From assembly GCA_046563655.1 (NCBI GenBank), contig CM102283.1, positions 8,494,001-8,558,000 on the forward strand: 64,000 nt of DNA, written 5' to 3'. Numbering within the stretch: position 1 is the first letter of the stretch; every line of letters starts with the position of its first letter. The position numbers and the translations under genes are program-made. Positions 1 to 64,000 of the stretch are shown here, piece after piece. The DNA is from Yuukianura sp. NJ FZ-2021 (lineage: Eukaryota). The notes beneath the pieces were generated by a model that saw only the letters and a list, made by a program, of their open reading frames with translations, did not search any database and was not told where the DNA came from.

Positions 1-204
1 AATGATGGCTCCAACATCCGCTAGAGGACTATGTGCTGCTCCAGCATGATGCTGGCCATGTCCATGCGCACGAGCAGTATGGTCGTCTTCGCCACGGTGC
101 TCGGCGTCTAAAGAGTGCCGCTCATGTGCATGTGATGCTCGGCCATGCTCTTGTCCACGCTGGTCATGGTTGTCAGGGTGAGCAGACTTTTTGGCTTTCT
201 GCAT
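1..204 (-). CDS. His-rich ORF running off the left edge (MQKAKKSAHPDNHDQRGQEHGRASHAHERH...), product unknown
   Basis: Open minus-strand frame from ATG 204 to base 1, higher GC than the flank, with an upstream tttcag acceptor near 295; truncated by the window. Confidence 0.35.
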   Translation of the reverse strand, partial: MQKAKKSAHPDNHDQRGQEHGRASHAHERHSLDAEHRGEDDHTARAHGHGQHHAGAAHSPLADVGAII

Positions 205-583
205 TCTGGATACTTCTGGGAACAATCTTACAAATTCACGTCACCAAGTATCCAGTACATCAACGTTCAAAAAATATACTTCCGAAGTAGTCTCCTGAAA
301 ACTTGGAAAATTGTAAAGTGTTATTAGCAAGATAAACGATGCTGTATTTTCAACAAGTACAGAGTTTCCCAGGAAACCCAAAAAATTTATTGTTCCTTTA
401 CATGGATGAGAATATACTGGATCAAAAATACTCCAAAAAAGCTGAATTAGCAGTATTTTAATAGCAAGGTCAGAATAGAATCGTGTAACCCTAAACTTTG
501 GAGTTGTGAAAAAACATATCCTAAATTATATCAATAGTTTTCTGTAATAACTCAACGAACAAAGAAAGTTTTCACCAGTGTTT

Positions 584-2272
<1,689 letters not shown>

Positions 2273-2972
2273 GACACAACACCGAATACGTCAACTTCCG
2301 AATTCACTCAACCAGTAACTCTGTCGATGTGACCTTTCTCTCTAACTAAAGTGGATGACAATCTCAGTTGCTAAAGTTGTTGTCCCTCCTTTTCTGTGCT
2401 AAATTTTGACAAAGACGAACTCTCCGGCCAAAGACTCATAGAATCACAAGTTAGTTTTAGAACCCGACCACATGCTACCTCCAACACTATCCCTTGCAGG
2501 AACCAGAGTTGGGCATAAAAAATATAAAAGAGCATTTTACACATTTAAATAATTAGAAACAAGTGGAACTTTAGATGCAAAGCCCTGTAGTATTTTTGTA
2601 CCAAAAGCGTTGCATTTTGCATGTATTTAGTATTACATTATATTGCATATGTTATATTTTATATTATTTTTATATTTAAACTTTGACACTTTGCCCAGCA
2701 CTACTACCTTGGACCTAGAGTTTGTTTGATGAGAAGCTTTTACTACAACCACAACAGTAAAAAAAGACGCGGTGGAATTTGAAAAAAATTGACCCGCCAA
2801 ATATTTAATTGCAGTTTAAGAATGGCCGTTAGATGGCAATGAACGTCCACAATCCAGAGTGAAGTGACGCCATTTATTCTAATTTCAATTAAATTAAATA
2901 ACAATTCATGTTTTCACTTTAATTTTTAATAAATAATGAAAATGAATTAATAGTTCCTGCAGCAGGAATTTA

Positions 2973-4012
2973 TTAACGTCCAAGACTGAGGAGAACGATT
3001 CCTCCGCTCTTTGGAGCAGTAGTTGGAGGCGGCAAGCAAAGCTATACGAAGAAAACGTAGGTATAAAACGTAGTGCAAGTGTAAATAAATGCAAAACGAT
3101 AATATAAAATGATAATGACATAAATTTAAGTTGGTGACCTTATCAAACGCTTGCACCACGCACAAAAAGTACGGCTTGAATCGTTTGCAATTTTGGTCAT
3201 CTTCGTCCTCGTCCAAAATTGCTAAAAACCAAATCGAACTTGTAGAATTTTTTTTAGTTGTGTTTTAAAAACCCAAATTTTGTTGTCACATTTTTTGCAG
3301 TTTGTCCAATCAGTTTTTAGTTGATTCCTATGATGCTCGAGTGGTCCAGTAAAAATTTCGTCAACGAATTCATCAACTGCACTCGTATCAAGTTTTTTCT
3401 TTTCACCATGAATCTGATTTTAAAAACAAAAGCAAAATTTTAGTAGATATGGTTAGAAAGTACTTTAAAAAACAAAGTTGCTTCAGAAGATTTCTTACAA
3501 AATCCATTTTTTCCCAAATACAAGTGACATAGCACTAAAAGTAATCAATAAAATTGTTAATCTCTTGAATAATCTTTTTATTTTCTGCATAATTTTTTTT
3601 AATTTCGATTTGCTTACGATTGGACTAGTTTTGACCGCTGCTTTCTTTTTCTCTTCTTCACAAGTCTTCTCGGCCTTCAAAAACGATTCGGGGTTGACGA
3701 CCTTGTGACCTTGACATGTCGTGAACCTGAATCCCTTGCTCTTCTCTTCTGTTTGGTTCTTGGGCGTGTCCCCTTCGTCAGCCACCGTCCTGGCCCTGGC
3801 CCCCCCTCTTACATCATCTTCTGGTGCAAACCATCGCTCATAGTCTTCATCTTTCGGAGGAGGTTTAGCCACACATTCCTGAAATAACGTTAGTTTTTCA
3901 TTTTAATTTTCAACTTTGAAGACAAAAAGTAACCCCGAAATTTCCTGTGAACTCTAACCAGTGAAAGCAGTGAAAACACAAGCAAACCGGCCAAAATCCA
4001 TTTTGAATCCAT
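2973..4012 (-). CDS. Odorant-binding protein-like secreted protein (PBP/GOBP fold, Plus-C-like), 6 exons
   Basis: Signal peptide MDSKWILAGLLVFSLLSL|ECVA; spliced Cys pattern C1-X14-C2-X3-C3 (CYVTCIWEKMDF)-X45-C4-X13-C5-X8-C6 (CKRFKPYFLC), plus one extra Cys on each side. Confidence 0.7.
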
Positions 4013-5394
4013 TTTGTACCCTACGAATTCGAACGAACGAACGACACACAGTAATGCTAAAACAAAGAATGCAAATGTAGCAAATGTAGTTATTGAATTC
4101 AGGTCATGGATTTTATGGAGTCGCAGTCGTTTTAAACAGAAATGAGGAAGTACTCAGAATCTAGTCTTTAAATGCCGATTCGGTCATTAACCTAATCGAA
4201 ATTAAGTTAAAGAAATCATTAATATAATAAAAAATAATGTTTTCCATATTAGAGAGCAGTTTTTCCCAACGAATTTTACCCCAATGCTGATCATGCCGGT
4301 TACTACATATTATATCTGTAACGCTTCTTATGAACCTGACTTGAAATCACTACATGTAGATAGATCACTTCCTCAATTAAAACAATGACCACAATGCAAT
4401 GACCTTCAACTCGGTCATACTTGGACGTACTAAATCATGCATTGCATTTTTGCATTATGCTCCTTCGCTCTACGTCTAATGCATGTAGATCACTTTATGC
4501 ATCACCTCCATACTTACTGCCTCTCATCTTCATTTCTATAAAAACTTGTCAAAAAATGTGATAAACTTATCAATTTTATAAAAAAAACTATTTATTTAGA
4601 AAAACGTAAATTGTGCCATGAAATAACGCCACGTCGCTTGATTAGAAAAAGTACTTGGACTGGAATTTTATGTTACTAGTACGAATTTCTAATCGGTGGC
4701 ACTTCTCAAAAACCAGTTAAGATGACGTGGCTGATGTATAACTTAATTAAGTTAGCAAGTGTTTTCAGCGATTCCAGGAATAAGTTTTTACACCAGATGA
4801 TTTCTAAGTTGTTGAACAATACACAATGGTCTACTGCCTACCTCTCTGCCAGCCATGTCATGTCAGTTGTCCATTGTTTTAAAGTTTTAGCACTCTGTGC
4901 TAAACTATCCAACAATTACAGGTGTGAGAATAAATTAATTGATTACCCCGCACCCCGCCCCAATCCCGCAGTCCCGCTAAGTATTTGTGGAGTTGTGCAC
5001 CGCCTGTAACATAGCCAACGGACTTATTTTCAAAAATATTCTCATGCTTAATCATTTGTTTTTACATTTTGTTCAAACTGTTTTAAATGTGATAGTAAAT
5101 GATTTGATTTTGTTGTAATGGTAAAAGGTAAATGGTAAATAGAATAATACTGTAATAGAATAATAGGTAATGCTACTTGTTTTAATATCAATAATTACTA
5201 TTAAAACAACTGTTTAAGAATGTTTTAAAAATCGAAAATGAGTTAATAAGCAATTAATGAGTTAATAAGTCATAAAGCAATTAATTCTAAGTGTAAATTT
5301 AATTCTTTTTAAATAATACTTCTGTAAGTGGCGCATTACTCTTCTATCTTAGGAATGTTCTGTGCCAAAAAAGAAATGGGCGGGGCATGAGTTG

Positions 5395-5413
5395 CGTGGA
5401 GAGATTTGATTGG
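5395..5413 (-). promoter_or_regulatory. ER stress response element (ERSE, CCAAT-N9-CCACG) in the calreticulin promoter
   Basis: Plus strand CGTGG-agagatttg-ATTGG is the exact reverse complement of the consensus, 200 bp upstream of the calreticulin ATG. Confidence 0.75.
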
Positions 5414-5612
5414 ATGGAGGTGGGTATGAATGCGGTGGACCAATGGGAAGAAGACGTGTCAGAAGAAGCCGGCTCTTTTTTATGCCTCTACTTCTCAAAG
5501 CACTTCCAGTCGTCAGTCACTTGTCCTCTTCTTCCAGTTCGGGTTGGAACTGTCTCTCTTCAGTGTTCATTGACCTCTTCTAATTGATCGATTAACTGGA
5601 AGTTAGACCAAT

Positions 5613-7414
5613 ATGAAGTCTGTCATCGCCACCGTTGTCCTCGGCCTGGTTCTGGCCTCTGCCTTAGCCGAAATTCACTTTTCAGAGACATTCGATGATG
5701 GTAAGATTCCGAATCCAAAATCGCATGTTATTCAATTAAAAGTTAGTATACAATTAACAATATGGTCATAAAATGAGGCAACACGATAATGTCATCATGA
5801 CATAACGTTAGCCATACGTTTTTAGTATTGTGGCTAGCAATCGGTAACCAGTTTTATGCTTTAGGAGATGTTGGGTTCTAATTTTGGAGTTGCATTAATG
5901 AATTTGTTTTTGCAGATACATGGACAGAGAGATGGATCACATCAAAGCACGGAGACAAGACATTCGGAAAGTTTGAACTCACTCCTGGCAAATTCTACTC
6001 CGATGCCAAAAATAACGGTGAGTGAACTTCATATGTAGTACTCATAGTCATATGTTAGGGTGAAAGAACGCCATTTCTTACGGTGTGAATTTTGCTTTTT
6101 ATTAGCCATCAAGACCTCGCAAGACGCCCACTTCTACGCAGTCTCTACGAAGTTCCCAGAGTTTACCAACGAGAAGAAGACTTTGGTTCTTCAGTTTTCC
6201 GTAAAGCATGAACAAAATATTGACTGCGGCGGTGGGTACATCAAACTGTTCAACTGTGAATTCGACCCAGAAGATATGCATGGCGATACTCCATACCTCA
6301 TCATGTTCGGACCTGACATTTGCGGCCCAGGCACCAAGAAAGTTCATGTCATCTTCAACTACAAGGGAAAGAACCACCTCATCAACAAGTAATAAACTTC
6401 AGTCAGAAAATGATACTCATAATTAGTGGAATCTTAACTGATTTATCTTTTGCCATTATCAGAGATATCCGGTGCAAGGATGACGTTTACACTCACGTCT
6501 ACACTCTTATCGTCGAACCAGACCAGTCTTACGAAGTTCTTATTGATGGAGAGAAGGTACAAAGTGGCCAATTCGAGGATGATTGGAGCTTCTTGGAACC
6601 CAAGATGGTACGGTGTGACATTGACTTGGAAAATACTGGCAGTATGAGATTCGGTTTGTCAGTTCTGTCATAATTTCAGATCAAAGATCCCGCTGCCAGC
6701 AAACCAGAAGATTGGGATGACCGAGCAATGATCGATGATGAAAATGACACCAAGCCAGAAGACTGGGATCAGCCAGAACACATTCCTGACCCAGATGCCA
6801 CCAAGCCAGAGGATTGGGATGACGAGATGGGTAAGTTATTTAGTTAATTGCAGTTGAACAGTTGAAGTTAATACAGTTTTTTATTATTTCTTACATTCAT
6901 ATTATTAATTTTATAGATGGAGAATGGGAACCTGCTCAGATTGATAACCCAGCCTTCAAGGGAGAATGGAAACCAAAACAAATCGATAACCCGAACTACA
7001 AGGGCTCATGGGTTCACCCAGAGATTCCCAACCCAGATTATCAACCAGACTCTGAAATCTACAGATACCCGGCTATCTGCGGTGTCGGCCTTGACCTCTG
7101 GCAAGTCAAGTCTGGTACTCTCTTTGACAATATCCTCATTACAGACAGCCCAGATGAAGCCAAGACTGCCCGAGATGCTATTCTTGCCGGAGCCGTAAGT
7201 GCTGAAATCAGCTGAAATTCAATTAATGTTTAACAAGTTCAAAGTATTTAACTAATTGTTTACTTTTTAGGAGGAAGAGAAGAAGATGAAGGATGCTCAA
7301 GATGAAGAGGACAAGAAGAAGTCTGATGCCGAGAAAGGAGCTGATGATGAGAAAGATGATGATGAGGATGCTGATGACGATGAGGAGGAGAAGGAAGGTC
7401 ACGACGAGTTGTAA
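5613..7414 (+). CDS. CALR: Calreticulin, 7 exons
   Basis: Signal peptide [45 protein letters not shown]-domain KPEDWD repeats, acidic tail ending HDEL*. Confidence 0.98.
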
Positions 7415-8566
7415 ACAAAGTCTCTCCATAAGCTATTTACCAGCAATTAACTTAAAAAATACCTAAATAAGCCTAATCGAAGATTATCCTTTGTACTATT
7501 ACTTTTAGTGTGTTGTTAGTTGTTTGAAGTGTCCAAATGAGTCAGTTAGTTTAGATTTAATATGGTAATTAGTACTAATGGCGAGTGTAATTTCCCTCTT
7601 CTCTTCCTCAAATCAATCACTTTACTTGTCCTATTTTGTAAATTTACTATACAAAAAATGTTAACTTAAAAGTCAAGAACAAGTTGTTATACACACAGAG
7701 ATTCTTTCCCTTGCTAACTTTATGAAAATGAGTGCGAGCCAGTCAGACATTTTTCAAAATAATTGATATCTTTGTTAATAGATATCCCATCATCGTTTCA
7801 AATTCAAACAGAAGAAAAAAAGTTTAAAAACAAGAAATCGAAGTTAAAATAATTTAATAAACACCCAAGTATTAAATTATACTTAACAGCTTATGTTCCA
7901 CTTTTCTTTGACAGAGGTCAGGGACCTTTTGCACAAACAAGGAAGTGGAAGCTTTTTGGGTTGTATGACGGTAGGGGAGCCTTTTTGTGTTGTATGATTT
8001 GCAAATTGCACAACTTGTTGTTTTGAGCTAATCAGAAGTGGATATGGCTTTGTGTGTTATTTTGGCTTTGGGTGCCATTTTTACTTGAAATTGTTGTTTT
8101 TCTTTCTGATGGGCAGAATAGTTGATCATCTTCTTTTCAAACCAATTCAAAGTGGATTAGTTACATTGAATAACTAAAGTTAACTTTGTAACTTTTGTGG
8201 GAAGATGACGAAGCTGAAGGTGTCAATTACACAAATCAATTTTTACAAGAAAGAGAAACGTCTGTCTGTCGTTTTTCCTAAACTTTCTCCTCTTCGCGCC
8301 ATAAAATTAGCAAAATTACAAAGAAACATTTCAATAACAATGTGTCAGACGTAACGTAGGTGGTTACGTGATAAAATTTGCGTTTTTAAACCGGATTGGT
8401 AACGAATTGACGCAACGAAGCAAAACGGATATACAGATTGTGGTCATTTTTCATTAGTTATACTAGGTGTGTCACGGAATTTCAAAGAAACGAAATTTGT
8501 TCGATTTTTTGTTTCAAAATTTGATTAATCGACAGCATTTTTCGCCATTTCCAAAAAAACTGGAGC

Positions 8567-8787
8567 CAAGGTTCCTTGACAACCAAAAATTAATTTTCTT
8601 TAACAGGTTGAGTACTACCTCGCTTATTGACAAAAAAAACTTGGCCCCAATTTGTGTGTAAAATTTAAAAAATTCGGCTGTATTGTCATGACTAAGAAAT
8701 GAAAGACACTCTTTTTTTTTTGCAAAATCGAAAAAAACATAAGGTATTACACAACATGCTAAAGAAAATCAAAGTCAACAAACCTTG
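8567..8787. mobile_element. MITE, older copy of the CAAGG-ended family (inverted relative to 10789-11032)
   Basis: Ends CAAGGTTCCTTGAC / GTCAACAAACCTTG; internal ttttctttaacaggttgagta shared with the second copy; degenerate 8-bp flanks actggagc/cctggaac. Confidence 0.65.
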
Positions 8788-10788
8788 CCTGGAACTTTTT
8801 TTTTAAAACTGGATGTCCATCACACCAGTTTTGTTTGTTGACGTAATTTTTTTAGCAGAACCTTGGTCAGGTGACCTCAGTTCTGAATAATTGGTTTCAT
8901 AATTTGTGAACTCAGGTACTACAGGTACTAAATTGTGATTGAAATGATATGTGGAGGTCAACTTTAATATGTAATTTTCCTCGATTAATCAAATATCAAT
9001 TTAATAGTTAACGATCTAACATTGATTAAAACGGAACCAAGCCTATGTACTTGCCAGCATCAGCGTCACCATCTCAATCTAACAATTTTAAGAATGATTA
9101 AGATCAACCTCAACTAAAAAACAAAAGATCGTGTGACACCTTGACTTACTTTCTCAACAATGGAAGACGTAAGGCCCACGTGCTTCCAAGTATAAAGTAC
9201 TGCCAAAGTACAAAGTACTGCCAGCATTTCTGTGTAAGGTTGAGGGTTGGGCAGTGACCTCCGCTGAGGTCAGAGGTTATGCCTACTCATTACGTAATGT
9301 TTACTTAAGGTTAGGGAGTTGACTTTTAGCAGAGGTCAACCGCCCTCCACTTGACTTGACGATTAATTGTGAGATTGTGTCATTGAGCTTGGCTTTGAGG
9401 CGGAAGGGGCGGAGGTGTTAAATTTTTTAGTGCAAATTACAACTTGGACTAAAAAGTTAGTTAGTCATACATTTTAGTTGTTTTGGAACTTAATGTCCTT
9501 GTCTCATGTCCTGTTTGTCTCTAATTCAAATTGTATCAAAATTCAAGATCATGATTCACATTTTAGTCCTGGTTGACATTGGAGGGCTAAAAAATGAAAA
9601 ATTTTGATAGACATCAACGAGGTTGTGAGAAAGAAAAGTTCCAGTTTCAAAGTTTTAAAAAAAAAATTTTTTCCCAATGTTCAAATTTTCGTTTCAAAAA
9701 GACTTTTTAGCACATGCAGAAATGTAAAATTCAGCGTACGCGCGTAGAATGTGGTGTAAAAAGAATTAACTTTTAAGTTGAATTTCTGGTATAAATTTTG
9801 AAGTTGAAGATTTAGTAACTTTTTTGAAAATGTTGGTGCCAAAAGGCTGCCAAAAACTGCGTTTTTTTAATTGACAGAAGTATTACTTTACTAAACATTG
9901 AAGACGTACGGCAACGTTTAGTTTGTAATTTATTTTTGAAAAGTTGTGCAGTGACTTTCATCTTTTTAATTTCTTTATCAAATTCGCATTATTACTTAAA
10001 AAAAAATTCAAAATTTTTTGCTCCTTTACCAAAACATGGTCCTTCATTAGTGTCCCACTTTGATTTTGATTTCGTTTCAACCGTGGCTCATCACCAGAAT
10101 TTAGATGAGCCAGTACTCCTCACTTTTTCACAGTAAATTCAAAATTTTTGCCAACAATTTCATTTCGCAAGCTACAAATCAAAAAATGTAAACCAAACAG
10201 AACCGGCTTCCAACACACGTTCAGCCCATTTTACTTTCTGAAAACAACTTTTTTCATTTTCGTTCATTCTACTGAACTCAATTAAAGTTTCAAAACGGAG
10301 GTGGAAGTGCAGAAATTGAAATTTTACCTGCTGCGTCTGCGCGTTTAGAAACAAGAGCACAGTGCTAAGGACATTGAACTTTAGAAAATATGGAACAAGT
10401 TTAAATGAAATCATTTTCTATAAAGTGAGAAAAGCGTGCACAAAAAATATGAAATCCTGATTAACCATATTTTATGCACATCAAGTCAATTTTTATCGAT
10501 TGATTGATGCAAAAATTCTTCAAAAAAACTTTCTGATTTTGTTTACTATTCGTGCTTAAGAAGAAAAAAAACAATGGCCAATTTTATGGATGATCTAGAA
10601 AGTTATAAATGCCAAAATCGATTTCACTTTGACTTTGTTTTTTGCAAAAAGTTTGCAAAAAAATCAAACTTTTTTGCACGATTTATGATAACTAGTTTAT
10701 CAATTTTTCTTTTAATTTTCAAGATTCAAGATCACGGATAACATTCTTGACTAACGACGCGACCTGAAGGAAAGGTGAGCAAGAAAAC

Positions 10789-11032
10789 CAAGGTTTGTTG
10801 ACTTCGATTTTCTTTAACAGGTTGTGCTACGCCTCAGTGCTGAGCAATGTTTTTTCCGATTTTTCCGATTTCCTGGCATCGTAGTCCTAACTTATAAAGC
10901 CGAATTTTGCATACGAATTGGTACCAATTTTCTGGATTGGAACAAAAATTGGTACCAATTTCTTTTTGTCAACAAGGGAAGCAATACTCAACCTGTTAAA
11001 GAAAATTAACTTTTCGCCGTCAAAGAACCTTG
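10789..11032. mobile_element. MITE with CAAGG termini and exact 8-bp TSD (P-element or hAT superfamily)
   Basis: TIRs CAAGGTTTGTTGAC...GTCAAAGAACCTTG, sub-terminal inverted ttttctttaacaggttg, and AAGAAAAC duplicated at 10781-10788 and 11033-11040. Confidence 0.85.
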
Positions 11033-13962
11033 AAGAAAACGACGTCTACACTTGCGCAGATCGTCATTGACGCAGGCGCAGGTCCAAGGCAAAGGCCTCG
11101 AATGCTCAATGATCAAATAAAGTAGATCAGATGATTCGAGTGACTTGATATCATTGACCTATTAAAAATTATCTAACAAATCAAATAATAATCAAAGAGT
11201 TTAATTAATTTCTTCCGCTTTTAACTTTAACTAGCTTGACTATTAAAGTTAAACATCCCTATTTACATTAACAAATGCCCTTATCTATATGTAATCATCA
11301 AAAACTTGAAAATTTCTTGACCTTCCCGCCCTTCATACGGATAAGAACGAGAACCATTTGGAGTGGTGCGCCGTTGTGACCTTAAGTACTAAATTCAAGG
11401 ATGCTTTGAACACTACCTCATTGCTAAAATTTTTAAAACTTCAAAATGTTTACGATTTTTATCAAAATTGTGGAATTTTTTTAAGGTTTCATATGGTTTT
11501 TCAAGAAAATTTGAGTAGTGCGCCGCAAATTACTTGCCGTCACGTTTAAAGTTTCTATTTGTTGTCGCTCAACGATGATAATTTTTTTTAGAGTTTTGTG
11601 CATACGTGTTAAATGATCCCTGAAAAATTATTGTCAAAAAGTGTTTTGTACCAGGGCGACCCAATTGCAATGCCAAAGTTAATCACTTTCGAATACTGTT
11701 TGAGCCAATTTTGAAAATTGCCAAAAAAAAAAATTGTAAGGACAAGTGCCAGAAGAGCCAGGCAGCTACTGGCTCCTGTCACTTCCGCATAGCAGCCATT
11801 TTGTTTTTAAGCGCTTCAAATATTTGTAATTGGCGGTTAACTTTGACATGGTCATTTTGAGACATGGGCAAATCCTTATTTTATAAAATTTTGAGTTTAA
11901 GTTTAACAAATTTGAAAACTGGGGTAAAATGTGACAAAGTGTTGTCAGCACAGTGGTGCACAGCACGTACTGTACAAAGAGGAGGAGGGGGAAGTTCAAA
12001 TTGAAGACAGGAGAAATGAGAGCATCATGTCGTCAAGTCGAACAGCAAGTGCAGGTAGTTGCAGTAAATACGATGGAACTAAAAGCTGGTTGCAAAAAAA
12101 AACTTGAAAAAATTAATTGGCACTTTGATCAAAAATTTCAACAAAAATGAGCGACTTTGTTGAAATGATTGTAGATTCAGAGATATGCGGTGTATTTGTA
12201 AATTGAACAAGAATCTTGTCAATCAAATCCACAATTATTGCATCAATTCAATTTAGTCCAAAATTTTAATTAAGATGTTACAAAAAAAAACGAGTCGTGC
12301 ACTGTGCAATTGTTGCCGAATTTGACGTAAAACTCAAACTGAAATTTACCGTTAACCGCAAACTTCAAAATTCAAAGTGCAGCAAAAAATTTAAAAAAAA
12401 AAGTATTCAAGAAATCACAACTTTCTAGTTTTTGCAGAAGTTTAAAAATTGTGTTAACGCGTTGTAGAGGTTAAATTGTGGGAATTGGGTTTAATTTGTT
12501 GTCACATTTAATTGTTAATTGTGAAAAAAACTTATTTTAATTAGTTAATTGTTACTTTCCAACTTCGTTTTGTCTAGAAATGTGACCTACAGAACCGAAT
12601 CCCCACTTTTTAGTCTGCATCCGTCTGTCACAGGAAGTTCCAACCGTAAAAATTGGAACAAAAGTGAACAAAACAAAATGATTTTCCTTTTTTCTCTCAA
12701 GTTTTTGTTCTTTTTACAAAATTTTGAAGTTGGCGGTCGTGCTTAAAAGATTTCAGTACTATGAACATTGACAAGCAGAAAGAGGGGGGTGACTTTTTGA
12801 ATTTACAGTTTGTAAAAAGAGATTTCATTTTTGTGTGGTTAAAAATGATGATGATGATGAACATCATGATGATGGTCGAAAATTGCACAACGTCAGTTTC
12901 TCACGAACCTCAACCAGAAAAATCCAACTAAAAGCAGAAATAACCAGATATTTCTGGTTATTTCTGGTAAGGTGTACCAAGTTACTAAACTAACTTTAAC
13001 CAACAACGCCATATTGGCAATGGGGCTCGTCAAGAACAAAAGAGAGACACGTCCAAAAGCCTATAATTGCACAAAAGTGTACCAAACCATGAATTTCTCA
13101 TTATTTTCGCCAACTTTTCAAAATTTCTTCCTTTTTCCTTGGAAAGTTTCTTTAAATAGAAAATAAAATTTTAATGAGAGTTGAAACAAAAGTGTATCAA
13201 AAAAGGAATTTTTAAGTAGGACAATGTTAGATTCTAAAAAAAAGGTTAGAATTTTTTTAAAGTTCAAAATTTTGAATGTTGTGTATAACAAATTGTTCAT
13301 ATTTTTTGTAACTTAAACTGTATAATACATGTCGTGTAATTAGTATGCGGAAATTGAGAGTGCTCTCAATGGTTGAGAAGAGGTCATGTGGGTGTGGGGG
13401 GCCATAGTGACGTGCGATTGGGCCTTGAGGGGGGGGGGGTTGAAGAAGAAGGGGGGGGGTTGATGGGGGGGGGGCTTTTGGCAACAAGTGAGGGGGTATA
13501 GTTAAGTTTTTTGCAATTGAATGTAAGTTGAAGGGAGATTTGTTAAGGGATGATGAAGGAAAGTGGAACTTGAGGAACTCGTCTCTGGTCTAGAAATTCC
13601 GTTCAGATTCATAGCATTTAGAATTTGGTGTCAGGAGAAGCAAGTCGAAGTTCAAGTCAAACCGTTCTTGTGGTTAAAAAGCGCCATCTACAACGATTTT
13701 CAAAAAAAAATTTGGAAAGATTTTTGAAAAGTGGAACAAAGTGAATCAACTCTGATTGGCTTGTACTAGTGACTTTAGTCGTGTGACTCCTTGTGCCATG
13801 CTTTCTGGCGCCAAAACGCGTAATTTTGAAATTTTGAAATTTTAATCTCGTTTTTCACGTTCCCCAAAAAGTGCCCGTCCCCCTGCGCTTGCCTAGTCTA
13901 AAAATTCTCCAGAACTTATTATGGATACGCTGCTCAATTTTAGTTGTAGAAGACACTTCACC

Positions 13963-16900
13963 ATGTACAGGTACGTTTGAACAAATTTTCAAAATTTGTC
14001 ATTTCAAAATTTCAGGTTTTTCAAAATTTTAGTACATAATGAAACCTGCAGTCTTTGAATCCGGTAGTTTTTTTGGGAAGCAACCAACCGGGCTAAATTT
14101 AAAATCTTAAAGTTTTGGATTTTAAAATTTTGGTTTCTGGAAAAATAGTCTTCTAAAAAAAATTTTTTTTTTTAAAAAAAGTGAAAGTTTAGTTTAACGC
14201 TACAGTTGTGTTTGAGAGGGGAATGAAACTTGTGCAAAAAATTGCAATTTTCCATCTAGGCCAGTAAATAGTACAAAACAGGCGTTCAGTTACAGTTGCT
14301 CGTCAATTGTTGCAAATCGACACAATTGAACTTTTCTGCTTTACTTATTTTTTGCAATTTTGATCCAACGCCAACCTAACTTTATTGTCTTGACTGTTTT
14401 TTTTTGCAACAAGAATGTGAACTACGTAGTAGTAATGTGAGTTACGTTTTGCAATAACAATAGTAGCGTTGTATCACGACTAAATTTTTGCAAATTCAGT
14501 ACTCAAAGGAATGCATTTGTTTTGTACTTCGGTGCATTTAAAGTTGGTTTACCAATTTTCACTCCTTTGTAAATTGGGGAATGACCAGTGCTAATTTAGT
14601 TGTGGTTGGATGGATGCACAAACATTTACGTTCACATTTGAATAAGAAAGGAAAAGTTTTCCAATTTGCATTCACCATACAAAAAGTCAACGTTAATGTA
14701 CATGTTTTTGTTGTTGTGCGTATAGTCTCACTTTTGGCACTGGAGGCTTCAGCAACACAAAACGGCAATCATTGCAAATTTTCTTTTGTAAATTGCAAAA
14801 AGTCATTCATGTGAAACTGCTTGATTTGCCTTGCAAGTTGCAACCAGTCCCATTTTTCCTTTGAAAAAAAATTATGAGGAGAAATGTGTTCCAAAACACA
14901 ACTTCTGAAAAATTGCGAATCAAAATATAAAATATTTCAAAAACACAAAAAAATATTGTCAGTACATCTCAATTACGTTCATGAGTGTTTAGCCGTTGCC
15001 TTGTAAAATACTTCGTAAAAATTGTTCTACTCGGACCCGAGATGAAGAAAAGTTAGTTTCTGAATGATAAATTCAAAACATTTTTCAACTAAAATTTAAA
15101 ACTTGTAAAAACGAACATCAAATGTTGAAAACAGTGTAAATACCATAAGTTTTGTAGAGTTCGATTTATGACATTAGTGTAGCAATTGTTGCACTTTTGT
15201 TGTATTTTGCACTACATTTCCCCCCATAAAATTGAAGGCACGTCATCGTCCCTTGGCTGACAATTTGGCCAAAGACACTGACTGGTCTTCATTTCATATA
15301 GAAAGTAGCATTTGTAAAAGAAAAGGAAAATCCATGCATATTGAACAGATCCACTTAACTACTTGCCTCACCTTACTCTCAAATAGCCTTAAAAGTTCAA
15401 TTTTCTATTGTAAAAGACTATTATAAAACATGTATATTGTATATAAGATAACTATTATTCCTGTACTTTATTTAAATTTTCAAATAATTAACTCTTTTCT
15501 TCCTTTAATAAGGTTACCACTTTGTTTTCCCATCAGATTATAAACTTTTTAAGTATTCTGGGAAGTGGGAAGAAATTTATTAAAAGTTATTACGGAAGGG
15601 AGGTAAGGTTAGGTAGGTGTGAGAAGTTTTTGGCAAGTAGAGACGCAAAATTCAAAAATTCGCGTACAAAGAGAAAGTTTTCTTTGTAACACTCACACAT
15701 TCCTAATCGGATGTGTAAAACTACTCAACACCTTCATCCATATTTAGTTTAGCACAAACCATTTTTACAACTTTATACTCTACAACCTAAAGCTTACGTG
15801 CCGGAAAACCCATTGTAGAGTTAAACAGTTTGTTAATTTTAACACTTTTAGGTTTTGTTACAAATTTTTGTAGATTTTATACACTTTAGCTTAGAACTCG
15901 AAACGATTAATCAAAAAAAAATTTCGCACGCCCGCCGCTCATCTCTATAGATAAAGTTGTAACTTTTTTGAAACGTGACTTTAGGGAAGTGTTGAGTCGG
16001 AGGAAGAAGATTAATTTATTAATTACAAAAGTTAATTAATAATTCCATGCATTAGTTTCACGAAAAGTATTAATGTGCAATGTGTCACTTTAGTTTTCTT
16101 TGTAATGCAGTAAGAAATTAAACAATTTCTGTCCATCAATCAACACTTTTGCCTTTCTTTTGCTCCAGGCAATTTCCAAGAAACTTTTTTTTTTGTATTT
16201 GTGTAATTAAGATTAATCTGCTTTCAATTGTGAATTTATAGAAGAACATTTTTCATTTCTTCTGATTTGCATAGTAGACAAATCTGAAAACAAATTGGAA
16301 AAAATTTCATAAAAAAATTTCTCAGCAGCATATTTTTCAAAGTTGTCCTTTTTTTGAGTCTTGAAAATTTTTTGGCTAAAAAAGTTGAGTTATACATCCC
16401 GGCGAAACTGGATCTTGTTGAATTAATGTTATGTATTTATATAGTTACAAAGTTGGTGGTGATAAATTATATATTATAAAGTATACACTACGTAGTATAT
16501 ATTATTACATGAATCGAAGAAGTGAACTAAACGTTTCTTACGAAATGGTAGCGTAAAGTATATTGAGAACAGAATCTTTCCTGAACGCCCAGGAAACAAT
16601 TGTTTCCTTTCTGCTAGAAAATGGACCGTGTTTCCTGTAAAAAAAGTTCTATCAGGTGTTCCAGAATTAACGATTATCTTTTTGTGCACAAAACCCATAA
16701 GCTCCAAAAACTCCACAGTGTGAGATGAGAGATGAGATGGAGAAGTTACACAGAGAGAAAAGAGATAATCGTTAATTCTGGAACACCTGATATGTCAGTA
16801 GTACATAAGTTCGCACTTCATCATTTTGTCTTTTGTTTGCAAATTGTACTCTGAATAGTGGGAAAACCTAACTTAATCTAACATAACTGCAACACAATTT

Positions 16901-19900
16901 CCTAATTTTACTTTTACAATTCCAAAAACATCCCAAATCGTACGCGAATTTGAGATTTTTTGCTGCCTGTGTTCCAATTTTCATAAAAATTTGGAAAATT
17001 CGACAAAATTTTTGACTAACATTGCTAAGAGTTGGCACTTGCTTTAAAGATTAGCAAAAATAGCACAGAGTTGTTGCGTGTTTAAACCCCTCCGTTTTAT
17101 AGTCATTGACAAAAGTACGTAAAATCATTGACAAAAGTACGTAAAATTGTTGAGATCTGTGGGACATTGGCCTCATTTTGGCTAAAGTGAAAAAACTGCA
17201 TGGTGCATTCAGGAGTTTCTTACAATTTTTAAACTGGTGGGAGTTCGTGACCCTGGGCACTAAACCGTGCCAAAACGAAATTCCACCTTCAGCATAGTTT
17301 CAAATCCACTTCAAAACATCCCTCCGCACTTTCAATCTCAGTTTTACATTCATTAGCCTATGAACATCAATTCACAGTTTCAAAAGCTGACGTCACACTA
17401 AAAAGATGGAGGAAACTCTTGTTTTGTTTGAGTTTGAAACTGAAAACCTGTTTTTTGTCTCATTCTTTATGTCTTGAAGGAAGAGGTCAGTAGGAAAGAG
17501 AATGCTTGACCTCGTAACCTATTCCATCACAAAATTCAATTCAGATGCAAAAAGCATTAGACAAGAACATTACTTTACTCTTTCCTTCATTCTCCCACGA
17601 ATTGTACAAAAGGAAGGCAGGAAATTCAAAATTCCATTTTTTCCCATAATGTAAAATTCAAATTTTGCCGGTCTTTGACTCCCTTTTGTATGAGATACGG
17701 ATGACCTTTGGTTTTCGTGTAGTTGAGGTCAAGTGATTTGTTTTTTAAAGTACAACAATTTTTCCCGCCCTGTTTTGTTTTTATCTTTTTGTGTTAATTA
17801 TGCATTAATTTTTGGTACTAACAGGATGTACAGTAAGGTCCAAACGTTTTGTGTACCACGCCTTACGGATCTCTACAGTATGGTTTCAATTAAACCTTAC
17901 TTTAACTGACCTTGCCAATTTTTTTAATGGTGAATTAAAATTTCCTACTTTTAGTTTCAAAATTCATTTTCTGCGTCTACGTATTTAACAGAGTAAAATT
18001 TTAGAGTAAACAAGCCTGCGATGAATCAAATCTCAAAACAAAAGGAAATACTACAATGTGTAAACTAAAATTTCGAAATATTTTGTGCGAATTGTTGGTT
18101 TGAGGACAATTATGACCATTTTCCTGTGTAAAATTTCAAAAAGTTGACTTTTTAATGTTGATCCAATTACGTAACTTTAACTTTTAACTTACTTTGGAAT
18201 GCATACATTGACGTTAGGTTTTTCCACCCAAGCGGAACTAATAAATTTATCCGTCTGAACGCATGCCTAAATAAGGATGCAAAAAAACGAGAGTAGTTTA
18301 TGCGGAAGCCAGTTAAGGAGTTTAACTAATTAACTAACTTAACACACATCTACACTGTCATTTTCGAAAGCAATGTTAGGTTATGTTAAGCGTACAAACA
18401 AAGTTATGAAGTTAAAGATCAAAATCACAAAAAAAAATTAACGAAATTTTTATCAAACTTAGAAAAACTGTCAAATTTTACACCAAATTGAAAGTTTCGG
18501 GATTCTTCCATTTCTAGCACAAAAATTTTTACTTCATTTTTCATAAAATGTTTTACTATAAAAGGAATCAAATTGTTCGAGTAATTAACGCATTAATTAA
18601 CGAAAGTTGAACAATTCAAAATTATACTAAAATTGAAGTGCGTTGGGAATCGTGTTAGTTGCGTTTTTTCTTTTGTCTTCGATTGGCAAATTGCTTGGGA
18701 AAACTTTTATTTTCGTCACTGTTGCAAAATTTGTAGGTACGTTATGTTATCATATGCTGTATAAATAACTTTTGAACGGTCAAGGCACAGCCAATAATGT
18801 TCCCATTTTAGAACAAAAGTAAACAATAACTTTTGTCTTAATTTTTTTGGCAGTTCTACAGTTGAAGGCCTTCGGTAGAACAATTTAGGCTTTTAGGAAG
18901 GCCTCTTTAGAACTTATTTCATAATTTTTCGTGACAATCAACATTATGAATGGCAGTTTGAAATTGGAACTTTAAGGCATGAAAATATTAAACGACAGTG
19001 TAGAACTTTATGAATTATGACTATACTTACACTCTCCTGTGTGTCGTATTGTTCTCAGTCATGCGCAGACTCTTTTTTGCTTATTTATCGTCCCATTGTC
19101 ACCTCCAAGGAGTACCTAACTCAAGTCACGACGATTACTCAATCATCACCACAATAGATTGACAAACTAGGCTCAATTTGTTCAATTGTCTAAATTAATT
19201 AGCACTTCATTTTTCAATTTTGAAACATTGGGATCCTTTAATACCTGTCAAATTTTTCAAAATTTTGAATTTTTTGATTTAGAAAAAGCCAAATTCTCCT
19301 TGGACTGATCCCATTTCTGCTAACGCTGAGCAGAATCAGCGTTTCAGCGCAAAGTGCCCATCCCTACATAGACGATGGCGGAACTAGCGAATGCGCATTG
19401 CTTCTGGAAGGACCTGGACGTACCTCAGGCTTTGACTATCAAATGAATACGCTACGAGGAAATCCGTAAGTTGACTAATGAAGTGAGTATCACATGACAA
19501 ATAGAGGTATGCGCATGTCACGGACCGTGACAGATAGAGGTATGTGCCGCCGAGTTATGTACTAGTATAATTAAGAGCAAGGCTATGCATTTGGTTTTTT
19601 AATAAGATGAAATCTTTTTTTTTGTGTTTTTGAGGCGTGGTCGTGAGAATCACGACCTTAGAATAGTTTTTGAACAAAGAAATTTGTGGTACAGATAATA
19701 GCGCGCCAATTTTTTTGTAATTTAAAAATGAGAGGTATGCGCCGCTCGTTGTTGAGAAAGGATTAAAATCTTTCTGTGGTCGCATAATAGTTGCAAAAAA
19801 AGAGATTTTTGCAACAGATAGGCTTTCGTAATTGGCGGGCCTGATAAATGCAAAGTTAATGTTAAAAGCGTCGTGGTCTTGACCAATAATTTTTTTAGTC

Positions 19901-22900
19901 ACAATCGTAAGTCACAATCAAACATTTAAAAAGTGAATTTTTATGATGGTCACTGCCTGTTTTGTGGGATTTCAAATTTTGCCGCCGCCACTGACGTCAG
20001 CAAAATTCGAAAATCCCCAAGAGCAAGACGGCGGCGATGTCACTTTGTGTGCCAAAATTCCCTAGAGTGGCGCTTTCACTTTTTTGCAAAAACCAAAACT
20101 GCCTCGGGCCAAAAATAATGAAATTATAAACTTATCACCAGTTTCTTTACTTTTACATGTTAGGTTAACATAACTTTTCAAAAAATTTCAAATTTTTGAA
20201 ATTTCGAGCCAAATTTTAAGACGAGGAGAGTTATAGTCTGATGGTTTCGAGTTACTTTAATTGGGCAAAACTCTAAAGATAGTTTAAATATAAAATTTCA
20301 ACTTCCGACTTTTGTCATGCAGTGCGACAAACCAAGAAATTTTAGAAGAGTTACGCCAATTTTCAAAGAAAAAAATTGTTACGCATGCGCCAACTCGTTT
20401 TTTTTTTGTGCTTTCAGCAACTACGCAGGTCCTCATACTTGTATCACCTACGACGCTGTTAACAACGCTTACATTCAAGCCCGGAAGTACATCCGTAAGT
20501 ATACACAACAACATTTTGTGTAACAATTACTATGTACACTAGTGTACAAAATGTACAAGATGAATCAAAACATGTAATTTGGCCCTACTTTATACCAATT
20601 TTGTGCAAATTTGTATTTTTGTAAGGTGTGGTGGAACGGAGAGAGCGTTATTCCCATGAAGAACTGGCTACAGTTGGAGAACTTGTGCTTGAAGTATCAA
20701 GAGTATTGGCAAGGACGTAAGCAAAACAACACACAAATTTCGAAAAGTTAAAATTTTGAAACATTTGAAATTTTCAAAATTTCAGGTACGGTTTGTCCGT
20801 TGATGAAATCGAACACGGATTGCCACTTATCGACACTTCTAAAACTCTCGTCCGTGAAATTTGTCCCGCCTTTTTGTCCAACGTGCACTGCCAACCCGGG
20901 AAATACCGTCGGTACGACGGTCTCTGTAACAATCTCAAGCATCCAACATGGGGCGCCGTCCAATCATCTTTCGCGCGTCTTTTGAAACCAGTTTATGCCG
21001 ATTCCATCTCCGATCCACGCGTGGGCCACTTAGGCTCAACCTTGCCACCGCCCCGAATTGTGTCCAGAACAATCCATCCAGACGAAGGTTACCACGACCA
21101 TGCTGCCACTATATTACTGATTTCTTGGGGTCAATTTATGGATCACGACTTGACCTTAACTGCAACTCCACTTGACCCTATCACTCGTAATGAAGTGGAA
21201 GAGTGTTGTCATAGGGCACCCAATGCCAAGAATCCATATTGCATGGAAATCTCCATTCCACATGACGATCCATTTTATGGAGTTTATGGCGTGAGATGTA
21301 TTGACTTTGTGAGGGGATTTCCGGGAACGAGAGCTGGATGTCGCCTGGGATCCAGAAATCAGTTTAACATTCTCACGGCCATTATAGATGGAAATACGGT
21401 GTACGGAGTAGAGGAAAACTTTGCACGGAGTCTGCGCTCTGGCTATGGAGGACTTCTGCGCATGAATCCAGTGTTTGCACAGTATGGATTGCATGACCTC
21501 CTGCCATTGAAACTGGACATTCCGGATGAAGGATGCTCAAGACCGAACAGAAGCATGTACTGCTTCGATGCTGGAGAAATTCGGGTCAATGAACAACTTG
21601 TTTTGACCTGCATGCATACCCTGATGGCTCGAGAACATAACAGAGTTGCACACAAATTGGGCGAAGTCAATCCACACTGGGATGACGAAACTACTTACCA
21701 GGTAATTACGAACTTACCATTACGAACTTACCGCTAATTACTCTAATTACTTTGGTTTTACATGAATTACCAAAAATGCTTGCGAAATTACGGCGAAGTA
21801 TGGGAATGCCAAAAACAAAATACAAAATCAGGAGAATTACTTTTAGGATTTGAAGGAATTAGCCAAATTGCCGAAGGTATTTCAAAAGTATTTCGTAATT
21901 ACTGTAATTACAGGAAGCTAGACGAGTAGTAATTGCTGAAATTCAGCACATTACTTACAATGAATTCCTGCCTCTGGTGCTTGGTAAAGAAGTGATGGCT
22001 AAATTCGGACTTTTGCTGCAAAAAGAAGGCTACTGGGATGGATACGATCCGAATGTCAATCCGGGCGTTTTGGCCTCATTCTCTGCAGCGGCTTTTAGAT
22101 TCGGACATTCCCTCCTTCCTACCAACGTTGAAAGATGGTCCAAAGCACATAAGTTCATCGGTAATTGAAATTTTTTGAAAATTTTTATTTCAAAACCACA
22201 ATTCTCTGGCAAAATTTTGATTTTTGAATCTGAATCTTTTGAAAACAGCCTCCAGAAGATTGCGTGACCTGATTCGACAACCGTTTGACCTGTACAGAGC
22301 TGGTGTAATTGACGAATACTTCATGGGCATGTCAAATCAAGTGGCACAAGCTATGGACGACTCTGTCACTCAAGAGGTACTTCACAGAGAAAAAACATTT
22401 TTTGTTTCGTAATTTCAAAATTTTGAAATTCAAAAACTGTGTTTTTGTAGGTAACGAATCACCTGTTTAGAAAACCTGGACAGCCATTTGGTGTAGATTT
22501 GGCGGCTTTTAACATGGCACGAGGACGTGAATTCGGACTTCCATCGTACATGGAGTACAGGTACTATAACCAGAACTTTTTAGTTGCACATTTTTAAATA
22601 ACATAATTCCAAATTTGAAAACGTTAAGAATTTAGTAGAAAAATCACTCTTTTTAAATAACATAATTCCAAATTCCAAAACGTTAAAAATTTAGGGAATA
22701 CAAACAAGAGCTATTGATAATTAGTATATTATAAAATAATAAATTATTAAATAATTTATTTTAATCAGGAAATACTGTGGTTTGCCCGGTGCTGAGGGAT
22801 GGGACGACCTGTTTGGCTCCATGAACAACATTACAGTGAAACGCTACTCCCAGATCTACGTCCATCCTCAGGACATTGACCTCTGGTCAGGCGGTGTCTC

Positions 22901-25900
22901 AGAACGCCCCCTACCGGGAGCCATGGTCGGACCAACATTTGCTTGTATCATTGCCACCCAATTTTCAAATGCCCGCCGCGGAGATCGATTCTGGTATGAA
23001 CTTGGAGGCCATCCACACTCATTCACACTGGAACAATTGGCAGAGTTGAGAAAAGCCCGCCTCGCCCGCATCGTCTGTGACAACACGGACATCATCGACA
23101 CTATTCAACTCTACCCGATGGTTCTACCTGACCATGAAATGTAAGAATTTTGATAATGGAGAGGTCAAAGGTCAAATATTTAAATTTTTAATTTTTAGCA
23201 ACCCGCGGGTACCCTGCCGATCCGGAGTTTTATTGAACATTGATTTTTCGAAATGGGCAGACTATGGTCACCACGGTCAGCAATCCGTGCCGGCTCCAGT
23301 GCATGTAAGCGTTTAAACAGTGAATTACTTTTGAGTAATTAGTTTAATTATAATATTATATATTTTGCAACTTTATCTTTAAAATATTTTTGTAAGTTTA
23401 TATTTTTTGGTACACCTTGTACATTTTTGTATTAAAATTTCTTCTTCTTCTTCTTCAGTGTCCTGTCTCTATTTTGTTTATAAATTGCTTCTGAAATTGA
23501 TTTTTTTAAATCTTTTTTGAACTAACTTTTTTCAAAATTCAAATTTTGGTTGGTGGATTTTTGGGTTTTATGGGGGGTGAAAAGTGTACAAAAAACGGAA
23601 ATTATAATAAATTACTAAAAATTCAGGTGGCTCCCCCTCTGGCGGGAATTCATCCTTCAGTAGTTCCAGAAACGCCGTTAGCCAGACTCTTACCACAACC
23701 GAGCCGTTTGCTATCGGCTGGATCGGCTCCAGCTCCAGCCGTTTTGGCTCCTCAGCGGCTAAGAACTTTCTATGGAAATCCAGCCATGGCACCACTTTTT
23801 GGAATTTCCCCCACCGGATCAACCCCAAACTCCTCCCCCAACATTCCCTTTGTCAAGTGACAAGTTAAGCCTTTCTTCGCTTCTCTGTCTCTAAATTAAC
23901 ACTTAAAAGTTATATTTCAAAATTTCAGATTAAGTTTTACCTAAGTTTTAAAGGTTTACAAAACTAAATTTTAAATTTTAGATTTTGAAAGGAACATTTT
24001 AGATTTTGTTTTAAATTGAGGAGGGTTAATTTTTCTTGGAACGGTTTTCCCCTCATACATAATTTATTCTGGCAGTAATTTTCGACAACTCAAAAAAAAA
24101 TCCAAAAAATTTTTTAACGCTTTTTCAAATTCAGCTCAACTCTACTTTGTTTACATTTTTGAATTTTTGTCAAATACGGTATTAGTTTAACTGCTAATAG
24201 GCTAACAGCTTTATTGCAAAATACATACTTTTATAGTACATCGAAGCTTTGTACATAAATGAACATTATGGTATCATGTAAAGTAAACTCTACGGTTTTT
24301 GGAGTTTTCAAACATACTTTTCGAAATTTCTCGGGATTTGGAAAAATTTTATTTTTGGGCAATTTTTGGTTCGGCTTTTCCGAAAAAGGTGAAATGGAGG
24401 TAAGAAAACCATTCTTTTGAGCCTCTTCGTGTGAATATTTGCTTTGACTGAAATTTCTTCTTTCTTCTGTCCATATTTTACATTTTTAATTTAGTTTGAA
24501 AAGTTTAGAGAGAATGCCTGTGAAATGCATTTGAAAATTAATTTTTGTGCTTAATTTTAAATTGTTTCGTTTTGCAGATTGATACTCCTAACTTGGGTGG
24601 CTATGAAAATGATCCGAGTGTTGGGAAGTACGTGAACCAAGATGGGTTGCAGCAACTGCGTCACTACTTGCGGGTGGGCCCTTACAGGGACTTCCTGAGC
24701 CACAAGAAAGGGTCCCACCACAACCCGTTCTTCGGATACCTCAGACAAGTAATACACCCATCTCCCATTGGACGCTAAACTTAAGGCCCTAACACACCTT
24801 TGCCTTCTCACACCGCTGGGCACTTGAGTAAAAAAACAGAGTTGGGAAGTGTGAATTTTTGTAATTTTTATTTCAATTTTATTATTATTTTTTTCAAAAA
24901 CAGAATTTGAAAACGGAAATGAGCTCAAACTAATATTTACCAATGCTCATTTAAAAAAAATAAACAATATCACATACGCAGCATGCCCAGATATGAACAG
25001 GGCGCTGGTTTCAGTTTTTCGATCGGTGTCTGTTTCACTTGTAATTTTTTGTCTAGTAAATTTTTTTCATAATTTTTTTTAACACTAACATTCAACATTT
25101 TTGGATTTTCGGAAAACCTTGTAACATTGGATTTTTAATTTTTGGTAAGTTTTTCTGTACATATTTTGCTTTGCTAACTCGAATTCTCGCTTTTCTCAAC
25201 TTGGCTTGGTATACAGCTTTTAGGCAAAAGAAAAATTTCTAAAATTTTGAATGATTCAAAATTTTGAAAAATTTTTGCAGGTCATTACTCGTAGGCCAGT
25301 ACTAGTGATTGATGGAGCTCAGGGTCAAGATGTATCGCAACTAGCCAGTGTGCACTACTCTCCTGGTCCAGTGCATGAACCCATGCCATATCCAGCAGGA
25401 ATTGACCTCAGTCCAAGAGGTCATCCAGTCCACCCGCCAGAGTTCAAAAAACCAGGTCGGAAAGTCAGAATTTAAAAAGTCCCGCACTCTTCGCCTTTCC
25501 TTTTCTTTTTAAATTCAAAATCAAAAGGTTCCCGCTGCTGTGAATTCTGTAAAGTCTGTCACTTTTTTGTAATTTCTGCACATAGATGGTCAAAAGGTCA
25601 ACTTTTTAAATTTAATCGTACAGTTTGTGTCAAATAGCGCTGTTTAGTATAGTAACTTACAAATCAATTTTGCTGTAGGCAAAATTTTTGCCTTAGTTTT
25701 TTGCCTTCGTGTCTGATTGTCTGTCTGAGCAGTGATGAGAGCATGTGCAGAGTGTGAATGACGCAAGTGGGCGGAGCTTAAATTCTGTTCTTCCTAGATC
25801 TGCACAATTACTTTTAATTAGTTGTAATTTATTTTTGTATGAAATTAAAAACTAATACAACTTCTACATCTTCACTGTCCATACTGTAGTTTTCTGTATA

Positions 25901-27092
25901 CTCGCCTCTTGGTCACGTGTTGTTGTAAATAGACTAAGGTAAGAAAATGTAAAATTTTGAACAAAATTTTAAAAAATTTCTAAAAATTTTGATAATCCGA
26001 ATAACACTTACATTGTCTATAACTGTTCAGTTTTCTAAGAACTTCCACAATCCTAAACCTTTTTGAAGCGCGATTTTTCAACAAAATTTTTTCTTCAACA
26101 AAATTTTATTTTCTTCCATTTTTCTAAAAATTTCTTCTTTCACTGTATTTTCCGCCTCCGTTTCTTTTAGGTTTTGACTTTGTTGGAAGTTTGCATCATG
26201 CCCCACCACTCAAATACGATTTGCCACCATATGCCCCACCGGTGGCTCGTGGTGGCCATGGAAGATCCTACGGAAGTCCAAACTTACCGTTCATTTCATA
26301 TGGATTCAAACCAGTAGCATCTCCATACGGAAACATTACACATCCAAATGGGGTCTCCAATCGTCGATATGCTAAGGAAATTCCAGATCATGTTCTGGAC
26401 GCCCTGGAAGAAATGTATGCTAGGAATAACTACAAAAAGAGAGAAGCTGTAAGCATAGCATAGTCATCTTAAAAATAAAAAAATAAACTAGTACAATAAA
26501 TTCAAAATTTTAAAAATTTAGTTAATAAAAAATTTCTAAAAAACTTAATAGCAAGTTCAGTGATCTTTAACTCCTTTTGACTTTTAGACTTTTGACGTTT
26601 GTCTTTTTGACTTGTTTGACTTAGGTGACAAGTTCAAAGAAAAAACGGACAAAACGCGAAACAGACGAAACGACACCAAAACTACCGTCGGTAGAAACCG
26701 TAACAAAAGTGAAAACTAACAAAACTGATGCAGGCGCTTCAGGAAGTTGGGCCATGCGCGATGCTCTGATTGGCACGACCTTTGACCTCATGACTGGCCT
26801 TGTGAACTTAAGTGGCGACTTAATCCAAAGACTTAGAACTACGGTAGACCGAACTGTGACGAAGCCTGCCCAAGTGAACTTTGTTCCCCTCAATGCAACT
26901 AAATCAGAGTCCAAGAACAGTTCTACCCCTGATTCCCCCCAGGAAGGTCAACGACCTTTACCATTCGTAACTCGAAAGGAAGTGATTGAAAAGAGACGGA
27001 AAGTGGTCAAACAAGCGACCACTTTAGTTAAAACAATACTCTCTGATTTCTCCAAGACTATGAACAAAAGACTTCAACAGCAACAGACCTAG
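13963..27092 (+). CDS. Secreted animal heme peroxidase (peroxidase-cyclooxygenase superfamily, Curly Su/CG5873-like) with alternative 3' exons
   Basis: Micro-exon ATGTACAG|gt (13963) splices in frame to the signal-peptide exon at 19283 ([18 protein letters not shown]). Core exons 20418-23303 contain [10 protein letters not shown], distal [13 protein letters not shown], proximal FRFGHS, DLWSGG and GDRFWYE. Confidence 0.93.
16652..16790. mobile_element. mariner/Tc1-type MITE in peroxidase intron 1
   Basis: Perfect 28-bp TIRs TCAGGTGTTCCAGAATTAACGATTATCT (16652-16679 and 16763-16790), flanked by TA on both sides. Confidence 0.88.
19495..19775. repeat. Probable repeat/TE fragment in a peroxidase intron
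   Basis: Motif (t/g)agaggtatg(c/t)gc occurs three times (about 19502, 19534, 19730), with short palindromes cacggaccgtg and ggtcgtgagaatcacgacc. Confidence 0.4.
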
Positions 27093-27944
27093 TTTTTCTA
27101 AAAGTATAAGAAATTTCAAAATTTTTTGAAATTTTGAAAACTTTTCTGACTCAGCTACGAATCAAAGCAACTGCAAAAGCGTCAATGCAAAACTGGCAAT
27201 GTCGCCTCACCATTCTGTATTTTTAACTTCAGACGTTTCCTGTTTTTAATTAAACGTAAATCAAATTTTAGTTAACTTTTTAACTTTACATTTACTTGAA
27301 AATGTTATTTTTTAAGTGAAAACGTTGCTAGGCAGGGATAGAAGTTAAGAAAAGTGGGTATGTTAAAGGAACAAAAAAAAAGAGAGAGAGAAAGTGTTAA
27401 AGTTAAGTTAGTTAAAATTTTCTAATTTTCAATTACTTTTTCGAAAATCCTCCCACGTGATGCGGGGGCCTTTTCAGTAGTTTTAAATTAAATTTAAAAA
27501 CCAATTAATCTAAGGGTTTAGTTTATGTTTAAGGAAAACTTTTTGAAAAAATGGAAGAAAATTAAGAAAAATAGTAAAAAAGAGGAAGATAAATGTGAAA
27601 GCTGCTAACCGCTTGTCGTCTCGCCATTTCAATTTGGAAGTGTTAATTTTTTTTAATTAGTTAATGCAATTACATGACAACTATAACTTTTTTTAAAGTG
27701 AGGTGTGGAGATAATTGAAATTAAAATTAATTAAAAGTAAACGAGAAAAGAGAAAGTTAGGGAGCGGAATAAAACTAAAAGTGAGAAGCCGTTTCGTCCT
27801 CAGTCAACTTTCACTTGTGCAAGTCTCACTTTCACATCTGTATTTGCACTCAAAATTTGCATATTTTTCAAAAAAAAAAAAAACAAAACAAAACAAAACG
27901 AAACAAAAAATTTTTCACAAAAAAAAACATTTCTTTTTTTCGAA

Positions 27945-28277
27945 ATGGATCGATCACTGGCTTTGAAAATCATTTACGGATTGTTTGCTATTGGTGCAAT
28001 TCTGGACGTGAGGGCGGGAGCCGGACTTGCTGGAATGGCACATGCAAATCCAACGTGCATTGTCAACTGTGCTCAGTGTGTCAAAGGTCAGAGGTCATTT
28101 TCGAAAAAAACAAAATTTCAAAAATTCGTATTTTGAAATATTGTATGTCGTTTCACAGTCTATGGAGATTTTTTTGACGGCCGCTCATGCGCTGAAATGT
28201 GCATGCGAGCCTGGGATGACTTCCGTAACGTAGACTGTGCTGATCCAATGACAATTGCAAGATTCATACGACCATGA
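27945..28277 (+). CDS. Divergent eclosion hormone-like neuropeptide precursor, 2 exons
   Basis: Signal peptide, then NPTCIVNCAQCVK|VYGDFFDGRSCAEMCMRAWDDFRNVDCADPMTIARFIRP*; six-Cys EH pattern after splicing g|gtcag...cag|tc. Confidence 0.85.
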
Positions 28278-28380
28278 GTGAAGGCATGGCAGGACAAAAA
28301 ACGGTGGAAATTCATAATTTATTAAAATTCAAAACTTTTTTTGTGAAAGTATAAGTTAAGTTTTAGGTTTTTGTTAACTT

Positions 28381-28659
28381 TTACTCTAACTTATTAATAA
28401 ATTCGGCAATTGAGAAGAGGTCATGACAGTCTGGAATGTAGCGTCCTTTTTCAGCCAAACATGCGTCTGCGCAGCGTCGTCCATGGAAGTAGTCACCGTA
28501 CAATCTCTTGCAGTCTGAGCAATTGTTCAAACAGATTTTAATTCGACCTGACCGTGTTCTGTTTGAAAATGAAGATCCAGAGGTCACTGACTCAATTGAC
28601 ACCAAGAGTACTAAAGCTACAACCAGCAGCATTCGGATCACAACAGATGAAAACTTCAT
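28381..28659 (-). CDS. Eh: Eclosion hormone precursor
   Basis: Signal peptide plus ICLNNCSDCKRLYGDYFHGRRCADACLAEKGRYIPDCHDLFSIAEFINKLE, the canonical EH Cys spacing and C-terminus. Confidence 0.92.
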   Translation of the reverse strand: MKFSSVVIRMLLVVALVLLVSIESVTSGSSFSNRTRSGRIKICLNNCSDCKRLYGDYFHGRRCADACLAEKGRYIPDCHDLFSIAEFINKLE

Positions 28660-30057
28660 TTCAGAAATTCTGTTTTAAATTACAAAAACTTTATAAAAAG
28701 TTTCTTTTTATGATATTTTATATTTTATTTTATAACTTACGGTTTACTGTCCAGTTAATTCTGAACCTTGAAGGTAGACAAGAAGAAGTGAAGTTCAACT
28801 AAACAACTCCATTTGTCCCATATTTATAGCATAGTTTTTGCCAGTGAATCTTGTCAAAAAAAAGTTAACAGTAAATATGCAAATTGCATTGTTGTAAAAC
28901 ATAGTCAAAAAAAAAAGATTGTTTGTATGAAATCTCTGATTGAGAGGACAGAGAGCGTAGTGTGGATAATGTTGACATATCGATGGTTGCCAAAAATAAG
29001 ATGACGCAGATTAAAAAAAAACAGGAGTAATTGAGTATCTGTGTGTAAGATTGGTTGTTGATTTGCTAAAAAGTCAATTGAGAAGATGCGGAATCGGAAA
29101 TCCATCATCACATGAACATCTTTTAGTCTTTTCCTTATGGAACCTTCCTTACTTCACAAGAAGATCATCAAGGACAGGCTTCCGCTTCCTTTATCATCAT
29201 CAAACCATGTTTTGCATGAACACAGCAACAAACAGACAAGTTTCATTTAAATTTTAATTACTTTTAAATTTTCAAACTTTTAAAGTCAATGAAAATGCAA
29301 TAAGAAGCGTCAGAAATTATGAAAAATGTACGTCAAAACTCCTCTAAGCAGCCACGATTTTCAGAAGAAATATTTAATTTAGTTGTATGAAGTGATAATA
29401 ACTAATTAATAACTAATAATTAATTAATGATAATTAATGATTAATCAGTAAATAATGATTTTCTATGTATGAACATTTCATGTCTGTAAGAATTGGTGCT
29501 AAAAAGACGCTATTTGAATTGTGGAAGCGGGAAATTTGAATCCAGATGGTGAGACAGAAAAAAATTTTGAATTTTTTCTCTGTTTTTTATCTTTCGTGTT
29601 TTTGAAATCATAAATTCGCAAAAAGTGATTCAAAAAGTGTTTATCTCTTTGTCGTTCATTGCGTCTCGAAGTTTTTCACACGAGGGCGTTAAAGATTAGA
29701 GTTTTAAGTAGTTTATTAAGTTGGATATGTGGATAAGAACAGAAGTTTTTAAGTGGTTCTGGAGTAGTACCTAAATAAAAGTGGCTGTAAATCGAGTAAA
29801 ATTTAAGTCCCGAACAGGACAAAATCGTTTTAAATCGTTTTCAGCATTAATCGGTCAACTGGAGGAAATCCTTAAAGAAGACCAGATGATCAACTTAATT
29901 TTATCGATCGTAAGAGATAAAAACATTGATACGTTGGATCAAACGTATCGTAGACTACGATATCAGACTACTATCATTTTTATGTATTTTTAATTAAGTT
30001 ACTCAAGTTAAGCCTATTTGTGCCTTTGTTTGATGTTTAGGTGGAAGTTGGTAAGAC

Positions 30058-30849
30058 ATGGTGATACGGAATGGCTGGATACTTGCGGTAGCATGTCTCG
30101 TCGTTTCTGTACTTCCCACCAATCCAGTTGTATCGGAACAAGACTTCAGCAGCAACGGAATTATTAGTCACAATGTAAATTTCAATTTGGCTAAATTAAA
30201 AACCCAATGGAATGCTAAACGACTGTCACTTTTCAGGTTAAATGCAGTGAATTGCGTATGGGCCAATTCATTTGTAACAAAACCTCCACAATAGACCCCA
30301 AGACACAGCAACCCCGTGACTGTACACCGGATAACGTTGGTACAAGTGAGTCATTTATACATTTATCCTTTCAATTAATATGATTAACACTGACATCCTC
30401 TTACATCTTGCTGTTTAGTACAATGCAAAGCCGTGGATGGGTTGATTTGTGAAGAAACAGGGACTAGGAATTTCAGTAAATTAGTTCCCTGCAAATGGAC
30501 GTAAGGAAAGTTTAGAAACAAAAACTGAAATTAATCGAAAACTTACTAGTTGCTGCTAATTTTTAGGAACGGTTACCACCTATCAACGACATTGCTGCTG
30601 TCAGTGTTCTTTGGTACTCTGGGCGTTGACCGCTTATACTTAGGCCACATCGGGATGGGACTTCTCAAGATGTCCACTCTCGGGTTTTTGTTCATTGGAC
30701 AGTTAGTGGACATAATTTTAATCGCCACGGAAAACTTGAGGCCAAAGGACGGTTCAAATTTTATTTCGGGCTATTATGGTCCATCCGTAGAAGTTCTGCG
30801 TGCAAACAATCTAACCTATGTTGTACACAGACCTGATTGGTTCACTTAA
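30058..30849 (+). CDS. TM2D1: TM2 domain-containing protein 1, 4 exons
   Basis: Signal peptide, CSELRMGQFIC...IDPKTQQPRDC, TM2 motif NGYHLSTTLLLSVFFGTLGVDRLYLGH. Confidence 0.92.
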
Positions 30850-31494
30850 GGCCTACGCTAAATATTATTTACCAACTACAAGTCAAACCCACTGTTCTCG
30901 GTACTCTTCCCTCCTTGTAAGGGTATAATAATTTAATTTGATTTTAAATTCAGGAATAACTAGTTCCTTTATAAAAATGTTATGTGTATCATATTTTGTA
31001 TTCGATGGAAAAACCATCTCGCATTAAACGACAAGTAAAATTCTGGACAATATTGTTTAAAATTTCAACTGTTTTGCAGTTTTAAGGTTTTCTGTCGCCA
31101 TTTCCTTTGTTGATTGGAGTTCACTTGAGTGATTCAGCGATTTGTATGAATAAGATATAAAAAATTAAGTTTCCGAGTGATGCCCGTCTGTGGCACTGCG
31201 GTAGCACAAAGCGGTGACTCATAAAACGCGGAAAAAATTGGTTGAAGTAAGATCAGCATAGCTTATACCTTCATTTACTACGATGTAATTATGCGACCGA
31301 GTGGCGGCTGGTAGGGCTGATCAAGTGGTCGGTGGTGGAGCAAGTGGTAGGTGGACGGTAGGCGAAAAAGTGGTGGAGCAAGGTATAAAATAATAAATAA
31401 TAATATAATTAAATAATAATAATAATAAATAATATAAATAAAATTTTATGCTTATGGAATTTTGAACTCTATAATTTCATCCTCGCTGAATTTT

Positions 31495-31812
31495 GAAAAT
31501 TTTTTCCCAAGAGCTGCTGCCGCCTCGGGCTTACAACAAAATGTTGCCACCAATGGTGGGATCACGCTTGTATGGGTTTTATTGGGGCGTTCTTGTGAAA
31601 TTCAAAAATAGAACCACTTGAACTTGAAATGCACGAATTTTTCACTTTTCCGACATTTTTAATCCAACCCTCGAAATTTTTTCCCCAAGAGCTGCTACCG
31701 CCTCGGGCTTAAACTAAAATGGTACCACGAGTGTAGGGATCACGTTTGTATGGGTTTCATTGGGGCGTTCATGTGAAATTCAAAAACCGAAGCACTTGCA
31801 GCTGAGAAACAC
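31495..31812. repeat. Two diverged tandem copies (about 177-bp period) of a repeat unit, probably TE-derived
   Basis: cccaagagctgct(g/a)ccgcctcgggctta...gggatcacg(c/t)ttgtatgggttt(t/c)attggggcgttc(t/a)tgtgaaattcaaaaa at about 31506 and 31684. Confidence 0.8.
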
Positions 31813-32200
31813 AAATCCAACTTTGGAAATTGTGAAATTATTTTGGTTTGTTGAGTTTTAAACTTTTCGGAACAAGCAAGCCAATCGGTAACTATAAGCA
31901 AACAAATCTGTAGCTATTAATTCGCAGAATTACCAGTGCTCACTTTAAGATACTACCTAAACGGTATTGCAACTATATGGTACACACTGTGTAACATTTT
32001 CTTTACGTCAACCAGAAGTTTACAGTTTTTGAATAGAAAATCTTGACCTTCGTATTATTTTTTTCTCTGTGGTGTCCTGGTGTCAGTCAGGTTAATTTTT
32101 TAGGAGAGGGTTAAGGATCGTTGACCTACGATTCAACCCTAAAATCCTGACATAACTTCTCCAAATGTTGGACCGTCAAACCTTCCAGCATTCAATTACC

Positions 32201-33430
32201 ATGGTAAGCAACTTTTTAAACTCATTTGACGTTGGTTTGACGTCATTTTGTTTATTTGCTAACGACTAAATGCAAATCCATGCTTGTTATTTGTCTTTTT
32301 AGCTTTTTTAGATCCTTCGCCTGACCTGGACGATTGTTTTCCTTTCTTTCTCATCCTGCTAAAAGTCCTATACTTACCGTGTCAAACGTATCTCCTTAAC
32401 TTATCTCGATTACTCGTTATCTTGAATTAATTTAACGATAAGGAATCTTTAAAAGTCAACAACTACAGAGCATCATGGCTGGAATTGATGATGATATTGA
32501 CCTCATGTCTCTGTCGTCGGCACTTGATGTAACGACAAAGGATCCTCCTGCTGCTGCTGTTTCTCCACCGACTAAACATGGAGTCCAAGGAGAATTTGAC
32601 GGCGAGGGTGCTGGAGAACATGAAGTGGACGCTCGTAAGAAAAGCGATGCTGCAGAAGCACAGCGAAAACGTTTTTCATCTGGAGCGGGCAGAGGTGACG
32701 CAGAAGAGGCCGGTGAAGACGATTTTGAATGGATGATGGATGACGAGGAAGAAGAAGAGGAAGAACATGTCGTTCGACCCCGAGTTCCTGCACGTCCTGG
32801 TGTTTGTGCCCGCTTTGCTGTTTCTTCCTATAATCCTGAGAATGTTAGCTGCTTGTGTTCCTTTTCCTTAGCATTAGTTAAGTTATTTAACTCTGATTAA
32901 TTCATATGTTGTTTGCAGGATGTGTTTCTGATGGTTCGTCGAAAGAAGACTACAATCTTCATCGACGCCAAGGAGGACACCACGGTGCTTGAGCTGAAGC
33001 GTATGATTGCTGGTAACACGACAAATCCAGTTTGTTTAACTTATTTTGTATAAAAAATTGCGGTAATCGATTAATCATGAACTTGATTATTTGAACTTAG
33101 GAATCACAAAGGTCTTACCGGAAGATCAGAAGCTGTTCAACAATAATCAACAAGAGTTGGATGATAAGAAGAAAATAAGTGACTATGGTCTCAACACTGG
33201 AACAGCGAAACCTCAACTTCCTGCAACGATTGCCCTCGTTTTCAAGTGAGACCAATCATTTACATTAGTTTAACTCTGATTTATGTACGATAACGTTTCC
33301 TTTTCGTTTTGGCAGGGATGACAATGGCGAATGGGAGGCCATTGATATTGCTCCGTTGTCTCAGCCACCAGAACTCCCAGAAGTTATGCGTCAGCAAGAG
33401 CCAATCGGCATCGGCGCCGATGCGGCATAA
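32201..33430 (+). CDS. ELOB: Elongin B
   Basis: ATG|gt micro-exon at 32201, then [32 protein letters not shown]...[12 protein letters not shown]...PPELPEVM. Confidence 0.95.
32475..32843 (+). CDS. Candidate alternative first coding exon of Elongin B (123 aa, acidic)
   Basis: GC-rich ORF inside EloB intron 1 with good start context (catcATGG), ending at aat|gttag in phase 0, the phase of the exon starting at 32919. Confidence 0.6.
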
Positions 33431-33864
33431 AACGTGATGGATCTGTTTTAGTTTCCGATCAACTTCATCCACGGATACAAAATTAACATCTTCACAAGCA
33501 GGGTTTCTTGTGGCAGTGCCTCAAGAACATTTGTCCTTATAAAAATTATTCTTAAAGTTATCTTTTCGTTCTGTGCTAAAAGCAATATTATGTTCCCTCG
33601 ATTACCGAATTTATATCAAAATATGATGAGTTTGCTTGTTTTACTAAAGGCACGCTCCATTCAGCGCAGCGTTGGCTGGCTGCTTATTTACAATTTATGG
33701 TCTGCGTGCTCAGCTTGTGAAACTTGAACATTAACGAATAAACATTTAATAAAGAGGCAATAAATGACCTTACAAGTTACATTTCTGTAGTTAAGAAAAG
33801 TGTCAAGTACATATGATGAAGAATGTGATCTGAGGATGTCGTCGAGGTAATCAATCTATCTGCA

Positions 33865-34254
<390 letters not shown>

Positions 34255-34536
34255 CTAAAATTCGGATACCAGCAAAAATATTGTTTACATCAACTGAACA
34301 GTTAATAGAAGATGAAGTTATGTCGAAAAACGATTTATGATGTGCAGCCTTACCTTCTGAAATCTGGATTTGATGTGGTGTCAAAGATCAGTGCTTTTCA
34401 TGTGTAATCTTAATTAGTCAATTAAAAATTTTCACGTGCTCTCGTCAAGTCAAGTTTCGTTTTTTTCGCTTTTTTATTTTTATTCCAGCATCCAGAAAAA
34501 TTTCGGATTTCGGAAAAAATTTTATGAAATGTGAAA

Positions 34537-34652
34537 GGCGGGAATAGAGTCACGTGATTTGAATATTTATGAATTGAACAGCTGACAATAACAATAGACA
34601 AAAGAGCGGCCAAAAACTGACCAATCACAGCGCAGGTTCTTTATGTTTGAAT
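34537..34652. promoter_or_regulatory. Divergent RPB12/Emi1 promoter with E2F, E-box, CCAAT and CHR-like motifs
   Basis: GGCGGGAA 34537, CACGTG 34551, TTTGAA 34558 and 34647, CCAAT 34621. These are short motifs; function is inferred from the cell-cycle neighbour. Confidence 0.45.
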
Positions 34653-35129
34653 CTTGTCAGTTAGGAATTTGGCACTGCAGGGCCGGCACATTGCAAAATT
34701 ACTGCATAAGTAAACTAATTAATTAATTAGCGTAAATTAAAAGAACTTGGCACTATATGGATCAAACATAGCATTGGATTAGTATTTTGAGAAGTTATTT
34801 TAGTGAGTAACATGACAGTTTACTCTCTCACACTATAAAATTTCATTGTGACGGCCCTGAATTGTGGAATTGGCGGTTGGAATTTTAGAGTAAATTTTGT
34901 TACAGAAACGGCTGGCTCTGGCTTCAGAGAAAGGCAAGAGTCAGTTGAACTAAGAATGGGCTGAGGGTTGGTTGTTGGGTTTAGTTTCTAATTACTAATT
35001 GGTTGTTTAGTAAGGGGGTTGTGGGGAATTAAATTAATCGTTAAGTTAGTTAGAAGGGTTTTATGTTTTAGGTGGGTTTGGATGGGCAGTTTGGTCTGTC
35101 TTTGCATTACTACTGGAGACTGAAAGAAG

Positions 35130-37414
35130 ATGTTGACTGAACTTCCGGTAATCGTCGTCGATACTTTCCTGGACAAGTACGTGGACGTCAACGACCTAAG
35201 GGCCATACACCAAGTCTCTAAAGAATGGAAGAATCTCATTGAAACTCGGCCTTCGGTCAATGCCAAAAGACTTGCCTTAGTAACCAAAATACGGGAACAC
35301 AAGGAGAACATACGGAAGTCCACTCAGGTAATTAAATTTAACATTGTCTTCATGAATCATTTCCTAGTTTAAGGTTTTTCCGTGAGTAACATGCGCTACG
35401 TTTCATTTCCGCAAGCGTTACACTTTGCTGGAGGGACGATTAGCAATCCAATTCATGATGGAGTCCCTCGCCATTTGTCTATCGCGTAAACGAATTTTAC
35501 GTTAAGTTTTAAACGCTCTATTAAAAGTTCAGTTAGGCTAGGTCAACTTGTCATTTTTTAATTTTTAGCAACGGCCTCGTCTGCTCTCGTTTCATAAATG
35601 ACATCTTTGGAGCCAGAATGGTTAATTATTTGCTTAATATCTCCCATTTTTTCTCCTAAGCGAAAGTAAAAGTAAACATGAGGACACTTAAGAATGGGAT
35701 AGTTATGGGATGCTGTGCTCGCTTAATTTGTGAATGAAATTGCAGAAGCAAACAGTACACTCTCGCATCTCATTCAAAATGCATCTTCTAACGATGAGAA
35801 AGTAGAAGATCACTTGTCCAAATGTTTGCTGTAAACCTTAGACTGCTTAGTACCTAACGAACGACAACTCAGATAAACCGTCGGCATCTCTTATTTGCAC
35901 TTAACGCCTTTGAACTCGTTCTTTTCCTATTAAAAACTGGAAGATTCCAAGCTTGAATTGGTTACTTAAGAATAAGATGAAGAAGAGTCCATGTACAAAG
36001 GAATGTCGTTAGCTTAAGTCGAATGGATTCTGTACTAATGTTTTTTTTTCTGTTTGTGACAGCCTCTGGTACTTCCCGCTGAAGCCACACAAGCATCCAG
36101 AACTACCGATGAACGGAATCCTAAGAACAAAGAGAACCATGATGAAAAGACTGGATCAGGTCGAGTCCTGCGCAATCTGAGCAATCGCTTGCTGGAAACT
36201 CCAGCGACGTCTGCAGAATCCTCCACTGCCAACTCCGGTACCAGACGACGTAACACGCGAATCTCGTCAACGCCAAAGTCAAGATTTCAGCGTCGATATG
36301 AAGTATTTGAAAAATAATATGATTGTCCAACATTTTTTGAAAATTATAAACTTTTTTTGTTTTTTTTTTTCAGGCCGGATTAAAACTCATGCCTGGTCAA
36401 GTACTGTTCTCATGTCCAGGATGCAACAGTCCCGTTCCCTCACCACTACCAGCATCTACAAGCATCTCCCGCCATGAAAAACCGATTTCAGTCGCAGAAG
36501 TCAGTACATTCGAAAGCCTCGATTCTGAAATTTCGATGGTATCCAGCCTCTACGAAGAACTGACTCAGCTGACGCGCTGTCGGATTGAAAATTCAACTGT
36601 TTTCAAATTCAACACTCCAGATATGGACTCATCCATCAACATTAGCATGATAGCCACTCCTCCTTGCACTCCGAATAATCTGGAACCGGGTATCGTCGTT
36701 GAATTCGGAAGTATCGAAACGGTAATTGAATTCGGAAGTATCGAAACAGAAGGGCCCTTACGAGACTTAGAAAGAAGAAGTCCATCATGTCCTTTTCTCA
36801 ATTCAACATCTACAATTAGTATCTCAGAATGCAGTTTACCTCTAGATGTCAATGGTAACCAACATCAAAGTCTTCCACCAAAGGAGAAGCAGCATGTCGT
36901 AGTTCTTGGCGACACAATAGAACCGGAGATGAATGAAAGTCAAGATTCCGGCATAGCAGAATGTACTGTCGGAGAAGAGTTGGCGCCAATAGCAGAAGTT
37001 TCACAATCAACCGATCTTTGTCCATCCGAGTCCATTGAAATGAAAAAACTGAAGATCCGATCGTGCTCATCGCCCTCTCTGCTGGTCAGTGAGGTCAAGG
37101 ATAGAGAGTTGCCGCTCTCAAATACTGTAAATACTTCTCCAGCACTTCCAGTAGTGATTCAGTGTCCAGACTGTTCACTGCGCTTCTGCTCTCAATGTAA
37201 ATTTAGTGAGCATGCGGGTAAGCCTTGTCGAGTCCTCGGTGGAGACGAGATGTATGACGATGAAGATGAAGATTTTGCATGTCATAATAGTTTCTTCCCG
37301 CGTCCAACTTCTCGTCCACCACCGTCAAAACCTCGTGCAAGGTCAGCAACTTCAACAACGACTGCCAAATCGAACAAGAAGAAAGGCTCTTTACGACGCC
37401 TAGCCTATTTATAG
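35130..37414 (+). CDS. Rca1: APC/C inhibitor Emi1/Rca1 (FBXO5/FBXO43 family); exons 35130-35327, 36063-36302, 36374-37414
   Basis: F-box (LTELPVIVVDTFLDKYVDVNDLRAIHQVSKEWKNLI), D-box-like RVLRNLSN, ZBR halves CPGCNSP and CPDCSLRFCSQCKFSEHAGKPC, C-terminal KKGSLRRL tail. Confidence 0.85.
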
Positions 37415-38678
37415 GATCTCTCGTCTAAAATTATAAGCGTTAAACGTATTGTTAACGTAAAAAAACGTAAGTCGCAGGTAGGGCATTACTATAATTTATA
37501 TTTTATAATTTTCATAATTCCTACGTTAAAAAAATAAGTTGAAAAGTTAAAGTTTTTGCGGTAAAGTCTCTCTCGTCATTTGTACTTTTTTTTCAATTGT
37601 TCAAAATTTTTGCTCATGCTCGATGCTCAGTGCCTTAAGATTAAGTTAGTACTTTCAAAATCTCAAAAAAGTAAAAGTGTTTTGAAAATTTGTAACTTTT
37701 GTACTAATTTTTAGTACTAGTGTTCAATTGTCGCTTTTCAAAAAAAAAATGTTCAAAAAAACTTTGCGACTCAAATTGAAACGAACGAACTTATAGCACT
37801 TTACTTTTTTTAAGAGAAAAACTGTTACCTTATGAGACCTTAGCACTTAAGAGCGGAGTTTATACTTAAGTCAAAATTTTGAAAATTTTGCTCAACTTGA
37901 AATTTTGAAAAAACCGATGCATTTACTAAAACTACAACAAGTACAAAGTGGTTTATGAGCATTCCTAGACTGTATCCTTTCAAAAACTCTTAACTTAAGC
38001 TAACTTAAACTTAAATTTAACTTTCACCTTTAAGTTAGTTTAAGTTCTGCTTAACTTAGCAGTTCACTTAGCCCAAAAGCCTAAAACTTAACATTCTACT
38101 GGTTTAATGGGCCAACCAGCTTCATGGCTGCCAATTTTGTAAATTGTAACATAAAAAACTACGCTTATATTTTTACTGTTTTGGAGAAATTAAATTAGGT
38201 TACAAAAATTTAAATTTTTGTGTATTAATTAGAGTGGTTAAAACGGTAAGCTCTCTTCTTAAGGCTCAACTCTTTTTTTTTATAGTCGTAAATACGTCTT
38301 TTGTACATTTGTTTTTTTATAAATTCGCATTTTACGTGTGGCTGTGAGTCAAATTTTAAGTTTGTTAATTTTTTTTTTCAAAAACAGATGCTCGTTTACT
38401 ATAAATTTTAGTTTTGAAAATGATATTTACTATTCAGAACTATTTGCACTAAAACTGTTCTGCAGGCGACTATTTACCGCGGAATAAAGAACAGCAAAAT
38501 GAAAATCAGTTTTTGAAATTGTTGCTTAGGAATTTTTCAAAAAAGTCCAAATTTTTCAAAAGTTTGTAAACAGTTTGGAGTAATTTTTTGTTTTTCATAA
38601 AAACCGGAACTGGTAAGTTCAAAATTTTAAAATGTGAGAAATAATTTGTACTTTGAAATTGAAATTTTGTTTTTTGAT

Positions 38679-40128
38679 ATGCCCAGGGGAAGTTTGGAGC
38701 CGCACCGAGACTACAATTCTGGAGACCTTCAGGCACGCGGCTACACTTTGTCTGAATGTATCGGTGAAGGAGCCTATGCCAAGGTACGTTTTCAAATTTT
38801 CGAAAAAGTGAAATTAAAATTTTGAAGTTTTTTCTAGGTGTATATTGCCGAGTACATTGACCCCAACAGAAGTGACGATGACCCACATCGGAAGCAACAA
38901 TTAGCTTGTAAAATGATTGATGCCACTAAGGCTCCGAAAGAGTTCATCCACAAGTTTTTCCCGCGTGAACTTGAAATTATGTCACGCATTCACTACAAGT
39001 TCTGTCTGCGCATCCACAGTGTCATCCAGAGAAGACATCTTTACTTTGTGTTCATGCAGTACTGTCCGTAGGTTACGGTCACTTCCATTTCAAAATTCAA
39101 AATTTTGAAATTTCACAAATTTGAGAATTCCCTTTTGTCTAGAACAGAAATGGGGATTTGAACGACTTTCTTGCTGCTAATGGATCGATCAAGGAGAGAC
39201 AAGCTAGGATTTGGTTTGCTCAAATTCTCAAAGGTAGTTTTTCGAAAAAATAAAAATGAACTAAACTTTAAAATTTTAAAATAAATTTTCAAATTTTTAT
39301 GAATCCATTACAGCTCTCAATTACTTGCAAACTAAAGGAATAGCACATCGTGACATTAAGGTGATGGAGAAAAACTTAAAATGTAGGCATAAAATTATGT
39401 TAAAATTATGATTTTTTTTTCTTAGGTTGAGAACATTCTCATCACGGCCTCCTACAACATCAAGTTGGCAGATTTTGGATTTGCCAGGTCAATGACCTCT
39501 GGAGAACAAGAGTCACTGACCTTCTGCGGCTCCGTTTCTTACGCAGCTCCAGAAGTTCTGCGTGGAAAGCCATACAATCCAATGAAAAGCGACGTTTGGT
39601 CATCCGGCGTCGTACTTTTCGTCATGCTCAACCGGTCACTGCCTTTTGACGACGCAAATATACGGAGACTCTATGACCAACAGCTCAAGAGGACTTGGAG
39701 GTTCAACCCAAGGGTCAGATGTGCAAAATTTTGAAACTCAAAATTCGAAAAAAAAACTTGTTTTTTTGAGTTACTAAGAACTTGTTTTTTTTTAGGTCGT
39801 AGGCTACCTGTCCAAAGAACTAAAAGATTTTATGTTCCGAATACTTGACCCTGACCCTACTACTAGATTGACAGCCATTGAATACTGGAATCTCCCTTGG
39901 ATTCAAATGATTTCTAGAAGACCAACAGCTACTGCCGAAGTTACGCCACCATCTTCTCCTGTACAGTCCGTTCTTGAGCGGAATCGACTGTACTGGGAAG
40001 ATGCCGAACGGAAAATAACTGTCATGTCGGTCATGTCCGCCGTGCAACAAGCTGTCCCACAAGAATCTCCTAGAATTTCAACCGCCGCAGTCAAAAGTTC
40101 CCACAGCGGTGCAACTGCGCAGCTTTGA
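38679..40128 (+). CDS. TSSK: Testis-specific Ser/Thr kinase, 6 exons
   Basis: IGEGAYAKV, KAPKEFIHKFFPRELEI, HRDIK|VENILI, DFG, TFCGSVSYAAPEVLRGKPYNPMKSDVWS. Confidence 0.92.
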
Positions 40129-40426
40129 CGTTCTCAAACTTCCTCCAAAAAAGGCATTTTGTTTGAAAAGTTACTATTTTTCAAACTTGTTCAGAATTTT
40201 TGACAAAATCGAAATCCAAAGTACAGAAAAGAGAATTTTAAAAAAATCGTAAAAAATCTGATTCCAATTCGACACCAATCGGATTTCAACCAATTAAAAA
40301 ATGGTTTAATTTTTTAATTGTGAAACAGCAAATTACAAACAAGTTTTTAAAAATATTTTAAGACAATTAAAAACCTGTTTCTGATTTCAAAATTTTCAAG
40401 GCGTCAAGAGTTCGTGAATGACGAAA

Positions 40427-41932
40427 TCAGTTGACAGGAGCTTTAGACTTGGCGGGTTTCGGGTTGACAGGATCAAGCGGTTTTGTTACATCAAGTTGAC
40501 TTTGTTCCGGGATTGCCGGAGTCTCACCCTCTTCAGGTACTGTACTTTGCTGATGACGGTGACGATGACGATGCTCACCGTCTCCATGATGACGATGATG
40601 ATGATGACGATGCCCTTGGTCCGCCTCTTCTGCCGCAATGGCATTCTGCTTCCGTGCATTCCGAACGGCATAGAAGATGAAACATGCTGCTACGAGTGGA
40701 GCCGCGACGGTCGCCAGAGCAGCAAAGAACATAAAGCCAATTGCAGCTCTGTGCATGGCTCGAGCCTCAGCTGAGTTCTGGATCCGTTCGGGCGACATTT
40801 TGAAGAAGTCCTTGGCTCCGCCCTTCCAGCAAGCATAGAGCCCATGCTCAAAGTCAAAAGTTCTGTTGCCTATTTTGACGACATGGTTGGACTTTACATG
40901 GTTGACTGGCTCTTTAGGACGAACTGGTGGTGGTCCTTTTGTAGTAACGACTGGTTCTGGTGTAGTCATGTTGGGGTTGGATAATGTCCAATTGTTTGTG
41001 TTTGGGCTGTCTTTAGTATAATACTCGTTGGTTGCTGTAACGTAGGCTTTGTACTGAACGACGTAGCGACACAAGTCGTCGGGATCTTCTGCACTCGGAT
41101 CTGAGCGCATGAAGAACGGAAGAACGAAAGCGATAAAGGCAAAGATGAACGCCAGAATCAAAAAGGCGGCGGAAAACCGAGGATTCCTCAAGAAAATCTG
41201 AAAGAAAATATTCTTTGTTTCAAAATTTCTGTAAAGCGACTAATTTTCTAGTCTTTGATTATAATTTTCTAATTTGCGATTGGTTGTGATCTGCTAAGCT
41301 CTTGTGATTGGTTATATTTTGATTTGCTTTCATTTTGTGGTTTGTGATTGCATCATTGCATGTGCTTTGATTTTGTGTTTTGTGATTGGTTAGATTTTTA
41401 GTTTTGATTTCGTGGCTTGTGATTGGTTGTGCTTTGATTTTCTGATTTGTGATTGGTTGTACTCTGACTTTGTTGTTTGTGATTGGTTACTTTTTGAATC
41501 TCTGGCCTGTGATTGGTTAATTTTTTTGAACTTACGCTAGCAGCTCCTGCTACGAGGAAAAGTGCAGCAATGATTCCGCAGTCTCCGGCAGCTCTGAGCA
41601 AGTTGTTGTCCTGGCAGTACTTGGATTGCTCATACTTTTCTTTCTCGTTTGGCTTAAACTGGGACTCATGGGCAGTACTTTCAGTAGAACAAGTACCCTG
41701 GTCATCTGTGTAGTGAGCATAGGGTGGAGAGTACTTGACAAGCAGCCCAATTGAACCTCCTAGTAGCCCCAGGGCTAGGACCTGCAGCATTCAAGCCAAA
41801 AAAGTTAGGTCAAAGGTCAGCTAAAGGTCAAAGGTCATGACAGTTCTTTGGAATGCTTCGCTTTTTTTCTTGTTAGAGACTTACTATTAAGGAAACCATA
41901 AGAAAAATGGCAATGACTTTTACTAGCCCCAT
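40427..41932 (-). CDS. Four-TM membrane protein (claudin-like topology) with His-rich C-terminal tail, 3 exons
   Basis: MGLVKVIAIFLMVSLI|VLALGLLGG (TM1), Cys-containing loop, TM2 GIIAALFLVAGAAS|IFL, TM3 FSAAFLILAFIFAFIAFVLPFF, long loop, TM4 AAIGFMFFAALATVAAPLVAACFIF, tail HRHHHHRHH. Confidence 0.7.
41270..41522. repeat. Intronic degenerate minisatellite, about 30-bp unit
   Basis: Recurring ttgtgattggtt(g/a) core, about 8 copies. Confidence 0.8.
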
Positions 41933-42998
41933 GATGTAAGCCTCCAGCCTACGTTGATCTGAACACTTTTTTTTGAAAAATGCCAAACTGTATGAAAATG
42001 TTCCACTTTTTTTAAAAAAGAAGAAGCATTTATTTTGGTATTTTTTTTATTTTGATTTATTTTAACTACTAAATTTTGGAATCCATCACTATGACAAAGT
42101 ATTTTCAAAATTCAAGCCTTTCCTTTTCTCTAAAATCTGTGCATAATGTGGCATATATTTGTGTTTGAAGTTTTGTGGGAAAAAGTGTAGAAGTTCCAAA
42201 AAGCAACTTTCTTCGCATTCATTTTTCAGGATAGTATTGAAAAGTCTTGCAAAAAAAAAACGTTCAAAAAGGTTTGTGTGAATTTTACTTTATTGCGACT
42301 TCCACTTCTTGTTGACTTGATTTTATTTTCAAAAGTGTATGGAGTAAATATTAGTCAAGGTTAGTTTATGTACTGTTTGGGTAAAAACACAATAGTACGT
42401 CACATGTAACCGGAATTTACAAAAAGGTGTTGTAAGTTTCAATTGCACACACGCAAACCTCCGTGCAAAAACTTTCAATTTCAAGTTTTGTAACGATGAC
42501 TTTTTGTAGTTTGTAAAAAAATGCAAAAAAGTGGAAATTTTTAGTCTATTGTTTCTGGACTTCAACGCAGTTTACTGGTTTAGTTTGAAATAAAAGCAGT
42601 TTTTTCCGTTCCGGGTGTTGTAAGTTTTATGGTGTACATATAATATATATTAATATAATAATATATTAATATATTATTTAAATTATTATATTTCGTTCTT
42701 CAAGTTTTTTTCAGCTGAATTGAAACGGGCAGACTAAAAAATGTCAATTTTTTAAGTTTATGAAGCGGAATTAAGTTGCAACGGAATATTTCATCACGAG
42801 TTTAAAACTGTATTAAAAATTTACGTGTTTTACCCGCCTCAGAGGTTGCTCAAATGGAAATCAATATCGGAAAGCATTTGGCCCGGTTCTGAATTCAGAA
42901 AAAGTTGACACAGTTTCCCCAAAAGACAAAAGCAAAAACTCAGCACTTTTTTGGAAAGCAAAAGAATCAGTTCACATTTTGAATTTTTAAACTTCCAT

Positions 42999-43975
42999 AT
43001 GATTCTGGTTACGACAAAACGTTTGGTTACTATTAAAAAAGGAACCAACAAAAACACAGCCACGGCTGCAAAAATTGCTAAAATTGTCGTCCGAAAAGTT
43101 CCTAATCGGCAGGTAAGCGAGAAGTTGTCAATCATAATACTAAGATTTTTTTTTCAAAATTTGAAATTTGAAATTTTTGAAGTTTTTCAGAAAATTTAAA
43201 AATTTTCGTAATTTTACTTTTGTGTTAAATATTAGCCTGCAAAGATGGAGGAGTTTTGGACCCAAAAAACTGCCGTGATCATTTTCTTCCGACGCTTCGG
43301 ATGACTATTTTGTAAAACCGAACTTTTTCGCCTTTTTTTTTGCCTAGCATTTTGTAAATGTCTGACACTGACCCAAAGTAATCTGCTTAAAAATTTTAGA
43401 ATTTTCAAAAAAATTATATATTTTTTTTTCTGGCTTATAGGTAGGCAAGCGGCGATGGAGATCAGTCTTCTGCTGCCCTTGCTTGAAGCCAATGATATTC
43501 GACTGATCGGAATCGGATTGGAAGACATCGGGGTTGCTGATTTTTTGAAAGGAGAATTTTTTAGCGGTGAATTGTACGTAGATTCAAAAAAATCTTCCTA
43601 TGCTGCACTTGGATTCAGAAGATTCAACATTTGCACTCTCATCATGTCTATGTTTACAAGGTCAACTTGGACAGCCATAGCGAAGGTTAGTTTCTATCTA
43701 AAAACTCATGTCAAAGTTGAATTTGACCTTTGACCTCATGTGACCTTTGACCTTTGACCTTACAGGGAAGAGAACAGCATACACGTAGTGACGTCAGAGG
43801 AGACGCACTGCAAAATGGCGGGCTTTTGATAGTGAAAAAAGGAGGACAAGAAATTTTACTTTCGTACAGACAACAAAATCCTGCCGATCATGTTCCGAAT
43901 GAAGAAATTTTGAAAGCTCTTGGAATTAATACTCCGAATTCAGAAAATCCCGATTTTCAAAATCAAAAGTCATAA
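42999..43975 (+). CDS. PRXL2B: Selenocysteine-containing PRXL2B/FAM213B (SelenoU3; prostamide/prostaglandin F synthase family, thioredoxin-like fold); exons 42999-43112, 43236-43311, 43441-43685, about 43765-43975
   Basis: FWTQKTAVIIFFRRFG-TGA(43302-43304)-LF|CRQAA...IRLIGIGLEDIGVADFLKGEFFSGELYVD...GDALQNGGLLIVKKGG...QQNPADHV aligns with FAM213B RRFGCxxCR; SECIS downstream. Confidence 0.92.
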
Positions 43976-44029
43976 GTTCAAAATTTCAAAAAACAAAAAC
44001 ACTTTTCTTCTTTGTAAGGTTGTGTGACG

Positions 44030-44096
44030 TCATCCCATGATTTCACTTCTGAAAATTGTTTGGAATACAACCGGAAGTGAATGATTTCTTGGATGA
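44030..44096 (+). promoter_or_regulatory. Eukaryotic type II SECIS element
   Basis: Helix I TCATCC/GGATGA; core ATGA (44037)...TGAT (44082); helix II TTCACTTCTG/CGGAAGTGAA; unpaired AAA at 44052; apical mini-stem TTGT/ACAA. Confidence 0.92.
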
Positions 44097-44374
44097 TTTC
44101 AATCATTTTGTCGTCCATTGTTAAAGTTTGACCTTTGACCTGAACAGGTCAGTTTTTCTTAAACTTTTGATGTATGACTTTTAGAAAAAATTAAAAATGT
44201 GTAAAATATTTTTTATTGAAATTTGACTTAATAATTTCATTTTCATTCAAATTTGATGTCGTCTGTTGAACACTGTATTTAGTTTAGTTTGAGTTGCGTA
44301 AAATTGTAGTTGAGTTTTGTTTAGCTGAAAGTGCCATTGAGATGCTGTAGACTAGTTGCGTCGACGCAGTTGTG

Positions 44375-44909
44375 TTACTTCCGAAGTGCGTAGCCGTAAG
44401 ATGGAGCTGCGTAGTGGTGGGAGTAAGCTCCAGCAATATTATGGATTCCACCGTGGTTGAGGAATGGAACAGCGTTGGGCAGAATCGCTGCATGGCCAGT
44501 AGCTCCCAGTACTTCCGAAGCACTCAATCCAGAGCTGTAGATTGTGTTGAGCTACAAAAATATCAAAAATAATTTTTACAAAAAAAATCCTCCAAATTTT
44601 CAAAATTTTGGTTTTTGGATTTACTGGAGTAATGAATGGATCAGCGACGGCTACTGGAGCAGCTATTGGAGCAGCAGCATAAGCAAGTGGAGCTGCGTGA
44701 AGCAAATTTCCAGCTTGGGTTCCAGCGACCAACATAGCAAAAATGATGAGCTAAAAAGTCAAAACAAAAAATTATTAAATATTTTCAAAATTTTGATTCA
44801 AAACGGAAATTTCAGTTTTTTCCATAGTTCAGTGTTGCTGTCAGTTTCAGTTTTAAAAACTGAAATTTTTGATATTTTTGAAACTTTTTGTATGACTTAC
44901 GGTATTCAT
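44375..44909 (-). CDS. Small secreted Ala/Pro/His-rich cuticular-type protein, 3 exons
   Basis: MNT|LIIFAMLVAGTQAGNLLHAAPLAYAAAPIAAPVAVADPFITP|LNTIYSS...HYAAPSYGYALRK*; AAP motifs; TATAAATA at 44997-45004 on the minus strand. Confidence 0.8.
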
Positions 44910-45726
44910 TATGATTTTTGTTGTTGTTTTGACTTTAGTTGTTGCAAGTAAAATGAAGTTGTGAGAAGTGAATGAAATTTTGAAACATTCACGTCGTATT
45001 TATAGGTCAATCATTTTACTATTACATTAAAAAAAAGTTTGTCACGATGAGTTAGTTAATCGATGTGAAAACGGTTTTAACCAGTTTGAGTTAAAAACAA
45101 TCCATGCATTCTTTTTTAACCTAAGCAAAGTGAGCCCATAAAGTGGCTGACATTGGACCATTTTGGGAAATGGGAGAAACATGTCAAGTGGGACTTGGAT
45201 ACTTTCGCAACACTATCAAAAGTGCAGAAACTCAACAATCAATCTACGCATGCGTTTTGGAAAACTGCTCAAATGTACGCAGAACCGGTTTGGACATGAA
45301 CTGAACAATCGACTAACTTTAAGAAAAATGCTGAGTGTTGTGGGTGATGTGGGTGACATGACACGGGGCTCAAGGTCACTTGTATGGAAAGTGTCAAAAT
45401 GTGAATAGTTTTTAATATGAATTAAAATAAAAACAATTGAAATGAGGTGACACCACAGGATCGTCTCCTTTCGATTAATAGGCCACAAGACAGAACTGGG
45501 TCAGATCCATTTCTGACACTTATTGTCCTCTGTAAATTCAAGTTTGTTCAAGGTCACCAAGGGCCCTAAGTGGTCAAAGGGCCCACATTTACTTACTTAG
45601 TGAGCTGCAGTATAAAAACGCTAAGCACTTTGACTAACTTCAATCAGTTTTCTTTCCTCACCTCAACTACAATTTACTAAATATTTTTTGAGTTTTTCAA
45701 CTCTAGAAATATCAAAAACAATCAAA

Positions 45727-46235
45727 ATGAACACTGTAAGTAAAAATTAGGAGAGTTGATACTTCCTAATTAGAATTTGCACATTCAATCAACTTTTTCA
45801 ATTTTCACATTTCAAAATTTCATATTTTTTCATAATTTCATTTTTCAGCTCTTTGTTTTCGCTCTCTTGGTCGCCGGCACCCAAGCTGGAAATCTGTATC
45901 ACGCAGCCCCAGCAGTTGCCTACGCTGCTACTCCAGTCGCCGTCGCCTCACCGGTTCTTACTGCCGTATGAAACTCAAAATTTTGAAACTTTTTTAAAGA
46001 AACTTTCAAATTTTCAAAATTTTGTCTTTTTTTTGTAGACTTATCCTGCCTACTCAGTCCATAGTCCAATTGCCCACCATGTTGACAGCACCTATGCTGC
46101 CCCAGCTCCAGCAGTCCTTGCAGCGCAGTCTATGCCGCTCCAGCCGTCGTTAAGACGCATCATGTCGCAGCAGCACCCGTCTATGCTGGAGCAATTGGAT
46201 ACGGTTCCTATGGAGGACTTGCTTTCAGAAAGTAA
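45727..46235 (+). CDS. Paralogous cuticular-type protein with an apparent frameshift near 46125
   Basis: MNT|LFVFALLVAGTQAGNLYHAAPAVAYAATP|TYPAYS...APAVLA, continuing as AVYAAPAVVKTHHVAAAPVYAGAIGYGSYGGLAFRK* only after a frame change; TATAAAA at 45611. Confidence 0.75.
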
Positions 46236-48045
46236 AAAAACGGCGCCTTTTTCACAAGATTTCAAAACTTTGAAACTATTTTGACTAAATGAATAATTTA
46301 AAACATATTTAAAACAAAATGCTCAATTCAACAACAACAACAAAAAAACAGTCAAACACGGTAGTTCTACATTACAGTAGTAATTTTTATCAAAATTGCA
46401 AATTGAGATGAAACCAAAAATAAAAACATAATTTAATTTTTTTAAAATTTCGAAATTTTGGATCAGACTTGGCAACATTGCATAACTAAATTGCTCCTAT
46501 AGTTCACAACCGGCGCACACTGCTGTTGTTCAGCATGTGTTTCAAATTTAGTTAAAAAATTAAACCCTACCGCCAAATTGAGCAGTATTTGGCGAAGCGT
46601 AAAGTGTTGATTTCTGGTTTTAATTAGTTTTTGGTTCAAAATTGACCTTTTGACCTTCCGTGTGTGGTTGGGTTTTTGTTCATTTGATTTTGGTGTTTCA
46701 GTTGGTTGGTTCCTGTAAGCACTTCGCTCAGAAGTGGCGTCTCCCCTGGGACTTTCTCCGGAGAAAGTCCAATTCCGTTCTGCAGCCAACCAAAACGCAT
46801 AGCATTTTCCCTGTAGAGCTCCACATAACCCTTCACTCGGATCCGGAAAGGATTCACTCTTCAGTCCCCCCTCTTCCAACTGAATTTGGGCTCTGAAGGG
46901 CCCCCTCCCCTTAAATCATCCTTCTCTTCCATGCCGCTTCTCAATTAATCCCAGTTGACATTTTATGGACAGAACGAGGGTATGACATCCCACTCAACCT
47001 GTCATCGCTCCCAAACACGAACAGGAACAATTGGACAAGTATTTGTCTAAAAGCAGAAACTGCCAAGCACAATACTTGGCAAGTATTTGGGAAGTTGGGG
47101 AATTATTCAGTTAGCGGAAATTTGATTGGCCTGGAGATAAGCCTGTTCTGGAGAGACACGGAAAGCCCACCTGACGAAATGAGCCACTTCCGTCTACGTT
47201 CAAAAAAAAAGTTTCAAAAAACGAAAAAAAAAATTACCGACATAAATTTCCAACAAAAAAAACTAAATCCTGACATAAATTTTTCTGGAACTGCCTACAA
47301 AATAGAACGAAGCAAAAATTTTGGAAATGAAACTGAGCGTTTGAATTTTTCATCAAAACAGCATTTGCAAGCTGCCGAAACTCATGAAGAAATAGGAAAA
47401 TTCGAAATTTTGAGAAAGGAATTTTGAGAAACTTGAAATTTGGAAAATGGAAAATGAAATGTTGATTAATCAAAGTTTCCAGAAAGTTGAAATGCTGGTG
47501 GATTTGAGAGAGTGACTGGAATGAGATTTAATTGGAAGATAGTTTGGTGGAGCGTAGCTGAAAGTTGGAAATAAGTTTTGGTGGGGCGGTGGGTCCCTGG
47601 TGGGAGTCCCACCGTGGGTTCCTTTGTGCGGAATGATGATTTTGAATCCCTGTTTAATTGGTGGTGGGTCGTGGGAAGTGGATTGGGGCGGTGGCTTTTA
47701 TCAGTTGGTGGCAGCATAGTTTCGGCTGTCGCACTAATCCTCATGCTCCACTTCCATTGTCCGGAGTCAGCGGGTAAGGAACTGATACTCAAGTCCCCGG
47801 GGACTTTTCCCGCCACTTTCCAAGGCCCCCTCCCCTTCAACATGCTAACTCCACCCCCTGGACACGCCTCCGCCTTTCTCCCGTACACTTTCACCACCCC
47901 TACTCTCGTCCAACCACACTTTTCAATTAACACGGTCCATATAAATACTAAGACGGCAGGAAAAGTTATGTCACAAGCCAAAGTTGAATTTTGGACTTTC
48001 ACTTTTGGTTAAGTTAGGCTTTGTGGATCTCCCAGAAAGTGAAAA

Positions 48046-49331
48046 ATGCCACATACGGGTTAGAAATTTTTAAATTTTTTGGAATTTGTGTTTCAATAGA
48101 GTTGATTTTTAAAATTTTGGTTTTGGATTCAGGCCAAGCTGGTGTGAATCAATTAGGTGGCGTTTTTGTGAACGGACGTCCACTGCCGGATTTTGTGCGT
48201 CGCAGAATTGTTGAATTGGCGTTGATGGGCGTAAGGCCTTGCGACATTTCCCGCCAATTGTTGGTGTCACACGGTTGCGTTTCAAAAATTTTGACGAGAT
48301 TTTACGAAACGGGGTCAATCAAGCCTGGTTCCATTGGAGGAAGCAAAACAAAGGTAAAGCACAAAACTTTTTTCTTTTGAAATTTTATTTTCAAGTTTCC
48401 AGCATTTTCAAAAATTTTTAGCAAGTAGCAACTCCAGCCGTTGTAAAAAGAATTCTTAGACTGAAACAGGAAAATCGAAGTTTGTTTGCATGGGAAATCC
48501 GAGAACAGCTTCTGACCCAAAGGATTTGTGACATGCACAGGTAAACTTTTGAATTATGAAAATTCCAAAGTTTTCAAAATTTACAAAATTTTGACAAAAA
48601 TACTTTTTTTGTTTTAGTATTCCCAGTATTAGTTCGATTAACCGAATTTTAAGAAATTCTGGAATGCTGCACCCATCCGAAACTGAAGCGTCTTCAATTC
48701 AACAAAATTTCTCTACTTCCAGTCACCACACTCACAATCGAAAGTCAAATCAACCCGAATTCGGGCATTCCCAAACACTTCCGACAGATTCAAAATTTCG
48801 CTCTGGTAAATTACCGAAGCAGATTTTCAAAAAAAAATCAAAATTTCAAAATTTAACATTCTAAAGTATTCATCATTTACTATGAAGAACAACGCCTGAT
48901 TCGCCATTTTAACTTTTTCTTACTTTCGAACTTTTTTTACGTTAATTTTTTTTCTTGTGCGATTTTCAGAACTAGCAACCGCAACTCGAAGTAGTAACTC
49001 AACTTCCCTAAGACAGCTTCTCGTTCCAAAGCATTTTTCAAAACAAGGTGAGTGTTCAAACAAACTATTTCCAGCATTCCACAGTACTTCCTGTTCAGAA
49101 CAACTGAACTACTGCGCAGTTGCTCCTCAACCACTCTGGAATCCAACCAATCACAACAATCAATTAATCTCTTTCTACACACCACACCCTTATGATCTCT
49201 CAATCCATTCTAAATCAAATGATCAACACAATGTTAACTTTAGTCTAAGATTTTCAAAACCAACACGCAGACTTAAATCATTCACAATCGATGAAATTCT
49301 TAAAACTGACTCTAAACAACATTCTACCTAA
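48046..49331 (+). CDS. Poxn: Paired-box transcription factor Pox neuro
   Basis: [65 protein letters not shown]...SKTK|QVATP...FAWEIREQL...[12 protein letters not shown]; octapeptide-like SFTIDEIL; no homeodomain. Confidence 0.95.
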
Positions 49332-49842
49332 ACTTTTTTTTAAAAATACGTAAAATAAATTTCGAAAAAGTCGGAACATAATTGATTGTTTAACCATAAG
49401 TTGCCCAACCGCAAACAATTAATTGTGGTTAGAGTAACTCATCGCATCAAGTGCTAGGCGTAACTTGTCAAAGTTGTCAAAGTTTGGGCGAAGAGAAAAA
49501 AAAACTTCAAAATTTAATTCAAAAAACCAGTTTTGTAAAAAAACTTTTCCTTCTTTTTGCGCAATAGATTGCACAGTTGAGAGAAAAGAGAAAAAAGTGA
49601 TTGAACTTTTGCTGACCTCTTGTCGAAAAAAAAAAACAAGAAATTTTATTTAGTTAATACATTTAAATACAAAAGGCAAAAATTCATTCTTCACATACAA
49701 TTTTTCAGCTTACATGCAATTTTTCAGCTTTAAACAAAATCATTTGCTGTGTTTTTAAAAATGGAGGTAAATTATTTTGCAGTGTCGGGTTACATTTCGT
49801 TTTTTTTTCACGTTGTTTTTGAAAACCTCTTTTTTCAAAATT

Positions 49843-51438
49843 TTAAAGCTGGAATTGCTGTGACGGTGTAGCATATTCTGCTTTGTACAGCGACTGTTTT
49901 GACCTTGAAAAGTCCGAGTAGCCATCAATCTCCGGTGGAATGAGTAAGATTGGCTGGAGGTTCAACGGTCTCTTTTGGTGGATTTGGTCATGGTGGTGGC
50001 TCTTATGGTGGATCTGATCATGGTGGCTTATGGCAATAGAGGATGGTGGGGCTCCAGTAGTTTCCGTGGGATACAATCCACTTGGAAGGTATGATGAGGT
50101 CGTTCTGGCTTTGGATTTGGCTTTGCCTTCAGCAGGACTTAGTTTGACATGGTGGCTTCCAAGTACAAATCCCAGAATTGCCAGGACACAGCCATCTAAA
50201 ACGCCTAGAATTCCTAGGACGAAGCCCCACCGCATCCCACATGAGCCAAAAGAGTAGCGATCCGCCGTGGGTCCACATGTGAGACGCACTTGAGCAGAGT
50301 CCCACCCCAGCGGGAACACCAGTAGTCCAATACTGGCACAAAATGCTGAAAAACAAGTAGCAAAAAAATTGAATCACAAAATATTTAGGTCAATTATCCT
50401 GAAAATTGGAAATACGGGTCAATTATCCTGAAAATTCTAGGAAGGAAGTCGTAAAATTTGATTTGGAGATTCAAATTTTCAAAATTTTGAAACTTTTTAA
50501 CGATTTCTCAAATGCCAATCAACAAACCTTACAACTTTCGAGCATAACGTAAGAGATATTGCTGAATTTAAAAAAGTTTTGACGTAGTTCAAATTCGGCA
50601 ATTTCTTTCTTCTCTTTTTTTGACAACAATTTTTAGGCTTTCGTGCAGTTCTGCTCTGATTTTTTATTTTCTTTGCCATTTAAGGAAAAGAATGAAAAAA
50701 GCGCGGTAATTATGATTCGTGATTTTTTTTTTCAAATTTTTATGGCTCATAATCACAATAATAACAATGGAGGTAGGTGTCACTTTAGCATTTTTGAGCT
50801 TTTCGCTTCACAAGATTTGCAAAAGTGTGACCACTAAAAGACAAAAGCCCAAAATCAAAAAGCGAGAAAGCCAAGATTTCACCTTCGTTGAAAGTGGCGC
50901 CTGAGGCAGTCAGTTGACAATCAATTCTTAATTAACATAACAATTAAATTAATTTCTAAGATGTAAGATGTGAATTCGAAAAGTCTAAATTTTTCAAAAT
51001 TTTACCAGCAATAGTTTGCATCCAAGCGACAATATGATAAGCCAGAGCCGTCGGAGCACAAACGAACAAAATTAGAGCAAAAACCGAAAGACAAGCGACG
51101 AGCGACGACAGGCCGACCAAAACTGTTGCAATTTTGAGCGGTGAATTTGGAATTGTTGAAAAGTCGTCGAGTCGTCCACGACAATGTGGTTGGGACGTTG
51201 CAGTTGATTCTGTTGATGAAGATGAAATTGCACAGTGCTTCCAGGAGTTAAAGTATCCTGGTCCAGTAGTCGAAGTATTGCCAATCCATTGCGGTTGAAA
51301 AAACACAAGCAATGTAATAATTGCATAGCAAATACTAAAAACTCCCCACAGAAATCCAATTGCTTTGGTATTCTTAACGTAGTTGGCAACAATTAACTGA
51401 CCAGTTTGCACATACTCCACTTTACTTGAACTCACCAT
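49843..51438 (-). CDS. Tmhs: LHFPL tetraspan family protein (Tmhs/LHFPL3-5-like), 2 exons
   Basis: NYVKNTKAIGFLWGVFSICYAII...QPQWIG...GYF...CRGRLDDFSTIP...FPLGWDSAQVRLTCGPTADRYSFGSCGMRWGF. Confidence 0.92.
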
Positions 51439-52277
51439 CGTCCGACACTTAAAATTTCAAAATTTAAAAAAAATATCAAAATTTTACACTCTTTTGTCAA
51501 AATTTTACACTTTTTCTTTTGTCAAACTTTTCACTTTTCCTGTCAAAAGTCCTCCAAACAGTCTTTGCCTAAAAGTCGTTTTTGCCGAAAATGTAAAAAT
51601 CTGTTCGATTTGAGCAAAGTTTTAGCCGAAAAACTGCAATTGTTGTTAAATGCGGCCGAAAACTTTGTCGATCTTTGCCAATCTCATCAAAATTTGACAA
51701 AATTTTGACTTTCTTCAGTTTTTTTGTTGAAAACTGTCACGAAATGAGTAGGAAATAGAGAATTGGTAAAAGTGGATCCTCTCTTGTGCACATCCTAAAA
51801 CTTCAAAAGTTCAAAGTGTGTCAAAGAGGGTATGTAGCAGTACTAACTACACAAACTACACAGTACTGTCTAAACTTGTTCAAATTCCTTATGTGTATAG
51901 TGTATTGCTTAGGACTAAATGGCAATATTGCGAAAGATGCTGAGAAAGATTCTTGAGAGAGAGTTCAACCCTCTCCTGCTCCTCAGGGATGAACAACCCT
52001 GTTGAAAAAGCATTTCGCACAAGAGAATGCATGACATACAAAGGTAAGTGTTAATAAGAACTTCATTACACAATATACTAGTAACTTACCGTAAATTTTC
52101 ATATATAAGGTGCCAGAGCTCATTTTTCCCCTGTGCAATCATTGAATTGATTTTTGACTAGGTTGAAGCAAAGCACGCTTCGACTTAAAGTAACAAATAA
52201 CATAATACACAAAAACTTGAATTTTGGATTTTAATTTATTCAAGCATTTTTATTTCAAATGATTGAATTTTTGAGTT

Positions 52278-52885
52278 TTAATAGTACAGAATGTCCCAAT
52301 GATTGCTTTCTTTGGCATAAATGTTTCCACTACCGGATTCGTACTGTGGTGCTCCATCCCCAGGTCTGTTTCCAATAAACTTGAAGTTACTTGTGATGTA
52401 ATTGTTGATGCAACTGTTCAAGCCAATGTCGATTTTGTAGCCGTTCCAGTGAGAATACGTTCCAGAAGCATGACCAGTCTAAAAATAGACAAAATAAAAT
52501 AAGTAACTCGGATTTCTTGCAAGCTTTGGTCATCGTTTTGAGCAATTAAATTACTTCAGTTCCTCCAGTAATGGTAATGGAGCAGCCAGATGCAGTTTTT
52601 AGTGTTGTGATTCCACCAGAACCAGTATCAATAGAATTTGTTCGAACTTGATCCAGGGAAGTGCAAGACGGATTGTTACGATCCGAACATCCTCCGGATG
52701 AACTGATTCCGATCCCTACTGCTTGCACTTTAGACAGGGCTTGAGAATGCGTGTATTTTTGGGCACTAAAAGTTGGAAATTAAAAATTAATCAAAACTTG
52801 TCTAGTTAATTAAAGAAGTGCAAAAAAGTTACCTTGCGCAACCCAAAATCACAAGAGCTACAAAAACTGTCGAAAATTTGGCCAT
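52278..52885 (-). CDS. Small secreted protein of microbial type with Hedgehog/DD-peptidase (M15/LAS)-like Zn motifs, copy 1, 3 exons
   Basis: MAKFSTVFVALVILGCAS|AQKYTHSQA...SSSGGCSDRNNPSCTSLDQV...ASGCSITITGGTE|TGHASGTYSHWNGYKID...GDGAPQYESGSGNIYAKESNHWDILYY*. Confidence 0.85.
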
Positions 52886-53675
52886 CGTTTCGCTTCAAGT
52901 GAAGGAAATTATTAACTTCAAAAATGAACTGCAACTAAGTAATTTTTATGCAAACCAAAGTATTTATAAACGTTAATGCCAGAAATTATTCCTATGTTAA
53001 GTGGGTGACAGAGGTGACCCGATAATGTAAAAACATCACACAAGTATTTATTGTCATTTAAATTATAATTGCGCAAAACGAAAACCCGGGCATGTGACTG
53101 GCGTACCCGTGCCAGTTGAAGTGTTGAAGTGCTCAATTTTATTTTTAACTGATGATTTTAATGTCAAATTTCAAGTTCAAAAGTGGATGGCAGCGATGAT
53201 ACGATTGTCTAAAATTCGTTGACGCCACACAAGTACTTCATGTTCTTTTAATTCGTACGGATTAGCCTAATCCAGGCAGGTGGCTTACGTCAATCACTTT
53301 CTAGAAAGTTTCATAAAAATGCTTGTTTTCAAAAAAAAATCGAAAATAAATTTTAGTTCGACATTTTCCCCTTCTCTTCCAATTTCTAATAAAAAAAACG
53401 TATTCATACCATCGAATTATGTTTCCAACTATCAGCAATCTACACAAATTGCACAGTATATACTTACTTACGATTAGTCTCAAATAATCTCAACTTTTTC
53501 AAATTCCATTTTATACGTATAGTGTATTGATTATGAGTGGCAAATTAGAAATGGCGATATTGCAATTTCCAATATGGCCTTTTGCAATTTGCAAAAGATG
53601 CTGTGAAAGATGCTTGAGAGATATAGTTCGACCCTCTCCTGCTCCTCACGGATTAACAAACCCTGTTGAAAAAGC

Positions 53676-53835
53676 GGATTGGATCGGATCGAAATTGGAC
53701 TGCAAAATTAGATGAGGATGAGTTCCAATTAAGTGGTCGCAAATCCGGAGGTGTCTCGTGAAATCCGGATTTCAGATTTATCCGGATTTCCAGCGACAAA
53801 ATCCGAATTTAAAATCCGGAGTGTGACCCCTGGTT
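53676..53835. repeat. Insertion rich in palindromic ATCCGGA(T) units between the duplicated genes
   Basis: Several aaatccgga(t/g) motifs begin right after the repeated block at 53675 and are absent from the other two copies of that block. Confidence 0.5.
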
Positions 53836-54100
53836 GCAATCGTCATTGCCAAATTCCCTATTTGCCATTCCATATTTTATTTTGTCAATTTATCCAGCAC
53901 CTGAGTGAATAGAAGGGATCTGTTTTTGTATTTCTCAACTGCCATTTGTATTGTAGTTTGGCATTTCATAATTGTGAGACTTATCTGTAACAATTAAAAT
54001 ATTGCTCAGGAACAACCTTCGATATATCGATAAACTTCAATTTTTTATTTGAATTAAATCAAAGATTTTTTATTTCAAAGTATTGAATTAAATTTGAGTT

Positions 54101-54705
54101 TTAATAGTAAGTAATGTCCCAATGATCGCTTTCTTTAGCATAAATGTTTCCACTACCAGATTCGTACATTGCTGCACCATCTCCTCTGTATCCAATAAAC
54201 GTGAAGTAAGTTGTGATGTAATTCTCGATACAACTGGTCAAACGAATATCGATTTTGTAACCGTTCCAGTGAGAATACCCTTCTCCAGACCCATGGCCAG
54301 TCTAAAAATAGACAAAAATAAGTAAGTTGGATTACTCGCAAGCGTTGCGCATCGTTTGTAAAATTAACTTACTTCAGTCCCTCCAGTAATGGTAATGGGG
54401 CAGCCCGATGCTGTTTTAAGCATTGTGATTCCACCAGAACCAGTATCAATGGAATTCGTTCGAACTTGATCCAGAGAAGTGCATTCTGGGTTATTACGAT
54501 CCGAACATCCTCCGGACGAAGTGACACTGATTCCTACTGCATTCACTTTAGCCAACGCCTCAGAATGGGTGTATTTTTGGGCACTGCAAGTTAAAAATTA
54601 AAAATTACGCTGCACTTAATTAAAAATTATTTAAAAAATGCAAAAAAGTTACCTTGCGCAGCCCAAAATCACAAGAGCTACAAAAACTGTCAAAAACTTG
54701 GCCAT
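54101..54705 (-). CDS. Small secreted protein of microbial type, copy 2, 3 exons
   Basis: MAKFLTVFVALVILGCAS|AQKYTHSEA...SSGGCSDRNNPECTSLDQV...GCPITITGGTE|TGHGSGEGYSHWNGYKID...GDGAAMYESGSGNIYAKESDHWDITYY*; same intron positions as copy 1. Confidence 0.85.
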
Positions 54706-55307
54706 CGTTTCGAGTTAATGAAATTAATAACTTCAAAAATGAACGGAAACAAAGTAATTTTTGTGCAAACCCATCACATTTATAAACTAACGATAATGTC
54801 AAAAATTAAATTCATATCTTAAGTGGTTGACAGTTTAGGTGACCCGATAAAGTAAAAACATCAGACAAAGTACTTCATTGGTTTTTCAATTATAGCAATA
54901 CAGTACGGGAAACCCAAGGCCGGGAATGTGACTCGCGCACCTCTGCTCTTTTTAAGTGCTGAATTTTAACTGATGATAACTTCAAATGTCAAGTTCAAAA
55001 GTGCATACAGAGATGACATGATTGTGTAAAATTCGTTTACTTTTCCTCAGGGTTGAAACAACCCTGTTGAAAAAGCTTTTTGCACTATGACATACAGAGG
55101 GGAGTGTTAACTTCATTACACTCTATTTGGAAATTTACGGTAACAAAACTGAGACATAGGGGGAAGAATCAACGCATAGAAAATAGAGCAATTGAAATCA
55201 AGACAATCATATTTTTTTTTATTTCATTACCGTGAGAGCACCCCACCTTCATCTTGTGAGACTTGTGGGAGCATGCGTGGAGTTTTTCTTTTTGCGTTGT
55301 GAGTTTT

Positions 55308-57292
55308 TTAGGAAGTTGAGCAAATCTTGGTCAATTGGCAGTTGCAGGGTTGTGCTTGCCCAGTTTGGCATTGACCACATTCCAAGTAGCAGGACAAGCG
55401 ACTGACAGGAGGAAGCGGGATTCTGGACAGAGTGAAGATCGGGTGACTGTTGATTCCAGTTGTGCCGAAATCAAGAGGCTTGAATGCTTCCGAAGCTCGT
55501 TTGGCTGAATCGTAAACTTCTTGTGGAAATCTCCTAAACCAAAAACAAAAAATTGAAAAGCTAACAATGAATTTGATTTTTTCAAATATTTGAATTTTGA
55601 CTAACGTGTAATTCAATTGGTAAGTAGAAACGTCGGTGTCTGGAGCTGTAAAGTCAATCGGTTTTTTCACTTTGCAGATTGGAGGAACCTAAAAAACAGA
55701 AAGTTTGAATTCTAACTGTACTTTACCAACTATTTTTCAAAATTGAAAATTGAATTCAGATTCAATATCTTGAAAATTTTTAACACCTCAATGGCTTGGT
55801 ATCCCATGTATCCTGGAATGGTCCGATCGTATGGAATGCGCAGACGCTCTTCTCTGACCAAACGCAGGTTCTCCGCCGACGGAGTGTCGTGTACCTCAGC
55901 ACATCTCGCAAATCTTCAAAATGAAAATTTGAAAAATAAGGTCCAAAAATTTTACTGAATTTTTTGAAAATTGAAATTTTGAAAACTTACTTGGCTCTGT
56001 GGAGATAGTGGTCCTTGAAGTACGTGTCATACTCGAGACATGGACGATTGTAAATCGTGTCACATCTTCCTGCTACCGTCCGGATTTGCGGACGATCCCA
56101 ACGTTCAAAAACGTCACCCAAATGGTACATTGTACACGGAGCCATTTCTGGTTTATTTCGCATCTGAAACAAAAATTTAAAAATTTTGGCGCCAATTTTA
56201 TTTGAAAACGTTTTTAGTACGTTTTTTGAACTTACGGGATCACCAGGCGGAGACTCCATTGAAGTAGCCGGAAGTTCTCTTTTGGTAATTGGCAAAGCAG
56301 CGCCATCTTTGTTCATTTCACGGTAAGTTGAAGTCCAAATGTACTTTTTGACCAGGTTTTTGACGCATTCTGGCGTTTCGTTACGCCACCAAGACTCGTC
56401 AGCCTTCCAAGGTCGATTGACTTTCTCCGGGGGGAGGGAATCGTATAGCCCCATGCAGTTCGGGTCAACGCGATCTTCAGGCGGAGCCTCTGGAGGCATA
56501 ATTTTTGGCTCTTTTTTCAAATCTTCTGCGTCTACCTTGGCCTTGTACTCGCGAAAATTCGAATCCAGTTTCTAAAAAAACGGAATCCCCCAAAAAATTG
56601 AAAATTTTAGGTGAAAGAAAACAAATTTTTAGTTTTTTGATGTTCCACTTACGTCTTTGTGGAGTGCTTTACTGGCAATGTAGTTGTAGTCTGGATCGCG
56701 GTAATCGATAAAGTACGTTGAGGAATACGTTTTTTGTCTGTCGTTGTCCGGAGTCGGTTCCATTTGTTTGTACATCTCTTTGCAACAACAGAGTTCGTCA
56801 GTAGTTCGTTCATCTTGATACTCTTCGTAGCAATTCGGATCTCCGGTGGCCAAACACCGACACCAAGCTGGTTTAGTGCACTTCACACCTTCACGGAAAA
56901 AGTAAATGCAAAAATGAATTAACTTTTAATTAATTTTTGTTTAAAATTTTGTGTAAGTTTACATTCATCAATGTGTGAATCAGTCGGATGCAGAACGGGC
57001 TCTCGGTTCATCTCTTGCTCCATAGAGCAAAGCGTCTCTCGCGCATTTCGTCGAAGCTGCTCTTCACAAGCTGCTTTCTGCTCCATACAGGTTTCATATC
57101 GAGCAATCTCGGCGGAATCAATGTTTCTAAAAAGTTTTCAAAAAATTTCAAAATTTAAACAGAAGTTTTTGAAATAAGTATAGAAATTCAGAATTTTTGA
57201 CTTTACCGAACCACTCTGACGCAAGCTGGGTTCTGGAACTCGTCCTGATTGGTCGTCACCCAGCGACGACATGATGGCCGATTTTCCATCAT
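55308..57292 (-). CDS. Multi-exon protein resembling axonemal microtubule inner proteins (SPATA48/SPMIP7-like, tentative)
   Basis: Eight spliceable exons; motifs KYIWTSTYREM, SMESPPGDP, ERWDRPQIR, IPGYMGY, STYQLNY. The gene model is solid; the family call is from memory only. Confidence 0.55.
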
Positions 57293-57538
57293 TTTGAAAA
57301 ACTCCAAGGAAGAAATGAGCGCAGCACACAGACAAAAGTAGAAAAAAAAACTTGGCAGCAGTTTTGCACCGAAGCAAAACTGAGAAAAATGCATGACAAC
57401 TTTCCAGACTTGAAAGTTTTATTGATTTCACTGTTAGATCAAAGAGTATCGTTGTCATGGCAACTAAAACTACAGAACTAAAATTAAAAAGTACAGCTTA
57501 TTGTTACATTCGTCGCTAAAAATATCTGCGAAGTTTTG

Positions 57539-59861
57539 TCACTGAACTCTAAGTTTGCTGAATCTGTTAGAAATGAAATCGTCTAGTTGCTCATCAGTTT
57601 CGGATGTTTCGGGCGCCTCTTCCTCTGAATCGTCAGATTCGTCGTCCTCGTATGTCGGAATCCCTTGTCCTACATTTCCTTGAACCAGCGTTTCGCTTCG
57701 TTTTTCCTTCATGTTGTTAACAACTTCAAAAAATCTTTTAAAAATTTCCAAAGCACTGCTAGTACTCCTCGGACCTCCAAAATATACTTCTAGAAAACTG
57801 TCAGTGTTACGCTGATGTTTATCAAAAACTTCTTGCACTACGTTGTAAATAAAGTGAGAATTTAGGTGTTGAAGTTTCGGGAGACGAATTGGTTTTCCGA
57901 GGAGTTTGACTAGCCTCATCGTATGGACCAGGAGAGACTGGAACTGGCAGTAGACGTAGGCATAAGAAATTTCGTATGGTTTTGTCTTCGAAAAGTATGT
58001 GATTTTGTTGAACTTGGCCAAGAAATTGTTCAGGTCGGAGTTCCAGGTTTGTTGTCGAACCAGATCTGTTACGGAAACTCCGTTGTCGTTAATGTCGTCA
58101 ACCGAAGTTTTTTGACTGGATTCAAAACACGGTTTTAAGTAAAGCAGCAAAACCGCGGCGGCCATTGGACGTATGATGCTCCACCCGTTCGTCTAAAAAC
58201 ATAAACCAAATGCATTTTTTGAATAAATTGTTAATAAATGTAAATTGAAATTTTTCCTAAAATTTTCATACCTTTCTGAAAAAGTATATCAAGCACATGA
58301 CAAGGAGCTTGAGAACTGGTGGCCACTGGTTGACAAACGCGATTTCTGATTGGCTCAATCCAAAAAGACTGTAGAGCAGTGTAATCGCCCTGTTTTTGAA
58401 CTTTGGATCTTCGATGGTAGAAATTGGTCCATATTCAGGAAGTTCCGTGATTGACCTCAGCTCTACTTTGACAGCATTCTTCCCTTGTCTCGTAAACAGT
58501 ACAATCGTGGCTGGTCCAAGCAGTATTCCAGCAGTCGTTCTGATAATGTCTAGTGAAACTTCGTGTGTTGTGGGAAGACTTGCCATTTCAACCTGCGGTT
58601 GCAGGAAAATTATTTGGTTGGTGTAAATTTGACGAAGAAAACCCGGGAAAGCGCAATTCGTGTGTAGCTTTAGCGGGAAGCCAGGAGTCGTTTCGTCCTT
58701 TACATTTTCAAGTTCAAAATTTAGCGCCAAATCTTGAACTATTGCATTCCACACTTCTAGTTCACCGTGTTCTCCAGCGTAGTTGTCGAGAACTGACTTG
58801 ACAAGATCCAGTACTTCAGAGCGCTCTTCAGCCTTTACCGTTTTCAGAATGACGGAGAGAACATGGTCATAGTCTTTGTGTTTTCCTAGCCATTGGAATA
58901 TGCATTTGATTCTTTGACTTCTGTCGGTCGCCTTTTCTCTTAGAACGTTTCGAAACGTTCCTGCAGATACGCGGTCGTTTCCCATGATGACTGCTGCGAG
59001 TGGAAGGAATCGAGGGTCAGTAAACTTGAATTCCTCTTTGCAGAGTTTCTGGACTGCTAGTACCTTGGCTGCCAACACATGCACTTTCTTCTGACTCTGT
59101 CCTGGTATTGATTTGTCTTTCTTCAGTTTGGAAGTTCGGAACTCTACAGCGCTGAGTGGAACGTTTTGTACTCCAGGATAAATGTAGAAATCTGAGTCCG
59201 AGCTGAGCAACGGGCATTGCAGTCGTTTGGCTACATAAGCCAAAGTGTCGTCGCATTCGAATTCTGTTTGGTAATGGAAGATGCCTTGTTCTACCAAAAT
59301 TTCCATGAAGACTGTCTGTAAATTAGGCATAGTGTTAGACGAAATAATTTTAAAGGCATGTGTTGCAAAAGTTTACGGCTTACCGACATGGTCACAGGAG
59401 TGTAAGAATTGCCAGGCATGCTGTGATGGACGTTCTTCTTGATGTTGTCTTTGAATCGTTTAAACTTGGTTTTAAACTTTTCGGGCTCCAGAACCCCATC
59501 AAAAATCACGATTGGCGTAATTTGACAGTTTTTCAAGTTCTGGAAGTAATCCCGTACAGTTTTTGAATATAAAATCCAGTCTCCGCCAACAAGGTGTGCA
59601 TTGACCCCAGAAGGATGTAACAAAAGGTAATGCTTGAGATTGTTTCCTAAAAGTTAAGAGTCACAATTACTAATGGTTCGGCTCTCAGCGTCATTAGATA
59701 TTAGATTATGTAGACCTAGGCGATCATTTTACAGAGTTCATTTAAATTCAAAATTTAAAAAATTTACCGTCAATGACAAGAAGCGTATCGCGTAGGAGCA
59801 GCGTTTCATTGTACCTTGCATGGTACTTGTTCAGAAACGTTGACAACCCAGGTATACCCAT
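57539..59861 (-). CDS. ASTE1: Asteroid homolog (XPG/FEN1-like PIN nuclease domain), 4 exons
   Basis: MGIPGLSTFL...LVIDG|NN...GGD...PIVIFDG...ECDDTLA...CPLLSSDSDFYIY...LAAVIMGND. Confidence 0.92.
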
Positions 59862-60561
59862 CGTACTCCAGTAATTAATTGAATTGAACTGTCAACTTGT
59901 AGTAATCGATAATCAATCGTTTTTAGCACATGTACATCAGCTGTTTATAATTTATCACTTCGAAAGGTTTCCCGCCATAATTTGACTGAGACACGTGACA
60001 CGCTTGATTATGGGCAGCGGGACTATGCAAATAAAACGTTTTTATATAATGAATCCGTTGATCAACTGTACTAATTACATACAAATTGCTAATTAATTAA
60101 CGAAATAAAGGTAATTTAATTGAATAAGTCACAATTAAATGTTTAGTTTATCAGAACTCGCATAATGATAATTTATAAGTATTTGCTAGCTAGTGTCCGT
60201 ATATGCGTTACTGCGTGTTTAGATGATTCGGTGTGTAGTGATGTGAGTTTTAGCGTTACCAAAATCACACGCTCATCGAACCGCACGTTCTATATGTAAA
60301 TTTGTTTTGACGTTTGGTTATTTCGGTTTTAGAATTTTTCGAAGAGGTCAAGGTCAAGAAGGCTGTCCAGAACGACTATTCATTCATATTTGAACGTCGG
60401 ACTGTTCCTCTCGTTCTTTTTTTAAGGTAATTGGACAACTGAACTGAACAGTGAATGTAAGTTTGTTAATTTTACGTAATGACTTCTTCATCTTCTTATT
60501 TTTAGGTGTAAGTAAACAAGGAACCAAGCATTTGAATTTGTGGAGGATTTAAAGGAAAACG

Positions 60562-61683
60562 ATGATGGCGCATGCAACTCCAATGAGGAAAAAGAATTTT
60601 CACCAATTGCAGCACAGGATTGGCCTACCGTACCCGAATTATGGAATCGATATTGACGAGCTTCCGGTACTTTGTCGCTGCTACATTGATAATGGGAATT
60701 TCTATGTCACTCATCAACAAGACATTCCAACACTATATCGAAATGTAAACTGATCTAAACGTTTGATTAATCAAGTTGTAGAGTAATCGTCAGATTTATC
60801 CAAATGTTTTGTAATAGGGCGGCTTTGGACACAGCAGCATCACTAACCGAGGCCCAGTCTGTCTTATGGAAACGGCATACGAAAAGCAGTTTTACTACCA
60901 GAAACTTAAGGAGAGGAGGGAGAAGCGAAAACAGGCCTTAGAAGCTAAAAGCTCCGAGGTCAATGGAAGTCTTGGGAAACCAGAAACCAATTGTCCAAAT
61001 ACTTCAAATGGAAATGCGGCAGACGACAGTGACAAATTGGTTTTGTTACCAGAGGAGGCCATATTTCTTTCGTTTGGTGTTGGCTGCCTTTCCATGCACG
61101 ACGTTTCTACGTCAGAAAACGTCAGTCACAATGAAGTTTGGAAAACCCTGGTTCAAAGGAATCCAGAATTTCCGTACCTATATGCAGTCTACCACTACTT
61201 CCGTTCCAAAAATTGGGTACCTAAAGCTGGAGCGCAATTTGGAGGAGACTATAGTAAGAAATTGACAGTCTCCAGAAAATAACATTCAGGATTTTAACTG
61301 TCTTTTTATTTCAGTTTTATATCAGTTGGGTCCCGATTTTTACCACTCGACTTATGTCGTTTACATTGTGGGTCTTCCTTCTCGTCCAAAACTAAACTGG
61401 AGTCAACTCCACGCTCTCGAAAGAGTTGCCCTCACAGCTCACAAGGTAATTCATAATTCATTAATCATTAATCTCAGCTTTTTAGCTTTATCCTTAAAAA
61501 GTATTAGAGAAATTCTACTTTTTGACTTTTATACAGAACGTGCTGCTCTGTGAAGTGGAGATTCCTAAACTTTTTTCAGCCCCCGGTTCAACACCAAGAT
61601 CCATTTTTGATATCCGGATTCGAGAAACTGTGATAAGTCGCTGGACTCCATTTGGTCAACCCCATGCTGAGCAAGAAGACTGA
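60562..61683 (+). CDS. TSEN2: tRNA-splicing endonuclease subunit Sen2, 4 exons
   Basis: LYRN|GGFG, LVLLPEEAIFLSFGVGCL, YAVYHYFRSKNWVPKAGAQFGGDY|ILYQLGPDFYHSTY, TAHK|NVLLC, C-terminal SRWTP; catalytic Y/H/K present. Confidence 0.93.
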
Positions 61684-62051
61684 GGAACAATGCAGTCGTA
61701 AGTTATGCGAATTCAGCTACCTCAGCTCTCAAAATGTTCAGATCGCGTTTTACTTTTTCTAAAAATCTGTACAAAATCAAATTCTATTTTGAAAATAGTA
61801 CGAATATGACACTTTTGTTTTCACTTTTTAGAGGACATGACCTTCTAGACGCCTATTCCTCATAAATTATGTAATTAACGTTTAGGTATAAGTTCAGACA
61901 CGCACAGTCCAGAAATAAATTACATGTTAACTCCCCTGTTAATACTAACCTAGTTTCCCAATTCACACATTTTTACAATTACTAACCTAAAGTCTTTAGA
62001 TATTTTTGTGATTTGTTAAAAAGTGCTTTGATTTGTGATTTTCTTTAAGTT

Positions 62052-64000
62052 CTAGTGAGAAGAGCAGGGCAATTGAGTGTATCGAAGGCAGAATCCGACT
62101 TGTTCCGTTTCTTTCTTGGTGTATTCGTCGTCATCAAAGCATACTCGGATTGTAAATGGTTTCGTGTGACTCTCGACTGGACATGGGGCCTTGGCTTTCT
62201 TGTCCAACGAGCAGAACATTGTCCCGCAGAAACGATTGGCACACGGAACACCTTTCTTCTTACCAGATTGGATCTGAAACGAAAGTTGAATTTTCAAAAT
62301 CAGAAAAACGTTTTTTAAACGTTTGGTCAAGTTTTTCAGAGATCTATTGTTATTTACTTTGTTTCCATCGGTGGTTCCGCATGGTATGAGAACGTGATCA
62401 GCTGATCCAGCTTTTTTCGGATTCAAACAGTCGTGGTCCGTTTGAGCTTTTTCTGGGAAAATTCAAAAACGATTTACGAGATTAGTTTGGATTTTATGAA
62501 ATTTCAATTGAAATTTTGAAATTAAAGCTACTCACTGTCGTCTCTGGAGATACGGAACGTTCCTTTTTCGGGGTCACATTCCTCGTACTTGATTGCGCAG
62601 AAGCCGGCTTCCATGCGGACGCAGATCGTGTACCATTGGTTGGCTAAATGTTGGTTCCAACCATCAAAGTTAAACGATTTAAGAACTCCTGATACACCGT
62701 AGTGGTACTGCAGACATCCATCCGGTGCTCTGTCACAACATCGCACTTGAGTAATCTGAAAACGTTTTAAAAAACGTTGTTAAAACGTCTCAATTTTGGT
62801 CATTTTGAACTAAAACCACAAAATTTTGATTTGAGCGATACCTTGATGTCCCATCCAGGATCTTTGTGGTATCCAGACGTTGTTATGGTCAGAGTGATTG
62901 GACCGTAGTTGTGTCCTCCAAGGTCAATGTACACTAGAGGTCAAGGTCAAGTTTAATTTAGCTACAGATTTATATTGAATACCGCAATTAATTCAAGATC
63001 TTACTGTGCTGTCCAGTATTTTTTCCGCAGATGACTGGTGGACTGTAGGCAGATCCTGTGATGAGGAATGCGTCTTTGTTGCATTGTCCAGAATTTGGAT
63101 CCGGAGGTCCAAGGTCAAAGTGCAAAAAGTCCAACCGAAGTTGACATACGTCGTAGCCCCCTTTGTATACTTGCAGTTGACAGTTCATGACTGGACCACT
63201 GTGTTGAGCATAACCTCTGGCTTCTCGGGGACTCGTGAAGTACGTACAGTTTTCTTTCGTACTCTGACCGCAAGTTCTGGCAACTAAGGTAAAAAAAAGT
63301 TTAGATTTTCATAATTTTTGAAATTTTGAAACTTTAAAATTTTGGAAGTTTGAGCTTACAGACGCAGCAGACTCCAAATCCAGTTGCGCATGCTCCGGAC
63401 GGCGTCCCGCCACGTTCTCGACATTCTCTAGAAGTGTAGCAAACGCCTGCTCGTAGAGCATCTCCTGTCCAACAAGCGTCGTTTGGAAATTTGACGATAG
63501 TGAAGATATTTAAAACTGAAAATCAAAATTCTAAATAAGTAAAATTTCAAAAAAAAAAATAGTAAAGTAAGCCAAGTAATTTTGTTTTCATAATTTGCAG
63601 TTGCGAAACAGGCATGTAACATAGCGGATCATGTTGAATTTGCCCTCGTTTATGAAACACAACACACCGATTTTCCTGTTTGACAACTTTTTTGCAAAGA
63701 AATTTTTCCAAATTACGGGAATTTGCAGAAAAGAGTCCAACCCACACTCCTCCTCAGAAACAGGATTTTCTCGCTTACATCATTTTCCAGGTCAAATCCG
63801 GCCATTCAAACTCAGTTTCAAACTCGTAACTTTTTGTGTCACAAAATTTTTAGTTGTAAAATTCAGATTTTTCAAAATCATTGCAAATTTTGCTCTCTTT
63901 TTTCAGAATCTTTGCTATGAACGTAGCAGAATTTGTGATTTCGTGAAAATTATTCAAGAATAGCTTACGTTTCTCTGCTCTGGAAGTTCCGTTAGATGGA
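62052..64000 (-). CDS. Arthropod secreted CUB-domain protein; 5' end beyond the window
   Basis: IFTIVKFPNDAC...GVCYTSRECRERGGTPSGACATGFGVCCV, VCQLRLDFLHFDL, PVICGKNTGQH, APDGCLQYHYGVSG, QHLANQWYTICVRMEAGFCAIKY, GFCLRYTQLPC. Confidence 0.9.

What the first reader, a model, noticed from the sequence alone, without database searches (positions are those of the whole stretch)
42999..44096. Hidden selenoprotein: SelenoU3/PRXL2B with UxxC and a canonical type II SECIS
Seen: an in-frame TGA (43302-43304) sits exactly at the first Cys of the FAM213B RRFG-CxxC-R motif. The resolving Cys codon is split by an intron (t|gt), and the downstream exons are intact. About 60 nt past the TAA is a hairpin with every eukaryotic SECIS hallmark: AUGA/GA core, 10-bp helix II, unpaired AAA, mini-stem and helix I. 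Established: mammalian PRXL2B has Cys here, and Drosophila-type selenoproteomes are tiny (SPS2, SelenoH, SelenoK). Inference: this lineage keeps a Sec form of a prostaglandin F synthase-family oxidoreductase that standard annotation truncates; the ORF track starts at 43455, after the active site.
Basis: partly seen in the sequence, partly recalled or inferred. Interest (0 to 1): 0.93.

Follow-up and report, generated by a model that had tools for sequence, protein, structure and literature searches.

The report
Unannotated springtail selenoprotein gene (SelenoU3/PRXL2B)
A springtail gene for a thioredoxin-like reductase has a UGA "stop" where its relatives have the catalytic cysteine, plus a selenocysteine-insertion hairpin after the gene, so it most likely encodes a selenoprotein of an already known family.

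Summary
Four GT-AG exons (42999-43975, + strand) encode a 214-residue PRXL2B/SelenoU3-type protein that is homologous end to end to prostamide/prostaglandin F synthases. An in-frame TGA (43302-43304) lies at the first, catalytic Cys of RRFG-CxxC-R.

Starting 61 nt after the TAA is a hairpin with the full type II SECIS layout. A SECIS descriptor of my own hits only this site in the 64 kb; shuffles give 0.06 hits per window. No Rfam SECIS model matched it.

Relatives point to a conserved TGA. Of the 150 best family representatives, 75 have Cys at this site. Fourteen have Trp, which I read as TGA translated under another code. Eight begin 1-2 residues after it.

A neighbouring gene places the window in an Orchesella-like springtail, not an insect. 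The five named insect homologues I fetched all have Cys.

Sec-form SelU3 was already reported in invertebrates (PMC3473315), so this is a new member of a known kind. Its interest is modest. It shows that springtails keep a selenoprotein that the sampled insects have as Cys, and that annotation misses it. Sec machinery and RNA evidence could not be checked.

The parts
42999..43112 (+). Exon 1 (ATG to CAG|gtaagc), residues 1-38
   Evidence: One search gives the spliced frame. In one search the stretch IAKIVVRKVPNRQ aligns with IGRNVVRKVPSME of relatives.
43113..43235 (+). Intron 1, 123 nt, GT...AG, 20% G+C
43236..43311 (+). Exon 2, residues 39-63 plus the first base of Cys64. It holds the redox motif FFRRFG-U-LF-C.
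43302..43304 (+). In-frame TGA, the proposed Sec61 codon, at the site of the catalytic first Cys of CxxC
   Evidence: In one search it aligns on Cys44 of PDB 9us9. In one search, 75 of 150 relatives have Cys here, 14 have Trp, and 8 start 1-2 residues after it.
43312..43440 (+). Intron 2, 129 nt, GT...AG. It splits the Cys64 codon T|GT. It is open in frame, but that is not unusual.
   Evidence: In one search, relative P0004 has a gap of exactly these 43 codons. In one search, 1521 of 20000 shuffles were also open.
43441..43685 (+). Exon 3, residues 64-145. ATG 43455 (Met69) is the start a plain ORF finder would pick.
   Evidence: Pfam PF13911, 41.9 bits against a cut-off of 27..
43686..43765 (+). 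Intron 3, 80 nt, GT...AG. It holds three overlapping TGACCTTTGACCT repeats.
   Evidence: In some searches, P0004 reads through a GT at the same place, after ...ALAK.
43766..43975 (+). Exon 4, residues 146-214 plus TAA (43973-43975). It holds the conserved GD.LQNGG...GG..LL.YRQ..PADH stretch.
44029..44097 (+). SECIS-form hairpin, type II. Helix I is 44029-35/44091-97. AUGA is 44037-40 and GA is 44083-84. Helix II is 44042-51/44072-81. AAAA is 44052-55. The mini-stem is 44056-59/44067-70.
   Evidence: One search lists the pairs; the SECIS form scores -20.1 kcal/mol. In one search the unconstrained fold has the same layout. In one search it is the only descriptor hit in the window. No Rfam match.
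44190..44195 (+). ATTAAA, a possible polyadenylation signal downstream of the hairpin (inferred)
   Evidence: pattern only, no RNA data

Best explanation
This is a functional four-exon gene of a springtail. It encodes a thioredoxin-fold oxidoreductase of the PRXL2B/SelenoU3 family (prostamide/prostaglandin F synthase type).

The UGA at 43302-43304 is read as selenocysteine. The 3'-UTR hairpin at 44029-44097 acts as the SECIS element. It would recruit SBP2, eEFSec and Sec-tRNA to the ribosome, and it lies 523 nt downstream of the UGA in the mRNA.

Sec61 replaces the nucleophilic first Cys of the CxxC motif. It would attack a peroxide or endoperoxide substrate and then form a selenenylsulfide with Cys64, which a thiol reductant then reduces.

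Shown here: the gene structure, the homology, the position of the TGA, the hairpin anatomy and its uniqueness in the window, and the signs of TGA in relatives.

Inferred: that the hairpin lies in the mRNA, that Sec is inserted, and what the substrate is.
For: - Gene: the spliced frame is open except for one TGA. Pfam AhpC-TSA_2 scores above its cut-off (40.4 and 41.9 bits against 27). The best solved relative is human prostamide/PGF synthase, 9us9, at E 2.2e-16, and the TGA lies on its RRFG-C-VVC-R. Homology runs from exon 1 to exon 4.
- Catalytic site: Cys44 of the human enzyme faces the PGH2 peroxide, and Arg40 and Arg41 are conserved (PMC12938796 passages). The window protein keeps RR-FG-U.
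- SECIS: all pairs were verified. The unconstrained MFE fold gives the same architecture, with z = -2.05, and 6 of 200 shuffles fold as well. It is the single descriptor hit in 128 kb of sequence searched, against 0.06 expected.
- Conserved TGA in relatives: of the 150 best representatives, 14 have Trp at the site and 8 start 1-2 residues after it. The closest full-length relative, P0285 (54% identity over 172 columns), has RRFG-W-LFCRQ. I read Trp as TGA translated under another genetic code; that is an inference.
- TGA is not a general sense codon here: neighbouring exons of 322-368 codons are open under the standard code, and one is 90-97% identical to relatives.
- Sec use in springtails: the Holacanthella genome paper lists 6 tRNA-SeC and 4 SECIS hits (PMC5644144 passages).
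Against: - No Rfam SECIS covariance model matched the hairpin at E<=10 in three nested scans, nor at gathering score. That Rfam 15 holds SECIS families is my recollection, and I had no positive control.
- My SECIS descriptor was written after I had seen the candidate.
- The closest relative by identity, P0004 (74 of 104 aligned residues), has Cys, so TGA is one base away from the state in a near relative.
- There is no RNA evidence for the junctions or for the 3' end.
- No tRNA-Sec or Sec-machinery gene lies in the window, and the rest of the genome could not be searched.
- The DNA of relatives could not be fetched, so neither TGA at the Trp sites nor SECIS conservation is shown directly.
Confidence: 0.85

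Rival explanations
1. The TGA is a nonsense mutation, a null allele or a sequencing error in a Cys-form PRXL2B gene (TGT/TGC to TGA). On this reading the locus is a young pseudogene or a mis-called base.
For: TGA is one base from either Cys codon. The nearest relative by identity, P0004, has Cys at this site, as do Folsomia candida and the 5 of 5 named insect homologues fetched. Rfam found no SECIS.
Against: All splice sites and the rest of the frame are intact. A hairpin with the complete SECIS layout lies 61 nt after the stop and is the only such site in the window, against 0.06 expected per window. Other relatives, including the closest full-length one, show Trp or an ORF start at exactly this codon.
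Confidence: 0.06
2. The UGA is passed by ordinary stop-codon readthrough, with a near-cognate tRNA inserting Trp, Cys or Arg, rather than by Sec insertion.
For: The codon is followed by CTA. I recall UGA-CUA as a leaky context from work on mammalian readthrough; this was not checked in any call.
Against: The SECIS-form hairpin is present. The family is already known to have Sec members at this residue (PMC3473315). Trp or Arg at the catalytic nucleophile would inactivate the enzyme (PMC12938796).
Confidence: 0.04
3. The real product starts at ATG 43455 (Met69) and lacks the redox motif. Exons 1-2 would then be untranslated leader.
For: This is what an ORF finder returns. In one search, 38 of the 150 best representatives start more than 4 residues after the site.
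Against: Exons 1 and 2 are conserved at the protein level with full-length relatives (VVRKVP, FW..K.AVIIFFRRFG). A protein without the CxxC region would lack the catalytic residues. Truncated database entries are the usual fate of selenoprotein genes (PMC13134290 abstract).
Confidence: 0.03

Closest known systems
Sec-containing SelU3 (SelenoU3/PRXL2B orthologues) of invertebrates, described by Jiang et al. 2012 (PMC3473315)
   Same: Same family: a Prx-like2 / AhpC-TSA_2 fold and a prostamide/PGF synthase type protein. As I recall, Sec sits at the redox-motif Cys, though the passages read did not state the position. A SECIS follows the gene. In that paper SelU3 was the most abundant invertebrate SelU group, with Cys forms only in deuterostomes (section 8 read in full).
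   Different: That study covered six marine or basal invertebrates and no arthropod. This gene is from a terrestrial hexapod (a springtail). Its additional files, which hold the sequences and SECIS drawings, could not be opened.
Human PRXL2B, prostamide/prostaglandin F synthase (PDB 9us9 and 9usa)
   Same: It is the best solved relative (E 2.2e-16). It shares the RRFG-CxxC-R active site with two conserved Arg and the downstream GELY, LGF+R and GG..V motifs. The first Cys is the catalytic nucleophile (PMC12938796).
   Different: The human enzyme has Cys44 where this gene has TGA. Identity is low: a vertebrate-like representative, P0168, is 26% identical over 182 columns. Whether springtails make prostaglandin F at all is unknown.
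SELENOU1 (PRXL2A) selenoproteins of fish and birds
   Same: Same superfamily, and as I recall the same UxxC arrangement, with a SECIS in the 3' UTR. Repeated Sec-to-Cys conversions are described for it (PMC13134290 passages).
   Different: It is a different subfamily. All named near relatives of the window gene are called prostamide/PGF synthase, PRXL2B or FAM213B. PMC13134290 found Sec only in the SELENOU1 branch of its data set, so Sec-form U3 genes are less widely recognised.
Cys-form prostamide/PGF synthases of insects and of Folsomia candida
   Same: They are orthologous or paralogous full-length proteins, 38-44% identical, with the same motif order.
   Different: They carry Cys (RRWGC or RRFGC) at the site. 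The RRWGC insects form their own clade (95/92) away from the window gene.

Membership tests
PRXL2 / SelenoU family (Pfam AhpC-TSA_2, PF13911) | Match to the family profile above the curated cut-off | tested here: met
   40.4 bits (exons 2-3 read through) and 41.9 bits (exon 3) against a cut-off of 27. Exon 4 alone scores 18.7 bits, below the cut-off.
PRXL2 / SelenoU family (Pfam AhpC-TSA_2, PF13911) | Redox motif C/U-x-x-C after a beta strand, preceded by RR-x-G | tested here: met
   FFRRFG-U-LFC-R. It aligns column for column with RRFGCxxCR of 75 of 150 representatives.
SelenoU3 / PRXL2B subfamily | Closer to PRXL2B than to PRXL2A or PRXL2C | tested here: inconclusive
   The best PDB match is prostamide/PGF synthase. 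Apart from entries labelled only unnamed or hypothetical protein, every named hit is called prostamide/PGF synthase, PRXL2B or FAM213B. No tree with identified PRXL2A and PRXL2C sequences was made, because none could be named (listing of cluster members was off).
Eukaryotic selenoprotein gene | In-frame UGA aligned with Cys (or Sec) in homologues, with coding conservation on both sides | tested here: met
Eukaryotic selenoprotein gene | SECIS element in the 3' UTR | tested here: inconclusive
   The structural criteria are met, and the site is unique in the window. No Rfam SECIS model matched. The extent of the 3' UTR is only inferred from ATTAAA at 44190.
Eukaryotic selenoprotein gene | Genome encodes tRNA-Sec, SBP2, eEFSec, PSTK, SecS and SPS2 | not testable with these tools
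   There is no tRNA in the window and the rest of the genome is not available. Another springtail genome paper lists 6 tRNA-SeC and 4 SECIS hits (PMC5644144).
Eukaryotic selenoprotein gene | Selenium found in the protein (75Se labelling or mass spectrometry) | not testable with these tools
   Needs an experiment.
Eukaryotic SECIS, type II | AUGA on the 5' side and GA on the 3' side, forming the non-Watson-Crick quartet | tested here: met
   U38.U85, G39.A84, A40.G83 and U41.U82 (positions 440xx).
Eukaryotic SECIS, type II | Helix II of about 9-12 bp leading to unpaired AA (spacing rule recalled from the SECISearch papers) | tested here: met
   10 bp (one G-U), then AAAA at 44052-44055.
Eukaryotic SECIS, type II | Extra mini-stem above the AA, and helix I below an internal loop | tested here: met
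   a 4-bp mini-stem with a 7-nt loop, a 7-bp helix I, and an internal loop of CA (plus the A of AUGA) against UUCUU.
Eukaryotic SECIS, type II | Match to a curated covariance model (Rfam SECIS families) | tested here: not met
   Searches (E<=10; gathering score): no SECIS family listed. No positive control was available.
Prostaglandin F synthase (enzyme activity) | Reduces PGH2 or prostamide H2 to the F2alpha form | not testable with these tools
   Only the active-site residues are shared.

The most novel reading that the evidence does not exclude
Springtails keep a larger selenoproteome than insects. It would include at least two Sec-form SelenoU3 paralogues, both missed or garbled by standard annotation. 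One is this gene's clade (with P0285 and P0287). The other is a second clade represented by the mis-spliced Orchesella cincta model P0291 and by the Trp-bearing P0276, P0277 and P0146.

Sec would have been replaced by Cys several times within Collembola (P0004, Folsomia candida) and in insects. If so, the collapse of the selenoproteome assigned to 'the base of Insecta' (PMC4244043) happened after springtails branched off. Springtails would then be a terrestrial hexapod model for why Sec is kept or lost.
Probability: 0.5. Interest if true: 0.4.

Novelty: new member of a known kind. Interest (0 to 1): 0.3.

Why it matters
This is a real gene that ordinary gene callers would truncate at Met69 or drop. 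It should be annotated with Sec at residue 61.

Springtails branch off near the base of the hexapods. [quoted passage not shown] A Sec-form SelenoU3 in a springtail, with Cys in all five named insect homologues fetched, helps to date that loss. It also adds a land-living case to the idea that large selenoproteomes go with aquatic life.

Many public invertebrate PRXL2B models skip or start after this codon: oyster, periwinkle, mussel, coral, krill and Orchesella cincta. That is a practical warning for databases.

It opens no new mechanism.

Tried and rejected
- Rfam scans for a SECIS family: 3001 nt, 185 nt and 79 nt at E<=10, and the whole window at gathering score. Nothing relevant was found, only weak chance matches such as Ysr209 and snoTBR5.
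- ARAGORN on the window: no tRNA, so no tRNA-Sec here.
- First word-indexed protein search with exons 2-3: 1 hit among 18 candidates. This was too insensitive, so I followed it with the exhaustive representative search and a profile search.
- I considered whether the in-frame, stop-free intron 2 means something, such as a retained-intron isoform. In shuffles, 1521 of 20000 are equally open, and relative P0004 lacks exactly these 43 codons. It is an ordinary intron.
- I considered a genome-wide reassignment of TGA and rejected it. Long neighbouring exons are open under the standard code and align at 90-97% identity to relatives.
- The bacterial promoter/terminator scan is not meaningful for a eukaryote. 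It only pointed out a 5-bp hairpin just before the TGA.
- Literature searches for springtail selenoproteins found no paper that analyses them. The only relevant item was the Holacanthella RNA-gene table.
- One literature query was rejected for a slash in a term and was re-sent without it.

Not checked:
- Supplementary tables of PMC4244043 (Table S26) and PMC3473315 (Additional file 1), which may list arthropod SelU genes.

Full report
**What is in the sequence**

Between 42999 and 43975 on the + strand lie four exons: 42999-43112, 43236-43311, 43441-43685 and 43766-43975. The three introns, of 123, 129 and 80 nt, all have GT...AG borders. Spliced, the exons give 645 nt, which is 214 codons plus TAA.

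The ATG at 43455 is Met69, where an ORF finder would start.

**What the protein is**

- Exon 3, and exons 2-3 read through, match Pfam AhpC-TSA_2 (PF13911) at 41.9 and 40.4 bits. The cut-off is 27.
- The best solved relative is human prostamide/prostaglandin F synthase (PRXL2B; 9us9, E 2.2e-16). The TGA lies on the first Cys of its RRFG-C-VVC-R.
- In that enzyme Cys44 is the residue that faces the peroxide of PGH2. Arg40 and Arg41 are conserved beside it (PMC12938796, passages). The window protein keeps both Arg.
- A 30-row alignment shows homology from exon 1 to exon 4. In exon 1, IAKIVVRKVPNRQ aligns with IGRNVVRKVPSME. In exon 4 the conserved stretch is GDALQNGGLLIVKKGG..LLSYRQQNPADH. The four-exon model is therefore supported by homology. 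There is no RNA evidence.
- Intron 2 is confirmed by relative P0004, whose alignment has a gap of exactly its 43 codons (74 of 147 identities with the gap, 74 of 104 without).
- Intron 2 is open in frame, but this is not remarkable: 1521 of 20000 shuffles are open too.

**The hairpin**

The pairs were checked base by base:
- Helix I: 44029-35 with 44091-97, 7 bp.
- Internal loop.
- AUGA 44037-40 opposite UGAU 44082-85, giving U.U, G.A, A.G, U.U.
- Helix II: 44042-51 with 44072-81, 10 bp including one G-U.
- Unpaired AAAA: 44052-55.
- A 4-bp mini-stem with a 7-nt loop.

This is the type II SECIS layout as I recall it from the SECISearch papers. The AUGA starts 61 nt after the TAA and lies 523 nt after the UGA in the mRNA.

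An unconstrained fold of 101 nt gives the same architecture: -25.6 kcal/mol, z = -2.05, and 6 of 200 shuffles fold as well. The SECIS-form structure alone scores -20.1 kcal/mol.

I wrote a descriptor with these terms: ATGA, GA, a helix II of 9-12 bp with at most one mismatch, AA, an apical part of 10-30 nt, and a 6-bp helix I. It finds one site in both strands of the window, and it is this one. In 100 dinucleotide shuffles the mean was 0.06 hits, and 6 of 100 shuffles had any hit. I wrote the descriptor after seeing the candidate, so it leans towards it.

Against the SECIS reading, Rfam gave no SECIS match. I scanned at E<=10 on 3001, 185 and 79 nt, and at gathering score on the whole window. 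That Rfam holds SECIS families is my recollection, and I had no positive control. An ATTAAA at 44190 could serve as the poly(A) signal (inferred).

**Relatives**

The exhaustive search of 1.84 billion representatives gave 278 hits at E<=0.001. I aligned the best 150 to the spliced protein and read off the residue at the TGA site:

| State at the site | Number of 150 |
|---|---|
| Cys | 75 |
| Trp | 14 |
| Protein starts 1-2 residues after the site | 8 |
| Protein starts more than 4 residues after the site | 38 |
| Upstream residues present but not aligning | 11 |
| Ser | 2 |
| Lys | 1 |
| Gap | 1 |

Trp exactly at the catalytic nucleophile, inside an otherwise intact RRFG-W-xxC-R, is best explained as TGA translated under another code by a metagenome gene caller. 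Proteins that begin right after the site are ORFs opened by that stop.

A profile search returned named proteins:
- Folsomia candida has Cys.
- All five named insect homologues fetched have Cys: Pseudolycoriella, Bacillus rossius, Battus, Carabus and Timema.
- The tick Rhipicephalus and the rotifer Rotaria have Cys.
- The krill model starts right after the site.
- The oyster, periwinkle, mussel and coral models skip it.
- The Orchesella cincta model P0291 has an unrelated stretch exactly where RRFG-U-xxC should be. The nearly identical unnamed P0277 has RRFG-W-LFCRQ there.

The closest full-length relative of the window gene, P0285 (54% identity over 172 columns), also has Trp at the site.

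In a tree of 28 rows, the window gene groups with P0285 (support 88/55) and P0287 (80/92). P0004 and P0135 were dropped from the tree because they are shorter than 140 aa. A second clade (99/96) holds Folsomia, O. cincta, P0276, P0277 and P0146. The RRWGC insects form a third clade (95/92). Springtails therefore seem to have two lineages of this gene, though support for the first is moderate.

**Organism**

A neighbouring animal-haem-peroxidase exon is 90% identical to Orchesella dallaii and 97% identical to an unnamed protein. It is at most 74% identical to any insect. The window therefore comes from an Orchesella-like springtail, not an insect.

TGA is not a general sense codon in this genome. 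Exons of 322-368 codons are open under the standard code.

**Comparison with what is known**

- Jiang et al. 2012 (PMC3473315; passages, and section 8 in full) reported Sec-form SelU3 genes in several invertebrates and placed the Cys forms in deuterostomes.
- A 2026 vertebrate-centred study found Sec only in the SELENOU1 branch of its own data (PMC13134290, passages).
- The centipede genome paper states that non-insect arthropods are rich in selenoproteins and puts the loss at the base of Insecta (PMC4244043, passages). Chapple and Guigo 2008 is in line with this (PMC2500217, passages).
- Three searches for springtail selenoproteins found no analysis of them. One springtail genome paper lists 6 tRNA-SeC and 4 SECIS hits (PMC5644144, passages).
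- The supplements of these papers could not be opened. They may already list arthropod SelU genes.

**Verdict**

This is a selenoprotein gene of the SelenoU3/PRXL2B family with UxxC and a SECIS-form hairpin (confidence 0.85).

It is a new member of a known kind, not a new kind. The main rivals are a nonsense allele or base-call error (0.06), plain readthrough (0.04), and a truncated product from Met69 (0.03).

What remains open: RNA evidence, the Sec machinery of the genome, conservation of the hairpin in orthologues, and the substrate.

Noticed in passing
window 43724-43760 (intron 3), 44129-44141 (3' flank), 41807-41837 (- strand), 23162-23174 (- strand): TGACCTTTGACCT occurs 7 times in the window against 0.01 expected. 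Four copies lie in or just after this gene. Two lie 17-47 nt upstream of the ATG of the minus-strand ORF that starts at 41790. The unit can be read as a 7-nt tandem repeat, or as a direct repeat of the complement of the AGGTCA nuclear-receptor half-site spaced by one base (the second reading is recalled, not tested).
   Followed up: partly
related protein P0291 (Orchesella cincta public model; not in the window): The annotated 253-aa prostamide/PGF synthase of O. cincta has an unrelated stretch exactly where relatives have ...LRRFG-x-LFCRQ. The near-identical unnamed P0277 has Trp there. It is probably a second, mis-spliced selenoprotein gene of springtails.
   Followed up: partly
related proteins P0295, P0296, P0302, P0312, P0313: Public PRXL2B models of oyster, periwinkle, mussel, krill and a coral skip the redox-motif codon or start just after it. 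This suggests widespread mis-annotation of Sec-form SelenoU3 in invertebrates.
   Followed up: partly
window 43288-43307: A 5-bp hairpin (TCCGA CGCT TCGGA) ends on the base before the TGA. The TGA is followed by CTA, a context I recall as leaky for readthrough. The meaning of either is unknown.
   Followed up: no
related protein P0278 (Pseudolycoriella hygida): This fly protein groups with the springtail clade (99/96) rather than with the other insects. It could be an old paralogue kept in some Diptera, or contamination of that assembly.
   Followed up: no
window 651-1986 (-), 6048-7215 (+), 20769-23144 (+), 48018-48380 (+), 49843-51456 (-), 60818-61282 (+): Neighbouring genes by Pfam: RBBP4/Caf1-type WD40 histone-binding protein, calreticulin, animal haem peroxidase, a paired-box (PAX) gene, an LHFPL-type tetraspan protein, and a tRNA-intron endonuclease fragment (26.6 bits, just under its cut-off of 27). 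An Ala/Pro-rich ORF at 44439-44750 (-), convergent with the selenoprotein gene, has no Pfam match.
   Followed up: partly
window 1-64000: No tRNA gene and no Rfam family at gathering score in the whole 64 kb.
   Followed up: yes

Follow-up and report, generated by a model that had tools for sequence, protein, structure and literature searches.

The window analysed here is a 64-kb stretch of DNA. On its plus strand lies a gene of four coding exons and three GT-AG introns, whose exons join into 645 nt encoding 214 residues with a single internal stop, a TGA at codon 61. Downstream of the terminal TAA is a hairpin with the shape of a type II SECIS element. The features of the locus are as follows:

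42999..43112, plus strand: coding exon 1, 38 codons, with the ATG at 42999
43113..43235, plus strand: intron 1, 123 nt, phase 0, GTAAGC...TTAG, with stops in all frames
43236..43311, plus strand: coding exon 2, containing Arg57-Arg58-Phe-Gly-Sec61 (putative)-Leu-Phe and the first base of the Cys64 codon
43302..43304, plus strand: in-frame TGA, codon 61, putative selenocysteine, aligned to the catalytic Cys44 of human PGFS
43312..43440, plus strand: intron 2, 129 nt, phase 1, splitting the resolving Cys codon
43441..43685, plus strand: coding exon 3, thioredoxin-fold core, Pfam AhpC-TSA_2
43686..43765, plus strand: intron 3, 80 nt, phase 0, at a position apparently common to the related proteins P0005 and P0006
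43766..43975, plus strand: coding exon 4, holding Pro184 (human Pro167), with the TAA at 43973-43975
44029..44097, plus strand: type II SECIS-shaped hairpin, 61 nt 3′ of the TAA
44190..44195, plus strand: candidate poly(A) signal ATTAAA, the first AATAAA/ATTAAA hexamer 3′ of the stop, downstream of the hairpin
41808-41837, 43724-43759 and 44129-44140: clusters of TGACCTTTGACC

Gene anatomy and protein family

An earlier note on this DNA had placed the TGA at the first Cys of an RRFG-CxxC-R motif, with the resolving Cys codon split by an intron (t|gt), the downstream exons intact and a downstream ATG at 43455 that follows the active site. The gene model bears this out: the motif reads RRFG-TGA-L-F-C-R, the Cys64 codon is divided T|GT by intron 2 (43311 | 43441-2), no other stop interrupts the 214-residue frame, and the ATG at 43455 lies beyond the active site. 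The spliced protein is collinear with its relatives (e.g. P0279, with 50% identity across 181 aligned residues). The model is least secure at the translation start, because conservation begins near residue 23, with the final ~15 residues of exon 1 matching relatives, and exon 1 has no in-frame ATG further down; a weak initiator-like TCAGTT is present at 42967. The first ~20 residues (42999-43060) form a basic extension, rich in Lys, Arg and Thr and free of acidic residues, and the protein has about 20 more N-terminal residues than human PRXL2B. This extension could be mitochondrial targeting, and several relatives are also extended N-terminally.

Exon 3 alone scored 41.9 bits against Pfam AhpC-TSA_2 (cut-off 27), and the best and only significant matches among solved structures were to human PGFS (PDB 9us9 and 9usa; exons 2-3, E 2e-16; exon 4, E 6e-12). 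In this alignment the TGA falls on human Cys44, and the equivalents of Arg40, Arg41, Cys47 and Pro167 are kept as Arg57, Arg58, Cys64 and Pro184; these are given as key residues of human PGFS in the passages of PMC12938796 cited here. Those family matches bearing a function name were prostamide/prostaglandin F synthase or peroxiredoxin-like 2, and in the SelU3 tree the protein grouped with Folsomia, crustacean, mollusc and Ovis members. It is very probably SelenoU3/PRXL2B (FAM213B), the U3 assignment resting on best matches since named SelU1 (PRXL2A) and SelU2 (PRXL2C) were absent from the tree. ESM Atlas returned generic AhpC/TSA clusters only, and single-sequence structure prediction of the Folsomia protein gave a pLDDT of 34. 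Membership in NCBIfam NF040769, the bacterial SelL-related redox protein, was rejected, as the exon pieces (26-28 bits) and the Folsomia protein (69 bits) scored under the 120-bit cut-off; it is a distant relative that shares the thioredoxin fold and a UxxC/CxxC centre.

Judging by two of the relatives' proteins, intron 2 was probably gained within this lineage. At its site, a gap of exactly 43 residues is found in five clade relatives (P0278, P0286, P0279, P0012 and P0005). P0005 and P0006, which are apparent genomic read-throughs, cross the site unbroken, as would be expected if the intron had been gained in this lineage, and enter an intron at the intron 3 position; the part of P0006 that aligns does not differ from Folsomia. 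An unspliced reading of the intron 2 region also yields TGT (Cys), so UxxC would outlast intron 2 retention. The intron opens with GTA, as does the next exon, and sits 7 nt after the putative Sec codon, again with the look of a recent gain. Copies of it elsewhere in the 64-kb window were limited to AT-rich matches.

No tRNA genes were found in the 64-kb window. Six of the seven exact TGACCTTTGACC copies in the window lie within 2.4 kb around the SelU3 gene (upstream, in intron 3 and just past the SECIS-like hairpin), and with one mismatch at most there were 11 matches against 0.38 expected. We take the sequence to resemble a nuclear-receptor direct repeat; alternatively, it resembles a short interspersed motif. 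Upstream, at 41403-41518 and 40427-41790 (minus strand), are a divergent gene that gave a weak claudin/SUR7-like hint (E 0.03-0.09) and a 30-nt tandem repeat of ~4 copies that is GATTGGTT-rich. Two short Ala/Pro-rich, secreted-looking genes, presumably cuticle-protein-like, lie at 44284-44750 (minus strand) and 45774-46235 (plus strand), the former converging on the SelU3 3′ end.

The SECIS-like hairpin and the codon in related loci

The hairpin lies at the distance of about 60 nt past the TAA that the earlier note had given, and each of the SECIS hallmarks listed there could be located. Helix I comprises 7 bp (44029-35/44091-97), and the core consists of A-UGAU at 44037-41 on the 5′ side and UGAU at 44082-85 on the 3′ side. 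Helix II has 10 bp without defect (44042-51/44072-81; nine Watson-Crick pairs and one G-U), and above it are an unpaired AAAA (44052-55) and a 4-bp mini-stem (44056-59/44067-70). Published SECIS rules, as set out in the passages of PMC3753652 cited here, describe a UGAN/KGAW core, helix II and unpaired adenines; the hairpin fits them, with UGAU/UGAU falling within UGAN/KGAW. Its folding z was -2.76, and equal stability was reached in 4 of 200 shuffles. A SECIS descriptor, built from the published rules but after the hairpin had been seen, matched only once across both strands of the 64-kb window, at the hairpin itself and thus on the strand of the gene. In 40 block-wise dinucleotide shuffles of the window there was one match as good (mean 0.025 per window; 0.2 at a looser cut-off). 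A looser earlier descriptor also gave one weak minus-strand match of -2.5 kcal/mol.

Rfam SECIS_1 (RF00031) gave no match to the hairpin at E ≤ 10 in two scans, its 35-bit cut-off not being reached. Among 20 related loci listed, only two scored with this model, at 27.5 and 26.1 bits against the gathering cut-off of 35; the model is insensitive on these loci, yet the miss in the window still counts against the hairpin. A covariance model built from the hairpins of three relatives, with a poor alignment, also missed the window hairpin (0/9 matches at E ≤ 10); since it missed the two Rfam-scored loci, L002 and L006, as well, this result carries no weight.

The state of the codon in relatives, TGA versus TGY, had been proposed as a check and was read from a metagenome scan that yielded at least 22 related loci, 21 of those listed covering the motif. 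At the position of the TGA, 20 of these 21 have TGA, six of them (L014-L019) being near-duplicates, and one has TGC (L001). Among the loci listed, only the TGC locus falls in the springtail-like clade described below, and none of the 20 TGA loci does. The bases that follow the TGA among the relatives listed are GCC, CAG, GTA, ATG, GGC, CCG, CCA and CCC. A SECIS-like hairpin was present in 7 of the 22 loci listed (L002, L006, L008, L009, L011, L021 and L022), a count limited by the many other listed loci that stop before the 3′ end. By pattern, none was found at the TGC locus, nor in L003, L004, L005 and L010, four TGA loci that have 3′ sequence and whose frame is unbroken. Downstream of the SelU3 relative in L022, two similar SECIS-like hairpins stand in tandem (2265-2307 and 2507-2551).

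Sec and Cys forms in a springtail-like clade

A peroxidase exon in the window (20769-21737) shares 90% identity with Orchesella dallaii and 60-74% with named insects and crustaceans, and the SelU3 protein groups with Folsomia and Allacma in one clade (97/92). From these two genes we infer a springtail affinity for the window; the unnamed members of the clade are termed springtail-like from tree position alone. In one of the trees the clade comprises 32 library proteins (33 minus the long-branch P0112). Five of these have W at the motif position and 15 have C, seven of the latter belonging to the sciarid-fly group; in the other 12 the motif is missing, as their models start after it or skip it. 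W in the protein library served as a proxy for TGA: three of three W proteins with matching DNA had TGA, and the one C protein with matching DNA had TGC. The nearest relative, P0005 (67% identical), has Cys, as read from the protein only, its DNA lying outside the 22 loci listed; Folsomia candida also has Cys.

Sec- and Cys-type copies are interleaved in the springtail-like clade, a modest new point. Uniting the Sec-type proteins in one clade was rejected with p-AU 3e-60, the group having been named after seeing the tree and the motif column masked. The interleaving suggests that the Sec/Cys state changed repeatedly. Repeated Sec-to-Cys change would be the simplest reading, since Sec is widespread outside the clade; paralogy is also possible. 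Most likely, Sec is ancestral and was retained here, with several replacements by Cys among close relatives. The Cys form recurs in arthropods, being found in Folsomia, sciarid flies, other insects, Nephila and Ixodes.

Among the Cys forms, those of the sciarid flies Bradysia and Pseudolycoriella (P0281, P0284 and P0282) are nested with the Folsomia group (98/96) and stand apart from the mayfly, cricket and butterfly copies. The tree would suggest horizontal transfer of SelU3 from springtails to sciarid flies, which we treat as a lead only because insect monophyly of SelU3 was not rejected (p-AU 0.123). The public models of P0354 (Allacma fusca), P0316, P0321, P0324 and P0343 skip the motif or begin after it, the pattern expected of unannotated Sec codons.

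Functional reading, alternatives and significance

We consider it very likely that a springtail-like hexapod carries here a functional selenoprotein gene, SelenoU3 of the PRXL2B/FAM213B type, with splicing, recoding and chemistry as predicted from an anatomy, family, codon position and hairpin that are observed directly. The earlier note's proposal of a Sec-encoding UGA in a PRXL2B/SelenoU3 gene is upheld by the intact frame, by human PGFS as the best structure match and by the TGA in 20 of the 21 loci listed. It had also expected standard annotation to truncate such a gene, as is indeed the case for the Daphnia, Homarus and Penaeus proteins, which start at a Met just after the Sec site, and for an Allacma model, which skips the motif.

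From established eukaryotic Sec decoding, the 3′UTR SECIS would recruit SBP2 and eEFSec/Sec-tRNA after splicing, and UGA61 would be decoded as selenocysteine. The product would be a thioredoxin-fold enzyme of 214 residues whose centre is Sec-Leu-Phe-Cys. By analogy with Arg40/Arg41 and Cys44 of the human enzyme, the Sec61 selenolate, aided by the two adjacent arginines, may attack a peroxide or endoperoxide; Cys64 would then resolve it to a selenenylsulfide, by analogy with the Cys44/Cys47 pair of human PGFS, and a thioredoxin/NADPH system would re-reduce this, again by that analogy. The family half of the note's "prostaglandin F synthase-family oxidoreductase" stands, and synthase activity may be attributed to the window protein by family only. 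General lipid-peroxide reduction seems at least as likely a role as dedicated prostaglandin F synthesis.

A pseudogene or sequencing error, i.e. a Cys-form gene with a nonsense change or base-call error at the catalytic Cys and a hairpin that is chance or relic, is very improbable. In its favour, Cys is found in the nearest relative, P0005, and in Folsomia, and a single substitution would turn TGY into TGA. Against it stand 214 codons without further lesion, three intact introns, a SECIS pattern without defects that lies exactly 61 nt past the stop and was equalled once in 40 shuffled windows, and TGA at the same codon in nearly all of the related loci listed. UGA followed by CUA is a leaky readthrough context, and the window has TGA-CTA, which would allow low-level, selenium-free insertion of Cys, Trp or Arg. 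We rate such readthrough lower still: the bases 3′ of the TGA differ among the relatives listed, so the readthrough context is not the conserved feature, readthrough has no need of a SECIS, and the TGA sits at the catalytic position.

Equally remote is a main product in which the active site is bypassed or altered, either by starting at the ATG at 43455, without the active site, or by retaining intron 2, which would yield a UxxC protein of 257 residues, 43 of them a hydrophobic insert. The length of intron 2 is divisible by three and its frame free of stops, as in 4% of 20,000 shuffles, and the database models of crustacean relatives begin after the Sec position. However, exons 1-2 are conserved at the protein level, exactly these 43 residues are absent in the five relatives, intron 2 has a T-rich tract and AG, and short models in databases are an artefact to be expected from annotation.

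Sec-containing SelU3 is already known from other invertebrates, and the springtail gene adds a member, not a new system. In the passages cited, Jiang et al. 2012 (PMC3473315) report eight SelU3 proteins in seven invertebrates, three of them Cys-form and all of those from deuterostomes; the taxa given there are sponge, placozoan, cnidarian, mollusc, annelid and amphioxus, with no hexapod, and the Sec-to-Cys change is placed near the deuterostome root. The window gene resembles these Sec-SelU3 genes in its prostamide/PGF synthase-like subfamily, in Sec replacing the first Cys and in an AUGA_AA-type SECIS in the 3′UTR, whereas the recurrence of Cys forms among arthropods differs from the picture of a change near that root. 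For the centipede Strigamia maritima, Table S26 of Chipman et al. 2014 (PMC4244043) and the passages cited give 20 selenoproteins including SelU, and argue that selenoprotein losses are insect-specific. Its SelU is likewise a Sec-containing SelU with a SECIS in a terrestrial non-insect arthropod, but Strigamia is a myriapod rather than a hexapod, and its SelU is given in those passages without a U1/U2/U3 subfamily. Human PRXL2B/FAM213B (PDB 9us9 and 9usa; PMC12938796, passages cited) shares the collinear thioredoxin fold, RRFG-x-x-x-C and the Arg40/Arg41/Pro167 equivalents, and differs in having Cys44 for Sec and no SECIS; PGH2 activity is described there for the mammalian enzyme only. Among vertebrates, Sec is found only in SELENOU1, according to the part of PMC13134290 cited.

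The surprise that the earlier note drew from the tiny Drosophila-type selenoproteomes loses its force. That comparison is inapplicable because the peroxidase exon matches Orchesella dallaii at 90% identity and insects at no more than 74%; moreover, Sec-SelU3 is published for invertebrates (PMC3473315, passages cited), and non-insect arthropods have large selenoproteomes including SelU (PMC4244043, passages cited). A springtail genome paper gives six tRNA-SeC and four SECIS predictions in the part cited (PMC5644144), and the main text of PMC5330540, as far as cited, makes no mention of Collembola. No springtail selenoproteome or hexapod Sec-SelU3 was found in the literature searched, which covered few subscription papers; a 2016 book chapter on insect Sec extinctions and the figure supplements of PMC5330540 and PMC13134290 may cover the topic.

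This SelU3 gene reveals no new mechanism. Its value lies in correcting a model that automated annotation would truncate ahead of the active site, and in adding a data point from non-insect hexapods, which fill a gap between crustaceans and myriapods, rich in selenoproteins, and insects, which are poor in them. On balance, we lean towards the view that springtails keep a crustacean-like selenoproteome, that this is the first hexapod Sec-SelU3 found, and that Sec and Cys flipped several times in Collembola. If true, this would place the selenoproteome collapse later than the Collembola split and supply natural Sec/Cys pairs of closely related enzymes (67% identical) for testing the benefit of selenium in a soil animal. 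With Sec and Cys forms interleaved among close relatives, the trade-off between the two could be tested on enzymes that are nearly identical.
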